The position numbers were made by a program, and so were the translations under genes. DNA of 64,000 nucleotides from Eledone cirrhosa. Lineage: Eukaryota. Shown piece after piece: positions 1 to 64,000 of the stretch; within the stretch, counting starts at the first letter, position 1; the number at the start of each line of letters is the position of its first letter. Below the pieces are notes generated by a model that had not been told where the DNA came from, made no database searches, and was given only the letters and a program-made list of their open reading frames with translations. Where the stretch lies: the NCBI GenBank assembly GCA_964016885.1, contig OZ024750.1:3906001-3970000 (forward strand). Direction: 5' to 3'.

Positions 1-1305
1 TATATATATATATATATATATAGATATATATATATATATATATATATATAGATATATATATTAAATATATATATATAGATATATATATTAAATATATATA
101 TATATATAGATATATATATTAAATATATATATATATATATAGATATATATATTAAATATATATATATATATAGATATATATATTAAATATATATATATAT
201 ATATTAGATATATATATTAAATATATATATTATATATATATTAGATATATATATTAAATATATATATTATATATATATTAGATATATATATTAAATATAT
301 ATATTATATATATATTAGATATATATATTAAATATATATATTATATATATATTAGATATATATATTAGATATATATATTAAATATATATTAGATATATAT
401 ATTAAATATATATATTATATATATATTAGATATATATATTAGATATATATATTAAATATATATATAATAGATATATATATATTATATATATATTAGATAT
501 ATATATTAAATATATATATAATAGATATATATATTAAATATATATATATATATTAGATATATATATTAAATAGATATATAATAGATATATATATTATATA
601 TATGTACATATATATTACATATATGTACTACATATATATGTAATATATATATATGTATATTACATATATATGTAATAAATATAAGTATATTACATATATA
701 TATATATTATGTATATTACATATATATATATATATTATGTATATTACATATATATGTATTACATATAATATGTAATATATATATATATATATATTACATA
801 TATTTATGTATATTATATATATATTACATATATATATATATTACATATATGTTATATATATATATGTTATATATATATATGTTATACATATTTGTTATAT
901 ATATAACATATATATATATGTTATATATATATATTACATATATATATATATATATTACATATATATATATTATATATATATATATATTACTTATATATAT
1001 ATATATTACTTATATATATATATATTACTTATATATATATATATTACTTATATATATATATATTACATATATATATATATATATTACTTATATATATATA
1101 TATTACTTATATATATATATATTACTTATATATATAAATATTACTTATATATATATATATTACTTATATATATATATATATTACATATATATATATATTA
1201 CATATATATATATATATTACATATATATATATATATATTACATATATATATATATTACATATATATGTATATATATTACATATATATGTAACATATATAC
1301 ATACA
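1..1305. repeat. Compound (TA)n-derived microsatellite (TAGA/TTAAA/TTAC-interrupted)
   Basis: Nearly pure TA with periodic interruptions; source of the spurious Y/I ORFs. Confidence 0.95.
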
Positions 1306-2019
1306 TTTATGAAATCAGTCATAAGCAAGAGATATTTGATCATAGAACTATATGCACGCTTACATAAAAACAGAAAAGAAATATATACACATGTACACAC
1401 TTATGAGAAACAGCTGTGTCCATAAAGATAAACACTAAAGGGTTGAGAGGTAGGGGTAAAAAAAAATATCAACCCTCCCGATCCCAGACAGAAAAAAAAG
1501 TGTAGAAAAATACAAACAAAAAATGGTTTAGTTATAGTAAAAGGGAGAAAAGACAGCCTGTATGAATGAAAACCTTCAGGTCTCAAATTATAGAAAAAGA
1601 ATGAGATGGAATTTATGGGTGGACATAACAAAAAAACAACAACAAAGAATGAAAACAAAAGAAAATACAAAAACCAAGTGGAAGATAATAGAATGGAGGC
1701 CAGAGAGTTTAAGATACGTTGTCAGATGTTTGATGAGTAAGATATACAATGAATATGATTGTTTTTACTGAGGATAAAGAAAGGATTTTTGCATATAGTG
1801 GTAGATCTTCAAAACATGAGAATGAGTACTGAAACAAAAAAAAAAAAAAAAAAAAAAACTAAAGGGAGAGAACTATGAATAAAGAGAGTGATTTTGGAGA
1901 AGAGTACTGGAAGAGTATAGAGTAAAAGATAGAATATTTTAAGAAGTAGACTTAAAATGACACACTTGTAAAGAAAGGAACTATACAAGACCTTTTTGAA
2001 ATTAAGAGTCAAGCTTATA

Positions 2020-2055
<36 letters not shown>

Positions 2056-2137
2056 TGTATGTATGTATGTATGTATGTATGTATGTATGTATGTATGTAT
2101 GTATGTATGTATGTGTGTATGTATATATAAAATAAAG

Positions 2138-2320
2138 AAAGTGTGGTAAGATACCAGGTGGACCAGAACGCACCAGGGTACTCGATAAGTAGAGTGGGTA
2201 ATAGGAAAAGAGTCAAGACCCCAACGGCTGAGCTCCGGCCGTTTCGACAGCTAGATCTGAACTGTGGATCTAGCTGTCGAAATGGCTGGAGCTCAGCCGT
2301 CGGGGTCCTGACTCTTTTTC
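2138..2320 (-). mobile_element. Family B fold-back PLE-like remnant (half hammerhead)
   Basis: About 53-bp inverted arms 2205-2320 around loop tgaactgtg, plus the tail shared with 11198-11392; ends in (TA)n. Confidence 0.75.
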
Positions 2321-2985
2321 TATATATATATATATTGTCTTTATAAAAGATTATTTTATAACCCAGTTTGCAGTTTAGGTTTTCAATATCTGTTTAAGTA
2401 TTCAATCAAACATCATGTGCATGTGTATCTATCCACTTGTCCTATACCTCAGTCAAAAAGTCAGCATGATCCTCAATCTGTAAACCTATCCAATCTATTA
2501 TATCAATTGCTCTCCTACTTCATGATATAATAGCTGTTGTGGTTTGCTTGAGCAAAGTTGATTGGAACTACCAACAACTGGCAACTACAGTTGTTGGAGT
2601 CTTCAGTTAATTAGTCATGTCATTTCTCCAATGCAATTATTGGTTTATTTTATATTAACAGTTTACTAATGTATTTAATCTTTGTTTAAAGTTTGTTTGG
2701 TTTATGGCCAGGAGTAGATAGATATTTCAATAAAGACACAACATACTTATGTAAATACTCCACAAAGTTTTATATCCATACATTAACAGAGACAGACACC
2801 AACACCCCCACAACCACACACATGCACACACACATGCACACACACTCAAATGTCAGGCTTTCTTTTATTTTACACAAGATGAACGGAACTTTTTGAAATA
2901 TTAGAAGGGTTGTAATGAAAAGAATTAATGTTAAGACAAATATGAAATTAGTTTGTCCCCTATTTCAGTTCTGGTGAGTGCAGGA

Positions 2986-3097
2986 TGAGATACAATATAC
3001 AATGAGATACTTTGCAAATAGAAATAATTTCGATGAGATACAATATACGATGAGATACAATATACAATGAGATACTTTGCAAATAGAAATAATTTCT
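2986..3097. repeat. Short tandem duplication
   Basis: tgagatacaatatacaatgagatactttgcaaatagaaataatttc occurs twice. Confidence 0.8.
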
Positions 3098-3371
3098 TCA
3101 TGTACATGGCCAATTAAGGAGGAGGGGGTGGAAGGGGGTGGCTGGAAAATGATTAGCAATTCAACAGAAGAAAGTTCTGCTTTCCTTCAATGACAAATGA
3201 ATGTTAAATATATTTTAAAACTCTTTCAGATTTAATCTGGTTAAAACTAACTCTGGTTTATGAAACAAAATCACCTATTTTTCAACATAATTTTGTATAA
3301 GAACCCTTTGTTAAGTGTATATATTTTTCTCTTTCAATAAAGAATTAATGATGTTGTGTCGAAACACGAAG

Positions 3372-3415
<44 letters not shown>

Positions 3416-3458
3416 GCGCATAATAAAATACATGGAACTCTTTTAACCATCTTTTGTT

Positions 3459-3509
<51 letters not shown>

Positions 3510-4403
3510 CAAAAACTTAAAATCTTCCAGCATAATTTTATATAAGAACCTTACATTAACTTACTATCTTATTAATGAAAAAATTAATAATTTTAGAAAA
3601 TTCATCCAAATCCTTAATTAATTAATCAAAATACAATGTATGTAATGAGAAATATGGTCACAAAAGACTTAAACATTATAGTTGAATTCTTCATCTTCAC
3701 AATTCTCATTCCATTAGTCAGGTGATGGAATTGAACTTACTTGAAATATTCTAAAGACAGAACTGAAGGAGTAGAGATAAGAGGGAATTGATGAATTTGT
3801 TTTACATCTCGGGAAATGTAACAATATCGATTGAAAGAATAGCTGAAACTTATGTACTTCTATAATGATTTCAGAAAGATGACAATGTTAAAACATTTCT
3901 CTCAGTAACAGAATGCCACACTTATTATGCATTAGTGTTGTAGAATATTGTAACTCTTTCCACTGACCTTCTTCATATAACCACTTTATTCTGTCTTTAA
4001 AATGGTAAAATACATTCTTGACGAAGATCTCTCCAATGAATATAGGAAGAAGTTTAAAGTGATTCTTATCCATGATTTTTATCAATGATGTAAGTGAAAG
4101 AATTAAAATGAGAAACCAAAATGAAGTTGCAGGTATACACCTCTGTTCTACAGCATCTGTTTAATAATAATGGTTTCTGATTTAGGCACAAAGCCAGCAA
4201 TTTTTGGGGAGGGAAAATTAAAGGGTTACATTATTAAATATGTAAAGCTTTATCTGGTCTTGCAGAGGAAAGAGTGCAAAAGGAAGACAAATTAAGTCAG
4301 TTGATCCCCCTTTTTAGTATTCTGTAAAATGAAAGGAAACAGCAGAGAAAAACAAATTATACTTCTTATTGTGTGTGTATGTGCGAGAGATATATGTGTA
4401 TAT

Positions 4404-4620
4404 ATAGTCCCGAGTTGTGTTGGGGGATAACCACAGTTAAAAAAGATACTCAATATATTGGTAGAGTTTAGGCATCTTTTATTATATATATAGAAACAAC
4501 TTATACAAGACTAGAACTGTTTCATTCAAATGAAACAGTTCTAGTCCTTGTAAGGAATTGGTTGTTTATTAAATATGGAATATTCTTTCCTAGTCTATCT
4601 CTACCAATAAGTTGTTGACT
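4404..4620. mobile_element. Family C fold-back PLE-like remnant
   Basis: acaagactagaactgtttcatt-ca-aatgaaacagttctagtccttgt palindrome; same motif as hammerheads 6891 and 61283; left flank matches the reverse complement of 61340-61410. Confidence 0.7.
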
Positions 4621-6189
4621 TTAAAAAAAACAGCCCCAGATGGATGAGGAGTTTACCATAACTTCTGTGACATTTACACATTTGCAAGTGAATGTTCTCA
4701 GCAACACTAATCATTCTCTACAGTGAATTATGGTGGCTAATTTTTTCTTTTTTTTTCTCCCAGCCTGAGAAACTAAGATTAATAAGTCTGAGTGACTTGT
4801 TGATGTAAAACACAGTTCTGTGATTAGGTTTTAATCTAATATGTTGGTACCTTAGCAATAATTCAACAAAGAAATAATATAAAACAAAGAGAGGCATTTG
4901 TGTTTTAGATAACTTCATTTTGTTTTGTTTTTTATTATAACAAAAGAATGACACTTAGACATTTTGGAATGAAGAGAAAAGAGAATTAAGGGAAAGAAAA
5001 AAGAGTGACATCCAAATTATTCATTGTCATCACCAGATTAATGTTCACTTTTTTTTACATAATGATATGTCAGTACAGTACCATACCTCTAGTCATCGAT
5101 ATCATGTGACTTTTATGAATTATTACAGATAAAAAGGTATATCTTTCTGAGATGATATAAACTGAGAGAGAGAGATTTCAAACTGCTGATATCATTTGCA
5201 AAGGCTCTTGATTAAGAAGTAAATTTGCAGATAATAAATATGACTTCTAAATTATATATTATAGTATATAAAGAATTTATTTAAGTTAAATAAAAATGTA
5301 TATTCAGCTTCAATATATTAGAGAATTAAATTTTAAAGACATTTAAAGTGGTACCAGTTATGGCTGTACTCACAACATTGCTTTAAGTAAAATGTCAAAA
5401 ATAAACCTCAATCACTGAGTGAGTGATGCAAGGAGACACTGCATCTTTCAAAACTTCAATGCTTCTATGCTTCCAGAAATTCAACAACCCTCCCCCTCCA
5501 AGCACATGCATGCATGTGTGTGTGTGTGTGTGTATGTGTCATGACTCATACACTGTTCACTTTCCTGATGATTGTACATTATCATATGTACTATACATAT
5601 ACCTTTGATGAGTTGTAGTGCACCTGAGCACTGTACACAAATATTTTCATTATTATTATTATAGCAATTGTTTAAAGAGTCTAACAATAATACATAATAA
5701 AGTGTCATGCTTTCTCTGTTAATTCCAATACTTTCTTTTTCTGTATGTTTGACTAAATATTAAATTCTTTATTATTTGTCATTTAATTTTATACTAGGAA
5801 TATATTTGAATATTTTGAAATAAAATAATTCTTCCATTAAATGCCTAAACCTGTTGATATTTAACTACCTGAAAACGTGATTCTATAATCAATATTCTTT
5901 GTTTTAGAATATCTATATTAAACTAAAAACCTTCCATAATAATTGTATGTAAGAACCTTTTTTAAGTTATGTTCCAACCACCAGCTTACTAATGAGAAAG
6001 TTAGGTATATTACTAAATCCCTCCAAATTCTAGATTACTTTAAAGAATATCTGAAAATCATTGGCAGTATTCCTTAGAAATATGGTAACAAAAGGGTTCG
6101 TTAATTTTTCTTCTAATAATATGTTGCATGAACAAATACTAACATTCATCTCCCCATTTAGATTATGCAGACACATCTAAAGTATATGT

Positions 6190-6532
6190 ATCATCATCAT
6201 CATCATCATCATTTTACGTCCACTTTTCCCTGCTTGCAAGGGTGGGACGGGAACTGATTTTGGCTTGATTTCTACAGCTGGATGCCCTTCCTAACACCAA
6301 CCTCATTTACAGTGAGTGCTGGGTGCTTTTTTGCTCTGGCACCTCCACGACCACTTTACAGTGGAATGATAGGGACCCCAGTCCCTATCATCTCATTTCT
6401 ACAGCTGAGTAAACTGGAGCAATGTAGAATAAAGTGTCTTGCTCAAGGAAACAACACATCACCCGGTCTGAGAATTGAACTCAGAACCTTTCGATTGCAA
6501 GGCCAATGCTCTAACCACTAAGCCATATGCCA
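6190..6532 (-). mobile_element. tRNA-derived SINE with CORE-like centre and RTE-type 3' tail
   Basis: Head ggcatatggcttagtggttagagc...gagttcaattc; ccttgagcaagacacttt; 3' end nearly identical to RTE 3' end at 57863-57915; (GAT)n tail. Confidence 0.8.
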
Positions 6533-6639
6533 TGTGTGTATATATATATCTAGCTTACATAGAGCACTCTCCTTTCCTTTACCATTCGTACGGAAATACT
6601 TTATATATATATATATATATGTGTGTGTAGCTAAATCTA

Positions 6640-6779
6640 CATTATTTCTGAAGACGGCATATGTATGTGTTTGGTATGTATATTATATTTGATAGTTTGT
6701 ATAATTTTGTACATAGATCTGTTGAATATGCATGCCAATTCTAACACATATATGTCCTAGAAACGATCGTTAAATAATG
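6640..6779 (+). ncRNA. Type I hammerhead ribozyme motif with long helix II
   Basis: cattattt-CTGAAGA-[ggcatatgtatgtgtt...aacacatatatgtc]-GAA-ACGATCGT-T-aaataatg; 8-bp helix I, palindromic helix III, GUU site. Confidence 0.8.
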
Positions 6780-6841
6780 AACTTTTTTTGTTTATTATAA
6801 GGAACTGTTTCATTGTTTTATTCATTATTTTTTTAATACTT

Positions 6842-6872
<31 letters not shown>

Positions 6873-6890
6873 AGTTTTAATATAGATGAG

Positions 6891-6937
6891 ATTCTACAGG
6901 ACTAGAACTGTTTCATTCTTTAGAAATCATCAGGAAT
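6891..6937 (-). ncRNA. Type I hammerhead ribozyme motif (family C)
   Basis: attc-CTGATGA-tttctaaagaat-GAA-ACAGttctagtcCTGT-A-gaat; GUA site. Confidence 0.8.
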
Positions 6938-7019
6938 ATATATATATATAAACTTTGGGAGGGTCATGTTGCCAATATATATATATATCAACAATTCTTC
7001 TCTTGATAATGGATGGTAA

Positions 7020-7094
7020 ATCCAATATTCGCAGTTTTTCACACTTCACAGGTGCTCTAGGAACGAAACCCCACGAATACCGGGGGACAACTGT
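7020..7094. mobile_element. pogo/Tigger-like DNA transposon end
   Basis: Terminus reads TA-cagttgtcccccggtattcgtggggtttcgttcc on the minus strand. Confidence 0.45.
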
Positions 7095-7322
7095 ATATAT
7101 ATATATTTGTGTCCTTGAGCAAGACACATTATTTCACATTGCTCCTTCTGCCAGGAGTTGCGACCAGTAGATAGTACAAGCAATAGAAAGACTAATTGAA
7201 ACATTGTTTCTTTTGGTCTGATTTGATGAGGTCCACCCCACCCAGGATCTGGGATCAGAGCAAGAATGAGCAATATATATATATATATACAATATATACA
7301 ATATATATATATATATACAATG

Positions 7323-7723
7323 AATGGAAACTATATTTATAAAACCATATTTATTTTATTATACATATTTCAAGGGCAACCAAGGCAAATTATGGTGCAC
7401 TTTCATCAGATAAAATACAGATTTGTTTTATAAATAAGTATTGACATACCCGGAAAAAAGACAACGTTAACGGTTGGAGCTTCCTGGATAGTGGAGATGT
7501 CAATATTTATTTATAAAACAAATCTGTATTTTATCTGATGAAAGCGCACCATAATTTGCATTGGTTGCTCTTGAAATATGTATAATAAAATAAATATGGT
7601 TTTATAAATATAGTTTCCATTTATTAATATATTGTGTATTTACTCCACTAACCAGTTAAGTGCTTTATATCAGTTATAAAAATTTTTAAGCTTGGTGAAT
7701 CCCAACAAATTAAATATAACCTC

Positions 7724-7727
<4 letters not shown>
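7323..7727 (+). mobile_element. Family A PLE-like pLTR remnant with inverted 5' copy
   Basis: About 125-bp inverted arms 7323-7447 and 7497-7621, plus a unique tail; flanked by (TA)n; homologous to 11414, 30721 and 34151. Confidence 0.8.
7527..7592 (+). ncRNA. Type I hammerhead motif (family A); mirror copy at 7352-7417 on minus
   Basis: tattttat-CTGATGA-aagcgcacca...tggttgctctt-GAA-ATATGTAT-A-ataaaata. Confidence 0.8.
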
Positions 7728-7762
<35 letters not shown>

Positions 7763-7893
7763 GTATTTATTTGTTATGCAAGGTTTTTGATATGAAATCG
7801 TGTGTTGAAACAGATATTTTATAATATTGCCAGAAATAATAATAAACACACTCACTGTCTATGGATATTACAATACAATGGGAGAAAACATAA

Positions 7894-7945
7894 TAGTACC
7901 ACTGATGATGTTACAGGTGTGTGACGAAAGAATTTTGATATACTA
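7894..7945 (+). ncRNA. Minimal type I hammerhead motif (same family as 32178)
   Basis: tagtacca-CTGATGA-tgttaca ggtg tgtgac-GAAAGaattt-tgatatacta. Confidence 0.65.
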
Positions 7946-8139
7946 TATATATATCTATATATATATATATATTTATATATATATTTTTAACAGTTGGTCA
8001 ATCAATGATAAACATTGATTGCCAGCTAAATTAACTATAGGGATATAAAATATACGTAAGCGAAAACCAATCCAAACCAAAGAGTGAGTGTGTTTTATTA
8101 TTATTTCTGGCAATATTATAACAATTTGACCTTCCCCAA

Positions 8140-8970
8140 ATATATATATATGTATATATATTTATATGTATATATATATTTATATGTATATATATATTTA
8201 TATGTATATATATATTTATATGTATATATATATGTATATATATTTATGTATATATATATGTATATATATTTATGTATATATATATGTGTATATATATATG
8301 TGTATATATATATATGTGTATATATATATATGTATGTGTGTATGTATATGTGTATATGTATATATATATATTTATTTATATATATATATTTATATATATC
8401 TAAATATTATATTTATATGTATATATATGTGTATATATATATATGTATATATATTTATGTATATATATATGTATATATATTTATGTATATATATATGTAT
8501 ATATATTTATATATATACGTATATGTATATATATATGTATATATATTTATATATATATGTATATATATATGTATATATATTTATGTATATATATTTATGT
8601 ATATATATATATGTATATATATTTATGTATATATATATATATGTATATATATTTATATATATATGTATATATGTTTATATGTATATATTTATATGTATAT
8701 ATATATATGTATATATATTTATATGTATATATTTATATGTATATATATATATATGTATATATATATGTATATATATTTATGTATATATATATGTATATAT
8801 ATTTATGTATATATGTATATATATTTATATATATATGTATATATATTTATATGTATATATATATATATGTGTATATATTTATATGTGTATATATTTATAT
8901 ATGTATATATATATGTATATATTTATATATGTATATATATATGCATATATGTATATATGTATATATATAT
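8140..8970. repeat. (TA)n/(TATG) compound microsatellite
   Basis: Direct inspection. Confidence 0.95.
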
Positions 8971-8971
8971 T

Positions 8972-9178
8972 AAATTCAAGAAGTCTTTGGAAAAATTCCT
9001 CCAAGTAGTCCCGGACAAACCACCCACACCCGGATATGTCTCCGCAAACAGTAATTCTCTTCTCGAATGAGCCATGGTGCCCAAATCCTGAATTGAAAGA
9101 CTTCGCCAGTTGGTGCTATTAAGTTAGACATGGCCTGGGCCAATACTGGCCAAAACATTTCAAAGTTATTCAAAGTTA
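8972..9178 (+). mobile_element. CR1/L2-group LINE 3' fragment
   Basis: Encodes [32 protein letters not shown], typical of a CR1-type ORF2 C-terminus; ends in tandem ttcaaagtta. Confidence 0.7.
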
Positions 9179-9534
9179 TATATGTATATATATATATATG
9201 TGTATATATTTATATATGTATATATATATGTGTATATATATATGTGTGTATATATATATATGTGTGTATATATATATATATGTATGTGTATATATATATA
9301 TATATATGTGTGTATATATATATGTGTGTATATATATATATGTGTATATATATGTGTGTGTATATATATATATGTGTATATATATATGTGTATATATATA
9401 TATGTGTATATATATATGTATGTGTGTATATATATGTGTATATGTATATATATATATTTATTTATATATATATATATATATTTATTTATATATATATATA
9501 TTTATTTATATATATTTATTTATATATATATTTA

Positions 9535-9569
<35 letters not shown>

Positions 9570-9686
9570 TTATATATATATTTATTTATATATTTATATA
9601 TATATTTATATTTATATATATATTTATATTTATATATATATTTATATTTATATATATATTTATATATATATTTATTTATATATATA

Positions 9687-9731
<45 letters not shown>

Positions 9732-10083
9732 ATATATATTTATATATATTTATATATATATATATATTTATATTTATATACATATATATATTTATATATA
9801 TATGTATATATATTTATATGTATATGTATATATATTTATATATATATGTATATATATTTATATATATATGTATATGTATATATATTTATATATATATGTA
9901 TATATATTTATATATATATGTATATGTATATATATTTATATATATATGTATATATATTTATATATATTTATATATATATGTATATATATTTATATATATT
10001 TATATATATATGTATATATATTTATATATATATATATCTATATGTAATATATTATATATATATATTTATATTATATATATTTA
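9179..10083. repeat. (TA)n compound microsatellite
   Basis: Direct inspection. Confidence 0.95.
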
Positions 10084-10283
10084 NNNNNNNNNNNNNNNNN
10101 NNNNNNNNNNNNNNNNNNNNNNNNNNNNNNNNNNNNNNNNNNNNNNNNNNNNNNNNNNNNNNNNNNNNNNNNNNNNNNNNNNNNNNNNNNNNNNNNNNNN
10201 NNNNNNNNNNNNNNNNNNNNNNNNNNNNNNNNNNNNNNNNNNNNNNNNNNNNNNNNNNNNNNNNNNNNNNNNNNNNNNNNNNN
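10084..10283. other. Assembly gap (200 N)
   Basis: Run of N. Confidence 1.
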
Positions 10284-10322
10284 TTATTTTTCAGTATTTT
10301 AGTAAATCTCTGAATATAAAAT

Positions 10323-10453
10323 TGGGACTTGTGACAGTGTTAGGACATTATCCCAAGGACATCTTACATCTAGATGTCTTGTAACTCCTGGGACTTGTGA
10401 CAGTGTTAGGACATTATCCCAAGGACATCTTACATCTAGATGTCATGTAACTC
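10323..10453. repeat. 66-bp tandem duplication
   Basis: tgggacttgtgacagtgttagg...gtaactc twice, one mismatch. Confidence 0.9.
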
Positions 10454-10698
10454 ACAACCATACCAGGTAGTTTCTATACATAATTAGAAATACACATACA
10501 TTGTAACGTAAACAAATGCGCACATGTGCTTTCATAATGAAGGTATTATATACACCACACACCATACACATATATGTACACACGTGCACCCACACACATA
10601 ATGTATGTATATGTGTACGTATATGTATATGTATGTATGTATGTATGTATGTGTGTGTGTGTGTGTGTGTAAATATATATATATATACGTATATATAC

Positions 10699-10764
<66 letters not shown>

Positions 10765-10810
10765 GTACATATATATATACATACATATACATATGTATGT
10801 ATATATATAC

Positions 10811-10841
<31 letters not shown>

Positions 10842-10849
10842 TATATAAA

Positions 10850-10880
<31 letters not shown>

Positions 10881-10929
10881 GAATGTATATGATATATAAA
10901 TGTGTATATGTATATATATAAGTGCACAT

Positions 10930-11077
10930 GAAGACTAAAATCCAAAGATGGCTCGATAAGGATAAATATATATCAAATATATAAGAACCCTAGAGCAAAT
11001 ATTTGTTTTTAGTTTCAGAAGATCCCGTTAAGGGTGAAAGCAGCGATTCTTTGCTTAAACTTTAATCTGTTATTTTA

Positions 11078-11083
<6 letters not shown>
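10930..11083 (+). mobile_element. Family D PLE-like remnant with variant hammerhead (11011-11061)
   Basis: agttt-CAGAAGA-tccc gttaa gggt-GAA-AGCA...TGCT-T-aaact; related pieces at 14877-14950, 41345-41515, 45385-45515 and 60648-60708. Confidence 0.65.
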
Positions 11084-11141
<58 letters not shown>

Positions 11142-11197
11142 ATGTGTATTTACATATATGTATATGAATGTATATATATTTATATATATATATATAT

Positions 11198-11392
11198 ATA
11201 GGAACGAGTAGGACCCCGACGGCTGAGCTCAAGCCGTTTCGACGGCTAATCTGGTCCAGAATTAGCCGTCGAAACGGCTTGAGCTCAGCCGTCGGGGTCC
11301 TACTCGTTCCTATTACCCACTCTACTACCCTAAGTATTGAGTACTTTGGTGCGTTATGGTCCACCTGGTTCCTTACCACATTTCCTTCGTTA
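11198..11392 (+). mobile_element. Family B fold-back element
   Basis: Perfect 53-bp arms 11198-11250 and 11261-11313; right arm carries GAAACGGC...GCCGTC; conserved about 80-bp tail. Confidence 0.8.
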
Positions 11393-11413
11393 TATATATA
11401 TATATATATATAT

Positions 11414-11830
11414 ATACGATATATTAACAAATGGAAACTATATTTATAAAACCATATTTATTTCATTATACATATTTCAAGGACACCAAGTTAAATTATG
11501 GTGTGCTTTCATCAGAGATAAAATATAATATAGATCAGTTTTATAAATAAATATTGACATACCCTTAAAATAATGCGACATTTCTGTTGGATGCTCTGGA
11601 GCTTCCAACAGAAATGGTCGCATTCTTTTAAGGGTATGTCAATATTTATTTATAAAACTGATCTATATTATATTTTATCTGATGAAAGCACACCATAATT
11701 TAACTTGGTGTCCTTGAAATATGTATAATGAAATAAATATGGTTTTATAAATATAGTTTCCATTTGTTAATATATCGTATTTTTACTCCAATAATTTGTT
11801 GAGTGCTTTATATCAGTTATAAAATATTTT
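11414..11830 (+). mobile_element. Family A fold-back PLE-like remnant
   Basis: Near-perfect about 178-bp arms 11414-11591 and 11604-11780 with a 12-nt loop. Confidence 0.85.
11671..11735 (+). ncRNA. Type I hammerhead motif (family A)
   Basis: tattttat-CTGATGA-aagcacacca...tggtgtcctt-GAA-ATATGTAT-A-atgaaata. Confidence 0.8.
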
Positions 11831-11902
11831 ATTCTTCTACAATATTACTCACCTTCTATATATATATATGTATATGTATATATATGTATATACATGTGTG
11901 TG

Positions 11903-11987
<85 letters not shown>

Positions 11988-12374
11988 ATGAAATGTGACT
12001 ATATTGGAATTGCATTAGTTAGGTTACCACGCCCACGAGATCTCCTGAGGATTTTAACCCTCAAATTAAGTTGGTTGTTTGTTTATGTTTGTTTGGAGGT
12101 GGGATCGGGTTGAGGTGTTTGTATGGAAGTGGGATCGGGGTGAGGTGTTTGTTTAAGCTGTGTCGATGTAGACATAAGTGAAATTGGAAAGAGAGTTAAC
12201 AGTTAAAACTAGTACATAAGATTGTCTGACAATTGTTAAACTGTGTGTGTGTGTGTGTCTGTGTGTATGTGTGTGTATGTATGTGTGTGTCTGTATGTAT
12301 GTGCGTGTCTGTGTGTGCGTGTGTATGTGTGTGTCTGTCTGTATATGTGTGTGTGTGTGTGTGTGTGTAATCTG

Positions 12375-12480
12375 TATTTATTGCTCCCTCTCTAAGAGTT
12401 AGCCCACCTCGCAGTCCCTGTGGACAAGATGGAGAAGATATTGTTCCGGAGCTTGACGAGGGAGATGCGCTGGAATAGCC
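12375..12480 (-). mobile_element. CRE-like non-LTR element 3' end
   Basis: Translates LFQRISLVKLRNNIFSILSTGTARWANS*, homologous to 41970 and 52080 copies; followed by AATAAA and a (CA)-rich tract. Confidence 0.7.
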
Positions 12481-12511
12481 CCCCCCCCCCCCATCTGGTG
12501 GGGGTCGCACT

Positions 12512-13509
12512 TGTGGTTAACCAACCCCATCAGTTCCAGACGATAGCCGACGCTGGGGCATGAAAGCAGGTGTAGTCCAAAAGCCGTTTATTCTAGACAC
12601 GCAACCAACATTTATTTTCCTCGCAGATTTAACTTTTAGAAACGAAACCTGATTAAAGAAACACCAATACAGAGTCAGTGGCTATCCAGCTGGGTACCAG
12701 ATGTCCAGTGGCCAAATCTCTGCTCCGGTTAACATCCCCTGTCCAGCTGGGTACCAGATGTCCAGTGGCCAAACCTCTGCTCCGGTTAACATCCCCTGTC
12801 CAGCTGAGTACCAGATGTCCAGTGGCCAAACCTCTGCTCCGGTTAACATCCCCTGTCCAGCTGAGTACCAGATGTCCAGTGGCCAAATCTCTGCTCCGGT
12901 TAACATCCCCTGTTCAGCTGGGTACCAGATGTCCAGTGGCCAAATCTCTGCTCCGGTTAACATCCCCTGTCCAGCTGGGTACCAGATGTCCAGTGGCCAA
13001 ATCTCTGCTCCGGTTAACATCCCCTGTCCAGCTGGGTACCAGATGTCCAGTGGCCAAACCTCTGATCCGGTTAACATCCCCTGTCCAGCTGGGTACCAGA
13101 TGTCCAGTGGTCAAATCTCTGCTCCGGTTAACATCCCCTGTCCAGCTGGGTACTAGATGTCCAGTGGCCAAACCTCTGCTCCGGTTAACATCCCCTGTCC
13201 AGCTGGGTACCAGATGTCCAGTGGCCAAATCTCTGCTCCGGTTAACATCCCCTGTCCAGCTGGGTACCAGATGTCCAGTGGCCAAACCTCTGCTCTGTTT
13301 GACATCCCGACTGAAGTATACTAGAGTCAATAAGATGACTACTGTAACTGGAACTAAAGGGGTGCTGTGTTGTTCATGGCCTTTCCCCATGACGTAAGTG
13401 AAATAATTAGAAACGGAAATGAAAACTTGATCGGAAATTGAGTTCTTCCAGGAACTTAACCATATGTTCTACACCGCTTGCTGCCACCCCCCACACAGAC
13501 TAAACCACA
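12512..13509 (-). mobile_element. Probable LTR containing a minisatellite
   Basis: TGTGGTT...AACCACA inverted termini; minus-strand AATAAA near 12590; PBS-like gtgcgacccc adjacent on minus; no TSD. Confidence 0.45.
12685..13307. repeat. 57-bp minisatellite, about 11 copies
   Basis: Unit ccagctgggtaccagatgtccagtggccaaa(t/c)ctctgctccggttaacatcccctgt. Confidence 0.97.
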
Positions 13510-13539
13510 ACAAACGGAAGTAGTTAAGCAAACAGTAGC

Positions 13540-13977
13540 AATAACAACAACAACAACAACAACGGTAACAACGTCATTATAATCTAACAGCTGCACAAGA
13601 TTCAATACTAGGAAATACAACAACAACAACAACAACAATAATTGAAAAAACAGCCACAAAACTGCATCTCAACCTCGTCAATATCGACCACAAATACTTA
13701 AGTAAACAGCAACGACAACAACAACAGTAATAGCAACAATAACAACAGCAACAGCAATAACAACAACCACAAATAATGACTTCCAGACTAACGACAACAA
13801 CAACAACAGCAATAGCAACAATAACAACAGCAATAACAACAACTACAACTGCAACAATAACATCAACGATAACAAACAGTATAAACTTAATGGCAAAGAG
13901 CGACGACAACAACAACAACAAATAACGACTTCAACAACAACAACAACAACAATAACAGCAGCAACAACAACAACTAC
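13540..13977. repeat. Degenerate (AAC)n trinucleotide tract
   Basis: Direct inspection. Confidence 0.9.
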
Positions 13978-14195
13978 TGACTTAATACAAGATGCAAATC
14001 CACTTTGCACTAGAGCACTGCTTATAGTCGGACCTCCGTCGTTTTCGACGACGAATGCTACAGTATATATATATATATATATATACTGGAGCATTCGTCG
14101 TCGAAATCCAGTATATATATATATGTGTGTGTAAATAAATATATATATATATACTTATTTATATCTATACACACACACACACACACACACATATA

Positions 14196-14395
14196 TACGT
14201 GAGTCGGCTGAAAAGTTCAAAGGCTGACCAAGATACCCTCATGGAATGACGAAATGAGGTTTATTTTTTCAACATAGTATATGGAAAGAAACAATGCAGT
14301 TAGCTATTAATAGAGTTGAAATTAGTGCATGCAAGATTTCACAGCTCTTGCGTCACTCCTTCATAGTCAGCCTATGAGCTTTTCGACCGACTACT
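14196..14395. mobile_element. mariner-like MITE
   Basis: TIR tacgtgagtcggctgaaaagttcaaaggctgac ... gtcagcctatgagcttttcgaccgact; same family as 16170, 50590 and 52940. Confidence 0.75.
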
Positions 14396-14824
14396 ACAAC
14401 AAAGGTGCACAAACAATAGATCCTCCACCATTCCCTGTGTTAGTCCTCCTCGGGGCCATAATCTCTCCGTAACAAATTATAATATATTACAAAATACATA
14501 AAACGGAGGATTACGCCTCATCGTAATCAATTCATACAGACCAACTAGAGTACGAAATATAAAAATGGAAGTTAGACAGACCACACAGACTTGTTAGGAG
14601 CAGAGTTTGTTGCACGTCAAACCTCATCTTTCTCAGTCCCTCGCAATATGGGAAAATTCACCTTCAAACACCCCATACTTCATACTTCATGTATTGTATC
14701 TCTTTTGTAAACAATTCTTATGTATGTATATATATGTGTGTGTATCTATGTATGAATGTATGTATATATGTATGTATATATGTATGTATCTCTCTCTCTC
14801 TCTCTCTCTCTGTATATATATATA

Positions 14825-14860
<36 letters not shown>

Positions 14861-14943
14861 GTAATAATAATAAATTTGAAGACTAAAATCCAAAGAGGGC
14901 TCGATAAGGATAAAAATATATCAAATATATAAGAGCCGTAGAG

Positions 14944-14981
<38 letters not shown>

Positions 14982-15127
14982 TAAGGAGCTTACGACAGGT
15001 TGGGTATAACATTGAAAGGGGTTGAGGGTGATTATAAATTTGTGTTTGTTTGTGTAAATTGTAAATGTTATTGTAAATGTTGTTGCTATGGAGCTAAGTT
15101 AATCAGTGGTTTTTCAACTTCTCTCCA

Positions 15128-15333
15128 TAGATGACTATTTCGTGTGATATATTGGAATAGGTGACTATTTCGTGGACTATTTCGTGTTATATATTTAAAT
15201 AGATGACTATTTCGTGGACTATTTCGTGTGATATATTGGAATAGGTGACTATTTCGTGTGATATATTTAAATAGGTGACTATTTCGTGTGATATATTGGA
15301 ATAGGTGACTATTTCGTGGACTATTTCGTGTGA
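15128..15333. repeat. Compound minisatellite built on gactatttcgtg
   Basis: About 9 copies of the 12-mer within about 30-bp units. Confidence 0.9.
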
Positions 15334-15557
15334 TAGATCTGAATTTGTGACACCCCTTCGAAGGTTTCGTTCAGAATGTTTTAAAAAATTGGTGTTTTAC
15401 CAATGTTTCAAGTGAGTTCGAAATACGATCGAAGTGTTCATTGCCTTTCATTATCTAGGGTTCGATGTTCGATGATGTATTAATAATACATATCTCTCCA
15501 ATAAGATCTTCTGCTGCATATATTTTTTTTAAATCATCAAATTTCTGTTATAGTTGT

Positions 15558-15714
15558 TACCACCACCACCACCACAACCATCATCATAATCATCGTCGTC
15601 ATCATCGTCATCGTCATAATTATCATCATCGTCATCATCATCATCATCATCATCGCCATCGTCATCATCGCCATCATCAGCGCCATCGTCATAATCATCA
15701 TCATCATCATCATC
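15558..15714. repeat. (CAT)n-type trinucleotide tract
   Basis: Direct inspection. Confidence 0.9.
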
Positions 15715-16169
15715 AAGTTTGCAAACCACCATATGCTTAGATCCTGCGACACCTGTTCTGAGAGACGAGACCCAAAGTTCTTGGTTTTATGTTTTTATAA
15801 GTTAGGACGCCCACATATTATCCCGCCCCCAGCCAAACTTGTGAGAATGATGCGGTGATTCGTTACACCTGAACATCTGTAGGTTAACATTTGCAGGATA
15901 AACATTTGCCAGAGAACTACGCTAAACGAAACCAAGGAGCAGGTGGTAGTGGTTAACAGGGTGACGTGTTAAATCTACCACCCAAAGTCCTCATCGATGC
16001 ATAATACCTTCTTCCAAATCTTCCTTCATTTGTCAATGTTCTACCAACTTACAGTGCCTTCACTTTAAAACTTACCCTCTCTCTCTCTCTCTCACACACA
16101 CATACATACACGCACAACCACACACACACATATAAAAACAGTGTTTTTTTTCAGAGTCTATTGCTTAAA

Positions 16170-16243
16170 AATAAACCTCATTTTTTCATTCCATGAGAGT
16201 ATCTTGGTCAGCCTATGAACTTTTCAGCAGCCAGCCCCTCGTA
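16170..16243. mobile_element. mariner-like MITE end
   Basis: ggtcagcctatgaacttttcagc...cccctcgTA. Confidence 0.65.
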
Positions 16244-16325
<82 letters not shown>

Positions 16326-16463
16326 TATTTATTTATTTATTTATATGATATATACATATATATACATATATATTTATTTACAAATATACACAGACTTATA
16401 CAAACATATCTTGATACAAGCAAACGCACACACAACCACACGCGTATATATATATATATATAT

Positions 16464-16629
<166 letters not shown>

Positions 16630-16653
16630 ATATATATATATACACATACATAC

Positions 16654-16714
<61 letters not shown>

Positions 16715-17052
16715 TACACATACACACATATGTACGCCTCACACGGATATAATATACATGCGATAGCTTAAATATGTTTATGTATGTCTAATTAAATTTT
16801 GATGATATTTAAAATGCTTTAATTAGATATATAAACACTATTACACAGCTGAGCATTCAGAGGAAAAGAAACATACTACGTTTTTTTAAGAAAAAATGTT
16901 ATGAACCAAAAATTGCTGATAAATATACATTTAATATAATTAGCAAGGAGGTTTTGTAGCCCAGAGGAAATGTTGAGATTTTTAGAAGTTTGGTATGTAT
17001 GTATGTATGTATGTATGTATGTATGTATGTATGTATGTATGTATGTATGTAT

Positions 17053-17640
17053 ATTCTTCTTATTTCATAATTTCACAAATTTTTGCCAATAGAGAGAGAG
17101 TCGGTTTCTAACATAGACACAAGACTCTCTCATTGGAATTTACACAACACCAACTAGGTAGATATGTATGTATGCCTGCATGCATGTGTAGATATGGATG
17201 TTATTGTATGTGTGGATGTTTTAAGTTGTATGTGTGCACGTGTATATGCTTAGTATCTGTACATGTGTATGTGCAGTTATTAGATGCAAAATTATTGGAA
17301 TGTTTTACATATTTTAACTGTTCCATTTATAGATTGTACTTGTAATTTCCTAACTAGTTGTGTTCTTTCTGTTCCTGTGAAGCCTAGCTTCTCAAGATTT
17401 GTATTGAGGCAGCTACTAACATATCCCAGTGCCCCAATAATCACAGGCATAAATCTGAATGTATAATCAGGATGGAGTATCTGCAGATTTCTCATCAGTT
17501 CTGCATAAATATTCTCCTTTTCGCCAATCTTTGACATTATATTGTTCCTTTGTTCAGGTGACAAACAGATTCTTATCTGGACATTTCCATTTCTTACTTG
17601 TGTTTACACCGTTACACCAGTATGACATTCCACGTATCGT
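17053..17640 (-). mobile_element. R4/Dong/NeSL-like (REL endonuclease) non-LTR 3' fragment
   Basis: ORF 17292-17564 KIGEKENIYAEL...PVIIGALG...GTVKICKTF; upstream WNV..RCKH remnant; 3' UTR ends at an (ATAC)n tract. Confidence 0.8.
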
Positions 17641-17764
17641 CTGTCAGATGAATTATTACTGAAATTGTAAGACTAATATCATTTATAACGTGGCAGAAAA
17701 TTTAACACTTCGTTCTTCTTCCCATGTTTGTTGGTCATCTGCTGGCCGTCTGCTTTACCACGTG

Positions 17765-17868
<104 letters not shown>

Positions 17869-17912
17869 CTATCTATATCTCTCTATGTATATATATATCG
17901 ATTTATTTAACA

Positions 17913-17967
17913 AACTCACAACCTCCCGATTGCAAGCCCAATGTTCTAACCACTAAGCCATGCGCCT
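17913..17967 (-). mobile_element. tRNA-SINE head fragment
   Basis: ggcgcatggcttagtggttagaacattgggcttgcaatcgggagg, similar to 6480-6532. Confidence 0.65.
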
Positions 17968-18566
17968 TGACACACACACACACACACACGTACGCATACA
18001 GACACACGCATATATACATATATATATATACAGAGAGAGAGAGAGAGAGAGAAAGAGAGAGGGGAGAGAGAGATATAGAGAGGATATATATAGAGAGAGG
18101 TTTAGTTAGGCCAACCGTCTCGCGCACACGTATGCACGAACACACATACACACATGTATACACACGTATACACACATGTACACAGGCATAAATACACACA
18201 TGTACACAGACATAAATACACATATGTATACACACATGTATACACACGTATACACACATGTACACAGACATAAATACACACATGTACACAGACATAAATA
18301 CACATGTATACATACATGTATACAGACATAAATTGCACACATGTATATAGGCATAAATACACACATATATATATACACACATGTACGCAAACATAAATAC
18401 ATGCGCTGTCACATACTTTTGGAAAATATATATTTTCAACACTTCTGAAAGAGTCAGAACAGTTTAGTTGAAATTCTATAAATAAATAGTTTAAAAAGGT
18501 TACGAGTTAGACGATGGCTCTAGCCTCTTGCTGATGCTGTATCTCTGCCAATTACAAGTGCATTGT

Positions 18567-18608
<42 letters not shown>

Positions 18609-18923
18609 TTGCATGGATGTGTATGAGTATGTGTACGCTTCTGTATGTATGTAAATATGTGTGTGTGTGTGAGTGTTTATGATCCGAAAATATTACAGAG
18701 CTGAAAACAATGAAGGGAACGCCTACATGGTCGGACAGCCCTCCTTGTGTAGATGTAGGCAAATCTCCCATTATTCCCACCGTCTTATATAAGAATAAAG
18801 GCACATTGGATTGTCACGGCCGGAAATACATTTGATGATATATTAACTGGACCAAAGCTGATAAAATACGATGATCATTATAAAGTCGTGTTGGTAGACT
18901 TTAATTAGTTCTTAATTATAAGC

Positions 18924-19118
18924 CACCGGTGGATTGGCTGTATCAGTAGAGAGTCGGACGCCATGCATCGCAGCATAGAGTTACGGCCCTTTACAGTCTG
19001 AGTTCAAAAACTGCCGAGTTTAACTTTGCCTTTCATCCTTACGGGGTCCATAAAATAAAGTACCAGTAATGCACTGAGATAATTGCTGGCCTTGTGCCAA
19101 AAGTAGAAACAATTATAA
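18924..19118 (+). mobile_element. Abundant tRNA-derived SINE (Meta-domain-like core)
   Basis: ggattggc...gagttcaaa...aactttgcctttcatccttacggggtc.ataaaataaagtaccag...ccttgtgccaaaagtagaaacaattat. Confidence 0.85.
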
Positions 19119-19299
19119 TTCAATGGGAAAGTAGTTCTGTTCAGCGAACAACTGAAAACGTATCAACGTATTAGACGAGAGATGAATTCACTTTTATTCT
19201 TTGAAAATGTTTGTAAATTGCAGGTGTGGCTACTTTACAATACCTGATAGTAGTCAACAGCGTGGCATACATCCTGTACACGACCTAACGAGAAACCTG

Positions 19300-19760
19300 T
19301 CAATGGTGACCTAACAAACATATTAATAGCTTTGATACTTTACCGTTTACTTTTCAAATACATGAATGGTTTGCTTATCTACTTCATAAGATCATTTGTT
19401 GACATTTACGTAGATAACACTACAGTCTGTGGTCGTATATCGAGAAACCATAACAATCCTTGGGAGCTGATCTTTCCCTTGACTTCAATCGTACTGTTCA
19501 GTTGGGAAACGAGCGACTTGTTACCTTTAACACCTCGAAAACTAAACTTCTCTCTTTCCACCACTATTAGAATGTTCCCATCCTGTTTATACGAATAGTT
19601 CTTCATTGAAAGAAGCTCCTTGAATTGATCGACTGACTCTGGGGCCTAAAATTCACTCCAGATCTTCGTTGGCATTCATATATTTAATCAGTTGCCAAAA
19701 CCTTTGGAAAAAAATGATGCCATTCTTCTATCGTTGAAGGAAATATGAGTACTATTTGAG
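19300..19760 (+). mobile_element. Degenerate CR1/L2/Jockey-group reverse transcriptase fragment
   Basis: LLFKYMNGL...VDIYVDNTTV (YADD-like), then frameshifted LVTFNTSKTKLLSF and DLRWHSYI. Confidence 0.7.
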
Positions 19761-20294
19761 GTAAATTTGGCTACTATTTTTAAAAGACCGAAAGTCTACG
19801 TAGAGGTTCTTTCGTTGGCTCGTAATGGTGTTTATTTTGTTCTGTTTTGGGCTGTTTTTTCGTGTGAACACCACAGAATAAGAGTTAAAGAAATCAATGA
19901 ATTTAACGAGACACAACAAAAAATATATTTCCCATAGTTGAGAGAACAATAGAAAGTTGTGATGTTTCATGGATTTTATTCTAACAGAATTGGTAGTTTC
20001 TGGAATACAAACCACATCTGGACTCAATTAGTCAGATTCTTGTGTCACCCTTCATACTGTTTCAACATATTAGTTTGATCAACCATTCCATAATCATATT
20101 TTAAAGAGACTAAATACAGTTCCTTACATTGGTACAAGGCTACAGAGACATATAGTAGGTTATAGGCCTGCTGAAAAGCGGCCTATAAATGCGACCTTAT
20201 GAAAGGAATCTGAATTATACATTAATAAACACAATTTTCTTAATTACATAGTCCTATATTTGTTTTAATTGCCCTACATTTATTTTAATTGGTG

Positions 20295-20411
<117 letters not shown>

Positions 20412-21033
20412 TTTAAGCAATAATTTAAATGTGGATTTCGTTTATTTATGTATGTGTGTGTATGTGTATATATATATATATATATATGTGGGTGTGTATA
20501 TATATATATATGTGTGTGTGTGTGTGCATGTGTGTATATATATACATACATAAACGAAATCCACATTTAATTATTGCTTAAATATTTCATGTACAGCGTA
20601 AAACATGTCAAATCTATGAAGCAGTTTATAATTTGGCAACTCTGTACCATCTAATCACGTGATGTCTAAAGCCATCAAAAGTTTATTTCAAATTTTAATT
20701 TCATACTTTACTACTTATAATTATATTTTCACAATAAATGGCATTACATGTGGCCTTATTAGATTACACTCGTTTGATTCACACACACACACACACACAC
20801 ACACAACTGGATACCAACCCGGAATACACCTAAACTTACACCAGGAAATCTTTCATTGAAATTTTCTTTGCTTCTTGCATTTAAATATGCCACGACTCTC
20901 TACCACTTTTCCTATACTACAATCTTCTTACACCACCTTCTTCTCACCTGTCTATTTTTCACTCCCACCCTAGTACCTTCAATCCAATTCCAACCTGCCC
21001 GTCCCCTCAATCTATCTTATTTCTCATTCTTTC

Positions 21034-21065
21034 TTCTGATGAAGGACTAGCGTCCGAAACGTTAA
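21034..21065 (+). ncRNA. Minimal hammerhead motif (family E)
   Basis: tt-CTGATGA-aggac tagc gtcc-GAA-ACGT-T-aa; helix I is only 2 bp; tail to 21153 shared with 29536-29650. Confidence 0.65.
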
Positions 21066-21151
21066 CCCCTCTTCTTGCTATATCAAGCGTTAACCTAATA
21101 TATCCCTTCCATATACTGTACCGATTGTGTTGTTATTTCTGTTTACCTTTT

Positions 21152-21268
<117 letters not shown>

Positions 21269-21690
21269 TGTGTATGTATGTGTGAGTGTGTGTGAGTGAG
21301 TGTGTGTGTATGTATGCATGTATGTATGTAGACATATAGACATGCACATACGTAAATAATCGCAGACAGTCACATACACAGGTAGACAACTAGACAGACT
21401 CCCAGACAAACACACACGCACACACACACACACACACACATGCACTCGATATTTATGTGTGTGTATGCAAGTGTATCCGTATGTATGAGTGTATATGAGT
21501 GTATATATGTGTGTATATATGTGTATGCTTGTGTATCCGTGTGTATGAGTGTGTATGAGTGCATGCTTCGCAACGCCTTCTGAAATTCCTTAGCAACAGA
21601 TGGTTGTTGGTGAGGTAATGCCGCCTGTTAAATATAAAAGACATCAACGTGTACTGGAGAGAGATATAGTGAGATAGTGAGAGAGGGGAG

Positions 21691-21770
<80 letters not shown>

Positions 21771-21984
21771 GGCAGCAATAAGAGGAAAAGAAAAGAAGGA
21801 TAAAAAAGGTGGGAGGAGGGCTAGAAAGATAACAGGAATAAGACGAAAGAAAAAAAGGAGATAATTCGCTGCTGGGGTAGGGAAAGGATCTTAAAGGTGT
21901 TGTCTTCATGCTGAGTATTACTGGAAGAATACAGTCTAAATATTTTCCCTCTTCAATGTACCTCTTACAGAGAGTTAGGAAATC

Positions 21985-22110
21985 ACCTGGCACCATCAAA
22001 ATTTGCAAAACATTCTTGCGATTCAAGGGATAACAATTTCTTTTCTTTTACAACCTTGCCACCAGGAAGGTGGCCGGTCAAAAATATACTCGAAATTAAG
22101 AGAAAGAGAA
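21985..22110 (+). mobile_element. REL-type LINE extreme 3' end
   Basis: GTIKICKTFLRFKG* matches GTVKICKTFQ* of the 17292 element. Confidence 0.55.
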
Positions 22111-22284
22111 ACATAAAGAAATTAAAAGAGAAGGAGAATGAAATGCTAAATGCAAGAATATATATAGGTTAGGAAGTGGTAGCCAAAATGAGAGGAACCC
22201 ATAACAATTAAGAAATTATAAAAAGAGGATGATAAAATGAATTAGAAAACATTATTTACTTCCTATATTTATGGTTGCTTTTGT

Positions 22285-22880
22285 CATCATCACCATCATC
22301 ATCATCATCATCATCTGGTGGTCTCAACCGAAATGAACTCAACAATTGATCTCCACGAGGGTCTGTTGTTCATTGCCGTTGCTAAATCCTGGATTTCAAC
22401 ACCAGAATCTCTGGAGATGTCATCGGAGTAGGAGAGCTTGCGCCCCCTGTTATTAGAGACTGCTTGTCTAGAATCTCTGGAGATGACATCGGGCTAGAAG
22501 AGCTTGCGCCCCCTGTTATTAGAGACTGCTTGTCTAGAATCTCTGGAGATGACATCGGGGTAGAAGAGCTTGCGACCCCTGTTATTAGAGACTGCTTGTC
22601 TAGAATCTCTGGAGATGACATCGGGCTAGAAGAGCTTGCGCCCCCTGTTATTAGAGACTGCTTGTCTAGAATCTCTGGAGATGACATCGGGGTAGAAGAG
22701 CTTGCGACCCCTGTTATTAGAGACTGCTTGTCTAGAATCTCTGGAGATGACATCGGGCTAGAAGAGCTTGCGCCCCCTGTTATTAGAGACTGCTTGTCTA
22801 GAATCTCTGGAGATGACATCGGGGTAGAAGAGCTTGCGACCCCTGTTATTAGTGACTGTTTGTGGTTTCCAAAGCGCTAA
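22285..22880 (-). mobile_element. RTE LINE 3' end with internal tandem amplification
   Basis: LWKPQTVTNNRGRKLFYPDVISRDS...GVEIQDLATAMNNRPSWRSIV, then a (GAT)n tail. Confidence 0.75.
22404..22860. repeat. 66-bp minisatellite, 7 copies, alternating A/B variants
   Basis: Units start every 66 bp from 22404 to 22800. Confidence 0.97.
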
Positions 22881-23568
22881 TGGGGACACAGCCTCGTAAG
22901 TGTCCACCTCCGACAATAGATTGCAATTCTCTCAACCCCATTGAACCACCTCAACTAGATACCTGCTCTGTTATTTAGTATGCTCACTAGTGGTATGATA
23001 CACCCTGAGCTTATTGCATGGCCAGTAAATATCCTGGTTAAACTGTCCGCTAATCTGTACCATGTCCGCTAATGGTTCGTATCTTGTTCTCAGTACTGTA
23101 TAAGTATGTTGCGTAGACAATAGACTAGTTCACTGATAAATACTCTAGTTCACTTATCCGTGTATAGGTACGATTGAGTAGAGACAAGTCGCTGTCTCAA
23201 ACATCCTTAAGGGTAAATACAAAAGTAGACATAGGACATTGAAAAAAATAAATAAAAAAAATAAAGAGGAAATATATGATATATGCTGATGTCGTTGTTG
23301 TTGTTTGTATATATATGATATCCTAGCTATGACACTGTCAATTCCGTGACCTAATAAGGAAATATGCTCAGTTAAGCATATTATCTCTTGGGAAGAGAAA
23401 AAAGACCCCAAAGAATCTTTCTAATAACACTGATATTAACGTCAATAACCACCATTGTAGCTTGCTTACAAGAAGAATCAATTGGTAATGAAGTATTTCT
23501 GACAAGGAGTCAAAGATCTTTGGGACAAGGTTAATTTAATCTTCACCATACGACACCCGTATTCATTT

Positions 23569-23630
<62 letters not shown>

Positions 23631-24113
23631 TAATATAATATAATATATATATAATATATAATATAGTTTATATATATATATATATACATCTAAATATATA
23701 TGTATAATATATATAAATACATACATATATATATACTATAGGATGGATGTATATATATATATGTGTGTGTGTGTGTGTATATATAGACTATAGTGTTTTT
23801 AAATTGACCCTTTAAATGAGGTATGTCACTGGGGTATTCTATTTAATAAAGCGTTGTTCATTTGCTTCAATTGTGAGGTTAACTAGTAAACTATGTTTAT
23901 TGGGTCGTATATCTCTCCTACTATATATATATTCTCTAGTGACCAGTAAATCATTCCGAAATTCCAAGACATTATTCTTATACACCCCTTCCTCTACAGA
24001 TAATATAACCTTTTTGTCTTTCTCAATGCTTAGATTTTTGGCCCTCTCAACACCCACCTCTTTCGATATATAGACATATATATATATACATATATATATG
24101 TGTATGTATATAT

Positions 24114-24159
<46 letters not shown>

Positions 24160-24541
24160 TTATTTTTCACACAATATCGTAAGCATCTCCAGATGGAATA
24201 CCTCGATAATGCCAAAGGGGAAACTATTTCATTTTTCACACACCAAGGAAAGGAATAGCTTCTTCCCAACAGAACTAAATGCCCAGTTTAGTTTTAGAAA
24301 CCATGAAATTCCAAATTAGACAAGAATTATTTCCCCCTATCTACCCACTCTCTACTTCTTTTTGTATTTCCGTCTCCTCTCTCTCTCTCTCTCTCTCTCT
24401 CTTTACCGTTCTCTGTCTGTCTATATGTATACACTCACACACACAGACAGACACAGACACCCCCCCCCACAAGCTTATATATGTGTATATTTATATGTGT
24501 GTGTGTCTGTATATATATATATATATGTGTGCGTGTGTGTG

Positions 24542-24583
<42 letters not shown>

Positions 24584-24625
24584 TACATATATATATATAT
24601 ACATACATACATATATATATACATA

Positions 24626-24656
<31 letters not shown>

Positions 24657-25230
24657 CCATATATATGTGAGTATATATATACATACAATATAAATGTAAA
24701 CATATATATAAACACACACACATAAATATGTATATATACACATATATGAATATATATGTGTGTGTGTGTACAAACACACGCACAAGTTTGTATGTATACA
24801 TACGTGTGTATGTATGTACGTATTTTAGTTACCTAAATCATATTCTGTATTGCCTAGGATAAAATTAATCATGATAAATATATTTTTCATAAGACAAAAC
24901 ATATGTAAACAAAATATGTAACATTAGATAGTCTTCAGGATGTAAACTAGTCCCTTGTGTTGTCTTGACGGCTGCGCTCTCAATGACCTTAAGAATTTAA
25001 AGACCAAGAACTTATCTGAAGCGGAAAGCAAAATTTTGCCAGTTATGTTTTTTTCCCGTTGACAATATGATAATGTTAAGTTATTTCCCCAACCAGACTT
25101 GTGTCATTACATGGCTTAAGGTTTCCGAGTTTTCAAGAAAGCGTGGTAGCTACTTCAATTTTTAATTGTCATCGGATAACACAGCACTTGCTTGTTATCA
25201 TAAGCATTGGTGTGGAGAGAAAGAGAGAGG

Positions 25231-25290
<60 letters not shown>

Positions 25291-25666
25291 AAAATTGCAA
25301 AGTAGTTCAAGTACCGAAATTAATCTAAGTTTTCTTTTTAACTGGTATCTAATGCCGTCTTCTGAACTTCTGAAGATCTGCCGAACGTATTAAGATTTGT
25401 TTTCCAGAAACTAAAGTATAAGACCTTGTTAGAAGGATATTTGGGTTTTAGATTTATTCGCTAAATAGGATATTGTTACGAAGAGTTGACAGTATTAAGC
25501 ATTGAAGCGCATGTTTCTTCTTAGTTTCCTACTCCACAACCGTTTCCTTACAGACATTTTAACGATCCTGTGAATAAAATAACGAATTCTTACTCATGCA
25601 TAATACAATGATTCCGGGGTTTTTAAAAAAAAGATTTATATCAGAAATATCTGGAAATATATGGTC

Positions 25667-25757
<91 letters not shown>

Positions 25758-25839
25758 ATATGTATATATATATATAAAACTACTGTGTTATTTTTTCCTA
25801 GACTGTAATCTTGCGAACAAGTATTGTCCGCACCCTGTA

Positions 25840-25890
<51 letters not shown>

Positions 25891-26017
25891 CGAACGAAGT
25901 GTGGTAAGGAAATTTTAACCATTGTCTGAACTACAAAATGAGTTCGAACATGCATCTTTCTAGATATCAGTTTTAGATACCATACTCCCTTCTTAAGAAC
26001 TGTTTATATATATAAAT

Positions 26018-26082
<65 letters not shown>

Positions 26083-26166
26083 TATATATATATAAATATA
26101 TATATATATAAATATATATAAATATATATATATATAATATATATATATATAATATATATATATAAT

Positions 26167-26269
<103 letters not shown>

Positions 26270-26513
26270 CAAGGACGAATGGTTACTCCTTCATTACGTT
26301 TATTGGTTGGTGATTAGCTACTGATCCGCTCAAGGTTCGTGCTGTATCGATATAGTCCGACTCTGGAATCAAATGCTCATCGGACCTCTGTGGTAGTAAT
26401 TACAGAATCAATTATACTACATTCTGACTAGCTCTACACCTCCATACTGACGTGAACCTAAACATCGCCTGCTCACCCGGGTGAACCTACAATAACTCCG
26501 CGTTACTCTCCCT

Positions 26514-26666
<153 letters not shown>

Positions 26667-27338
26667 ACTGGAAGGTAATATCCGTAGTGGTAGAGCACTC
26701 AGTCCATGGGACGAGTTTGGTAGAAGTGGTTACACAACAGTTAGTTCACCATACCGAGAGAACAATTGTTTCACCTTAGCGGATCCTCAGCTCGGACTGG
26801 TCATGGTTATACGGAACAGGAAGAACAATTGTTACTACTTCTATATATTATACTTCTGACACACTATGTTGCTTCTATCTATTTAATATATCTTCTATCT
26901 GTCTGATTTATGACTGAGTTTAATTTAGTGGAAACAGAAGACAAAAAGAACATAAAAATAAAATACAAACTACTGCAGAACCTGAAGATATATTTTACAT
27001 ACGCATCAAATATTAAATTCTCTTGATTAGGCTCGAAGCCAGTTTTTTTATGAGAAAGAGAATAATCTATCAATGCTATCACAGTATATGGCTGGTTCTT
27101 ATCTTGTAGACATCTAGAGAGGTTGATGTCGAAGTTACAAAGTCACCGACATCAGTACATGTGTTTGTTTAAAATCAACTTAGCCCTGATTAAAGCAGAC
27201 CACACCTTTTTTTCCGAATGTAGTATATCTAGGACAAAATTATCAAATGTGCTCTTCGAGTTTAAAGACGAAATTTCGATGGTATTTTCAGCAAGCCTAG
27301 GGACCACATAGAAGCCCTCTCGTTGGCTTAAACATACT

Positions 27339-27552
27339 GGAGTCAATTTAATCAGCAATAAACTTAACTGTGGAGTTTAATGATGGTTAATACAGTAACA
27401 ATAACGAGACAGTGGTACTCCTCCAATGGTCCGCGATTTATGTAGAGACTCGGAGTCAATTTAATCATCAATAAATTTAACTGTGAGGTTTAGTGATGGT
27501 AACACTAAACTACAATAACACTAATGGGACACCGGGTCTCTCTCGATAGTCC
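27339..27552. repeat. Diverged about 112-bp tandem duplication
   Basis: ggagtcaatttaatca.caataaa.ttaactgtg twice. Confidence 0.7.
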
Positions 27553-28399
27553 TGTCATCTTGTAACGATTCAACAGAGGAACACGTTGAGTGGTTAACAA
27601 CAGGGAGACTTGTAATCAGTGACACCAACCACAGAAACACATTAATTTTACGGTAGTTACACTGTCTGTAGAAAGAATTATTTTAAATCACTTTTGCAAT
27701 ATTTACTTAGAAGCTTGACCTCAGTCCTTCATAGATACATGTCTTGCTTATAAAAAGGACTAGATAACTACCGTTTAGATAAACTAGGCAATCAACAAGA
27801 GCACAGTTAAACTCCATGTGCGGCATGTTGGCTCTAGTTGTTGGCAACAAACGGTCATAACCAGTAGGAGGTAGATATGAAATGTGCATATCTTAGGGCT
27901 GGTCTAGGGTGCTGATTGACTTTGGCGCCGGTCCTAATTGCATATACAACATAATGGTAGTTACAAGATATGAAACACAGCATGAAACACTGCCCTCTTC
28001 ACTTGTTGTTCAGTACTTTATCACCTAAACTATTTGTTTTGCTCTTTACGCTAATGTGGGGATCAATATTCTTCCTTTGTAAACCCACACGAGCATTTTC
28101 TTTTTCTCTATCTCTAAGACTTTATGATACATAGGCTGACGTAAGAAGCCACTATGTTAGTATTCTGAAGTTTTTACTATTGACTACTTCTTGATAACTA
28201 TAAACTATAAGCACACTTGTCTGGTAGCTAGTATCATACAACTTTCACCTGATCAGATGAACGGGGCAGTTGTTTTAAAAATAGTCATAATATAGTTAGA
28301 TAACGCATTCGCTCGATATGTCATATCGATTCTACCCATCATAGGCTGCAGTGAGCTCTCTTTCTTTCTTTCTCACAGACACGCCCCTCTATCTATCTA

Positions 28400-28670
<271 letters not shown>

Positions 28671-29036
28671 AGGAAGGTGAGAGTGGAGAGAGAGGCGCTA
28701 CACCCCAGTAAATTCGCTGAAAGGTGGGTGAATGTGGCGAAAATGGCCCGAGTGAATGGGCCTTCTCTGTATATAAACCTGTAGGTTGAGGAAGATAAAC
28801 AGAGAGAAGACGGGAACACCTACAAAACGTGTTCCTGGTGTTGAGGGTTGTTCTATCCACGGGGTGTAAAAGAACCCCACAGTAGCGTTCCCCGCTAATA
28901 AGGATTTCAATTGTTTTATTTTATTTTATATATAGTTTATTGTTATGTATCATTGTTAAAGATTTTATGTAAAGCCCCCGCCATCGCGTCTTGTAATGTC
29001 TCATTTTTGTGCGCCCCTGTGGCAAATAAAGATATC
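28671..29036 (+). mobile_element. L1/Tx1-like LINE 3' end
   Basis: [24 protein letters not shown]... resembles Tx1 ORF2 C-termini; AATAAA then CTAT repeats. Confidence 0.6.
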
Positions 29037-29042
29037 TATCTA

Positions 29043-29084
<42 letters not shown>

Positions 29085-29351
29085 GTCTTTAGTGAATTGT
29101 GAATTATTTCACGGAAAGAGCCAATATTTTCTGAGAATAGATAGCGTTACCAGGTAAAACAGAGATATCCTGCAGCTGTCATAATCGCTTGGTCACCGAC
29201 CCCCGACCCTCTGGTCGCTAGTAATCATCAGCTGGTATATCTAACAGCGGATCATATTCAACTATATAACATTTTCTTGAAGATCAAGTTGAGGCGCGAG
29301 TGTATTAGAATTCAGATGCAAAAGATATCGCTTACTGTAACTATATATATA

Positions 29352-29522
29352 TAGTTACAGTTCGTTTACAAACCAAACAATTTAAGGTTTAAGAATTTAA
29401 GTTAATAAATGCCTTAAACCTTAAATTCTTTGGTTTGTAAACAAACTGTAACTAAATAAAAGCTCTGCATGATCTCATCATTGCATTGAGCGAAAAAACA
29501 CATAGCAAATGAGTTTACTCTC
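29352..29522 (+). mobile_element. Fold-back remnant with degenerate hammerhead
   Basis: About 48-bp arms 29352-29399 and 29406-29454; gct-CTGcATGA-tctca...tgagc-GAAA...agc. Confidence 0.55.
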
Positions 29523-29535
29523 ATATATATATATA

Positions 29536-29646
29536 AAGGACTAGCGTCCGAAACGCTAATACCCTCTTTCTGCTATTTCAAGCGTTAAACTAATATATTC
29601 CTTCCATATACTGTACCGATTTTGTTGTTATTTCTGTTCACCTTTT

Positions 29647-29650
<4 letters not shown>
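29536..29650 (+). mobile_element. Family E copy truncated at the hammerhead core
   Basis: Begins aaggactagcgtccgaaacg directly after (TA)n; CTGATG missing. Confidence 0.7.
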
Positions 29651-29710
<60 letters not shown>

Positions 29711-29728
29711 TATATATATATAATGTGC

Positions 29729-29767
<39 letters not shown>

Positions 29768-29868
29768 AATATATATATATATATATATACATGAATACAT
29801 ACATATATGTGTGTGTGGTGTGTGCGTTTGTGCGTGTAGGTGGGTATGTGAGAGTGTGTGTAGGGGGG

Positions 29869-29899
<31 letters not shown>

Positions 29900-30562
29900 A
29901 TCGATGATACTTACGCATGCATACAAAACACTTACAAAGAATAAAGCATGGAAAGATTATAATCGTTTCCTTTACTTAGTATTTCCGAAATTCTGAAATT
30001 CCAGACAGCTTCCATTTATTTTATATAGCTTGCTGACCTAATTTCCAAAAGTCCTAGGAGTTTTCCAGCCAAAGGTTTTGATGGGCGGAAGAGTTTGGGA
30101 AAGAAAAAAATATCCCCAAAACATCAAATTATGACTTTAAAAAGGGACAAAAATAAGAAAAAACAATGAAGAAAATATGGCGGCCAAGCTTCATATTTCA
30201 TCTTTAGATTCCTCCATTTTTTCTGTCGGCTTTTCAGGCCGTATAAACACATCTCTTTCAATTTATGTCCTTCTGTTGCTCATACGTCTCTGTATCCATT
30301 CCAGGCGTTCATTTTATTTTATTTTATTTTTGTCTCCTTTTAAAGTAGTATGTTTATATTTTTAGGTCTTTGTGTATATTTCTCTTCCTCTTCCTCTTCC
30401 TGGTCTTCCTTCCTCCTCCTTCTCTTTCTCCTTCTCTTCCTATTTCTCTTTCTTTTCTCCTCCTTCTCGTTCTCTTCATTATGGAACATTGTTATAGTGT
30501 GTCAATTCATCATATATATGTGTGTATGTGTATATGTGCATGCGTGTGTATGTGTGTGTGTG

Positions 30563-30609
<47 letters not shown>

Positions 30610-30722
30610 GTATGTGTGTATATATATATATATGTATATATATACATATATGTATGTAAATATATATATATGTATGTATATATATATATATATACATATA
30701 TAAATATATATAAATATATATG

Positions 30723-30787
30723 TATTTTATCTGATGAAGGCATACCATATTTTAATTTGGTATCCCTGAAATATGTATAGTGAAATA
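30723..30787 (+). ncRNA. Type I hammerhead motif (family A; element 30721-30920)
   Basis: tattttat-CTGATGA-aggcatacca...tggtatccct-GAA-ATATGTAT-A-gtgaaata. Confidence 0.8.
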
Positions 30788-30915
30788 AATATGGTTTTAT
30801 AAATATAGTTTCCATTTATTTAATATCGTATATCTACTCCAAAAACTTGTCGAGTGTTTTATATCAGTTATAAAATATTTACTTGTTGTATCCCAACAAT
30901 TTTAAATAGAACTTT

Positions 30916-30949
<34 letters not shown>

Positions 30950-30952
<3 letters not shown>

Positions 30953-31450
30953 ATGAAATGACAGGAGGCTGGATTTGTGTAAATCCTTGAAAGGTTTATT
31001 ATACTATGATCATTTCAATGACCGGGTTCCGTATGAATCCGGTGATATCATCAGGTATTCGAAATATAATACGTGAATGTAATAGGTAAAATCCATGGGG
31101 CTGAAAAACGAGACCCGAGGGCGACCGCTATTCTGTTCCTTCAACCTCAGCCGGTCGCCCTGGATTTTACCTATTACATTCACGTATTATATTTCGAATA
31201 CCTGATGATATCACCGGATTCATACGGAACCCGGTCATTGAAATGATCATAGTATAATAAACCTTTCAAGGATTTACACAAATCCAGCCTCCTGTCATTT
31301 CATTATAATATTTAACTCCGTAATAGCACCACCAACTACAAAAACAAAGACGGTTGAACTGCTTTACGTTGAGTACTCTCTATATTATTGCATTACGATT
31401 GACCATACGGAATAGACCAGCTCTATACAGTGGTGAACCTCAAACCTGAA
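30950..31450 (+). mobile_element. Family F fold-back PLE-like remnant
   Basis: Perfect about 146-bp arms 30950-31095 and 31161-31306, plus tail; (TA)n on both sides. Confidence 0.85.
31198..31255 (+). ncRNA. Type I hammerhead motif (mirror copy in the left arm)
   Basis: atac-CTGATGA-tatcaccgg...ccggtcatt-GAA-ATGATCAT-A-gtat. Confidence 0.8.
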
Positions 31451-31571
31451 TATATATATATATATATATATATATTTATTTATTAAAATAACAGATTAAA
31501 ATTTCTTATCTGAAAACTTGTGTTGAAACTGATATTTATATATATATATATATATATTTTTCTCCATATTT

Positions 31572-31643
<72 letters not shown>

Positions 31644-31650
<7 letters not shown>

Positions 31651-31834
31651 CACATGAAACAATCACAGGGGATAATTTGTAATGGTGAAGTATATTTCTT
31701 TAATGAAATATATACAAGGAAGATCAATCATTTTAAAAGGTATCTATATTTGAAGTTCTAGTTAAACTTTAATTAGGTACCTGTGATTACACACTTTACA
31801 AATTATCCCCTGTGATTGTTTCATGTGTTTATTT
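31644..31834. repeat. 39-bp inverted repeat
   Basis: aaataaacacatgaaacaatcacaggggataatttgtaa and its reverse complement at 31796-31834. Confidence 0.85.
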
Positions 31835-31963
31835 TAGATATATATATATGTCAATAATTTTCTAGTTGATATAAAATGCTCGGATCTATTCATTGGAATC
31901 TTTGAGCTTATTCTACGGTGGATATGGCGTATGTCTCGGACATGACACCCTTAATTTAATTTT

Positions 31964-32000
<37 letters not shown>

Positions 32001-32022
32001 TTTATACATATACATCAACACT

Positions 32023-32053
<31 letters not shown>

Positions 32054-32177
32054 GTATATATATGTACATGTATACATGTACATATATATACATATATATA
32101 CCATCTTGTTTTTGACAAAAACAAGATGGCGTAGGACAGAAAAAGGAGAGGCACAAAAGCAAAGAAAAGAATCCCCA

Positions 32178-32220
32178 GTCACTGAAGAGGTCACAGAATG
32201 TGTGACGAAAGAACTTTGAC
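32178..32220 (+). ncRNA. Minimal type I hammerhead motif
   Basis: gtca-CTGAAGA-ggtcaca gaatg tgtgac-GAA-AGaaCT-T-tgac. Confidence 0.75.
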
Positions 32221-32454
32221 AATATATAAACAACCATCTGGTTGTGGAACCAACCAACCAACCAACCGGAAATTTATAAATTCCTAAATTTATAAATTTA
32301 TTATAATAAATTGAAGTGAAAGCAACTGGTGCGTGTGTTTCTTATTGGCAACATGACTCTCCCAAAGTATAACAATATCGGTTTCAACACACGATTTCAG
32401 ATAAAGAATCTTGCTAAACAAATTCAGAAACGAAATATATATATATATATACAC

Positions 32455-32497
<43 letters not shown>

Positions 32498-32639
32498 TGT
32501 GTGTGTACGTGTGTGTCTGCGTGTGTAGTTGTGCATATGTTTCTGTATATATATATATATATGAGTCTGAACGTGTATATGTTTTGGTTAACAATACACG
32601 TACAAGAAGGAGTCTCTTTGCAACACGTTATAATATAAA

Positions 32640-33060
32640 AGAGTCTAGAAATTAATTGATAACATTATAGTTCTATAGAATCTGATAGGAAAGAAGCGGA
32701 ATAATTAGGGAGGCTTTCCTACTATCATCACATAAATCAAGAATTAGCACACAGTTACAACAAACATAAAACCAATTAAACACAATCTGCCATGTTGTTT
32801 AAACCATGGAACAATTCATAATCGAACATTTATGATTCCCTATCATTTCCCATGATCATTTTTTGCAAACAATACTAAAGCGCGTGGGCAATACGCTACA
32901 ATTATTATCATTCTTAATCTGAATTCTGATGATGGGACCGTGAAGGTCTCGAAACGTAAATAGACTTATGGAATTAGGAACGCTATTGTTCCAAACCCGA
33001 ACATAAAGAATTAATAAAGAAATTTGAAAAGTCCTTAATTAAAAAATATATATAAAAATG
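32640..33060 (+). mobile_element. Penelope-like element 3' fragment
   Basis: Frameshifted IESDRK..IREAFLLSSHKSRISTQ resembles a GIY-YIG C-terminus; followed by hammerhead and AATAAA. Confidence 0.55.
32915..32968 (+). ncRNA. Minimal type I hammerhead motif
   Basis: att-CTGATGA-tgggacc gtgaa ggtctc-GAA-ACGT-A-aat; GUA site. Confidence 0.8.
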
Positions 33061-33212
33061 GTTTCTTTGTTATATATATAAAAAGAAAGATCAGGCTGCA
33101 TAAGTTGGGGTGTATAACCCAACGAAACTTAAATATTTGTATACATCACTGTTGTAATTAATTATCCTATAGACTGAGTGTTTTTACCCTTGGATATTTC
33201 TACCAAATTTAT

Positions 33213-33244
<32 letters not shown>

Positions 33245-33246
33245 AA

Positions 33247-33413
33247 CAAAGGTGTGGTAAGATACCAGGTGGACCATAACGCACCAGAGTACTCGATACT
33301 TAGGGTACTAGAGTGGGTAATAGGAAAAGAGTCTGGACACCGACGGCTGAGCTCCGGCCGTTTCGACAGCTAGATATCCGAACTACCTCAGCTGCCGGGG
33401 TCCTGACTCTTTT

Positions 33414-33417
<4 letters not shown>
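33247..33417 (-). mobile_element. Family B element with partial arm deletion
   Basis: Tail and arms homologous to 2138-2320. Confidence 0.75.
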
Positions 33418-33452
<35 letters not shown>

Positions 33453-33454
<2 letters not shown>

Positions 33455-34093
33455 CGATAAATTAACGGAGGCATAGGCCCTCGCTATTCCCTGTAAATAA
33501 TGTGCTCAAAGGAGAAGAGATCCTGAGGTCTTTAAAATACAATACGTTGAAAAGGTAACACACCTGAGAGAGATATACAGTGCGTTATCAATAACAAAGC
33601 GAGGCCTATGCCTCCGTTAATTTATCGTGATATTTCGCTCCTAATAACAGTCTTTCCTATCTCTGTTTGGTTGAGCACACTTCTCTGAGTGGCTTTGGGC
33701 TGTCCTTTCTAGCAGTTCGTCCCTCAGAGGCCACTGGTTCACTGCCCTTAAACACGCTGTGACTTCTCTATCCCACGTGTAGCTGGACAGTCAATTTTAA
33801 AATTCTCTTAGTGTTGTCTGAAATGTATGGCTTTACACACGCTGATGAACCGAGACTAGACCATTTCTTTCAACAAATTATTGGTGAAACATATCTTTGG
33901 ATTAGTGTCTTTGGATTTCTACGTGTGTTATATAGTTATAGAGGTATTTATTTACGCTTTAATTTATATTTTTAATCATCGTGTCTATAGTCTGCCTTTC
34001 ATAGGTTATAGATTCCATACACTGGTGGGTTTTTTCCCTGTATTATTGATAACGCACTGTATATCTCTCTCTGGTGTGTTACCTTTTCAACAT

Positions 34094-34100
<7 letters not shown>
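33453..34100 (+). mobile_element. PLE-like remnant with two interleaved inverted repeats
   Basis: IR1 33455-33485 with 33598-33628; IR2 33537-33593 with 34044-34100. Confidence 0.7.
33835..33928 (+). ncRNA. Degenerate type I hammerhead motif
   Basis: acacacg-CTGATGA-accga...ttggt-GAAACatatc...gatttcta-cgtgtgt; helix III has mismatches. Confidence 0.6.
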
Positions 34101-34150
<50 letters not shown>

Positions 34151-34155
<5 letters not shown>

Positions 34156-34316
34156 ATATTAACAAATGGAAACTATATTGTAAAACCATATTTATTTTAT
34201 TATACATATTTCAAGGGCCACCAAGGCAAATTATGGTGCGCTTTCATCAGATAAAATACAATACAGATTAGTTTTATAAATAAATATTTGTATCCAAACA
34301 AATTAAATATAACCTC

Positions 34317-34320
<4 letters not shown>
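34151..34320. mobile_element. Family A remnant: inverted arm (hammerhead 34193-34258 on minus) joined to tail end
   Basis: Left arm as in 7323-7440, then caaattaaatataacctctgca as in 7706-7727. Confidence 0.75.
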
Positions 34321-34351
<31 letters not shown>

Positions 34352-34399
34352 AAATCGAAAATGAAATCGAAAATGAAATTGAAAATGCAACTGGAGTCT

Positions 34400-34688
34400 T
34401 TTTAAGAATATTTATTTGTTTCCTTTACCGGTTTCACAGTTCATATGCTTTTCAAAAGTAGAATTGAGATGGACGGTTTGTGGTTTTTCTCGCATATACT
34501 CTGCTGCCACCCGTCTGTTTCGTTCTTTGTATCTTTACCCTTTCTAGCAGTCTCTCTCTCTCTGTTAGCCTCTTCCTCAACTTTCACTCACTCATTCCCT
34601 GTCACTACCTCTCCTCCTCCTCCTCTTTCTTCCCGTTTGACCTGTCCGAATTCTTTTCTCGCGCTCTCTTGGCCAAGCCGGTATGAAT

Positions 34689-34758
<70 letters not shown>

Positions 34759-35050
34759 GCGACTTCACAGAACTTATGTTTACCGAATTCGCAGACCCCT
34801 TCTTCCCCCCGTTAGACCTGTGCGAAATTCCTTCCTTGCTCACATTTCAACCAGGTTTGATGGTCTTTAGTCTCTCGTTCACGATTTCACCGAGTTTATA
34901 TTCATAGAAATCTGGGACTTGTCTCTTTCTTCTCACTTTCTGTTGCTTAAACCATTTTGTTTGTTCACCCTAGCGTCCCCTTTATTTACGTGTCCCAACG
35001 ACTTTTTTTAGCCGTTGTTCGCACCAACCTGGGGTATATGGCCTTTAAAG
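34400..35050 (-). mobile_element. Probable Penelope-like 3' fragment
   Basis: EIVNERLKTIKPG*N resembles the GIY-YIG end; downstream variant core TTTGAAAA...GAAACCGGTA at about 34422-34458. Confidence 0.45.
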
Positions 35051-35140
35051 TGATGAAATGCCTAGGACGGTTGGAAGGCTACTGATGAAGGACTTACTTT
35101 TTCATATGTAACCCATTTGCAACGCCGCAGCTCCATTATT

Positions 35141-35186
<46 letters not shown>

Positions 35187-36664
35187 TAACTGAGAAATAA
35201 AGAGGCGGATACATAGATACAAGTTGGGACTTTTGAAGATATTTACTGGAATCAATCAACCGATTATATTGTGTATTGGCTATTATCTTATTATCTTTCT
35301 TTACTCGGTGGTTCTGACGGAAAAAAAAGTATTTGAAGGAAAAATGAATTAAGTACTCCATTATAAGTGGCTTCTGACTATAACATCAATTATTCTAAAT
35401 AAATGGCATTATCGATAATCGATAATTTTATTACTTTTTACTTGACAAAAAATGTTGAAAATATTCAGATATAATGATATACACGCGCTTACAACTTCGA
35501 GCTCACTTGCAAACATACACACATGCAAGCACATGTTGATATATGTGTGTATGTGTGTTTATATGTTATGTGTATTTATGTTTGTATGCATATGTATATA
35601 TATATATGTATATGCATATGTATATATGAATACTTAGGTATATGTACGATATAAAAAGTACTCAATATGTGCCTGTTGTGCACATGTCATTTCGTTCTGA
35701 CACAATGAAACAAATACCACAGTGCCAAATTTTCCAACATGCCACGTGGTACTTTGAACTAACATTTATCATATTAAATTCGGTATGGCAATCTAAGGGT
35801 TGTATAAGAACACTTTCCCTCTCCTTCTCTCTTTATTTCTTGCTTGTGTTCTCTTAACACCTTCGCCAAGGGGAATTTTATCTGAAATATACGGACCAAT
35901 TATATATACCTAATGTAACATATCAACTATTTTTTTCTCGATTCGATGTTCTATCTCTATTGCTATAAGCTCGCTAATGCCAGAACAAATACCGCAATGG
36001 CATTTTATCCGACACTCTACCAATTCTGCCGATTCACCATATTCTTATATATTGATTTGTTTTGATTTGTTTCGTTTTTTTTTCTTTGTTTTTTTTTTTT
36101 GCTAAAGCCTTTCTCTATTCTACGATACCAACAACCTATCATATCCTGAAAAAAAAAGTTAATGAAATTGAAATAATATTGAAACTTAAAAGATTACTAT
36201 AAGTTAAGTACCAATTAACTTACAGTTTATACAGAATTAATTAAATCAAAATTGTAATTAATTCGAATTACACTCAATTAAAAGTAGAAATAAATCAAAC
36301 AGATTTAAATAGTCATGTTGTTACTGTTGTATTTCTCTGTAACTTTGATAAGATGACGCCCACATAAAGTGGTCTGATCACTCCATATGAACTAAAGAGA
36401 ATAACTGTCTCCACATAAATGGAAGAATCTGAATGACGCATTAGCTGGTCTCTGGAATAGATTACGCAAGACATACAACGATATTATCACATGGTCACCC
36501 ATCCATTCAATTTAGATCGTGTAACTCCTACGTAAACTTCTTCAAAGCTCTCAACTCTATGAACTCCAGAACTCGGCATCAGGCTATGTCATTTAAAAAA
36601 ACAAAAGAAAACTTGATCAATAATCAATATGATGAATCATTTTCAAAATGTTGATAGTAATAAT

Positions 36665-36858
36665 GTTTTCAGCAATTTTGGAGGAGGGGAAAGTTGATTA
36701 AATCGACCCTAGTGCATTACTGGTAATTTATTTCATCGACCCCGTAGGGATGAAAGGCAAAGCTAACCTCGGCGGGATTTGAACTCAAAACGTAAAGGCA
36801 ATTAATTCTATGTCGCAAGGCATATTGTCCGACACTCTACCGATTCTGCTAATCTATT
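36665..36858 (-). mobile_element. tRNA-derived SINE copy
   Basis: Homologous to 18924-19118. Confidence 0.8.
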
Positions 36859-37577
36859 GTGTGGGTTCAGGGGTGTATCGAGTCTAAGGTGTTGGTGTGA
36901 TAGATTAGTTGACGAAAAAGACATATAATATAATCAGACTATCCGGATCAGACAGCGGATGTATCGACCTTCTTGGAGCACTTCCAGCTGCCTGTAGTGA
37001 CATCAAACGCCCAGGTAGGTTGACCCATTATCTGTTGAGGTTGCCCAAATGTTTACAGAACAGACAAGCACCCTCCCCCACAACAAGGCCAGACCCATCA
37101 AAATTAGTTTTAAAAAAAAGTTGACTGTTACACGAGTGTATCCAGTAATTTTTAATGATGTCTTATTTTGTTCTCAATTTAATTTAAACCTCACATTCAT
37201 GTTTGTATTTCACTCTGGTTTATTACAAGTTTAACTAGATTAAACAAATATAAGAAACGTATTTTGGGCGGGTGTTAATTCCTATTAGTAAAATAAAATG
37301 ATAATAAACAAAACTAATTTTCTATACTCTGACCTACTTCGAATGAGAAAAACAAAATATCCTTTTAAAATACACACAAAGAAAAAGTGAGATAAGCGAT
37401 CAAAGAAACCTTAACAAGTTTCAAAAATAAATTTAATATTTTATATAAACTTTAAAGTAGGTTAATAAATATTCTTCCTTGGAGAATTTTACTGTCTCTT
37501 TATTTTAATCAATACTTATAGCTTATCTATCTTCCTTATTTGCTTTCATCTCTGTATTGTTTTTCATTCATGATATA

Positions 37578-37646
<69 letters not shown>

Positions 37647-37688
37647 GAGATGCATACATATATTTATCTATCTATATATCTACACACG

Positions 37689-37727
<39 letters not shown>

Positions 37728-38024
37728 TTTGACCGGCGTTTCATCGATTGTTAACCCATGCATCTAGCGCTGGAGTTCGACCTGGGGGGGGGGGCACTTT
37801 AGGCCTCTCATACGCAAAAAGAAAATTAGAATATACTGCACTCTTTGCCAAAGAAAATTAGAATATAGCTCCCTTTGCCACCTCCTTTACATCCGGCCCT
37901 GCACGGACCTTAGCTTTGGTTAGATAATGAAAGAAACAAGGAAGATATTGTAGAGAAAGTCCTGTCAGAAATTCTCGGAAGCCGAACTGTTTTAACTATG
38001 TTCAATAGTCTCTAATATATCTTT

Positions 38025-38162
38025 CTTTATTTTATCGACCTCGTAAGGATGAAAGGCAAAGTTAACCTCGGGGGATTTGAACTCAGAACGCAAAGGGACA
38101 TAACTCTATGCTGCAAAGCATAGTGTCAGACCCTCTACCGATACTGCCAAACCACCGCCCTG
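38025..38162 (-). mobile_element. tRNA-derived SINE copy (partial)
   Basis: Homologous to 18924-19118. Confidence 0.8.
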
Positions 38163-38422
38163 TAGTCTCTACTATAATTATCAGGTCAGGCAAATTGTTA
38201 ACTGCATTATGTTTATGAAAGAATAATAGACAAACAAACAACCATATTGCAGCAGTGTGGGAGGATTTTTAGCACTTGGCTGCTTGTAAAAGATACAATG
38301 CAACACACTGGAATATACTTCTACATACTTATATAGGAGCGAAGCTGAGTATCCAAAGTGTGATAAGATACATGTAGGAGTCACTGTCGAAAGAATGATT
38401 ATTTTAATAATCCCTGAATAGT

Positions 38423-38612
38423 AAATAATTGTTTCTACTTTTGGCACAAGGCCAGCAAATTACCCAGTGCATTACTGGTACTTTATTTTATCGACCCCGT
38501 AAGGATGAAAGGCAAATTTAACCTCGGCGAGATTTGAACTCACAATGGAAAGGGCCGTAACTCTATGCGTGAAAGCATGGCGTCCGACCCTCTACTGATA
38601 CTGCCAATCCAA
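38423..38612 (-). mobile_element. tRNA-derived SINE copy
   Basis: Homologous to 18924-19118. Confidence 0.85.
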
Positions 38613-38925
38613 TGGTTTTTCTTTAGCCACGAGTAAACTACGACCATGTATGTACAGGGGCGATGGAACTGGGGAGGGGGGGGCATACTCTCCCGCTCTC
38701 CAAGAATTATATTTTGATCCCCAAACTACCAAAACACACATCTATTTGTATATGTTATGTAGAGATAGATGGGAGAGATAAATATAGATATAGAGAGGGG
38801 GAGAGTTTGGTGGTAATTGATATAGAGAGGTGGATTGGAAGAGAGTTCCGTGTAGTAAATATAGAGAGAGTCCATGCATGGACATACATATATATATATG
38901 TACGTGTGCTCGTGTGTGTGTGTGT

Positions 38926-38970
<45 letters not shown>

Positions 38971-39390
38971 TGTGTGTGTTTGTGTCTGTGTGTGTCTGTG
39001 TGCCTGTGTGTGTGTGTGGAAGTGGATGTGTATTCTTCGATTATGTCTACGATATTAAATATGTTTTGTCTTGTCCAAGTTAGCAGATCGCATTCATTTG
39101 TTGCACTTGGCTTATCTTGTGTCAAAGTTAACAAGGTTTTGGGTTCACGACGAACGCTAGGGTCACAATACGAGGGCAGAAAGCACCCACAGACACAGGT
39201 GTTAGTTACACATATATACATACACACTATCTTTATCTATCTATGTATCTACTTTTCTACCTATCTCTCTACCTTTCTCTCTCTTACTACCCTCATCTCC
39301 CTCCCCAGTCTTTCTCACCCCCTCTCTCAAACAGACACAAGCATACATACACACACACAGGCCATCTTTATCTATCTATCTATCTCTCTA

Positions 39391-39445
<55 letters not shown>

Positions 39446-39469
39446 TTATCTATCTATCTATCTATCTAT

Positions 39470-39572
39470 ATTGTTTGTTTTTATATTTTTTACACGACTG
39501 TATGTAAAATCCCCGGCATGTCTTTGTATTGTCCCCTTTCTTGTTGCGCCCTTGTGGCTAATAAAGAAATCT
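39470..39572 (+). mobile_element. Tx1-like 3' UTR fragment in (CTAT)n
   Basis: Homologous to 28450-28552; flanked by CTAT repeats on both sides. Confidence 0.65.
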
Positions 39573-39612
39573 ATCTATATTTATCTATCTATATTTATCT
39601 ATCTATCTATAT

Positions 39613-39648
<36 letters not shown>

Positions 39649-39861
39649 ATTTATCTATCTATCTATATTTATCTATCTATCTATATTTATCTATCTATCT
39701 ATCTATCTATCTATATTTATCTATCTATCTATATTTATCTATCTATCTATCTATCTATCTATATTTATCTATCTATCTATCTATCTATCTATTTAAGATA
39801 TTTATTTATGTATCTCTCTATCTCTTGCTACGCCATCTCCACCTCCACCTCTCTCACGCAC

Positions 39862-39936
<75 letters not shown>

Positions 39937-40277
39937 ACCCACTCTCTCCCATGCTCTCCCTCTCTCTCTCAAACACACCCAAACATACACAAACTACCAG
40001 CCTCCTGTTTAAATGTGATGGATGTGCCGTGAAGTGATATCGGGTATCTCCGTAGATATTTGCTCTGTACCGATGGCACTTGTGTGTGTGTGTTTGTTTC
40101 TTTGTTTGTTTATGTATGTGTGAGTGTATGTGTGTATGTATATGAGTGTGTTTTTCATTGTAGCATTTGTCTATAATTCTGTGTGTGGATTTGAAAATTA
40201 ATTGTGATTATATGTATAGTGATTGGTATGTTGGTATGTAGGTAGGTTTGAGTGCACACACACACACACACACACAG

Positions 40278-40350
<73 letters not shown>

Positions 40351-40384
40351 GGTATGTATAAATATTGTCAGGTCAGGCCTCTGT

Positions 40385-40640
40385 CTGCTTCTGGTACCAT
40401 GTAGCACAGTACAACCTGTTTCATGGTTGGGTGGTCGGCAACCGAACCGGCTCCCCCACCAGACCCTGGTTCGGCGAATGGGTTAAGTGGAAACCCAGCA
40501 GCACAAAAGCAAGAGCTGTCAAAGAGTGGATGAACTCCACAGAGTCAACAGCCATCCACCCCATCTATGGGTTAAATAGCCTCACCAACTTGCAATTAGC
40601 CAAACATGATGACGGCTACATACTCTGGAAAGGTTAAATT
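40385..40640 (+). mobile_element. RTE-like 5' UTR-related repeat
   Basis: Similar to 63075-63250 (ctggta.catgta...cagtacaacctgt.tcatggt.gggt...gagtcaa..gccatcca). Confidence 0.5.
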
Positions 40641-40647
40641 CTATGAC

Positions 40648-40828
40648 AATAATTGTTTCTACTATAGACACAAGGCCTGCAAATACCCCAGTACATTACT
40701 GGTACTTTATTTTATCGACCCTGTATGGATGATAGACAAAGTTAATCTCGGCGGGATTTGAACTTAGACCGTAAATCGGCGTAACTCTATGCTTGCAAAG
40801 CATGGCATCCGACCCTTTACCGATTCTA
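40648..40828 (-). mobile_element. tRNA-derived SINE copy
   Basis: Homologous to 18924-19118. Confidence 0.85.
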
Positions 40829-40969
40829 AGACAATAATACATACGATTCTCAGCTTGTCCCTAGACACATATCTGCAGGGCTGCGGGTATGAAGTGGGTG
40901 CTATGTGTGTAGCACAAGAACATAGCATTACCATCTTCATGTTCAGATATATCTTCGTGCATTTGTATA

Positions 40970-41045
<76 letters not shown>

Positions 41046-41344
41046 GAAGTGCGGCAACAGCCGAAATATACGATAAAGTTATATCTGTAAAAATACATTA
41101 CAGGTAATGGAGACTATAAATTAACCACTGGGGAGGAAACCAATTTGTTCAACACCGCCCGTGATCAGAGGGGCGGTGTTGTACGAATTTCATCCGACTC
41201 CAGTGGTTAATGTACTCAACTTACGGCATTGTTTTTCATAGTAAAAACGCGTTAAAGTTACTAACTTTAAATTCAAAACTTCCTACCCATTCAGCGGTTC
41301 TAAAAATAGATTGTATGGATATATATATAGTAATAATAATAAAT

Positions 41345-41506
41345 GTGAAGACTAAAATCCGAAAAGGGCTCGATAAGGATATCAAAATATATAAAACCAT
41401 TGAGCAAATATTTATTAAAATAACAGATTAAAGTTTAAGCAAAGAATCATTATGAGTTTCAAAAGATCCCGTTAAGGGTGAAAGCAGAACATTCTTTAAT
41501 CTGTTA

Positions 41507-41515
<9 letters not shown>
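41345..41515 (+). mobile_element. Family D remnant with internal inversion
   Basis: attaaaataacagattaaag ... ctttaatctgttattttaat around tcccgttaagggtGAAAGC. Confidence 0.65.
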
Positions 41516-41558
<43 letters not shown>

Positions 41559-41561
<3 letters not shown>

Positions 41562-41694
41562 GTCTGAACGTCGAAACGGCCGGAGATCAGCCATCGGGGT
41601 CCTGGCTCTTTTTATATTACCCACTCTACTACCCAAAGTATTGAGTACTCTGGTGCGTTATGGTCCACCGGGTATCTCACCACACTCTCTTTGT

Positions 41695-41738
<44 letters not shown>

Positions 41739-41842
41739 TAGGGTGTGGTATAAAAACAGGTAGTCCATAACCCACTAGAGTACTCGATACTTGCGATAGT
41801 AGAGTGGGTAATATGAAAAGATTCAGGACCCCGATGGCTGTA
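41559..41842. mobile_element. Two family B fragments facing each other (41559-41697 on +, 41740-41842 on -)
   Basis: Tail homology to 11310-11392. Confidence 0.7.
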
Positions 41843-41969
41843 TATGAAAATTGTGTTTCCTTGAAAATGATTTTGGAAAAGATATCAGGTGTGCTTCTAT
41901 TGGCTTTCTGCAGGTGTATTAAATACACCCACCTATTAGATATATATAAACACTTTAAAACAGTTTAGT

Positions 41970-42269
41970 CTGGAGAAGGCGTTTCCCCGGAGGACGGCAA
42001 GGGAGACGCGCTGGAAAAGCCACTCCAACTCGCGGGGCTCACACCTGCGGCTGGCCAGCTCAGCGCCTATGGTGGTGAGTAAGGAGGTAGCCCTGGGGCC
42101 GAGGACACCAGAAGTCTCCACTGCCAGGGGAACGACCGCAATCCTGTCGGACAGCGACCGGTATTTGAGGAGTTTGGCCCCCTCAGCCCGACGTGCAGCA
42201 GAACCTGGGTCAGTCGCAGACTGCACCTGGTTGCAGCTGCAGAAAGTGTCGGTGCAAGTGGCATCCCAG
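41970..42269 (-). mobile_element. CRE-like REL endonuclease fragment flanked by a 20-bp direct repeat
   Basis: WDATCTDTF...AEGAKLLKYRSL...PLAVETSGVLG...LFQRVSLAVLRGNA; acactttaaaacagtttagt at 41950-41969 and 42270-42289. Confidence 0.9.
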
Positions 42270-43072
42270 ACACTTTAAAACAGTTTAGTGTTGTAGAAGT
42301 GGGCTGGGGGAGGAGGAAGGCGGGATTTGTTTCGTATCAAAAGGGTTAAATAGTTCCTATTTGTATACATTTGGTATTTTTACTTGCTATTAAAACAGGT
42401 ACATTTCTCCAAAGCCCCCTTTCGTGGCACCTAATAACCTAATACCCCTTAAAACAATAAGGGTTCCGTTTGTTTGTTTTTTATGATTGCTTTTTCATTT
42501 TATTTATTTTATCTTTGAGCTTTTGAGTAACTTTTTTTTTCTTTTATCTTAGACATTTCATCTGCATCCTGGTGTCTGCTTACTTGATTGCATCTTTCAA
42601 TTTACTTACACACACACACACACACACACACACTCTCTCTCTCTCCCTGTCACTCTCTCTCTTTCTCTGTCTCTCTCTCGCTCTGGCTCTATCTATCTAT
42701 CTATCTATCTATCTCTATCTCTCCCCCCTCTCTCTCTCTCTTTCTCTGTTCTTTTTTCTTCCTTCTCTCTCTCTCTCACTCTCTCAATTTCTATGGCCCC
42801 ACCCACCTCACCCCCCTCTCTGTCTCAATAATTTTATCTTCTTCGTCTTTTTATTCTATTTTTTTCCCATTGTTCCTTCTTTTTTGTTTATTTCCATGGT
42901 AACCAACTATCCTATTTCTCCCATTCTGAAATTATTTTCTGTTTAGTCTTTTCTCGTTTATGTGTATGCATGTGTGTATGTGTTTGTGTGTGTGTATGTG
43001 TATGCATGTGTGTATGTGTTTGTGTGTGTGTGTGTGTGTGTGTATGTCTATGCATGTGTCTATGTGTTTGTG

Positions 43073-43104
<32 letters not shown>

Positions 43105-43260
43105 CATGTGTGTATGTGTGTGTCTGTCATTTTTTCTTCTAATTTTTCTTTGATTTTTCAGTTTATATATATATATATATATATAATATATATATATATA
43201 CATACACACATATCATATATATATATATATATACACACACATATATGTATATATACACAC

Positions 43261-43305
<45 letters not shown>

Positions 43306-43360
43306 TACATACATATATATATATATACACACACATTATATATATATATACACACACACA

Positions 43361-43391
<31 letters not shown>

Positions 43392-43413
43392 TATATGTAT
43401 ATATACACACACA

Positions 43414-43446
<33 letters not shown>

Positions 43447-43846
43447 TACATACATATATATATACACATATACTTCACTTCATTGTTATCTTTCTCTCAT
43501 TCTTTATATACTCTTGTTCACACCAGTTAGATTCACCCAAGGGGGTTTACAATATCTCCCCCCCATAGTAATATACCTTACACTGTCGGCCATAATTATA
43601 CGTGATTTTCAAGCTTGAAATTCGTTTATCTGGCTAACTAATAACTAGAACCTTCTTCTATCTTATAAACCTTGCCATTTCTTCTCAATGATATTTGATA
43701 CAATCTCATAAATCGCTACTACCCTCACTTTCTCACTTTCTCTCTTTCTCCCCCCCCCCATTCACACAGAGACATATATATATATATGTATGTATATATA
43801 TATATATACGTATGTATATATATATATATATATGTATATATATACG

Positions 43847-43884
<38 letters not shown>

Positions 43885-43907
43885 CATACCTATATATATA
43901 TATACAT

Positions 43908-43941
<34 letters not shown>

Positions 43942-44012
43942 ACATATATATATATATATATAAACATATATATATATATATAAACACATATATATATATA
44001 TATATATATATA

Positions 44013-44065
<53 letters not shown>

Positions 44066-44067
44066 AC

Positions 44068-44141
<74 letters not shown>

Positions 44142-44147
44142 GTATAG

Positions 44148-44207
44148 TTAGGATCTAGCTGTCGAAACGGCCGGAGCTCAGCCGTCGGGGTCCTGACTCT
44201 TTTCCTA
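44148..44207. mobile_element. Family B single arm
   Basis: ggatctagctgtcgaaacggccggagctcagccgtcggggtcctgactcttttcc-(TA)n. Confidence 0.7.
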
Positions 44208-44226
44208 TATATATATATATATATAT

Positions 44227-44303
<77 letters not shown>

Positions 44304-44492
44304 TCTGTCAGTAAATATGACCCCACAACTACAAGAATTACAGAATATTATACAAAATCGAGAATAGAGTTGAAATCGAACCAGCAAACTCAGTTTAACG
44401 CCCAGTAGTAATATAGTTACACCGACAGCTCTCACGGCATACCCTGTCTCACTTTATCTCCCTCCCCCTCTATCTCTCTCTCTGTATATATT

Positions 44493-44526
<34 letters not shown>

Positions 44527-44539
44527 CATATATATGTAT

Positions 44540-44553
44540 AACGTTAACTTTGA

Positions 44554-44614
<61 letters not shown>

Positions 44615-44665
44615 AACGTTAACTTTGATACTATATATATATATATATATAAACGTTAACTTTGA

Positions 44666-44702
<37 letters not shown>

Positions 44703-44719
44703 AACGTTAACTTTGATAC

Positions 44720-44721
<2 letters not shown>
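44540..44721. repeat. Four copies of aacgttaactttgatacta separated by variable (TA)n
   Basis: Copies at 44540, 44615, 44652 and 44703. Confidence 0.9.
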
Positions 44722-44751
<30 letters not shown>

Positions 44752-45101
44752 AACAGGTATGTATAGTAAATATATATATTTATTTACTACCGAGTCGTCG
44801 CATAACAACACCCGTGAACATGTAGATAAAACATGTACAGTATTTTCCTGGAAAGATTACACTATAGGGTCTTCTCGTTATGTTATCAAGGTCAATAGCA
44901 GCAATGGAACTGAACACTGCAAGATAACGAACCTCTTGTTAACCATACAACTCTTCCACTCCAACAAATTTGTAAATAGATTGTCATGAAATTTATTGAC
45001 TAATATGTGTTGTAAACTAATATAAGTCAAGTGTTTTGCCTAGAACGTATAACTGTGGTTTTTAGAATATCATTGTGGCTTATAGTGAGTGGATTACACT
45101 A

Positions 45102-45188
<87 letters not shown>

Positions 45189-45196
45189 TGTGTATG

Positions 45197-45235
<39 letters not shown>

Positions 45236-45315
45236 TTCAAGGAAACAACAAACAGAGGTACAAAAAATCTTATTAGTTTCTCACTTTATATGGAAAAAAA
45301 ATACACACACACACA

Positions 45316-45389
<74 letters not shown>

Positions 45390-45510
45390 CTTTGCTTAAA
45401 CTTTAATCTGTTATTTAATAAATATTTTCTCTACGGTTTTAATATATATATATCTATATATAATCCTTCTCGAGCCCTCTTCGGATTTTAGTCGTCACAT
45501 TTTTTATTAT

Positions 45511-45593
<83 letters not shown>

Positions 45594-46217
45594 CATGTGA
45601 CTGTAAGTGTGTGTGTTTGTGGACAGGTCAAGATGCTTTGGAGTAGCTTGTCGGGCTCTGTGATTTCACTTCAAATCTTGCCTCCTTGTCACCGAAAAAG
45701 TGTTCAAACTTCTGGCCGGATTTGTGACCGACATATAATTTCTCCCGTTGTCACAAGGAAAGAGGTACAGCCGAAGAAGAATCTGCATTTTTTTTTTAAA
45801 TTCATCGACCTCAAAATTATGAAATGCAACGTTGACCTCGGATCACAGAGAGTCGGGTGAAATATCGCAAAGCATTCCATCCGATATTTTAATGACTTTA
45901 ACAATGCACCGCCTTAAAATCAGTATTTAGATACTTTAAAAAAATATACAGAAAATACAGAGGTTTGGAGTATATTTGATGGATGGATTGTTTTATTTCC
46001 TGAACGCTGGAATATTCCTTGGTATACAATAAATATAACAACTACGAATGTCAGAAGTTCAGTTGAAAAACCTAAAATTGAATGTAGATGATAAAATATT
46101 TTAAAAAGATCTGAAAACATAGCATTAATAATTGTTTCTAATACTGGCACATAACCAACAATTTGAAGGAAAGGGGAACTTCGATTATATCGACCCCGTA
46201 GTACTTAAATATTATTT

Positions 46218-46402
46218 TGGATTGGCAGTATCGGTAGAGGATCGGGCACCATGCTTTGACGCATAGAGTTAGGGCCCTTACCATTCTGAGTTCAAATCCC
46301 GCCGAGGTTAACTTTGCCTTTCATCCTTACGGCGTCGATAAAATAAAGTACCAGTAATGCACTGGTAATTGCTGGCTTTGTGCCAAAAGTAGAAACAATT
46401 AT
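46218..46402 (+). mobile_element. tRNA-derived SINE copy
   Basis: Homologous to 18924-19118. Confidence 0.85.
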
Positions 46403-46539
46403 TTTATAGAATATATCTCAAAAGGATGAAACATATTATTGACCTCGATGGGACTTGAAGTTAGAATGTAAGAAGGCATAGCTAAATTCCGCAAATGCTG
46501 TCCATTGTTCACACGATTCTACCCATACACCATCATTAA

Positions 46540-46935
46540 GAACTGTTTCTAACATTAGCACAAGGCCAGCAATTTGGAGGGGTTGGGTGTGGTGGTGTCG
46601 AGTCGATTATATTGATCCCAGTATTTGATTGCTACTTTTTTTTATCGATCTCCGAAAGATGAAAAGCAAAGTCGGCCTCAGCAAGATTTGAACTCAAAAT
46701 GTTAAAATACTGCTAAGCATTTATTTGACTCTCTGACGACTTTGCAAATCCTCGGCCCTTTGATTTCTAATGTTGGCACAAGGCCAGCAAGTACCCAGTA
46801 CATTACTGGTACTTTATTTTATCGACCTCGTAAGTATGAAAGGCGAAGTTAACCTCGGCGGAATTTGAACTCAGACCATAAAGGGGCGTAACTCTATGCT
46901 ACAGAGCATGGCGTTCGACCCTCTACCGATACTGA
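46540..46935 (-). mobile_element. Two tandem SINE copies (46540-46760, 46765-46935)
   Basis: Homologous to 18924-19118. Confidence 0.8.
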
Positions 46936-46966
46936 TAATGATAAACAAAATATGATTTACTTACGA

Positions 46967-47074
46967 TTAACAGTACGGTTCATCTGTACTTTCAGACATT
47001 AGGGGAATAATGTATTGCGAATGACGTATTCCAAACGTATAAGCAGCCGACTGTCGCTTTTGTATCTGCCATTG
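46967..47074 (-). CDS. ODF3: ODF3/CIMAP1-like, coding exon 4 (terminal)
   Basis: ttacag|[35 protein letters not shown]; FGIRHS is the conserved ODF3 C-terminal motif; phase 0. Confidence 0.9.
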
Positions 47075-47143
47075 CTGTAAGTATACATTGGGACATTCAC
47101 GCTTACTGTTCTGATGTTATATATATATATGTGTGTGTGTGTG

Positions 47144-47238
<95 letters not shown>

Positions 47239-47249
47239 GTATATATATA

Positions 47250-47378
<129 letters not shown>

Positions 47379-47461
47379 GTATATATATATATGTATATAT
47401 ATATATGTATATATATATATGTATATATATATATGTATATGTATATATGTATATATATATA

Positions 47462-47636
<175 letters not shown>

Positions 47637-47657
47637 GTATATATATGTATATATATG

Positions 47658-47688
<31 letters not shown>

Positions 47689-47975
47689 GTATATATATAT
47701 ATGTATATATATATATATGTATATATATATATGTATATATATATATATGTATATATATATATGTATATATATATATATGTATATATATATATGTATATAT
47801 ATATATGTATATATATATATGTATATATATAAGAATTGAAATACTAGAGTGTGTTGGAGTTAAACACCCTCTTCGTATTATAGAAATGACAGTAAAGGTA
47901 TAGCTCAATGTAATTAAACAGGGCCGAAGAATTATGAAAATAAACCAAAGAAGCCTTCAATACATCAAAAGTCTT

Positions 47976-48024
47976 TATTAGCCAACAATGTTTCGTCCTA
48001 TTAAGGACTCATCAGGGCAATTAA
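47976..48024 (-). ncRNA. Type I hammerhead motif in ODF3 intron (sense)
   Basis: gcc-CTGATGA-gtcc ttaata ggac-GAA-ACATTGT-T-ggc. Confidence 0.8.
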
Positions 48025-48199
48025 AGCTATAAGAAGCACTATCAGCCAATACAAGCCGAAAACTCAGAAGAATATGGAGTGTAAATAGATTAAATCATAG
48101 GAAAATAATCGGGTAAAAATTATCAAGTGAAAATTGCTAAGGAAGTAAGTAACATTTTGAACCATATTACAAATATAGTCCAATGCAAACACTATTTTC

Positions 48200-48270
<71 letters not shown>

Positions 48271-48277
48271 AACTTAC

Positions 48278-48418
48278 CTTTTCTTCCAAATGCGCAAAAG
48301 GTCCCGGTTTAATCGATCTATCCTCAGGGGGATTAAGTCTGCTGTGGATGGTGTAGGATGGAGGTTTACGTAGGTATACATTTGTATCAACTGGTGTATA
48401 TGAATTAGGACCAGGTGT
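48278..48418 (-). CDS. ODF3: ODF3/CIMAP1-like, coding exon 3
   Basis: ttccag|TPGPNSYTPVDTNVYLRKPPSYTIHSRLNPPEDRSIKPGPFAHLEEK|gtaagt; 141 nt, phase 0-0. Confidence 0.92.
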
Positions 48419-48500
48419 CTGGAACAAAAGATAAAATATGTTGTTTCTTTAATATATATATATATATTCAACTCAGACGGTTCCATATTGCTAGAGAGAG

Positions 48501-48536
<36 letters not shown>

Positions 48537-48796
48537 TATATAAATGAGAGGTATAGAGATTGTTTTAGCAAGAAGCTAACAGCATTCTATAACATATATG
48601 CGACTATAACGTCAAGATGGGGAAAGTAGTTAACGAAAGATTTAGGAAAAATAACTCAAACTCATCTCAAAAGAGAATCAGGATATAAATTCATCCACAG
48701 AATTTAGTAAAATCCAGGGAAAAAATCAATAGACCTTTAATTCATGATAAAATAAAGTTTAAAACACTTATCCTTCAATTTGGAATAACATCAAAT

Positions 48797-48877
48797 GCTC
48801 TGTATAGTCTTAAAAGACTATTTCATGAAAACTTTCAGTGGAGATGGTCACGGTTGGATTTCATTCATCAGCAGAGC
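48797..48877 (-). ncRNA. Type I hammerhead motif with full helix III in ODF3 intron (sense)
   Basis: gctctg-CTGATGA-atgaaa...tttcat-GAA-ATAGTCT ttta AGACTAT-A-cagagc. Confidence 0.85.
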
Positions 48878-48977
48878 TCAACAGAAACCAGGGCTCTCAC
48901 AGTAATATAATCCGAAGATAGATAGATAGATAGATAGAGAGAGAGATAGATAGATAGATAGAGATAGATAGATAGAT

Positions 48978-49049
<72 letters not shown>

Positions 49050-49061
49050 CTATATATATAT

Positions 49062-49240
49062 AGGAAAAGTGTCAGGATCTCGACGGCTGAGCTCCGGCCC
49101 TTTTGACAGCTAGATCCGAACGGTGGGAGCTCAGCCGTCAGGGTCCTGACTCTTTTCCTATTACCCACTCTACTACCCTAAGTATTGAGTACTTTGGTGC
49201 GTTATGGTCCACCTGGTTTCTTACCACTCTTTCTTTGTTT
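49062..49240 (+). mobile_element. Family B element (centre deleted)
   Basis: Arms and tail homologous to 11198-11392. Confidence 0.75.
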
Positions 49241-49450
<210 letters not shown>

Positions 49451-49545
49451 GCTTTAAAGAAAAGATAACTCTCAAATAGTTAGAAGAGTACTGTCCCTTG
49501 ATATGTATCCGCTAATGTAGACATAGCAAAGGATATGAAACTTAC

Positions 49546-49661
49546 ATTTTCAGTTTTAGTCCTGCCTCGAGTGACTGACCCCATGGTGTACGCCGGTGAT
49601 TGGGTTTTGTTACTTTCAACTGTTTTACTCAGAACCGGTGGAAGCACATAAGCGTTCGCAC
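49546..49661 (-). CDS. ODF3: ODF3/CIMAP1-like, coding exon 2
   Basis: tggcag|(G)ANAYVLPPVLSKTVESNKTQSPAYTMGSVTRGRTKTEN|gtaagt; 116 nt, phase 1-0. Confidence 0.92.
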
Positions 49662-50284
49662 CTGCCAAAGATAATTAATCTAAATTAGTTTTGATTTTGA
49701 TATATTAAATTAAAGTTTAGTCAATTCACTAGATAAACATTTCTACCGGACTGTTTGGCATGGAGTCGCTCACGTAGAGCATTTATCTGTAACCATGACA
49801 GCTGGCACCACTGATTAGAGTATCGATAGACACCCGTATTCTTTATATTCGTTTCTTATTTTGTCTATATATCAGTAGTTAGAGCATTAAAAGCCACTGA
49901 TGCAGCTGTAGTGATGGTCCCATCTTAAGTATCAAATCCAGATTGTTACGTAAGTTACAGTCGATGGCTTAAGAGACGAGCATTCATTCTGTGGTTTTCT
50001 TCCTATTGATTGTTCTCATTTCGATAATTCTATACTACCTCCACACATAACTATCCCACACACTTGTCTCTCTTCGTCACGTGATTCATATTCTACCTCG
50101 CCCTCTGCCTAGAAACCCGCACAGTATTTCTGAAAATCCTTTCTTCTCTGGCGCAGCATGACTGATTAGACCTCACCGCGTAGCATCCCAGGCAAATGCC
50201 ATTTACCATAGCCCCGGGTCAATCCTTGCCTTGTCAGTGAAATTGGGTAGATGGAAACTGTTTGGATGCCTGTCGTGTAGACAG

Positions 50285-50442
50285 TGGATTGGCAGTATCG
50301 GTGGAGTGGACGCCATGCTTTACACCAAAGAGTTACGGCCATTTACATTCTGAGTTCAAATCCCTAAGGTGTCGATAAAATAAAGTACCAGTAATGTACT
50401 GAGATAATTGCTGGCCTTGTGCCAAAAGTAGAAACAATTATC
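50285..50442 (+). mobile_element. tRNA-derived SINE copy (internal deletion)
   Basis: Homologous to 18924-19118. Confidence 0.8.
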
Positions 50443-50589
50443 AGTAATTCAAAGAGACCAGCCTTGTAATACACCGACATACTCTCATGGAATGACCAAA
50501 TGATGTTTATGTTTTTTTCAATGCAGTTATTAGTAAGAAGAGTTGAAATTAACGTATGCAAGATTTCACAGCTCTAGCATCACTACAAT

Positions 50590-50792
50590 ATATGATGGTC
50601 GGTTGAAAAGTTCATAGGTCTACCAAGACACTCATGGAATGATCAAATGAGGTTTATTTTTCAACATAGTCCATGGAAAGAAACAATGAAGTTATTAATA
50701 AGAAGAATTAAAAATAATGTATGCAAGATTTCACATCTCTAGCATATCAATCCTTCATAGTCAGCCTATGAACCTTTCAGCCTACCCTCGCA
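50590..50792. mobile_element. mariner-like MITE (partial second copy at 50470-50585)
   Basis: TIRs ggtcggttgaaaagttcatagg and cctatgaacctttcagcctaccctcg. Confidence 0.75.
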
Positions 50793-50808
50793 CATATTGA
50801 AAAGTTAC

Positions 50809-51214
50809 CTGGTGTTGTGCTGCTTATTCGATATTTCGAGACGCTCCTTCCAAATGTATATTTTGGTGGGGTTGGTAATTTAAGACCATAGCCTGAATCG
50901 AGACGATAGGTTGCTGGACCTGGTGATAGATGAGGAATGCGGTATTTAGGGCGGGCTCCTATATAGGTGTTAGGACAGGTAAATTTGCCATCCCGATAGA
51001 CTGTTGGATTATGTAAATTGTATTTTGGTCCTGGTGTAATGAACTTAGGAATTTCTTCAAGTCTTCTACCAATGTAGCATGCTGGTTTCTTTGGATAAAG
51101 ACTGTTCGGGTCATGATTCTCAAATCCTAGTAATGGTCGCAAAGCATAAATAGGTCCTGGACTTGTGAACATGGCTGATATAGGGCCACGAGGAATGGTC
51201 GGCTGGAACGTCAT
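50809..51214 (-). CDS. ODF3: ODF3/CIMAP1-like (SHIPPO1 PGP repeats), coding exon 1
   Basis: MTFQPTIPRGPISAMFTSPGPIYALRPLLGFENHD...TPGPKY...SPGPATY...TTP; acceptor tttag at 51240, donor G|gtaact at 50809; phase 1. Confidence 0.93.
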
Positions 51215-51722
51215 TTTGGGGAAGACTTGAAATAGAACCTAAATAAAAAAAAAAAAATTTTTAATCAGATATATAACATCGTTATAGATAAAAAAAAAAT
51301 TTTTATTGCAGGTGCTTCGTTTCTTATGAGGGCACCTAACACAGTGGTGAGGGAATAAAAATCAGCCATCAGATCGTAGGTTCAGTTTCTGGACAGAGCG
51401 GTTCGTTGTTGTGTTTTTCAACAGGACAATTCTTTTCATGATATCACTGGAGATCCTATCATTATAACACACCATTGGAAACTCCCAATGAGACAAGAAT
51501 CTTTCCGGAGGCCAGCTAAACCTACATAGGTGTGAGCTGGGAATTTCATATTAATTCCTCATTCTTAGATATTAATTCCTTTACCGTTATTTCTCAATAT
51601 GCAAGTTTCTAGTAGTGAAACTAATGAGGGCTTTCTAAAGAAGAAGAAGAAGAAGAAGAAGAAGAAGAAGAATCGCAAATAAATGGATTATATTAACATA
51701 TTCAAATAAAATATTAACTTAC

Positions 51723-51850
51723 CAGAAATCGTATCGAAAATACGAAAAATTCTTGTTAAAGTAATCGACGAAATGTTCTGAAAATAAATTGTTTATAAAA
51801 TATTAAAGGGAGTCGTTGAGGAAGATTCAGAACTATCCAATGAAGAACTG
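51723..51850 (-). other. Candidate non-coding 5' exon of the ODF3-like gene (upstream boundary unknown)
   Basis: Strong donor ctg|gtaagtt at 51723; the ATG exon has an acceptor, so an upstream exon is expected; alternative donor aag|gtaatt at 54243. Confidence 0.4.
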
Positions 51851-51894
51851 AGGCTGTGAAGATACCTTTGTATATACTTAATTGCTTTGTATAT

Positions 51895-52318
51895 CTCACT
51901 ACTGTTTACTTTACTTGTAACAGAACTCTATAGACAATGAACACAACCACAAGGATATGGTTCGAACGTGGAAGAGCCGAACTCCGACTGTCATCGCCTC
52001 CATCTCTCTCAGCCTCTCCATCTCTCTGTATGGTGAGCAAATGGGGTCCCATGTGCTGGCCTCCCCACAGCCCCGGCGGACAGAATGGAGAAGGCGTTTC
52101 CCCAGAGGAGGATGGTAAAGGGAGATGCGCTGGAAGAGCCATTCCAACTCGCGAGGCTCACACCTGCGGCTGGACAGCTCAGCGTCTATGGTGGTGAGTA
52201 GAGAGATAACCCTAGGGCCAAGTCTCCACTGCCAAGGGTACAACTTCAAACCTATCGCAGAGCGACCGGTACTTGGAGAGTTTGGCCTCCTCAGCCCGAC
52301 GTGCAGCAGAACCTGGGT
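51895..52318 (-). mobile_element. CRE-like non-LTR element 3' fragment with UTR
   Basis: SRRCEPRELEWLFQRISL...GNAFSILSAG; close to 41970-42269; frameshifted. Confidence 0.85.
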
Positions 52319-52939
52319 TATTACATCAGGAAATTGTCTTATAAACCAACAGTATTTAATCAATCACTATAGTGTCAGACTGACAAATAGATTGATCTAC
52401 TGATTATATAATCACCACAGTTATATTTACATAATTAAACATTTTATACTGCCATGTTGACATAGAACGAGCATTTTAACTAAACTATCGAAGAATAGCG
52501 AATTTCATCTTTCTAATCTATTTCTATATCACTACACTGCTTGGTGTATTTTGAAATAAAGACCTTCAATTACAGATAATTAGATATAATTGTTATGTGC
52601 AGACATTTATAGTTTCATTGCAGATAGATATTGTGTTCGTGTGTATGGTATGACATTTTGAATCAGACAAATAAATATGTTCCTTTAATGTTAGATTCAC
52701 TTGTAGACATATCTGAAGTGGAGTTGGGACGAATAGAATAATTTTATTATTGATGTTTCTTTTGTTTATGATGCTCAACGCATTTAACGGATGAGGTATC
52801 GGCATATTTTACAGTATAATAATATATTATACATTGAATATAATCGATATTATTGATCAAAAGTTAAATGCTACCACCAATTCTTAATACGCAATTTTCC
52901 GAACAATAAGTCCAGACTTCCAAAAATGCAATACTGAAA

Positions 52940-53205
52940 TACGAGGGTCGGCTGAAAGGTTCATAGGCTGACTATGAAGGAGTGATGCTAGAGCTGTGAA
53001 ATCTTGTGTACATAAATTTCAACTTTTCTTCTTAATAACTGCTTTGTTTCTTTTCAGGGACTATGTAGAAAAATAAACCAGATTTGGTCTTTCCATGAGA
53101 GTATCTTGTCTTCTTGGTCATTGTTTCTTTCCAGGGACTATGTTGAAAATAAACCTCATTTGGTCATTCCATGAGAGTATCTTGGTCAGCCTATGAACTT
53201 TTCAG
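52940..53205. mobile_element. mariner-like MITE with internal duplication
   Basis: TAcgagggtcggctgaaaggttcataggctgac ... gtcagcctatgaacttttcag. Confidence 0.8.
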
Positions 53206-53638
53206 TGTTATATTACTGAACCAAACATTACTCACACATGTGGCTACTTGATAATCGTATTTAGTTCTCAGTTACGACAGTTAATACATACAAACAAGAA
53301 TAAACAAACAGAACGAAAACCAACCTAACACAGGGGTTATTTACTTTAATGGCGGTCATTTAAAGTCCGTTCGTTTTGGTACATTGGTAAATATACTAAT
53401 TTCATTTTCAAACCCGATTAACATCGTGGTCATTTCGTGTAGAACAATGAAAGTCTTCTTATCACACACATGACTCCAAATTGCTGAATCTAACATGTCT
53501 GCTTATTTAATATGATTTTTATGTAGCAGCTGCAATACTATCGCCAGACATCTATTGATTACGTTTCACTTGATACTTCACGTCAGTTTTATAAGAAAAG
53601 CAAACGAGGATGTTATAGCATCCATCTTTTATATTGTT

Positions 53639-53684
<46 letters not shown>

Positions 53685-53689
<5 letters not shown>

Positions 53690-53873
53690 AAAAAGTATGA
53701 CCCCGACGGCAGAGCTCAAACCGTTTCGACGGCTATTTCTGGAAATAGCCGTCGAAATGGCTTGAGCTCTGCCGTCGGGGTCATACTTTTTCCTATTACC
53801 CACTCTACTAGCCTAAGTATTGAGTACTCTGGTGCGTTATGGTCCATCGGGTCCCTTACCACAATTCCTTTGT

Positions 53874-53874
<1 letters not shown>
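53685..53874 (+). mobile_element. Family B fold-back element
   Basis: Arms 53685-53739 and 53742-53796, plus tail. Confidence 0.8.
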
Positions 53875-53908
<34 letters not shown>

Positions 53909-53952
53909 TATGATCCCCATCAGACAACTGATAAAGGAAAATTTTCTCCCGG

Positions 53953-54013
<61 letters not shown>

Positions 54014-54032
54014 TAATATATATATATATATA

Positions 54033-54065
<33 letters not shown>

Positions 54066-54606
54066 ATTACACTATTTAGATATATTCCCAATATCTTATT
54101 TGATATATTATAATATATCACTAAACCATTTGATATTTGGGGAGACCGTTTGAACTTTTGAATGTTTAACATATTACAATTTATTTTTGATAAAAAAAAT
54201 GTTTTTTTAAATGTTTATATAGATTTTGAATATAATAATTACCTTTGTTGAACCTGCAGACGAAATTGATTTACCCGGATCGGATTACTTTATAGATGCG
54301 AAATTTTATTCGAAAGGTCTGCCTTAATAAAAAGAAATCAATTTCTTTTCTTGTTTCGATTATGGTGCCTGTCTTTTGTGACGTTTGTATGTTATGACGT
54401 TTTATACCACGTGCTGATTTTAGTACGAGTATATTGGTTTCTTACAAAATAGGTAACAGGCCAGAAATTTAGAGGAAGCGAGCAATCGATTATATAGACA
54501 CCCCGATACTTGACCGATATTTTATCGACATTGAAAGTGTAAATAGCAAAGCCGACTGCTATTTCGAGTAGGTGAAGTTACCGCTTAGGGTTAACCTCGT
54601 TGGCTT

Positions 54607-55575
54607 CCAAATAATAGGACGGATATACTCTCGGATCTGAAATAATAAGAGGGATATACTCTCGGATCCGAAATAATAAGAGGGATATACTCTCGGATCC
54701 GAAATAATAAGAGGGATATACTCTCGGATCCGAAATAATAAGAGGGGTATACTCTCGGATCCGAAATAATAGGAGGCATATACTCTCGAATCCGAAATAA
54801 TAGGAGGCATATACTCTCGGATCCGAAATAATAGGAGGCATATACTCTCGGATCCCAAATAATAGGAGGGATATACTCTCGGATCCGAAATAATAGGAGG
54901 GATATACTCTCGGATCCGAAATAATAGGAGGCATATACTCTCGAATCCGAAATAATAGGAGGCATATACTCTCGGATCCGAAATAATAGGAGGCATATAC
55001 TCTCGGATCCCAAATAATAGGAGGGATATACTCTCGGATCCCAAATAATAGGAGGGATATACTCTCGGATCCCAAATAATAGGAGGGATATACTCTCGGA
55101 TCCCAAATAATAAGAGGGATATACTCTCGGATCCGAAATAATAGGAGGGATATACTCTCGGATCCCAAATAATAAGAGGGATATACTCTCGGATCCGAAA
55201 TAATAGGAGGGATATACTCTCGGATCCGAAATAATAGGAGGGATATACTCTCGAATCCCAAATAATAGGAGGGATATACTCTCGGATCCCAAATAATAAG
55301 AGGGATATACTCTCGAATCCGAAATAATAAGAGGGGTATACTCTCGGATCCGAAATAATAGGAGGGATATACTCTCGGATCCCAAATAATAAGAGGGATA
55401 TACTCTCGGATCCCAAATAATAAGAGGGATATACTCTCGGATCCGAAATAATAAGAGGGATATACTCTCGGATCCCAAATAATAGGAGGGATATACTCTC
55501 GGATCCCAAATAATAGGAGGGATATACTCTCGGATCCCAAATAATAAGAGGGATATACTCTCGGCTCCTAAATAA
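54607..55575. repeat. 31-bp minisatellite, about 31 copies
   Basis: Unit cc(g/c)aaataata(g/a)gagg(g/c)atatactctcg(g/a)at. Confidence 0.97.
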
Positions 55576-55795
55576 TGATTTCTACTATACGCATAAGGCC
55601 AGTCATTTGGGGGAAAGGGAGAGTCGATTAAATCTACCCCAGTACGTTACTGGTACTTTATTTTATCGACCCCGTAAGGATGAAAGGCAAAGTTAACCTC
55701 GGCAGGATTTGAACTCAGACCATAAAGGGACATAACTCTATGCTGCAAAGCATGGTGTCCGACTCTCAACCGATACTGCCAATCCACCACCCTTG
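55572..55795 (-). mobile_element. tRNA-derived SINE copy inserted at the array end
   Basis: Full head to tail; one more partial array unit follows at 55796-55820. Confidence 0.85.
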
Positions 55796-56224
55796 TCGGA
55801 TCCCAAATAATAGGAAGGGTTGGAATAAACCGGGGGGATCATCGGTAATTTTCTTAGACATTAGTCGTTAGATTTAGATATTGAAACTCTAACTGATTCT
55901 GTCTATTTTATAACGTATGGGGTTTCTTATCTACTTTGTTTGGTCATGTATAATGTTTTTTAATGTATAAAGAAAATTCATTGTCGCAGGAATGCAACCA
56001 CTTAAAATACAATTTCGCCGGAGATGGATTAGCAAAATTTAATAAGCGAGGGAGTTGAACTAAGAACGGTGGTCAGGAGTTTGTGAAAAATGAATAAGCT
56101 AAGCGGGATTAGGGGACGATTATTCGACATCCGAGACTATGTTCTTTTCTCTCTCTCGCTCGAGTGCCTCATTTATCTTGGGCATAAATATAAAGTTATG
56201 TATGTATGTATGTATGCATGCATA

Positions 56225-56618
56225 TAATTTTGAGAACAGAGGCATAGAGCACGAGAAGATCAAACGGGATGAGCGTAAGCAATGCCCTGGTGTATCTCTA
56301 GAAACGATCGGTGTCTCCATTGAATTGGTGTGCCCTGAGTGTGGAAAGATTTGTTTGAGCAAATCTGATCTCAGGAGCCACAGTCGCAGCCATATTCAAA
56401 GAGAACCAGTGAACTATGATCTCCACGCCATTGTGAAGGTCCACAGGCAACCTGATGCAAGACCTGAGGCCAGGGAGATCCATAGTTATTGTCAGTGTGT
56501 GATGGAGTGCAAGTCTCTGGCAAGCTTGAAAAGTCATATCCAAGCATCACACATCTGAATTTGACAATCGATTGCAATACTCTTTGCGTGAGATTGCAGC
56601 CATCATAAATGTGTTAAG
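56225..56618 (+). mobile_element. RTE-group LINE 3' end with C2H2-like fingers
   Basis: FENRGIEHEKIKRDERK...CPECGKICLSKSDLRSH...KSLASLKSHI; (ATGT)n tail. Confidence 0.7.
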
Positions 56619-57021
56619 TATGTATGTATGCATTATGTATGTATGTATGTATGTATGTATGTATGTATGTATGTATGTATGTATGTATGTATGTATGTAT
56701 GTATGTATGTATGTATGTATGTATGTATGTATGTATGTATGTATGTATGTACGTCCATTGTGCTTTTCTTCCTTTCAGATTCGAAGTAGGATTTCGGGGA
56801 TACAACTCTATCAAGATTATCCTTTTGCTTACAAGGGAATTAACTCTTCAATTTTCATGGAGTTATTTCTCCTAAACGCTAATTGCGTGTTACAGTGATT
56901 CACTCACAGCCAGCAACAGTTTACTGCATGTATTCCGGCGGGTCCTGTCAGAAGCAACTGTCTCCAACTGATCTAGGAAGGTTTCAAGGTCCAAATTTGT
57001 CCAGAAAACAAGAGACATCAA

Positions 57022-57120
57022 AATAATTGTTTCTACTTTTGGCACAAGGCCAGCAATTATATCAGTGTATTACTGGTACTTTATTTTATCGACCCCCGTA
57101 AGGATGAAAGGCAAAGTTAA
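57022..57120 (-). mobile_element. SINE 3' half
   Basis: Homologous to 19020-19118; flanked by repeated catcaaaataattgttt. Confidence 0.75.
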
Positions 57121-57169
57121 GAGGCATCAAAATAATTGTTTTCAGGCACTAATACGAGTTTATATATAT

Positions 57170-57260
<91 letters not shown>

Positions 57261-57798
57261 CGTGTGTGTATGTGCATGTGTGCGTAGCTATTTTTTTTAT
57301 ATTCAAAAATATTTGTGATTTGTGAATTTTATTAAACTGCCATAAAACTTATTTTATTGCGTACGATTTGTTTTAAGTCAATTTTTTTTTGTTGTTGTTT
57401 ATTTTTGTGAGAAAACTAACGTCCTTGGGTAGACGCCATATTTCAGAACACGCTTCTTCCAGGCAAAAATGTGTCAGAAGGAAAGTGAATAAGAAAAGTG
57501 TGGAACAAGGGAGGTAATAAGATATGGTTGAGGACTCTTTGGTATTTCATTGTTTAAAATACGTTTTAAACTTATTATTGTCATGGCAAACTTTAGATTC
57601 TGTTTTAGTTTGGCTCATGGCTTCCATGATTTCTTCCAGAGAAGGAGAGATAATGAGAGAGAGAGAAAGTGAGAAATAGATATAGAGGAAGAATAGACCC
57701 CAGTATTAGACTGGTACTTTTTTATCGACCTCGAATGGGTGAAAGACAAAGTTGACCTCGGTGGGATTTGAACTCGGAGAGCATGGAGCCGAAAAGAA

Positions 57799-57840
<42 letters not shown>

Positions 57841-57841
<1 letters not shown>

Positions 57842-58383
57842 TCATCATCATCATCATCATCATCATAATCATCATTTTACGTCCGCTTTTCCCTGCTTGC
57901 AAGGGTGGGACGGGTCCTATTCAGTACAGCATCTCTCCACTTGTCACGGTTCTTCGTCGTCTCCTCGGTGAGTTTCAGCCAACTGAGGTCAGCTCTCACC
58001 AATTCCACCCATGTTTTTCGAGGTCTTCCTCCACAGCGTCTTCCTTCTACTGGCATTTCTTGGCACTTCTTTACCCAGCGGTCATCCTCCATGCGCATCA
58101 CATGTCCATACCATCCCAGTCTTCTCTCCTGCACACCACAACTTATCGCTCTTATACACAGGTTCTCTCTCAACTCGTCTATGCTGGGTCGTTCACACAC
58201 ATTAACATTGCACATCCAACGGAGCATGCTTGCCTCATTTCTCTCCAGCCGTCGCATATCCTCTGCAGTTGCTGCCCATGTCTCACTACCATGCAGCATC
58301 GCGCATCTCACACAGGCATCATATAACCGTCATTTCGTACACAGGAAGAAACCCTTCTTTGTCAACAGAGGAAGCAGCTCCCT
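57841..58383 (-). mobile_element. RTE LINE 3' fragment
   Basis: MLHGSETWA...LERNEASMLRWMC...RRLGWYGHVMRM...GRPRKTW; (GAT)n tail. Confidence 0.92.
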
Positions 58384-58385
58384 AA

Positions 58386-58442
<57 letters not shown>

Positions 58443-58626
58443 AAAACGAAAAACGAGCGATTAATGATATTTATTGAAAAGAAAAGACACAGTACGTCTG
58501 AAATCTGTTTTGCAAACAGTCTTAAGTAAATCAAACGTATCTTGTCAGATTGTTTGCACGTCCAATATAAAGAAATACTATAGTTTCATCGAACAATCAA
58601 AATGTATATTCATAAGACACATATAA

Positions 58627-58658
<32 letters not shown>

Positions 58659-58681
58659 ATGTACACACACACACACATGTA

Positions 58682-58723
<42 letters not shown>

Positions 58724-58751
58724 AATTTTAGTACGGCATCATATATGTATG

Positions 58752-58825
<74 letters not shown>

Positions 58826-58877
58826 CATATATACATTAATACACATATATATATATACATATATATAGACACAAATA

Positions 58878-58970
<93 letters not shown>

Positions 58971-58981
58971 GTGTATTAATG

Positions 58982-59025
<44 letters not shown>

Positions 59026-59053
59026 CATACATATATGATGCGGTACTAAAATT

Positions 59054-59089
<36 letters not shown>

Positions 59090-59134
59090 CATATATACAT
59101 TAATACACATATATATATATACATATATATAGAC

Positions 59135-59194
<60 letters not shown>

Positions 59195-59627
59195 ATATAT
59201 ATACACACATATATATACATATATATACAAATAAACATAGATACATATACATATATATATTTTTACATATTATTTTACACACACGCACATACACACACAT
59301 ATATATACACACACACATGATGATGATACATATATATATATCATACAAATCAACAATGTACTGTAGCTTCTTAAACATTTGAAAGTTTATCAAATATGAG
59401 AGTTTATTAAAGGCTAACGTCATCAAATATACATCAATATGCAAAATAGTTTCTGCCATTCACAGTATTCCAGTGTATATATACATTTGTGAAACTATGT
59501 ACATACATATACATATACATACATACATACATACATATATATATATATATATGTGTATATATATATATATAGTGTGTGTGTGTATGTATATATACATATA
59601 TGTGTATGTATATATATGTATATGTGT

Positions 59628-59885
<258 letters not shown>

Positions 59886-59889
59886 GTAA

Positions 59890-59966
<77 letters not shown>

Positions 59967-60055
59967 TATGTGTATATACATGTATGTATGAATGTACGTA
60001 TATATACATATATGTATGTATATATTTATGTATATGTGTGTGTGTGTATGTATGT

Positions 60056-60096
<41 letters not shown>

Positions 60097-60329
60097 AGGA
60101 GTTCTTGTGTTCGATAGAAACTAATGGAGGCGACCGATGCAGGAATCTGAAACGAGACAATGGAGGTAAAAGATGGTTCTTACTTCTACTTGTGAAACAT
60201 TTTTATTGAGATATAGAAAACAATAGAAGACAATAAACGCTTTTCATCTACTCACTTACCACCTGTCTCTCTCTCTCTCTCTCTATATATATATTTTTTT
60301 CTCCCCTCCCTCCTCTCTATCTATCTATG

Positions 60330-60408
<79 letters not shown>

Positions 60409-60437
60409 GTATCTATCTATTTACCTGAATGGAGTAA

Positions 60438-60634
60438 GTAATAGGAGTAAGTAAGACCCCGACGGCTGAGCTCAAGCCGTTTCGACGGCTAATTCAGTAC
60501 AGAATTAGCCGTCGAAACGGCTTGAGCTCAGCCGTCGGGGTCTTACTTACTCCTATTACCCACTCTACTACCCTAAGTATTGAGTACTTTGGTGCGTTAT
60601 GGTCCACCTGGTTCCTTACCACTTTTCCCTCGCT
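60438..60634 (+). mobile_element. Family B fold-back element
   Basis: Perfect about 58-bp arms within 60438-60559, plus tail. Confidence 0.8.
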
Positions 60635-60705
60635 ATATATATATATATTTATTAAAATAACAGATTAAAGTTTAAGCAAAGAATCGCTGCTTTCACCCTT
60701 AACGG

Positions 60706-60755
<50 letters not shown>

Positions 60756-60768
60756 GAATATATATATC

Positions 60769-60799
<31 letters not shown>

Positions 60800-60842
60800 G
60801 AAAAGTATAGACATTATTGTAGCAAGAAGCCAACAGTATTCC

Positions 60843-60888
<46 letters not shown>

Positions 60889-60952
60889 CAGAGTATTGTC
60901 AAAGTTAAACACCTCAACAACATGTGTACTCGTCTCTACCACACTAATTCGG

Positions 60953-61007
60953 ACTGCCTGAAGAGGTCACAGCCAAAGATGGCTGTCACCGGAATATGTA
61001 TAGCAGT
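60953..61007 (+). ncRNA. Type I hammerhead motif (GGAA variant)
   Basis: actgc-CTGAAGA-ggtcacagcca aaga tggctgtcacc-GGA-ATATGTAT-A-gcagt. Confidence 0.7.
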
Positions 61008-61154
61008 AATAAACGAAGCCAAATTTTAAATATTTGACTTATTTATTTTAGTTTATTTTACATTACTCCGGAGTAACCAAACCAACCTGCTCACTTCGTC
61101 GAGTGCTCCAATCTGCATACTGAGGTGTTGGTATACAACCAACATATACTAAAA

Positions 61155-61333
<179 letters not shown>

Positions 61334-61961
61334 TTTCTATATTAAATATTTATACTCTGCTTTGTATTGAGTATCTTACTTACTGTGGTTACCCCCGATT
61401 GAACGCGGGATAAACATATATATATATATATCTGTTGAGACGTATACAACAACCCTTTATGGTTACTTTCCCTCCTAAAACAGGAATTTCTCTGGTGGTC
61501 CCCATGACAAGCTTCCCGCTAACCATCGGATCTTTTGGGCGGGAACGTTGTGTGGCTGGCTGCCCTTCCTGATACCAGCACTTTAGGTCGCCTCATTCTA
61601 GACTCGGGATTACGATGTACCTATCTAAACCTTTTGTACACAGCCCTCTGTTCTAACATAATCTATGTGTTTATTTCATGTTTGAATAATGGAATTATTG
61701 GTTACAGGTTTCCAGCAGGTTGACTTTCTGTTGTCGAGAGAGATCTGCAACTTGAGATGAAGGAAGTGTCAACAACTCGCGGGGGCGAAGGTTGGGTCTT
61801 TTTTTTACAGAATTAAATATACCCTCACATTCATTCTATGGTCTTCGAAGTTAAAACAGCGACATGGAAAATTTTATTTTCCGAGGGATGCTTTCTAGAT
61901 GAAGGGAGATTAAAAAAATATACTTAACGTAACAAACTACCCCCAAAAAATAATACATTAA

Positions 61962-62334
61962 CCCTTTAGCATTTAAACCGGCCTTATCCGGCCAGAACTC
62001 TCTCACCTCTTTCTGTTAAAACCGGCTGTAACTGGCCGCTCATACCTACATTAAGGTATTGTTCTCAAAATAAATAACATCCAAATGTAATAGATTCGAT
62101 ATGTGAGATAATTATGTAAGATAAAGCCTTTACTGCAAAAATATAATAGTATATACAGAGTATTGTAAATGTTATGTGAGATAATTATGTAAGATAAAGC
62201 CTTTACTGGGAAAATATAATTGTTTCTACTTTTGGCACAAGGCCAGCAATTATCCCAGTGTATTACTGGTACTTTATTTTATCGACCCCGTAAGGATGAA
62301 AGGCAAAGTTAAAAGTAATGTAAATGCTAAAGGG
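61962..62334. mobile_element. piggyBac-like MITE with nested SINE fragment
   Basis: TTAA-ccctttagcattta ... taaatgctaaaggg-TTAA; SINE 3' half at 62215-62312. Confidence 0.85.
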
Positions 62335-62559
62335 TTAAATTTACACCCAAAATACTTACATGTTTGCAGTTCGTTAAATATGGTTTATTTTTCAGTATAA
62401 AACAAGAAGACGCTTTAATCAGACACTTCGGCGACAAAAGGGACTGTGTAGGGGGAATGACGAATACCAAAACTAAAACAAGGTGATGACTGTTTGTGTG
62501 CCCATGTCTACAATAGAACAAGTTCGATATTGATAAAGATTTCAATAACTTAAATAACT

Positions 62560-63020
62560 ATCATTTGAAGGCTGAGATATTTGATACTTACATCCTACCA
62601 GTTGTGTTATATGGTCTTGACTGTGTTAATTGGACGTCAAGGTCACTTCAGAAGCTCTCTACATTCCAGAACCACATCATGAGACTTATGACTAGCAAGC
62701 GGTTCAGCGACCGTATCTGTATCAGTGAGCTGCTCAACATTAACTTAGACCAATTACATCAATTGTCAAATCAAGAGTACTCAAACGATACGGTCATATA
62801 AAAAGATCAACTCGTGGTGTGAGTAGGTTATGTCTGGAAGGAAGGTTGGCTGGTAAGAGAAGCAGAGGCCGGAAGCCAAAACGATGGCTTGACAATGTCA
62901 ACTTATGGACTGGACTTGATCTTTGCTCTTTGAACTCTGCTGTTGGTGATCGAACTTTGTGGAGAGAGATATCACATGTTGATGCGCTGTCTGCAACTGG
63001 CGGAGTTTAGCGTCACAAGA
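62560..63020 (+). mobile_element. RTE-group LINE 3' fragment
   Basis: YILPVVLYG...FQNHIMR; frameshift; YGHIKR...LEGRLAGKRSRGRKPKRWLDNV...DRTLWR; (ATGT)n tail. Confidence 0.9.
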
Positions 63021-63055
63021 TGTATGTATGTAATGTATGTATGTATGTATGTATG

Positions 63056-63662
63056 TCAGGTCACCAGTTGGTGCTACTGGTAACATGTATCCCAGTACAA
63101 CCTGTCTCATGGTCGGGTCGTTGGCGACTAAACTGGCAACCCCACCAAGGTTTCTTGGTGAGGAGGGTGACTTTGGACATCCTGCAGGACTAAAAACAAA
63201 ACCTGTCAAAGGGCAAAGGAGCTCTTAAGAGTCAATGGCCATCCAAAATCACCAGGAGAGATGACCCCTTAGCCTTTGTCAAGGCAGAATTCTAGGAGAA
63301 GGAAAACTCTAATATAACACCTGCAACCCTGATGGTATCCAATGATGTTGACTTGTTCTTCTTTTTGGTAAATATCATCTTGGTTAAGAGAGTGGGACTG
63401 GCTTTGTGCAGTGCCTTTGCTCACTATAAAAGCTTCACAGCACAGGCATTGCTTTATATCTGGAGATCTCTCTGCACTTGTCGTCACATGGTACCTTGGG
63501 CCCTGCACTATGTGTCAATAATGGTCACAAGTATAGTCTTTGTACCAGAGTTTTCAAGTCGCTGGCTGGACTAAAAAGTCACATTCGTTCAGCGCATCGG
63601 TAGGGGTTCTCCTACATGGATATAAAGTAGTGGCCGTACTCGAAAACGAGTTGGCAGCCACC
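63056..63662 (+). mobile_element. Probable internally deleted non-autonomous RTE derivative
   Basis: 5' part like 40385-40640; 3' part CTRVFKSLAGLKSHIRSAHR* like 56500; (ATGT)n tail. Confidence 0.55.
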
Positions 63663-63827
63663 ATGTATGTATGTATGTATGTATGTATGTATGTATGTAT
63701 GTATGTATCTATGTATGTATGTATGTATGTATGTATGTATGTATGTATGTATATATACGTATGTGTGTATGTATGTATGCAATGTATTTCTTTTACAGCT
63801 GGATGCCCTTCCTAACACCAACCACTT

Positions 63828-64000
63828 TTACAGTGTGGACTGGGAGCCTTTTCACCGTGTCTCCTACATGGCCACCTTACAGTGTGGACTGGGAGCCTTT
63901 TCACCGTGTCTCCTACATGGCCACCTTATAGTGTGGACTGGGAGCCTTTTCACTGTGTCTCCTACATGGCCACCTTACAGTGTGGACTGGGAGCCTTTTC
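63828..64000. repeat. 49-bp minisatellite within a SINE body, running off the window
   Basis: ttacagtgtggactgggagccttttcaccgtgtctcctacatggccacc x3.5; preceded by the sequence seen at 6273-6315. Confidence 0.92.

Follow-up and report, generated by a model that had tools for sequence, protein, structure and literature searches.

In Penelope-like (PLE) retrotransposons a copy that is inverted and 5'-truncated frequently lies adjacent at the 5' end, a tail of 30-40 bp is optional and insertions are biased towards microsatellites, as the relevant passages of PMC8557442 describe. For the EN+ elements Pen2a_Av, Pen2_Av and Pen3a_Av of Adineta vaga, whose inverted pseudo-LTRs (pLTRs) correspond to the general scheme in PMC8557442, the passages of PMC3846280 on pLTR structure describe palindromes of 18 and 38 bp at the pLTR 5' ends and inverted junctions that are mostly head-to-head, and self-priming is proposed there. 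The junctions are not placed relative to hammerhead helices in the relevant passages of either paper. In its sections on PLE hammerheads, PMC4209133 describes type I ribozymes with a palindromic helix III, present mostly as solo fragments and in some cases as opposite-strand pairs, and the corresponding parts of PMC11167929 report both-strand extension, two start sites and an insertion in vitro that is independent of cleavage. Among titles and abstracts, with most subscription papers outside the coverage, no study mapping PLE inversion junctions onto hammerhead helices was found.

We analysed a locus in a window of 64,000 nucleotides (the whole stretch of DNA under analysis) in which positions 4408-4552 consist of a hammerhead-bearing repeat, assigned to family C, and a short inverted copy of the repeat, the two meeting head-to-head. 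The features of the locus are as follows.

4408..4527, minus strand: long arm, running from helix II (3' strand, GAAT, 4527-4524) through GAAA and helix III to the 3' tail
4527..4528, no strand: symmetry centre with spacer CA
4529..4552, plus strand: short inverted arm, AAT-GAAAC-helix III-GTA, without CUGAUGA
4553..4620, no strand: probable flank that resembles the long arm in patches (words of 7-11 nt), not a faithful second arm

As far as the cited passages describe the EN+ PLE pseudo-LTRs, the locus resembles them in its head-to-head 5'-truncated inverted copy, its unequal arms, its AT-rich or microsatellite target and the self-priming proposed for such structures, and its 18-bp arms compare with junction palindromes of 18-38 bp (PMC3846280). 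Unlike them, it is without an ORF, is only about 145 bp long and has its junction inside the hammerhead, which removes CUGAUGA. Family C shares with the solo metazoan PLE hammerheads, in the account of them given in PMC4209133, the CUGAUGA box, one unpaired base 5' of helix II, GAAA, a loop III that is quasi-palindromic, variability in helix I and loop II, dispersal in thousands of copies and some opposite-strand pairs. It differs from that account in a helix III of 4 bp with an 8-nt loop and in a helix II that opens with U-A and not G-C, and 4408-4552 itself differs in being two 3' halves with no 5' box. Non-LTR retrozymes (bioRxiv 10.64898/2026.07.22.740005), as characterised in the portions relevant here, are likewise non-coding, carry a type I hammerhead and are proposed to be PLE-derived, but are defined by tandem units with full hammerheads.

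The arms of the palindrome are perfect over 18 nt each (4509-4526 and 4529-4546) and are separated by the 2 nt CA; the symmetry extends outwards over 4504-4552 with 1 indel and 0 substitutions in 23 aligned columns, and a separate alignment gave 92% over 50 columns. Perfect arms reached 10 nt at most in 20 shuffles of 4200-6200, compared with the 18 observed, and the DNA fold of the palindrome had z = -8.0, with equally stable folds in 0/200 shuffles. When up to 3 mismatches were allowed, the 20-mer GAATGAAACAGTTCTAGTCC matched four places in the window (4508-4527 minus, 4528-4547 plus, 6899-6918 minus and 61304-61323 plus; chance expectation 0). The symmetry centre lies at the edge between loop II and helix II, 4 nt from GAAA, and CTGATGA (the CUGANGA box) was absent from both strands of 4408-4552 in the sequence and in pattern and descriptor scans. 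An earlier sequence-only reading of this DNA had described a palindrome centred at helix II with the catalytic core gone, and both points were confirmed: the centre at 4527-4528 maps to helix II/loop II. The predicted fold of 4408-4552 is one long hairpin.

The long arm has a quasi-palindromic loop in helix III, a predicted cleavage site after 4504 and a variable 3' strand of helix I; its outer end is a TA-rich microsatellite and it is 74% alike to 61304-61410 over 120 columns. The short arm, whose outer end is not a (TA)n run, agrees exactly with 61305-61324 over 20 nt, and 61340 is matched by a 10-mer at 4567, so that a decayed continuation of this arm may reach to about 4576. The structure is thus asymmetric, with 120 nt in the long arm vs about 24-48 nt in the short one, reliable homology ending near 4552. 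No target-site duplication was visible in the flanks of 4408-4552.

Two copies of family C in the window retain the catalytic core.

61281..61410, plus strand: core-intact copy with type I hammerhead and 3' tail, between TA runs
61289-61295, plus strand: core of this copy
61296-61307, plus strand: helix II of this copy
61308-61311, plus strand: GAAA of this copy
to 61326, plus strand: helix III of this copy
6869..6940, minus strand: other core-intact copy, with its core at 6933-6927 and a helix I shortened to 4 bp

The copy at 61281 has a helix I of 8 bp, a predicted cleavage site after 61327 and a predicted fold in the form of a three-way junction (z = 0.10). The second copy has TA repeats at both ends and a short 3' end, and is 86% alike to 61275-61354. 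The sequence-only reading had given intact hammerheads at 61283(+) and 6891(-); CTGATGA was indeed present, at 61289(+) and 6933(-), while 6891 lies just past the cleavage site of a copy with a 4-bp helix I. Both copies have the layout CTGATGA, TTTC-NNNN-GAAT, GAA, ACAG-TTCTAGTC-CTGT, A, with a helix II of 3-4 bp and a helix III of 4 bp, and both agree with the type I descriptor in their CUGANGA and GAAA boxes, UH cleavage site and helix order. Their Rfam matches were partial (Hammerhead_3, 10.7 and 15.7 bits vs a gathering cut-off of 48.5) and their fold energies were no better than those of shuffles (z 0.10 and -0.14); they are candidates by descriptor, with predicted cleavage. The descriptor gave 8 type I hammerhead candidates in the window, two of them family C, and a looser pattern gave 7 that were partly different. 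One tRNA-like match was the sole match in the whole window at the Rfam gathering score, and among the matches listed (150 of 538) noise from microsatellites or hairpins prevailed. Family C copies in the window are solo or inverted, and no tandem array of them was found there. The intact copies and the palindrome had been put forward as a before/after pair; with 74% likeness to the long arm, and in a family of thousands of sequence records, the intact copies are paralogues and not donors.

The abundance of family C was estimated by aligning 4 of 13 public runs to 4396-4695 at 80% likeness: X1 (contigs), X11 (RAD reads), X5 (contigs of a second organism) and X6 (a third organism). X1 gave 2096 contigs of family C, X11 2502 reads, X5 1749 contigs and X6 41 records; these counts are of records and not copy numbers, RAD reads sampling few loci at uneven depth. 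It should be noted that contig assembly tends to break at palindromes. The depth of records covers the entire long arm, with the tail reaching 4408 and a step at 4488 where most records leave the reference. Loose ends carrying the reverse complement of CTGATGA occurred at 4535 and 4527 in at least 791 and 494 reads of X11 (1285 together), at least 100 and 46 contigs of X1 (146) and at least 127 and 56 contigs of X5 (183). Core-intact copies thus dominate family C.

Head-to-head joints that keep both cores were found, among the readable ones, in 142 and 52 reads of X11 (194; 6 and 2 start positions), 4 and 3 contigs of X1 and 5 contigs of X5. By our interpretation of the joint table they are centred just upstream of CTGATGA with spacers of 0-5 nt, and a centre just 5' of CUGAUGA with both cores kept is the commonest readable inversion in family C. 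Strand-change joints at 4527/4527, 4528/4533 and 4535/4535 (31 reads and 5 contigs) were ambiguous; they were dropped as cases of helix-II fold-back, given that the reference clips intact copies there and the intervening letters are not all readable, and may instead be inversions with both cores kept. Copies that share the 4527/4528 centre would align straight through with no visible joint, and as a rough estimate they are bounded at about 116 of the 2502 X11 reads (a right-arm depth of 310 less the 194 second pieces), a figure that includes ambiguous intact reads. In the comparison of intact and fold-back copies on these four runs, certain recurrence of the core-lost centre was confined to one contig of X5. 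Over 4500-4679, a span that takes in the centre and the unique flank, this contig shows 23 differences and 4 gaps. Its locus is apparently orthologous, in which case it represents the same event and not a second one, and the core-lost inversion may be a single event. Because centre and flank are shared by both organisms, the inversion appears from sequence to be old and to predate the split from the second organism.

Another X5 contig has a joint from 4548 to 4504, apparently tail-to-tail and with the predicted cleavage site at its centre. In pattern scans of metagenome contigs both the fold-back and the intact motif had 0 matches; one pattern match in a viral contig (L001) had no CTGATGA upstream and was taken as chance.

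To the right of the short arm, past 4555, family depth was absent from X1, X11 and X6 and consisted of one contig in X5. The likeness of 4553-4620 to the long arm was equalled by 44/1958 control windows. A right arm reaching 4620 was rejected: its p value of 0.0035 in shuffling rose to 0.022 against real windows, it had no family depth, and most of the shared words are broken in the letters of the second organism. Within this segment 4590-4616 is a patchwork of three short long-arm words, two of them joined via an ATA overlap, whose resemblance to the long arm is closer here than it is in the second organism, either by chance or by local templated copying.

Further hammerhead-related families and copies were found in the window.

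7319-7726, 11415-11831, 30715-30918 and 34152-34319: family A, long and short arms with two opposite-strand intact cores
30947-31309: family D, arms of about 150 bp with 1 difference in 149 columns and an asymmetric centre
2118-2323, 11198-11390, 53685-53873, 60438-60632, 49060-49240 and 33245-33415: family B
44147-44205, 41569-41697 and 41742-41840: partial copies of family B

Families A (7319, 11415) and D (30947) form head-to-head palindromes with centres 62-81 nt upstream of CTGATGA and both cores kept. Family A also includes solo or centre-deleted copies, and each arm of family D has CTGATGA with a hammerhead-like 3' part. Family B consists of the 3' half of a hammerhead (GAAAC, a 6-bp helix III and GTC), and AGCCGTC stands both before GAAAC and at the cleavage site, suggesting that the family may carry an internal duplication. 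Four family B palindromes have their centres about 13-16 nt upstream of the core GAAAC, each at a different place, and the short arms stop at CCTAT before (TA)n in 6/7 of those aligned. Every complete B copy is palindromic and no core-intact copy (CTGANGA) was found in the window; with no such parent, the family C locus lends little support to the mechanism that the sequence-only reading had proposed for family B. Family B is possibly a self-propagating palindromic family and may descend from one palindromic master.

Apart from these families the window is AT-rich and microsatellite-laden, with many short dispersed repeats, and presumably resembles an octopus genome. Two family B copies stand tail-to-tail over a single (TA)n run at 41569-41840, and solo short copies occur at 44147 (B) and 6933 (C). 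Solo hammerhead-like motifs of further families were seen at 21036+, 32926+, 48015-, 48871- and 26790-, and 29533-29646 is a 5'-truncated relative of 21036 that begins just past the core box. Palindromic elements without a hammerhead box lie at 29348-29458, 31644-31834, 41117-41214 and 14043-14106, tandem arrays at 12682-13308 (57 bp), 22404-22863 (66 bp) and 54587-55576 (31 bp), a tRNA-like match, likely a SINE head, at 6468-6525 (minus), and a repeat of ~190 bp with >10 copies in the window at about 18930-19120. A 153-aa frame with SPGP/TPGP repeats at 50780-51238 (minus) had no Pfam match at E 0.01 and presumably resembles ODF3/SHIPPO proteins. The frames at 57880-58329 (minus), 41939-42274 (minus), 51914-52363 (minus) and 56103-56555 (plus) include a C2H2 zinc-finger fragment below the cut-off; some, with no Pfam match, we take to be probable C-terminal fragments of retroelements.

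The position at which the strand turned was examined from the length of the centre. The gap from GTTTC to GAAAC is 8 nt, whereas a native helix II snap-back that keeps loop II predicts 12. Either of two registers would yield 8 nt: TTTC paired with the GAAA of the catalytic core, or a joint without spacer where loop II borders helix II. The former presupposes a parent whose loop II was ATTT, which may be compatible with the reads. The centre CA is likely either a CG since decayed, from a TTC|GAA joint with zero spacer, or a remnant of loop II ATTT. Spacers of 2 nt are TG or CA in all 3/3 such cases among 8 hammerhead-family palindromes (4527-4528, 11597-11598 and 53740-53741); the background share of TG/CA is 0.18 and its cube 0.006, a post hoc figure. 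This is as expected if CG-centred perfect palindromes had decayed or been desymmetrised, and agrees with the zero-spacer register. Differences between arms were enriched at CpG (5/58 vs 10/639 columns), an enrichment biased upward since the context was taken from either arm. In 8/8 elements of the window the arms are near-identical (0-5 differences in 23-180 columns), and in family B the arms within a copy share copy-specific letters, yet arms of different copies are 76-94% alike. Therefore one arm was copied from the other or both came from the same template. The junction position itself varies by family and, in family C, by copy.

These observations are best explained by a single-template snap-back during one PLE retrotransposition event, in which a 5'-truncated cDNA turned back on itself, and we hold this origin with moderate confidence. 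An autonomous PLE, none of which was found in the window, would nick a TA-rich target; reverse transcription would start at the 3' tail, pass the cleavage site, helix III and GAAA, and stop in helix II before CUGAUGA. The cDNA end would re-prime on itself via a few complementary bases and be copied back to about the cleavage site, whereupon the strand would be joined to the other target end. The 8-nt centre would result from a zero-spacer C-G joint at the edge of loop II and helix II that later decayed to CA, or from TTTC-GAAA pairing in a parent with loop ATTT, and the stop in helix II would be one of several inversion places for family C, not a privileged one. The near-identity of arms within elements, against 76-94% between B copies, fits copying from one template. 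The self-priming of the rotifer elements, as the relevant passage of PMC3846280 words it, occurs on antisense RNA, which differs from the cDNA snap-back proposed here. Two points speak against a snap-back: a spacer of 0-2 nt is impossible from a plain hairpin with a loop of at least 3 bases, and the predicted snap-backs are weak (helix II about 0, helix III -1.0 and helix I -1.2 kcal/mol, from two parents only).

PLE-type traits of family C are the type I hammerhead in a terminal repeat (by descriptor), the 5' truncation with a head-to-head inverted copy, the long and short 3' ends, and the TA runs bordering the long arm and the copies at 61281 and 6933. The 5 of 100 listed window frames that were scanned gave a zinc finger only and no reverse transcriptase or GIY-YIG ORF of a PLE linked to family C, and the PLE origin therefore rests on anatomy. 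A MITE or other DNA transposon was rejected given that the arms are unequal (120 vs about 24-48 nt) and most family C copies are non-palindromic, and a non-LTR retrozyme given that the window has no tandem family C units with full hammerheads. We infer that the element is of PLE origin, was truncated in helix II, re-primed and was joined near the cleavage site, with loss of ribozyme activity; its product is predicted to be a non-cleaving DNA or RNA hairpin with no role of its own.

The fixed ends of short arms (CCTAT in 6/7 family B arms; the departure of most C records at 4488), the solo short copies and the common near-zero spacers are also what would be seen if a dimeric PLE protein had started cDNA synthesis on both target strands, with one start site distal and the other internal, and the converging cDNA ends had been joined via short self-complementary words, leaving a long and a short arm with no spacer. 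The anole PLE protein, in the parts of PMC11167929 that concern it, nicks and extends both strands, uses two internal start sites and is a predicted dimer. Such twin priming is nevertheless rather unlikely here, in that copy-specific letters are present in both arms, which is unlike the product of two RNAs of a diverse family unless one RNA templates both cDNAs.

The sequence-only reading had proposed that helix II and loop II are a specific fold-back hotspot which repeatedly deletes the catalytic core in independent families. The distance of only 4 nt between the 4527/4528 centre and GAAA, and the four B centres about 13-16 nt upstream of GAAAC, are in line with it, and the three opposite-strand joints near helix II (31 reads, 5 contigs) could be further cases, but these joints coincide with the place at which intact copies are clipped by the reference, and family B may stem from one palindromic master. 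Furthermore, 8 nt were seen where 12 are predicted, helix II primes no better than helices I and III, and readable inversions lie mostly upstream of the core, with the A and D centres 62-81 nt upstream. Inverted duplication stands as the best reading of the fold-back, while the loop-II-specific mechanism is not supported in family C as a rule and we regard it as improbable.

The type I hammerhead forms a nested quasi-palindrome, the inverted short arm stops close to helix I, and the 12 nt of helix II stay in register on the element strand if loop II was ATTT; a template switch in DNA after insertion (quasi-palindrome correction) could therefore have swapped CUGAUGA in an intact copy for the complement of the 3' half. 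Against this, families A, B and D show the long and short head-to-head layout too, their centres lying outside every hammerhead helix, and the centre is already present in the second organism, with no intact ancestral allele seen, all of which makes a switch of this kind very unlikely. Palindromes are a known class of artefact, and X1 has no contig over 4556-4695 (a hole that proves nothing), but the arms differ, the centre has decayed and the X5 contig of an independent organism spans centre and right flank with 23 differences, so that an assembly or library fold-back artefact is almost inconceivable.

A broader idea, which we consider unlikely, is that the hammerhead helices set the turning points of the PLE reverse transcriptase and that turning at helix II is a repeated route to ribozyme-dead, still-spreading palindromic elements such as family B. 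If the helices did set the turning, inversion junctions would be a map of the joining step, and zero-spacer CG-centred joints would mark two cDNAs, made by a dimeric reverse transcriptase from a single RNA, that had been joined end to end.

Taken together, 4408-4552 is genuine and old, an inverted copy, predicted to be ribozyme-dead, from a probable PLE-derived family, which may already be catalogued in repeat databases, and head-to-head palindromic junctions have been described for PLEs before. How PLE inverted ends are formed is still open according to the passages of PMC8557442 and PMC11167929 that address it. For this question the locus is one data point, with no loop-II rule and no evident function, in a count that the genome makes possible: its thousands of short, hammerhead-landmarked copies have countable junctions and spacers that could tell snap-back from twin priming.

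What the first reader, a model, noticed from the sequence alone, without database searches (positions are those of the whole stretch)
11198..11392. Family B: palindromes folded back at hammerhead loop II, erasing the CUGANGA core
Seen: the right arm reads helix II 3' strand, GAA, ACGGC(ttgagctca)GCCGT, C, ggggtc, which is the GAAA/helix III/GUC half of a hammerhead. Where CUGANGA should be, the left arm carries the exact reverse complement of that half, and the palindrome centre is loop II. At least 8 copies occur (2138, 11198, 33247, 41559, 44148, 49062, 53685, 60438) and none retains CUGANGA. Copy-specific bases are mirrored in both arms, and most arms join (TA)n at the same cc|tat position. 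Inference: cDNA snaps back at helix II and self-primes second-strand synthesis, or the palindromic form propagates as its own non-autonomous element. The retained half equals the substrate strand of a trans (I/II format) hammerhead.
Basis: partly seen in the sequence, partly recalled or inferred. Interest (0 to 1): 0.8.

Follow-up and report, generated by a model that had tools for sequence, protein, structure and literature searches.

The report
Inverted Penelope-retrotransposon ends with half hammerheads
These short DNA palindromes in an octopus-like genome are likely the end pieces of a Penelope-like retrotransposon, inserted as two head-to-head copies that likely stop just short of the ribozyme core; the layout is known, but the copies suggest that two target-primed cDNAs, rather than one folded-back cDNA, make it.

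Summary
The 11198-11392 element is real: a 57-bp-arm palindrome in (TA)n whose right arm reads GAAA / helix III / GUC and runs on into a 79-nt tail. No copy has CUGANGA. Of the 8 named copies only 4 are near-symmetric palindromes; 2 are lopsided and 2 are single arms. The mirrored bases are common subfamily alleles, not copy-specific. Public reads show unfolded forms of both subfamilies. One has a natural 9-bp helix II capped by 33 nt; junctions fall in the 3' side of that cap, not at its apex. The core was not visible in the 30 letters shown. The (TA)n target, half hammerhead, two 3' ends and a tail stem shared with published consensi point to a Hydra-clade Penelope-like element. Its inverted, tailed layout is published, and so is self-priming as an explanation. 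New here: a covarying RCTC...GAGY tail stem beside the short end in 6 of 7 families, and copies (49062, 53685, 44148, sister 34150) that one snap-back cannot make without later deletion. Best reading: two target-primed cDNAs from one RNA stall in the large hairpin and join. A trans-hammerhead role is unlikely.

The parts
11170..11197 (.). (TA)n-rich target, left flank
11198..11254 (-). Short inverted arm: reverse complement of the right arm, from the junction zone to CC|TAT, where it runs into (TA)n
11251..11259 (.). Inversion junction; differs in each of 6 inverted copies; lies in the 3' side of the 33-nt segment that caps helix II in unfolded forms
   Evidence: (loose ends)
11260..11270 (+). 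Likely helix II 3' strand; the 9-nt complement of its common variant stands 45-53 nt upstream of GAAA in unfolded B1 contigs
   Evidence: table 7; read by eye
11271..11293 (+). Hammerhead 3' half: GAAA, helix III with a palindromic loop, GTC cleavage triplet
   Evidence: Hydra-clade motif table
11294..11300 (+). Putative helix I 3' strand (its 5' partner in the parent was not seen)
   Evidence: inference
11309..11313 (+). Short 3' end CC|TAT, likely an internal reverse-transcription start
   Evidence: 5 of 6 short arms and single arm 44148 end here
11314..11392 (+). Tail present on one arm only, ending in (TA)n
11319..11342 (+). Tail stem ACTC...GAGT, shared with sister families and with published Hydra-2_Amil and Hydra-2_Ajap 3' ends
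11393..11414 (.). (TA)n target, right flank
2130..2323 (-). Family B2, near-symmetric palindrome with tail
33244..33418 (-). Family B2, lopsided: tailed arm reaches about 20 nt above GAAA, short arm stops in helix III
41559..41695 (+). Family B2, tailed single arm; possible 11-nt inverted remnant at its 5' end (weak match)
41744..41840 (-). Family B, 5'-truncated tailed single arm, tail-to-tail with 41559 across a (TA)n run
44145..44208 (+). Family B2, single arm that ends at CC|TAT, with no tail and no inverted partner
49060..49240 (+). Family B2, lopsided: the short arm holds about 17 upstream bases that the tailed arm lacks
53685..53875 (+). Family B1 palindrome with tail; short arm reaches at least 2 nt further upstream than the tailed arm
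60432..60635 (+). Family B1 palindrome with tail; short arm ends in an 11-nt duplication joined to non-TA DNA
25888..25911 (-). 24-nt stub of the family B tail end before (TA)n
34140..34322 (-). Comparator, sister family C: 33-nt inverted tail end joined head-to-head to a 140-nt short-ended arm with the whole hammerhead; the two pieces do not overlap
   Evidence: 31 of 33 identical, score 56; best of 500 shuffles 37
4400..4600 (-). Comparator, sister family F: palindrome centred at helix II, core lost; unfolded copies at 6869 and 61287 keep CCTGATGA

Best explanation
Family B is likely the 3' end (hammerhead region plus tail) of a Hydra-clade Penelope-like retrotransposon, and each palindrome is likely made at insertion by two target-primed cDNAs that join at their 3' ends. 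Steps: (1) the element-encoded enzyme cuts both strands of a (TA)n target (shown in vitro for another PLE; inferred here). (2) One strand primes at the RNA's tail end, the other at the internal CC|TAT site, which a conserved RCTC...GAGY stem would position (the two ends and the stem are seen; their role is inferred). (3) Both cDNAs copy the same RNA upstream, the second displacing the first (inferred), so arms share subfamily alleles and each insertion has one tail. (4) Both stall in the long two-tier hairpin that stands in for helix II (hairpin read from loose ends; stalling inferred). (5) They join through short self-complementary patches. The core, expected 5' of the hairpin, is never reached, so its loss is a by-product of 5' truncation. 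Identity as PLE ends is about 0.88; this joining mechanism about 0.55.
For: Identity. (TA)n target; 5'-variable and 3'-fixed copies. Published Hydra elements target (TA)n, carry a hammerhead with a real helix III near the 3' end, and end either about 30 or about 90-120 nt after helix I; Penelope-13_HM has a 5'-truncated inverted copy. Hydra-2_Amil and Hydra-2_Ajap tails hold the same stem. The host's ODF3-like ORF has its best hits in Octopus (56%, 53%), and a Hydra family is published from Octopus bimaculoides. Mechanism. 44148 and 6869 end at the short site with no inverted partner. 49062 and 53685 have upstream bases only in the short arm. 34150 joins a 33-nt inverted tail end to a non-overlapping 140-nt short-ended arm. 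All 13 inverted elements examined have one short and one tailed arm. The anole PLE cuts and extends both strands, has two RT start sites bounding the tail, and is predicted to be a dimer (PMC11167929). Four copies of both subfamilies (2138, 33247, 44148, 60438) stop at the homologous AGT about 18-20 nt above GAAA.
Against: No CUGANGA-bearing parent of B was seen; only 30 loose letters are displayed. No PLE ORF remnant was found in the window (60 of 127 candidate peptides scanned; motif scan), so RT clade membership is untested. Among contigs spanning the centre in run X1, letters of the 60438-type centre dominate (11251 C>T 110k/138k, 11252 T>C 81k/138k, 11253 G>A 108k/160k summed depth). That fits a hotspot, but also a palindromic master. 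60438 fits a plain snap-back at a 6-7-bp local hairpin. Deletion after insertion could explain lopsided copies. The stem motif was defined after seeing the data. Families D, E and H show no recognisable hammerhead near the end. Strand displacement on one RNA is not shown for any PLE in what I read.
Confidence: 0.55

Rival explanations
1. One cDNA primed at the tail folds back on itself near helix II and self-primes the second arm, which is then cut or joined at CC|TAT. This is the first reader's model, and close to the published self-priming hypothesis for Penelope.
For: It explains mirrored alleles and one tail per insertion. 60438 has a centre flanked by a natural 6-7-bp inverted repeat. In 33247 the tailed arm reaches further, as required. 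Published as a hypothesis (PMC3846280); endonuclease resolution is proposed for the tail (PMC8557442).
Against: 0 of 6 inverted copies keep the 33-nt natural cap, so helix II itself is not the fold point. 49062, 53685 and 34150 need later one-sided deletions of about 20, 2 and over 200 nt. Short ends occur without any partner arm (44148, 6869).
Confidence: 0.25
2. Palindromic copies are themselves transcribed and retrotransposed as a short non-autonomous element. The short end is inherited from a donor's (TA)n junction and lopsided copies come from RT jumps across the hairpin.
For: Very high abundance (22,041 contigs in X1; 26,296 of 12.5 million reads read in X21), a fixed short end, and one recurring centre type in X1 contigs. 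The tail stem needed for mobilisation would be retained.
Against: 6 of 6 inverted copies in the window have different junctions, including 3 that share B2 alleles. Mirrored alleles in several subfamilies need repeated regeneration or conversion. Unfolded forms are common: 1,481 X21 reads share one unfolded B2 upstream sequence, though RAD reads may come from few loci. The same short end recurs in sister families and in published consensi.
Confidence: 0.14
3. The retained half serves as the substrate strand of a trans (I/II format) hammerhead, cut by parent RNA.
For: Its layout equals that strand. In a lone right arm helix III forms with probability about 0.3.
Against: In the palindrome the half is locked in the long hairpin: -127.6 kcal/mol against -34.1 for the hammerhead-like fold; helix III probability about 1e-23. 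No enzyme strand was seen. Hammerhead mutants did not affect insertion in the anole PLE in vitro.
Confidence: 0.03
4. A MITE or Helitron end with a natural hairpin; the hammerhead likeness is chance.
For: Inverted arms in TA context, so a TA duplication cannot be excluded.
Against: The inverted repeat does not bound the element: a 68-79-nt tail lies outside it. Single arms are 5'-truncated with fixed 3' ends. Unfolded upstream forms exist. Tail and GUC spacing match a sister family with a whole hammerhead and published Hydra PLEs. The tail does not end in CTRR (Helitron rule recalled).
Confidence: 0.03

Closest known systems
Hydra-clade Penelope-like elements (Craig et al. 2021, PMC8557442), e.g. 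Hydra-2_Amil, Hydra-2_Ajap, Hydra-1_Obim, Penelope-13_HM
   Same: (TA)n target; hammerhead near the 3' end with a 3-5-bp helix III and (T/C)GAAAC; short and long 3' ends; inverted 5'-truncated copy; RCTC...GAGY tail stem in 2 of 6 new consensi, partial in 2, and 2 end before it.
   Different: Family B copies are under 200 nt with no ORF; the helix II region is a long two-tier hairpin; junctions cluster 12-20 nt above GAAA so the core is absent; the tail (68-79 nt) is longer than the 30-40 nt quoted for PLEs.
Penelope inverted pLTR with palindromic junction and optional tail (Adineta vaga; Arkhipova et al. 2013, PMC3846280)
   Same: Head-to-head inverted copy, palindrome at the junction, tail on one arm; self-priming proposed.
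   Different: That paper proposes self-priming on an antisense template. Copies here (49062, 34150, 44148) fit two independent starts better.
PAc (Poseidon of Anolis) in vitro system (Frangieh et al. 2024, PMC11167929)
   Same: Two RT start sites bounding the tail, both target strands cut and extended, AT-rich target, uncleaved RNA used as template.
   Different: Different clade; its start lies in an AC-rich stem-loop inside the ORF; the parts I read do not explain inverted copies.
L1 twin priming (recalled, from no call)
   Same: Two target-primed cDNAs from one RNA joined by microhomology give a 5' inversion; 34150 has this non-overlapping form.
   Different: In family B the two cDNAs overlap, giving palindromes, and the second start is at a fixed site.
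Non-LTR retrozymes (bioRxiv 10.64898/2026.07.22.740005)
   Same: Non-coding, PLE-related, type I hammerhead context.
   Different: Retrozymes are tandem repeats with a whole hammerhead in each unit; family B is dispersed, inverted and core-less.

Membership tests
Hydra-clade PLE | Insertion into (TA)n | tested here: met
   Flanks of the copies; the left end of 60438 is an exception
Hydra-clade PLE | Canonical hammerhead near the 3' end | tested here: inconclusive
   3' half present at the expected distance; natural 9-bp helix II partner in unfolded contigs; core beyond the 30 letters shown; parent-specific pattern absent from metagenome contigs, as was the family itself
Hydra-clade PLE | RT with C-terminal GIY-YIG endonuclease, CxCX5C linker, no CCHH | not testable with these tools
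   No genome held; no ORF remnant in the window
PLE in general | 5' truncation with an inverted 5'-truncated copy adjacent | tested here: met
   6 inverted copies and 4 single-arm pieces among 10 sites
PLE in general | Tail extension at only one end | tested here: met
   6 of 6 inverted B copies; 13 of 13 inverted elements examined
Naiad PLE | (TA)n target, no canonical hammerhead, N-terminal endonuclease | tested here: inconclusive
   Target fits; three short B motifs were absent from the held (cut) supplement with Naiad consensi; cephalopod Naiads are described as old remnants while many B reads are 95-99% alike
Type I hammerhead ribozyme | CUGANGA core plus GAAA and NUH in one RNA | tested here: not met
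   No core at any B copy; no Rfam hit
Non-LTR retrozyme | Tandem units each with a whole hammerhead | tested here: not met
   Copies are dispersed and inverted
MITE | Terminal inverted repeats bound the element | tested here: not met
   68-79-nt tail outside the inverted repeat; single arms
Helitron | 3' hairpin followed by CTRR (recalled) | tested here: not met
   Tail ends in ...GTTA then (TA)n

The most novel reading that the evidence does not exclude
The core-less hairpin-plus-tail unit has become a mobile element of its own: a roughly 195-nt palindromic retroelement that keeps only the conserved tail stem needed to recruit a Hydra-clade PLE enzyme, has shed the ribozyme core, and seeds a cephalopod genome with very many 55-bp double-stranded-RNA hairpins.
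Probability: 0.14. Interest if true: 0.72.

Novelty: new variant of a known kind. Interest (0 to 1): 0.48.

Why it matters
How PLEs form their inverted, one-tailed insertions is named as an open problem (PMC8557442). This window gives a small, very abundant natural product series that separates the models: single snap-back, two target-primed cDNAs, or a palindromic master each predict different junction patterns. It also gives a candidate cis element, the covarying RCTC...GAGY stem beside the short end, shared by cephalopod, coral and sea-cucumber families and easy to mutate in an in vitro PLE assay. It further suggests that the hammerhead core is dispensable in most inserted copies. If transcribed, the palindromes would be long double-stranded RNA, possible substrates for editing or silencing; this is speculation, with no RNA data here. 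The layout itself is not new.

Tried and rejected
No whole genome is held, so no genome-wide junction map or parent search was possible. A parent-specific pattern and a family pattern found nothing in metagenome contigs or viral contigs; these collections do not hold the family, so this says nothing about the parent. Two 14-letter motifs from the unfolded upstream forms gave 0 and 3 window matches, none beside a B arm. Run search: no RNA holder listed. The depth dip at the centre was rejected as evidence of variable centres: assemblers break at hairpins, and the X21 molecule ends at 11250 and 11260 coincide with AATT sites, likely a RAD enzyme cut (inference). MAFFT alignments of tails did not align the stems across families, so no pair count was run on them; stems were located by pattern instead. 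The enrichment (26 against 9.7 +/- 3.7, maximum 25) was set aside as inflated by repeated B copies. Dropped from the 13-element set, out of 18 local inverted repeats: 41588-41840 (two tailed arms tail-to-tail), 7819, 20412, 41117, 58722. A Pfam scan of 60 of 127 candidate peptides gave no RT or GIY-YIG. Earlier scan findings: four look-ups returned nothing. Searches for a published two-cDNA model or the tail stem listed none; the library lacks most subscription papers, and the Craig supplement was cut when stored.

Full report
Setting. The window is AT-rich animal DNA full of microsatellites. An ODF3-like ORF at 50780-51238 (-) has its best hits in Octopus vulgaris (56%) and O. bimaculoides (53%), so the host is likely a cephalopod. 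No whole genome is held.

Observation. 11198-11313 is a palindrome with 46 perfect base pairs. The right arm reads GAAA, a 5-bp helix III, GTC and GGGGTCC and continues 79 nt to (TA)n. BLAST finds 10 family sites: the 8 named, 41744 and a stub at 25888. None has CTGANGA. Two subfamilies exist: B1 (11198, 53685, 60438) and B2 (the rest). Of the 8 named, 4 are near-symmetric palindromes, 2 lopsided, 2 single arms. Arms cluster within a copy in B1 (0, 0, 2 differences; 4-5 between copies) but not in B2 (5, 4, 9; 2-5 to 44148). The mirrored B1 bases are frequent alleles in reads, so they mark subfamilies.

Reads. Of 23 listed runs, 16 hold some of the stretch. I laid 4: 22,041 contigs in X1, 26,296 reads in X21, 3 contigs in X4 and 4 in X7. 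X1 may be the window's own sample. Loose ends show unfolded upstream sequence. For B1 it appears in X1, X4 and X7 (three studies); the X4 contig has 127 letters that fit nothing in the stretch, so it has no left arm. Its visible 30 letters contain CGGCTATTT, the exact complement of the AAATAGCCG variant before TCGAAAC. Helix II is thus natural, 9 bp, capped by 33 nt that can form a second stem (by eye). For B2, 1,481 X21 reads share a homologous unfolded upstream sequence (agreement 0.78). CTGANGA is in neither 30-letter view; it would lie just beyond the B1 view. The parent core is therefore neither shown nor excluded.

Junctions. All 6 inverted copies have different centres. The four near-symmetric ones lie 12-20 nt above GAAA, on the 3' side of the cap. 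None keeps the 33-nt cap, which a snap-back at helix II would leave. In 33247 and 60438 the tailed arm reaches further upstream; in 49062 (about 17 nt) and 53685 (at least 2 nt) the short arm does. Against independence: in X1, contigs spanning the centre mostly carry the 60438-type letters, which fits a hotspot at a 6-7-bp local inverted repeat or a palindromic master.

Sister families. At least six other families share the anatomy. C (7319, 11415) and I (30947) keep CTGATGA in both arms, with centres far upstream, so inversion is not tied to helix II in general. F has a palindrome at helix II without the core (4504) and unfolded copies with it (6869, 61287). All 13 inverted elements examined have one short and one tailed arm (5 of the 18 local inverted repeats were left out, see Tried and rejected). 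A stem RCTC...GAGY starts 0-12 nt after the shared end in 6 of 7 families and at 28 nt in the seventh; the background chance of a start in a 12-nt slot is 0.7%. The outer pair is A-T in 5 window families (including single-arm 26790) and G-C in 3, never mixed (p 0.018, relatedness ignored, motif defined after the fact). Copy 34150 joins a 33-nt inverted tail end (31 of 33 identical; score 56, best of 500 shuffles 37) to a non-overlapping 140-nt short-ended arm.

Known kin. Craig et al. 2021 (PMC8557442; passages, section 11, supplement parts 1, 2, 52, 53) describe PLE insertions with an adjacent inverted 5'-truncated copy and a one-sided tail, and the Hydra clade: (TA)n target, canonical hammerhead near the 3' end, one family in Octopus. 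Of its 6 new consensi, 2 carry the same tail stem with G-C (read by eye; p 0.004 when added), 2 a partial one, and 2 stop at the short end. Arkhipova et al. 2013 (PMC3846280; parts 1-3 of 5 and passages) report palindromes at inverted junctions and propose self-priming. Frangieh et al. 2024 (PMC11167929; parts 1-2 of 4) show two RT starts bounding the tail, extension of both target strands, and no need for ribozyme cleavage. Cervera and de la Pena 2014 (PMC4209133; parts 1-2 of 4) describe PLE hammerheads with long helix II and palindromic loop 3. The retrozyme preprint was read in part 1 of 5.

Mechanism. Short ends without a partner (44148, 6869), upstream bases found only in the short arm, and 34150 are what two independently primed cDNAs give; one snap-back needs later deletions for each. 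One tail per insertion and shared alleles point to one RNA used from two starts. Both cDNAs likely stall in the large hairpin and join through short complementary patches, so the core is lost by truncation. Shown: ends, tail stem, junctions, unfolded forms. Inferred: enzyme, priming, displacement, stalling. The trans-substrate idea fails for palindromes (helix III probability about 1e-23; -127.6 against -34.1 kcal/mol).

Verdict. A real, very abundant feature that works like the known inverted, tailed PLE insertion and is probably of the Hydra clade; RT membership is untested. New are the tight junction zone that removes the core, the cross-family tail stem, and genomic support for two-cDNA joining. 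My searches listed no paper on these, within a library that lacks most subscription journals. Interest 0.48.

Noticed in passing
7319-7726, 11415-11829, 30698-30918, 34140-34322: Family C: AT-rich hammerhead-bearing element with the same short-arm/tail anatomy, core kept in both arms; one copy sits directly beside the finding in the same (TA)n run.
   Followed up: partly
4400-4600 (-), 6869-6935 (-), 61287-61410 (+): Family F: Hydra-type hammerhead; one palindromic core-less copy and two unfolded copies that start right at the core.
   Followed up: partly
30947-31450, 31644-31965, 29354-29522, 33455-33700: Four more inverted elements with one tail and the RCTC...GAGY stem; only 30947 shows a hammerhead core near the end. 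In 31644 a GAAAC/helix-like motif lies on the opposite strand to the tail.
   Followed up: partly
21036 (+), 29536 (+), 32926 (+), 48015 (-), 26790 (-), 7902 (+), 32182 (+): Further minimal hammerhead motifs; the 21036/29536 family ends in (CA)n and the 29536 copy is truncated just after the core; 26790 ends in (TC)n and has the tail stem. Rfam gathering thresholds miss all of them.
   Followed up: no
60432-60452: The short arm ends in a perfect 11-nt duplication joined to non-TA DNA, like an abortive start followed by re-annealing.
   Followed up: partly
10929-11081, 14860-14946, 41329-41511, 45389-45513, 60648-60707: Another TA-flanked family with rearranged pieces; 3 of its 5 copies lie next to family B copies in shared (TA)n runs.
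   Followed up: no
18927-19123 and 13 other sites: Abundant SINE-like family (14 sites); a second, tRNA-like repeat at 6468-6534 and 17913-17969.
   Followed up: no
50780-51238 (-): ODF3-like (PF07004) coding stretch with best hits in Octopus.
   Followed up: partly
14203-14391, 50598-50790, 52942-53205: About 190-nt element with terminal inverted repeats, MITE-like.
   Followed up: no
   Followed up: no
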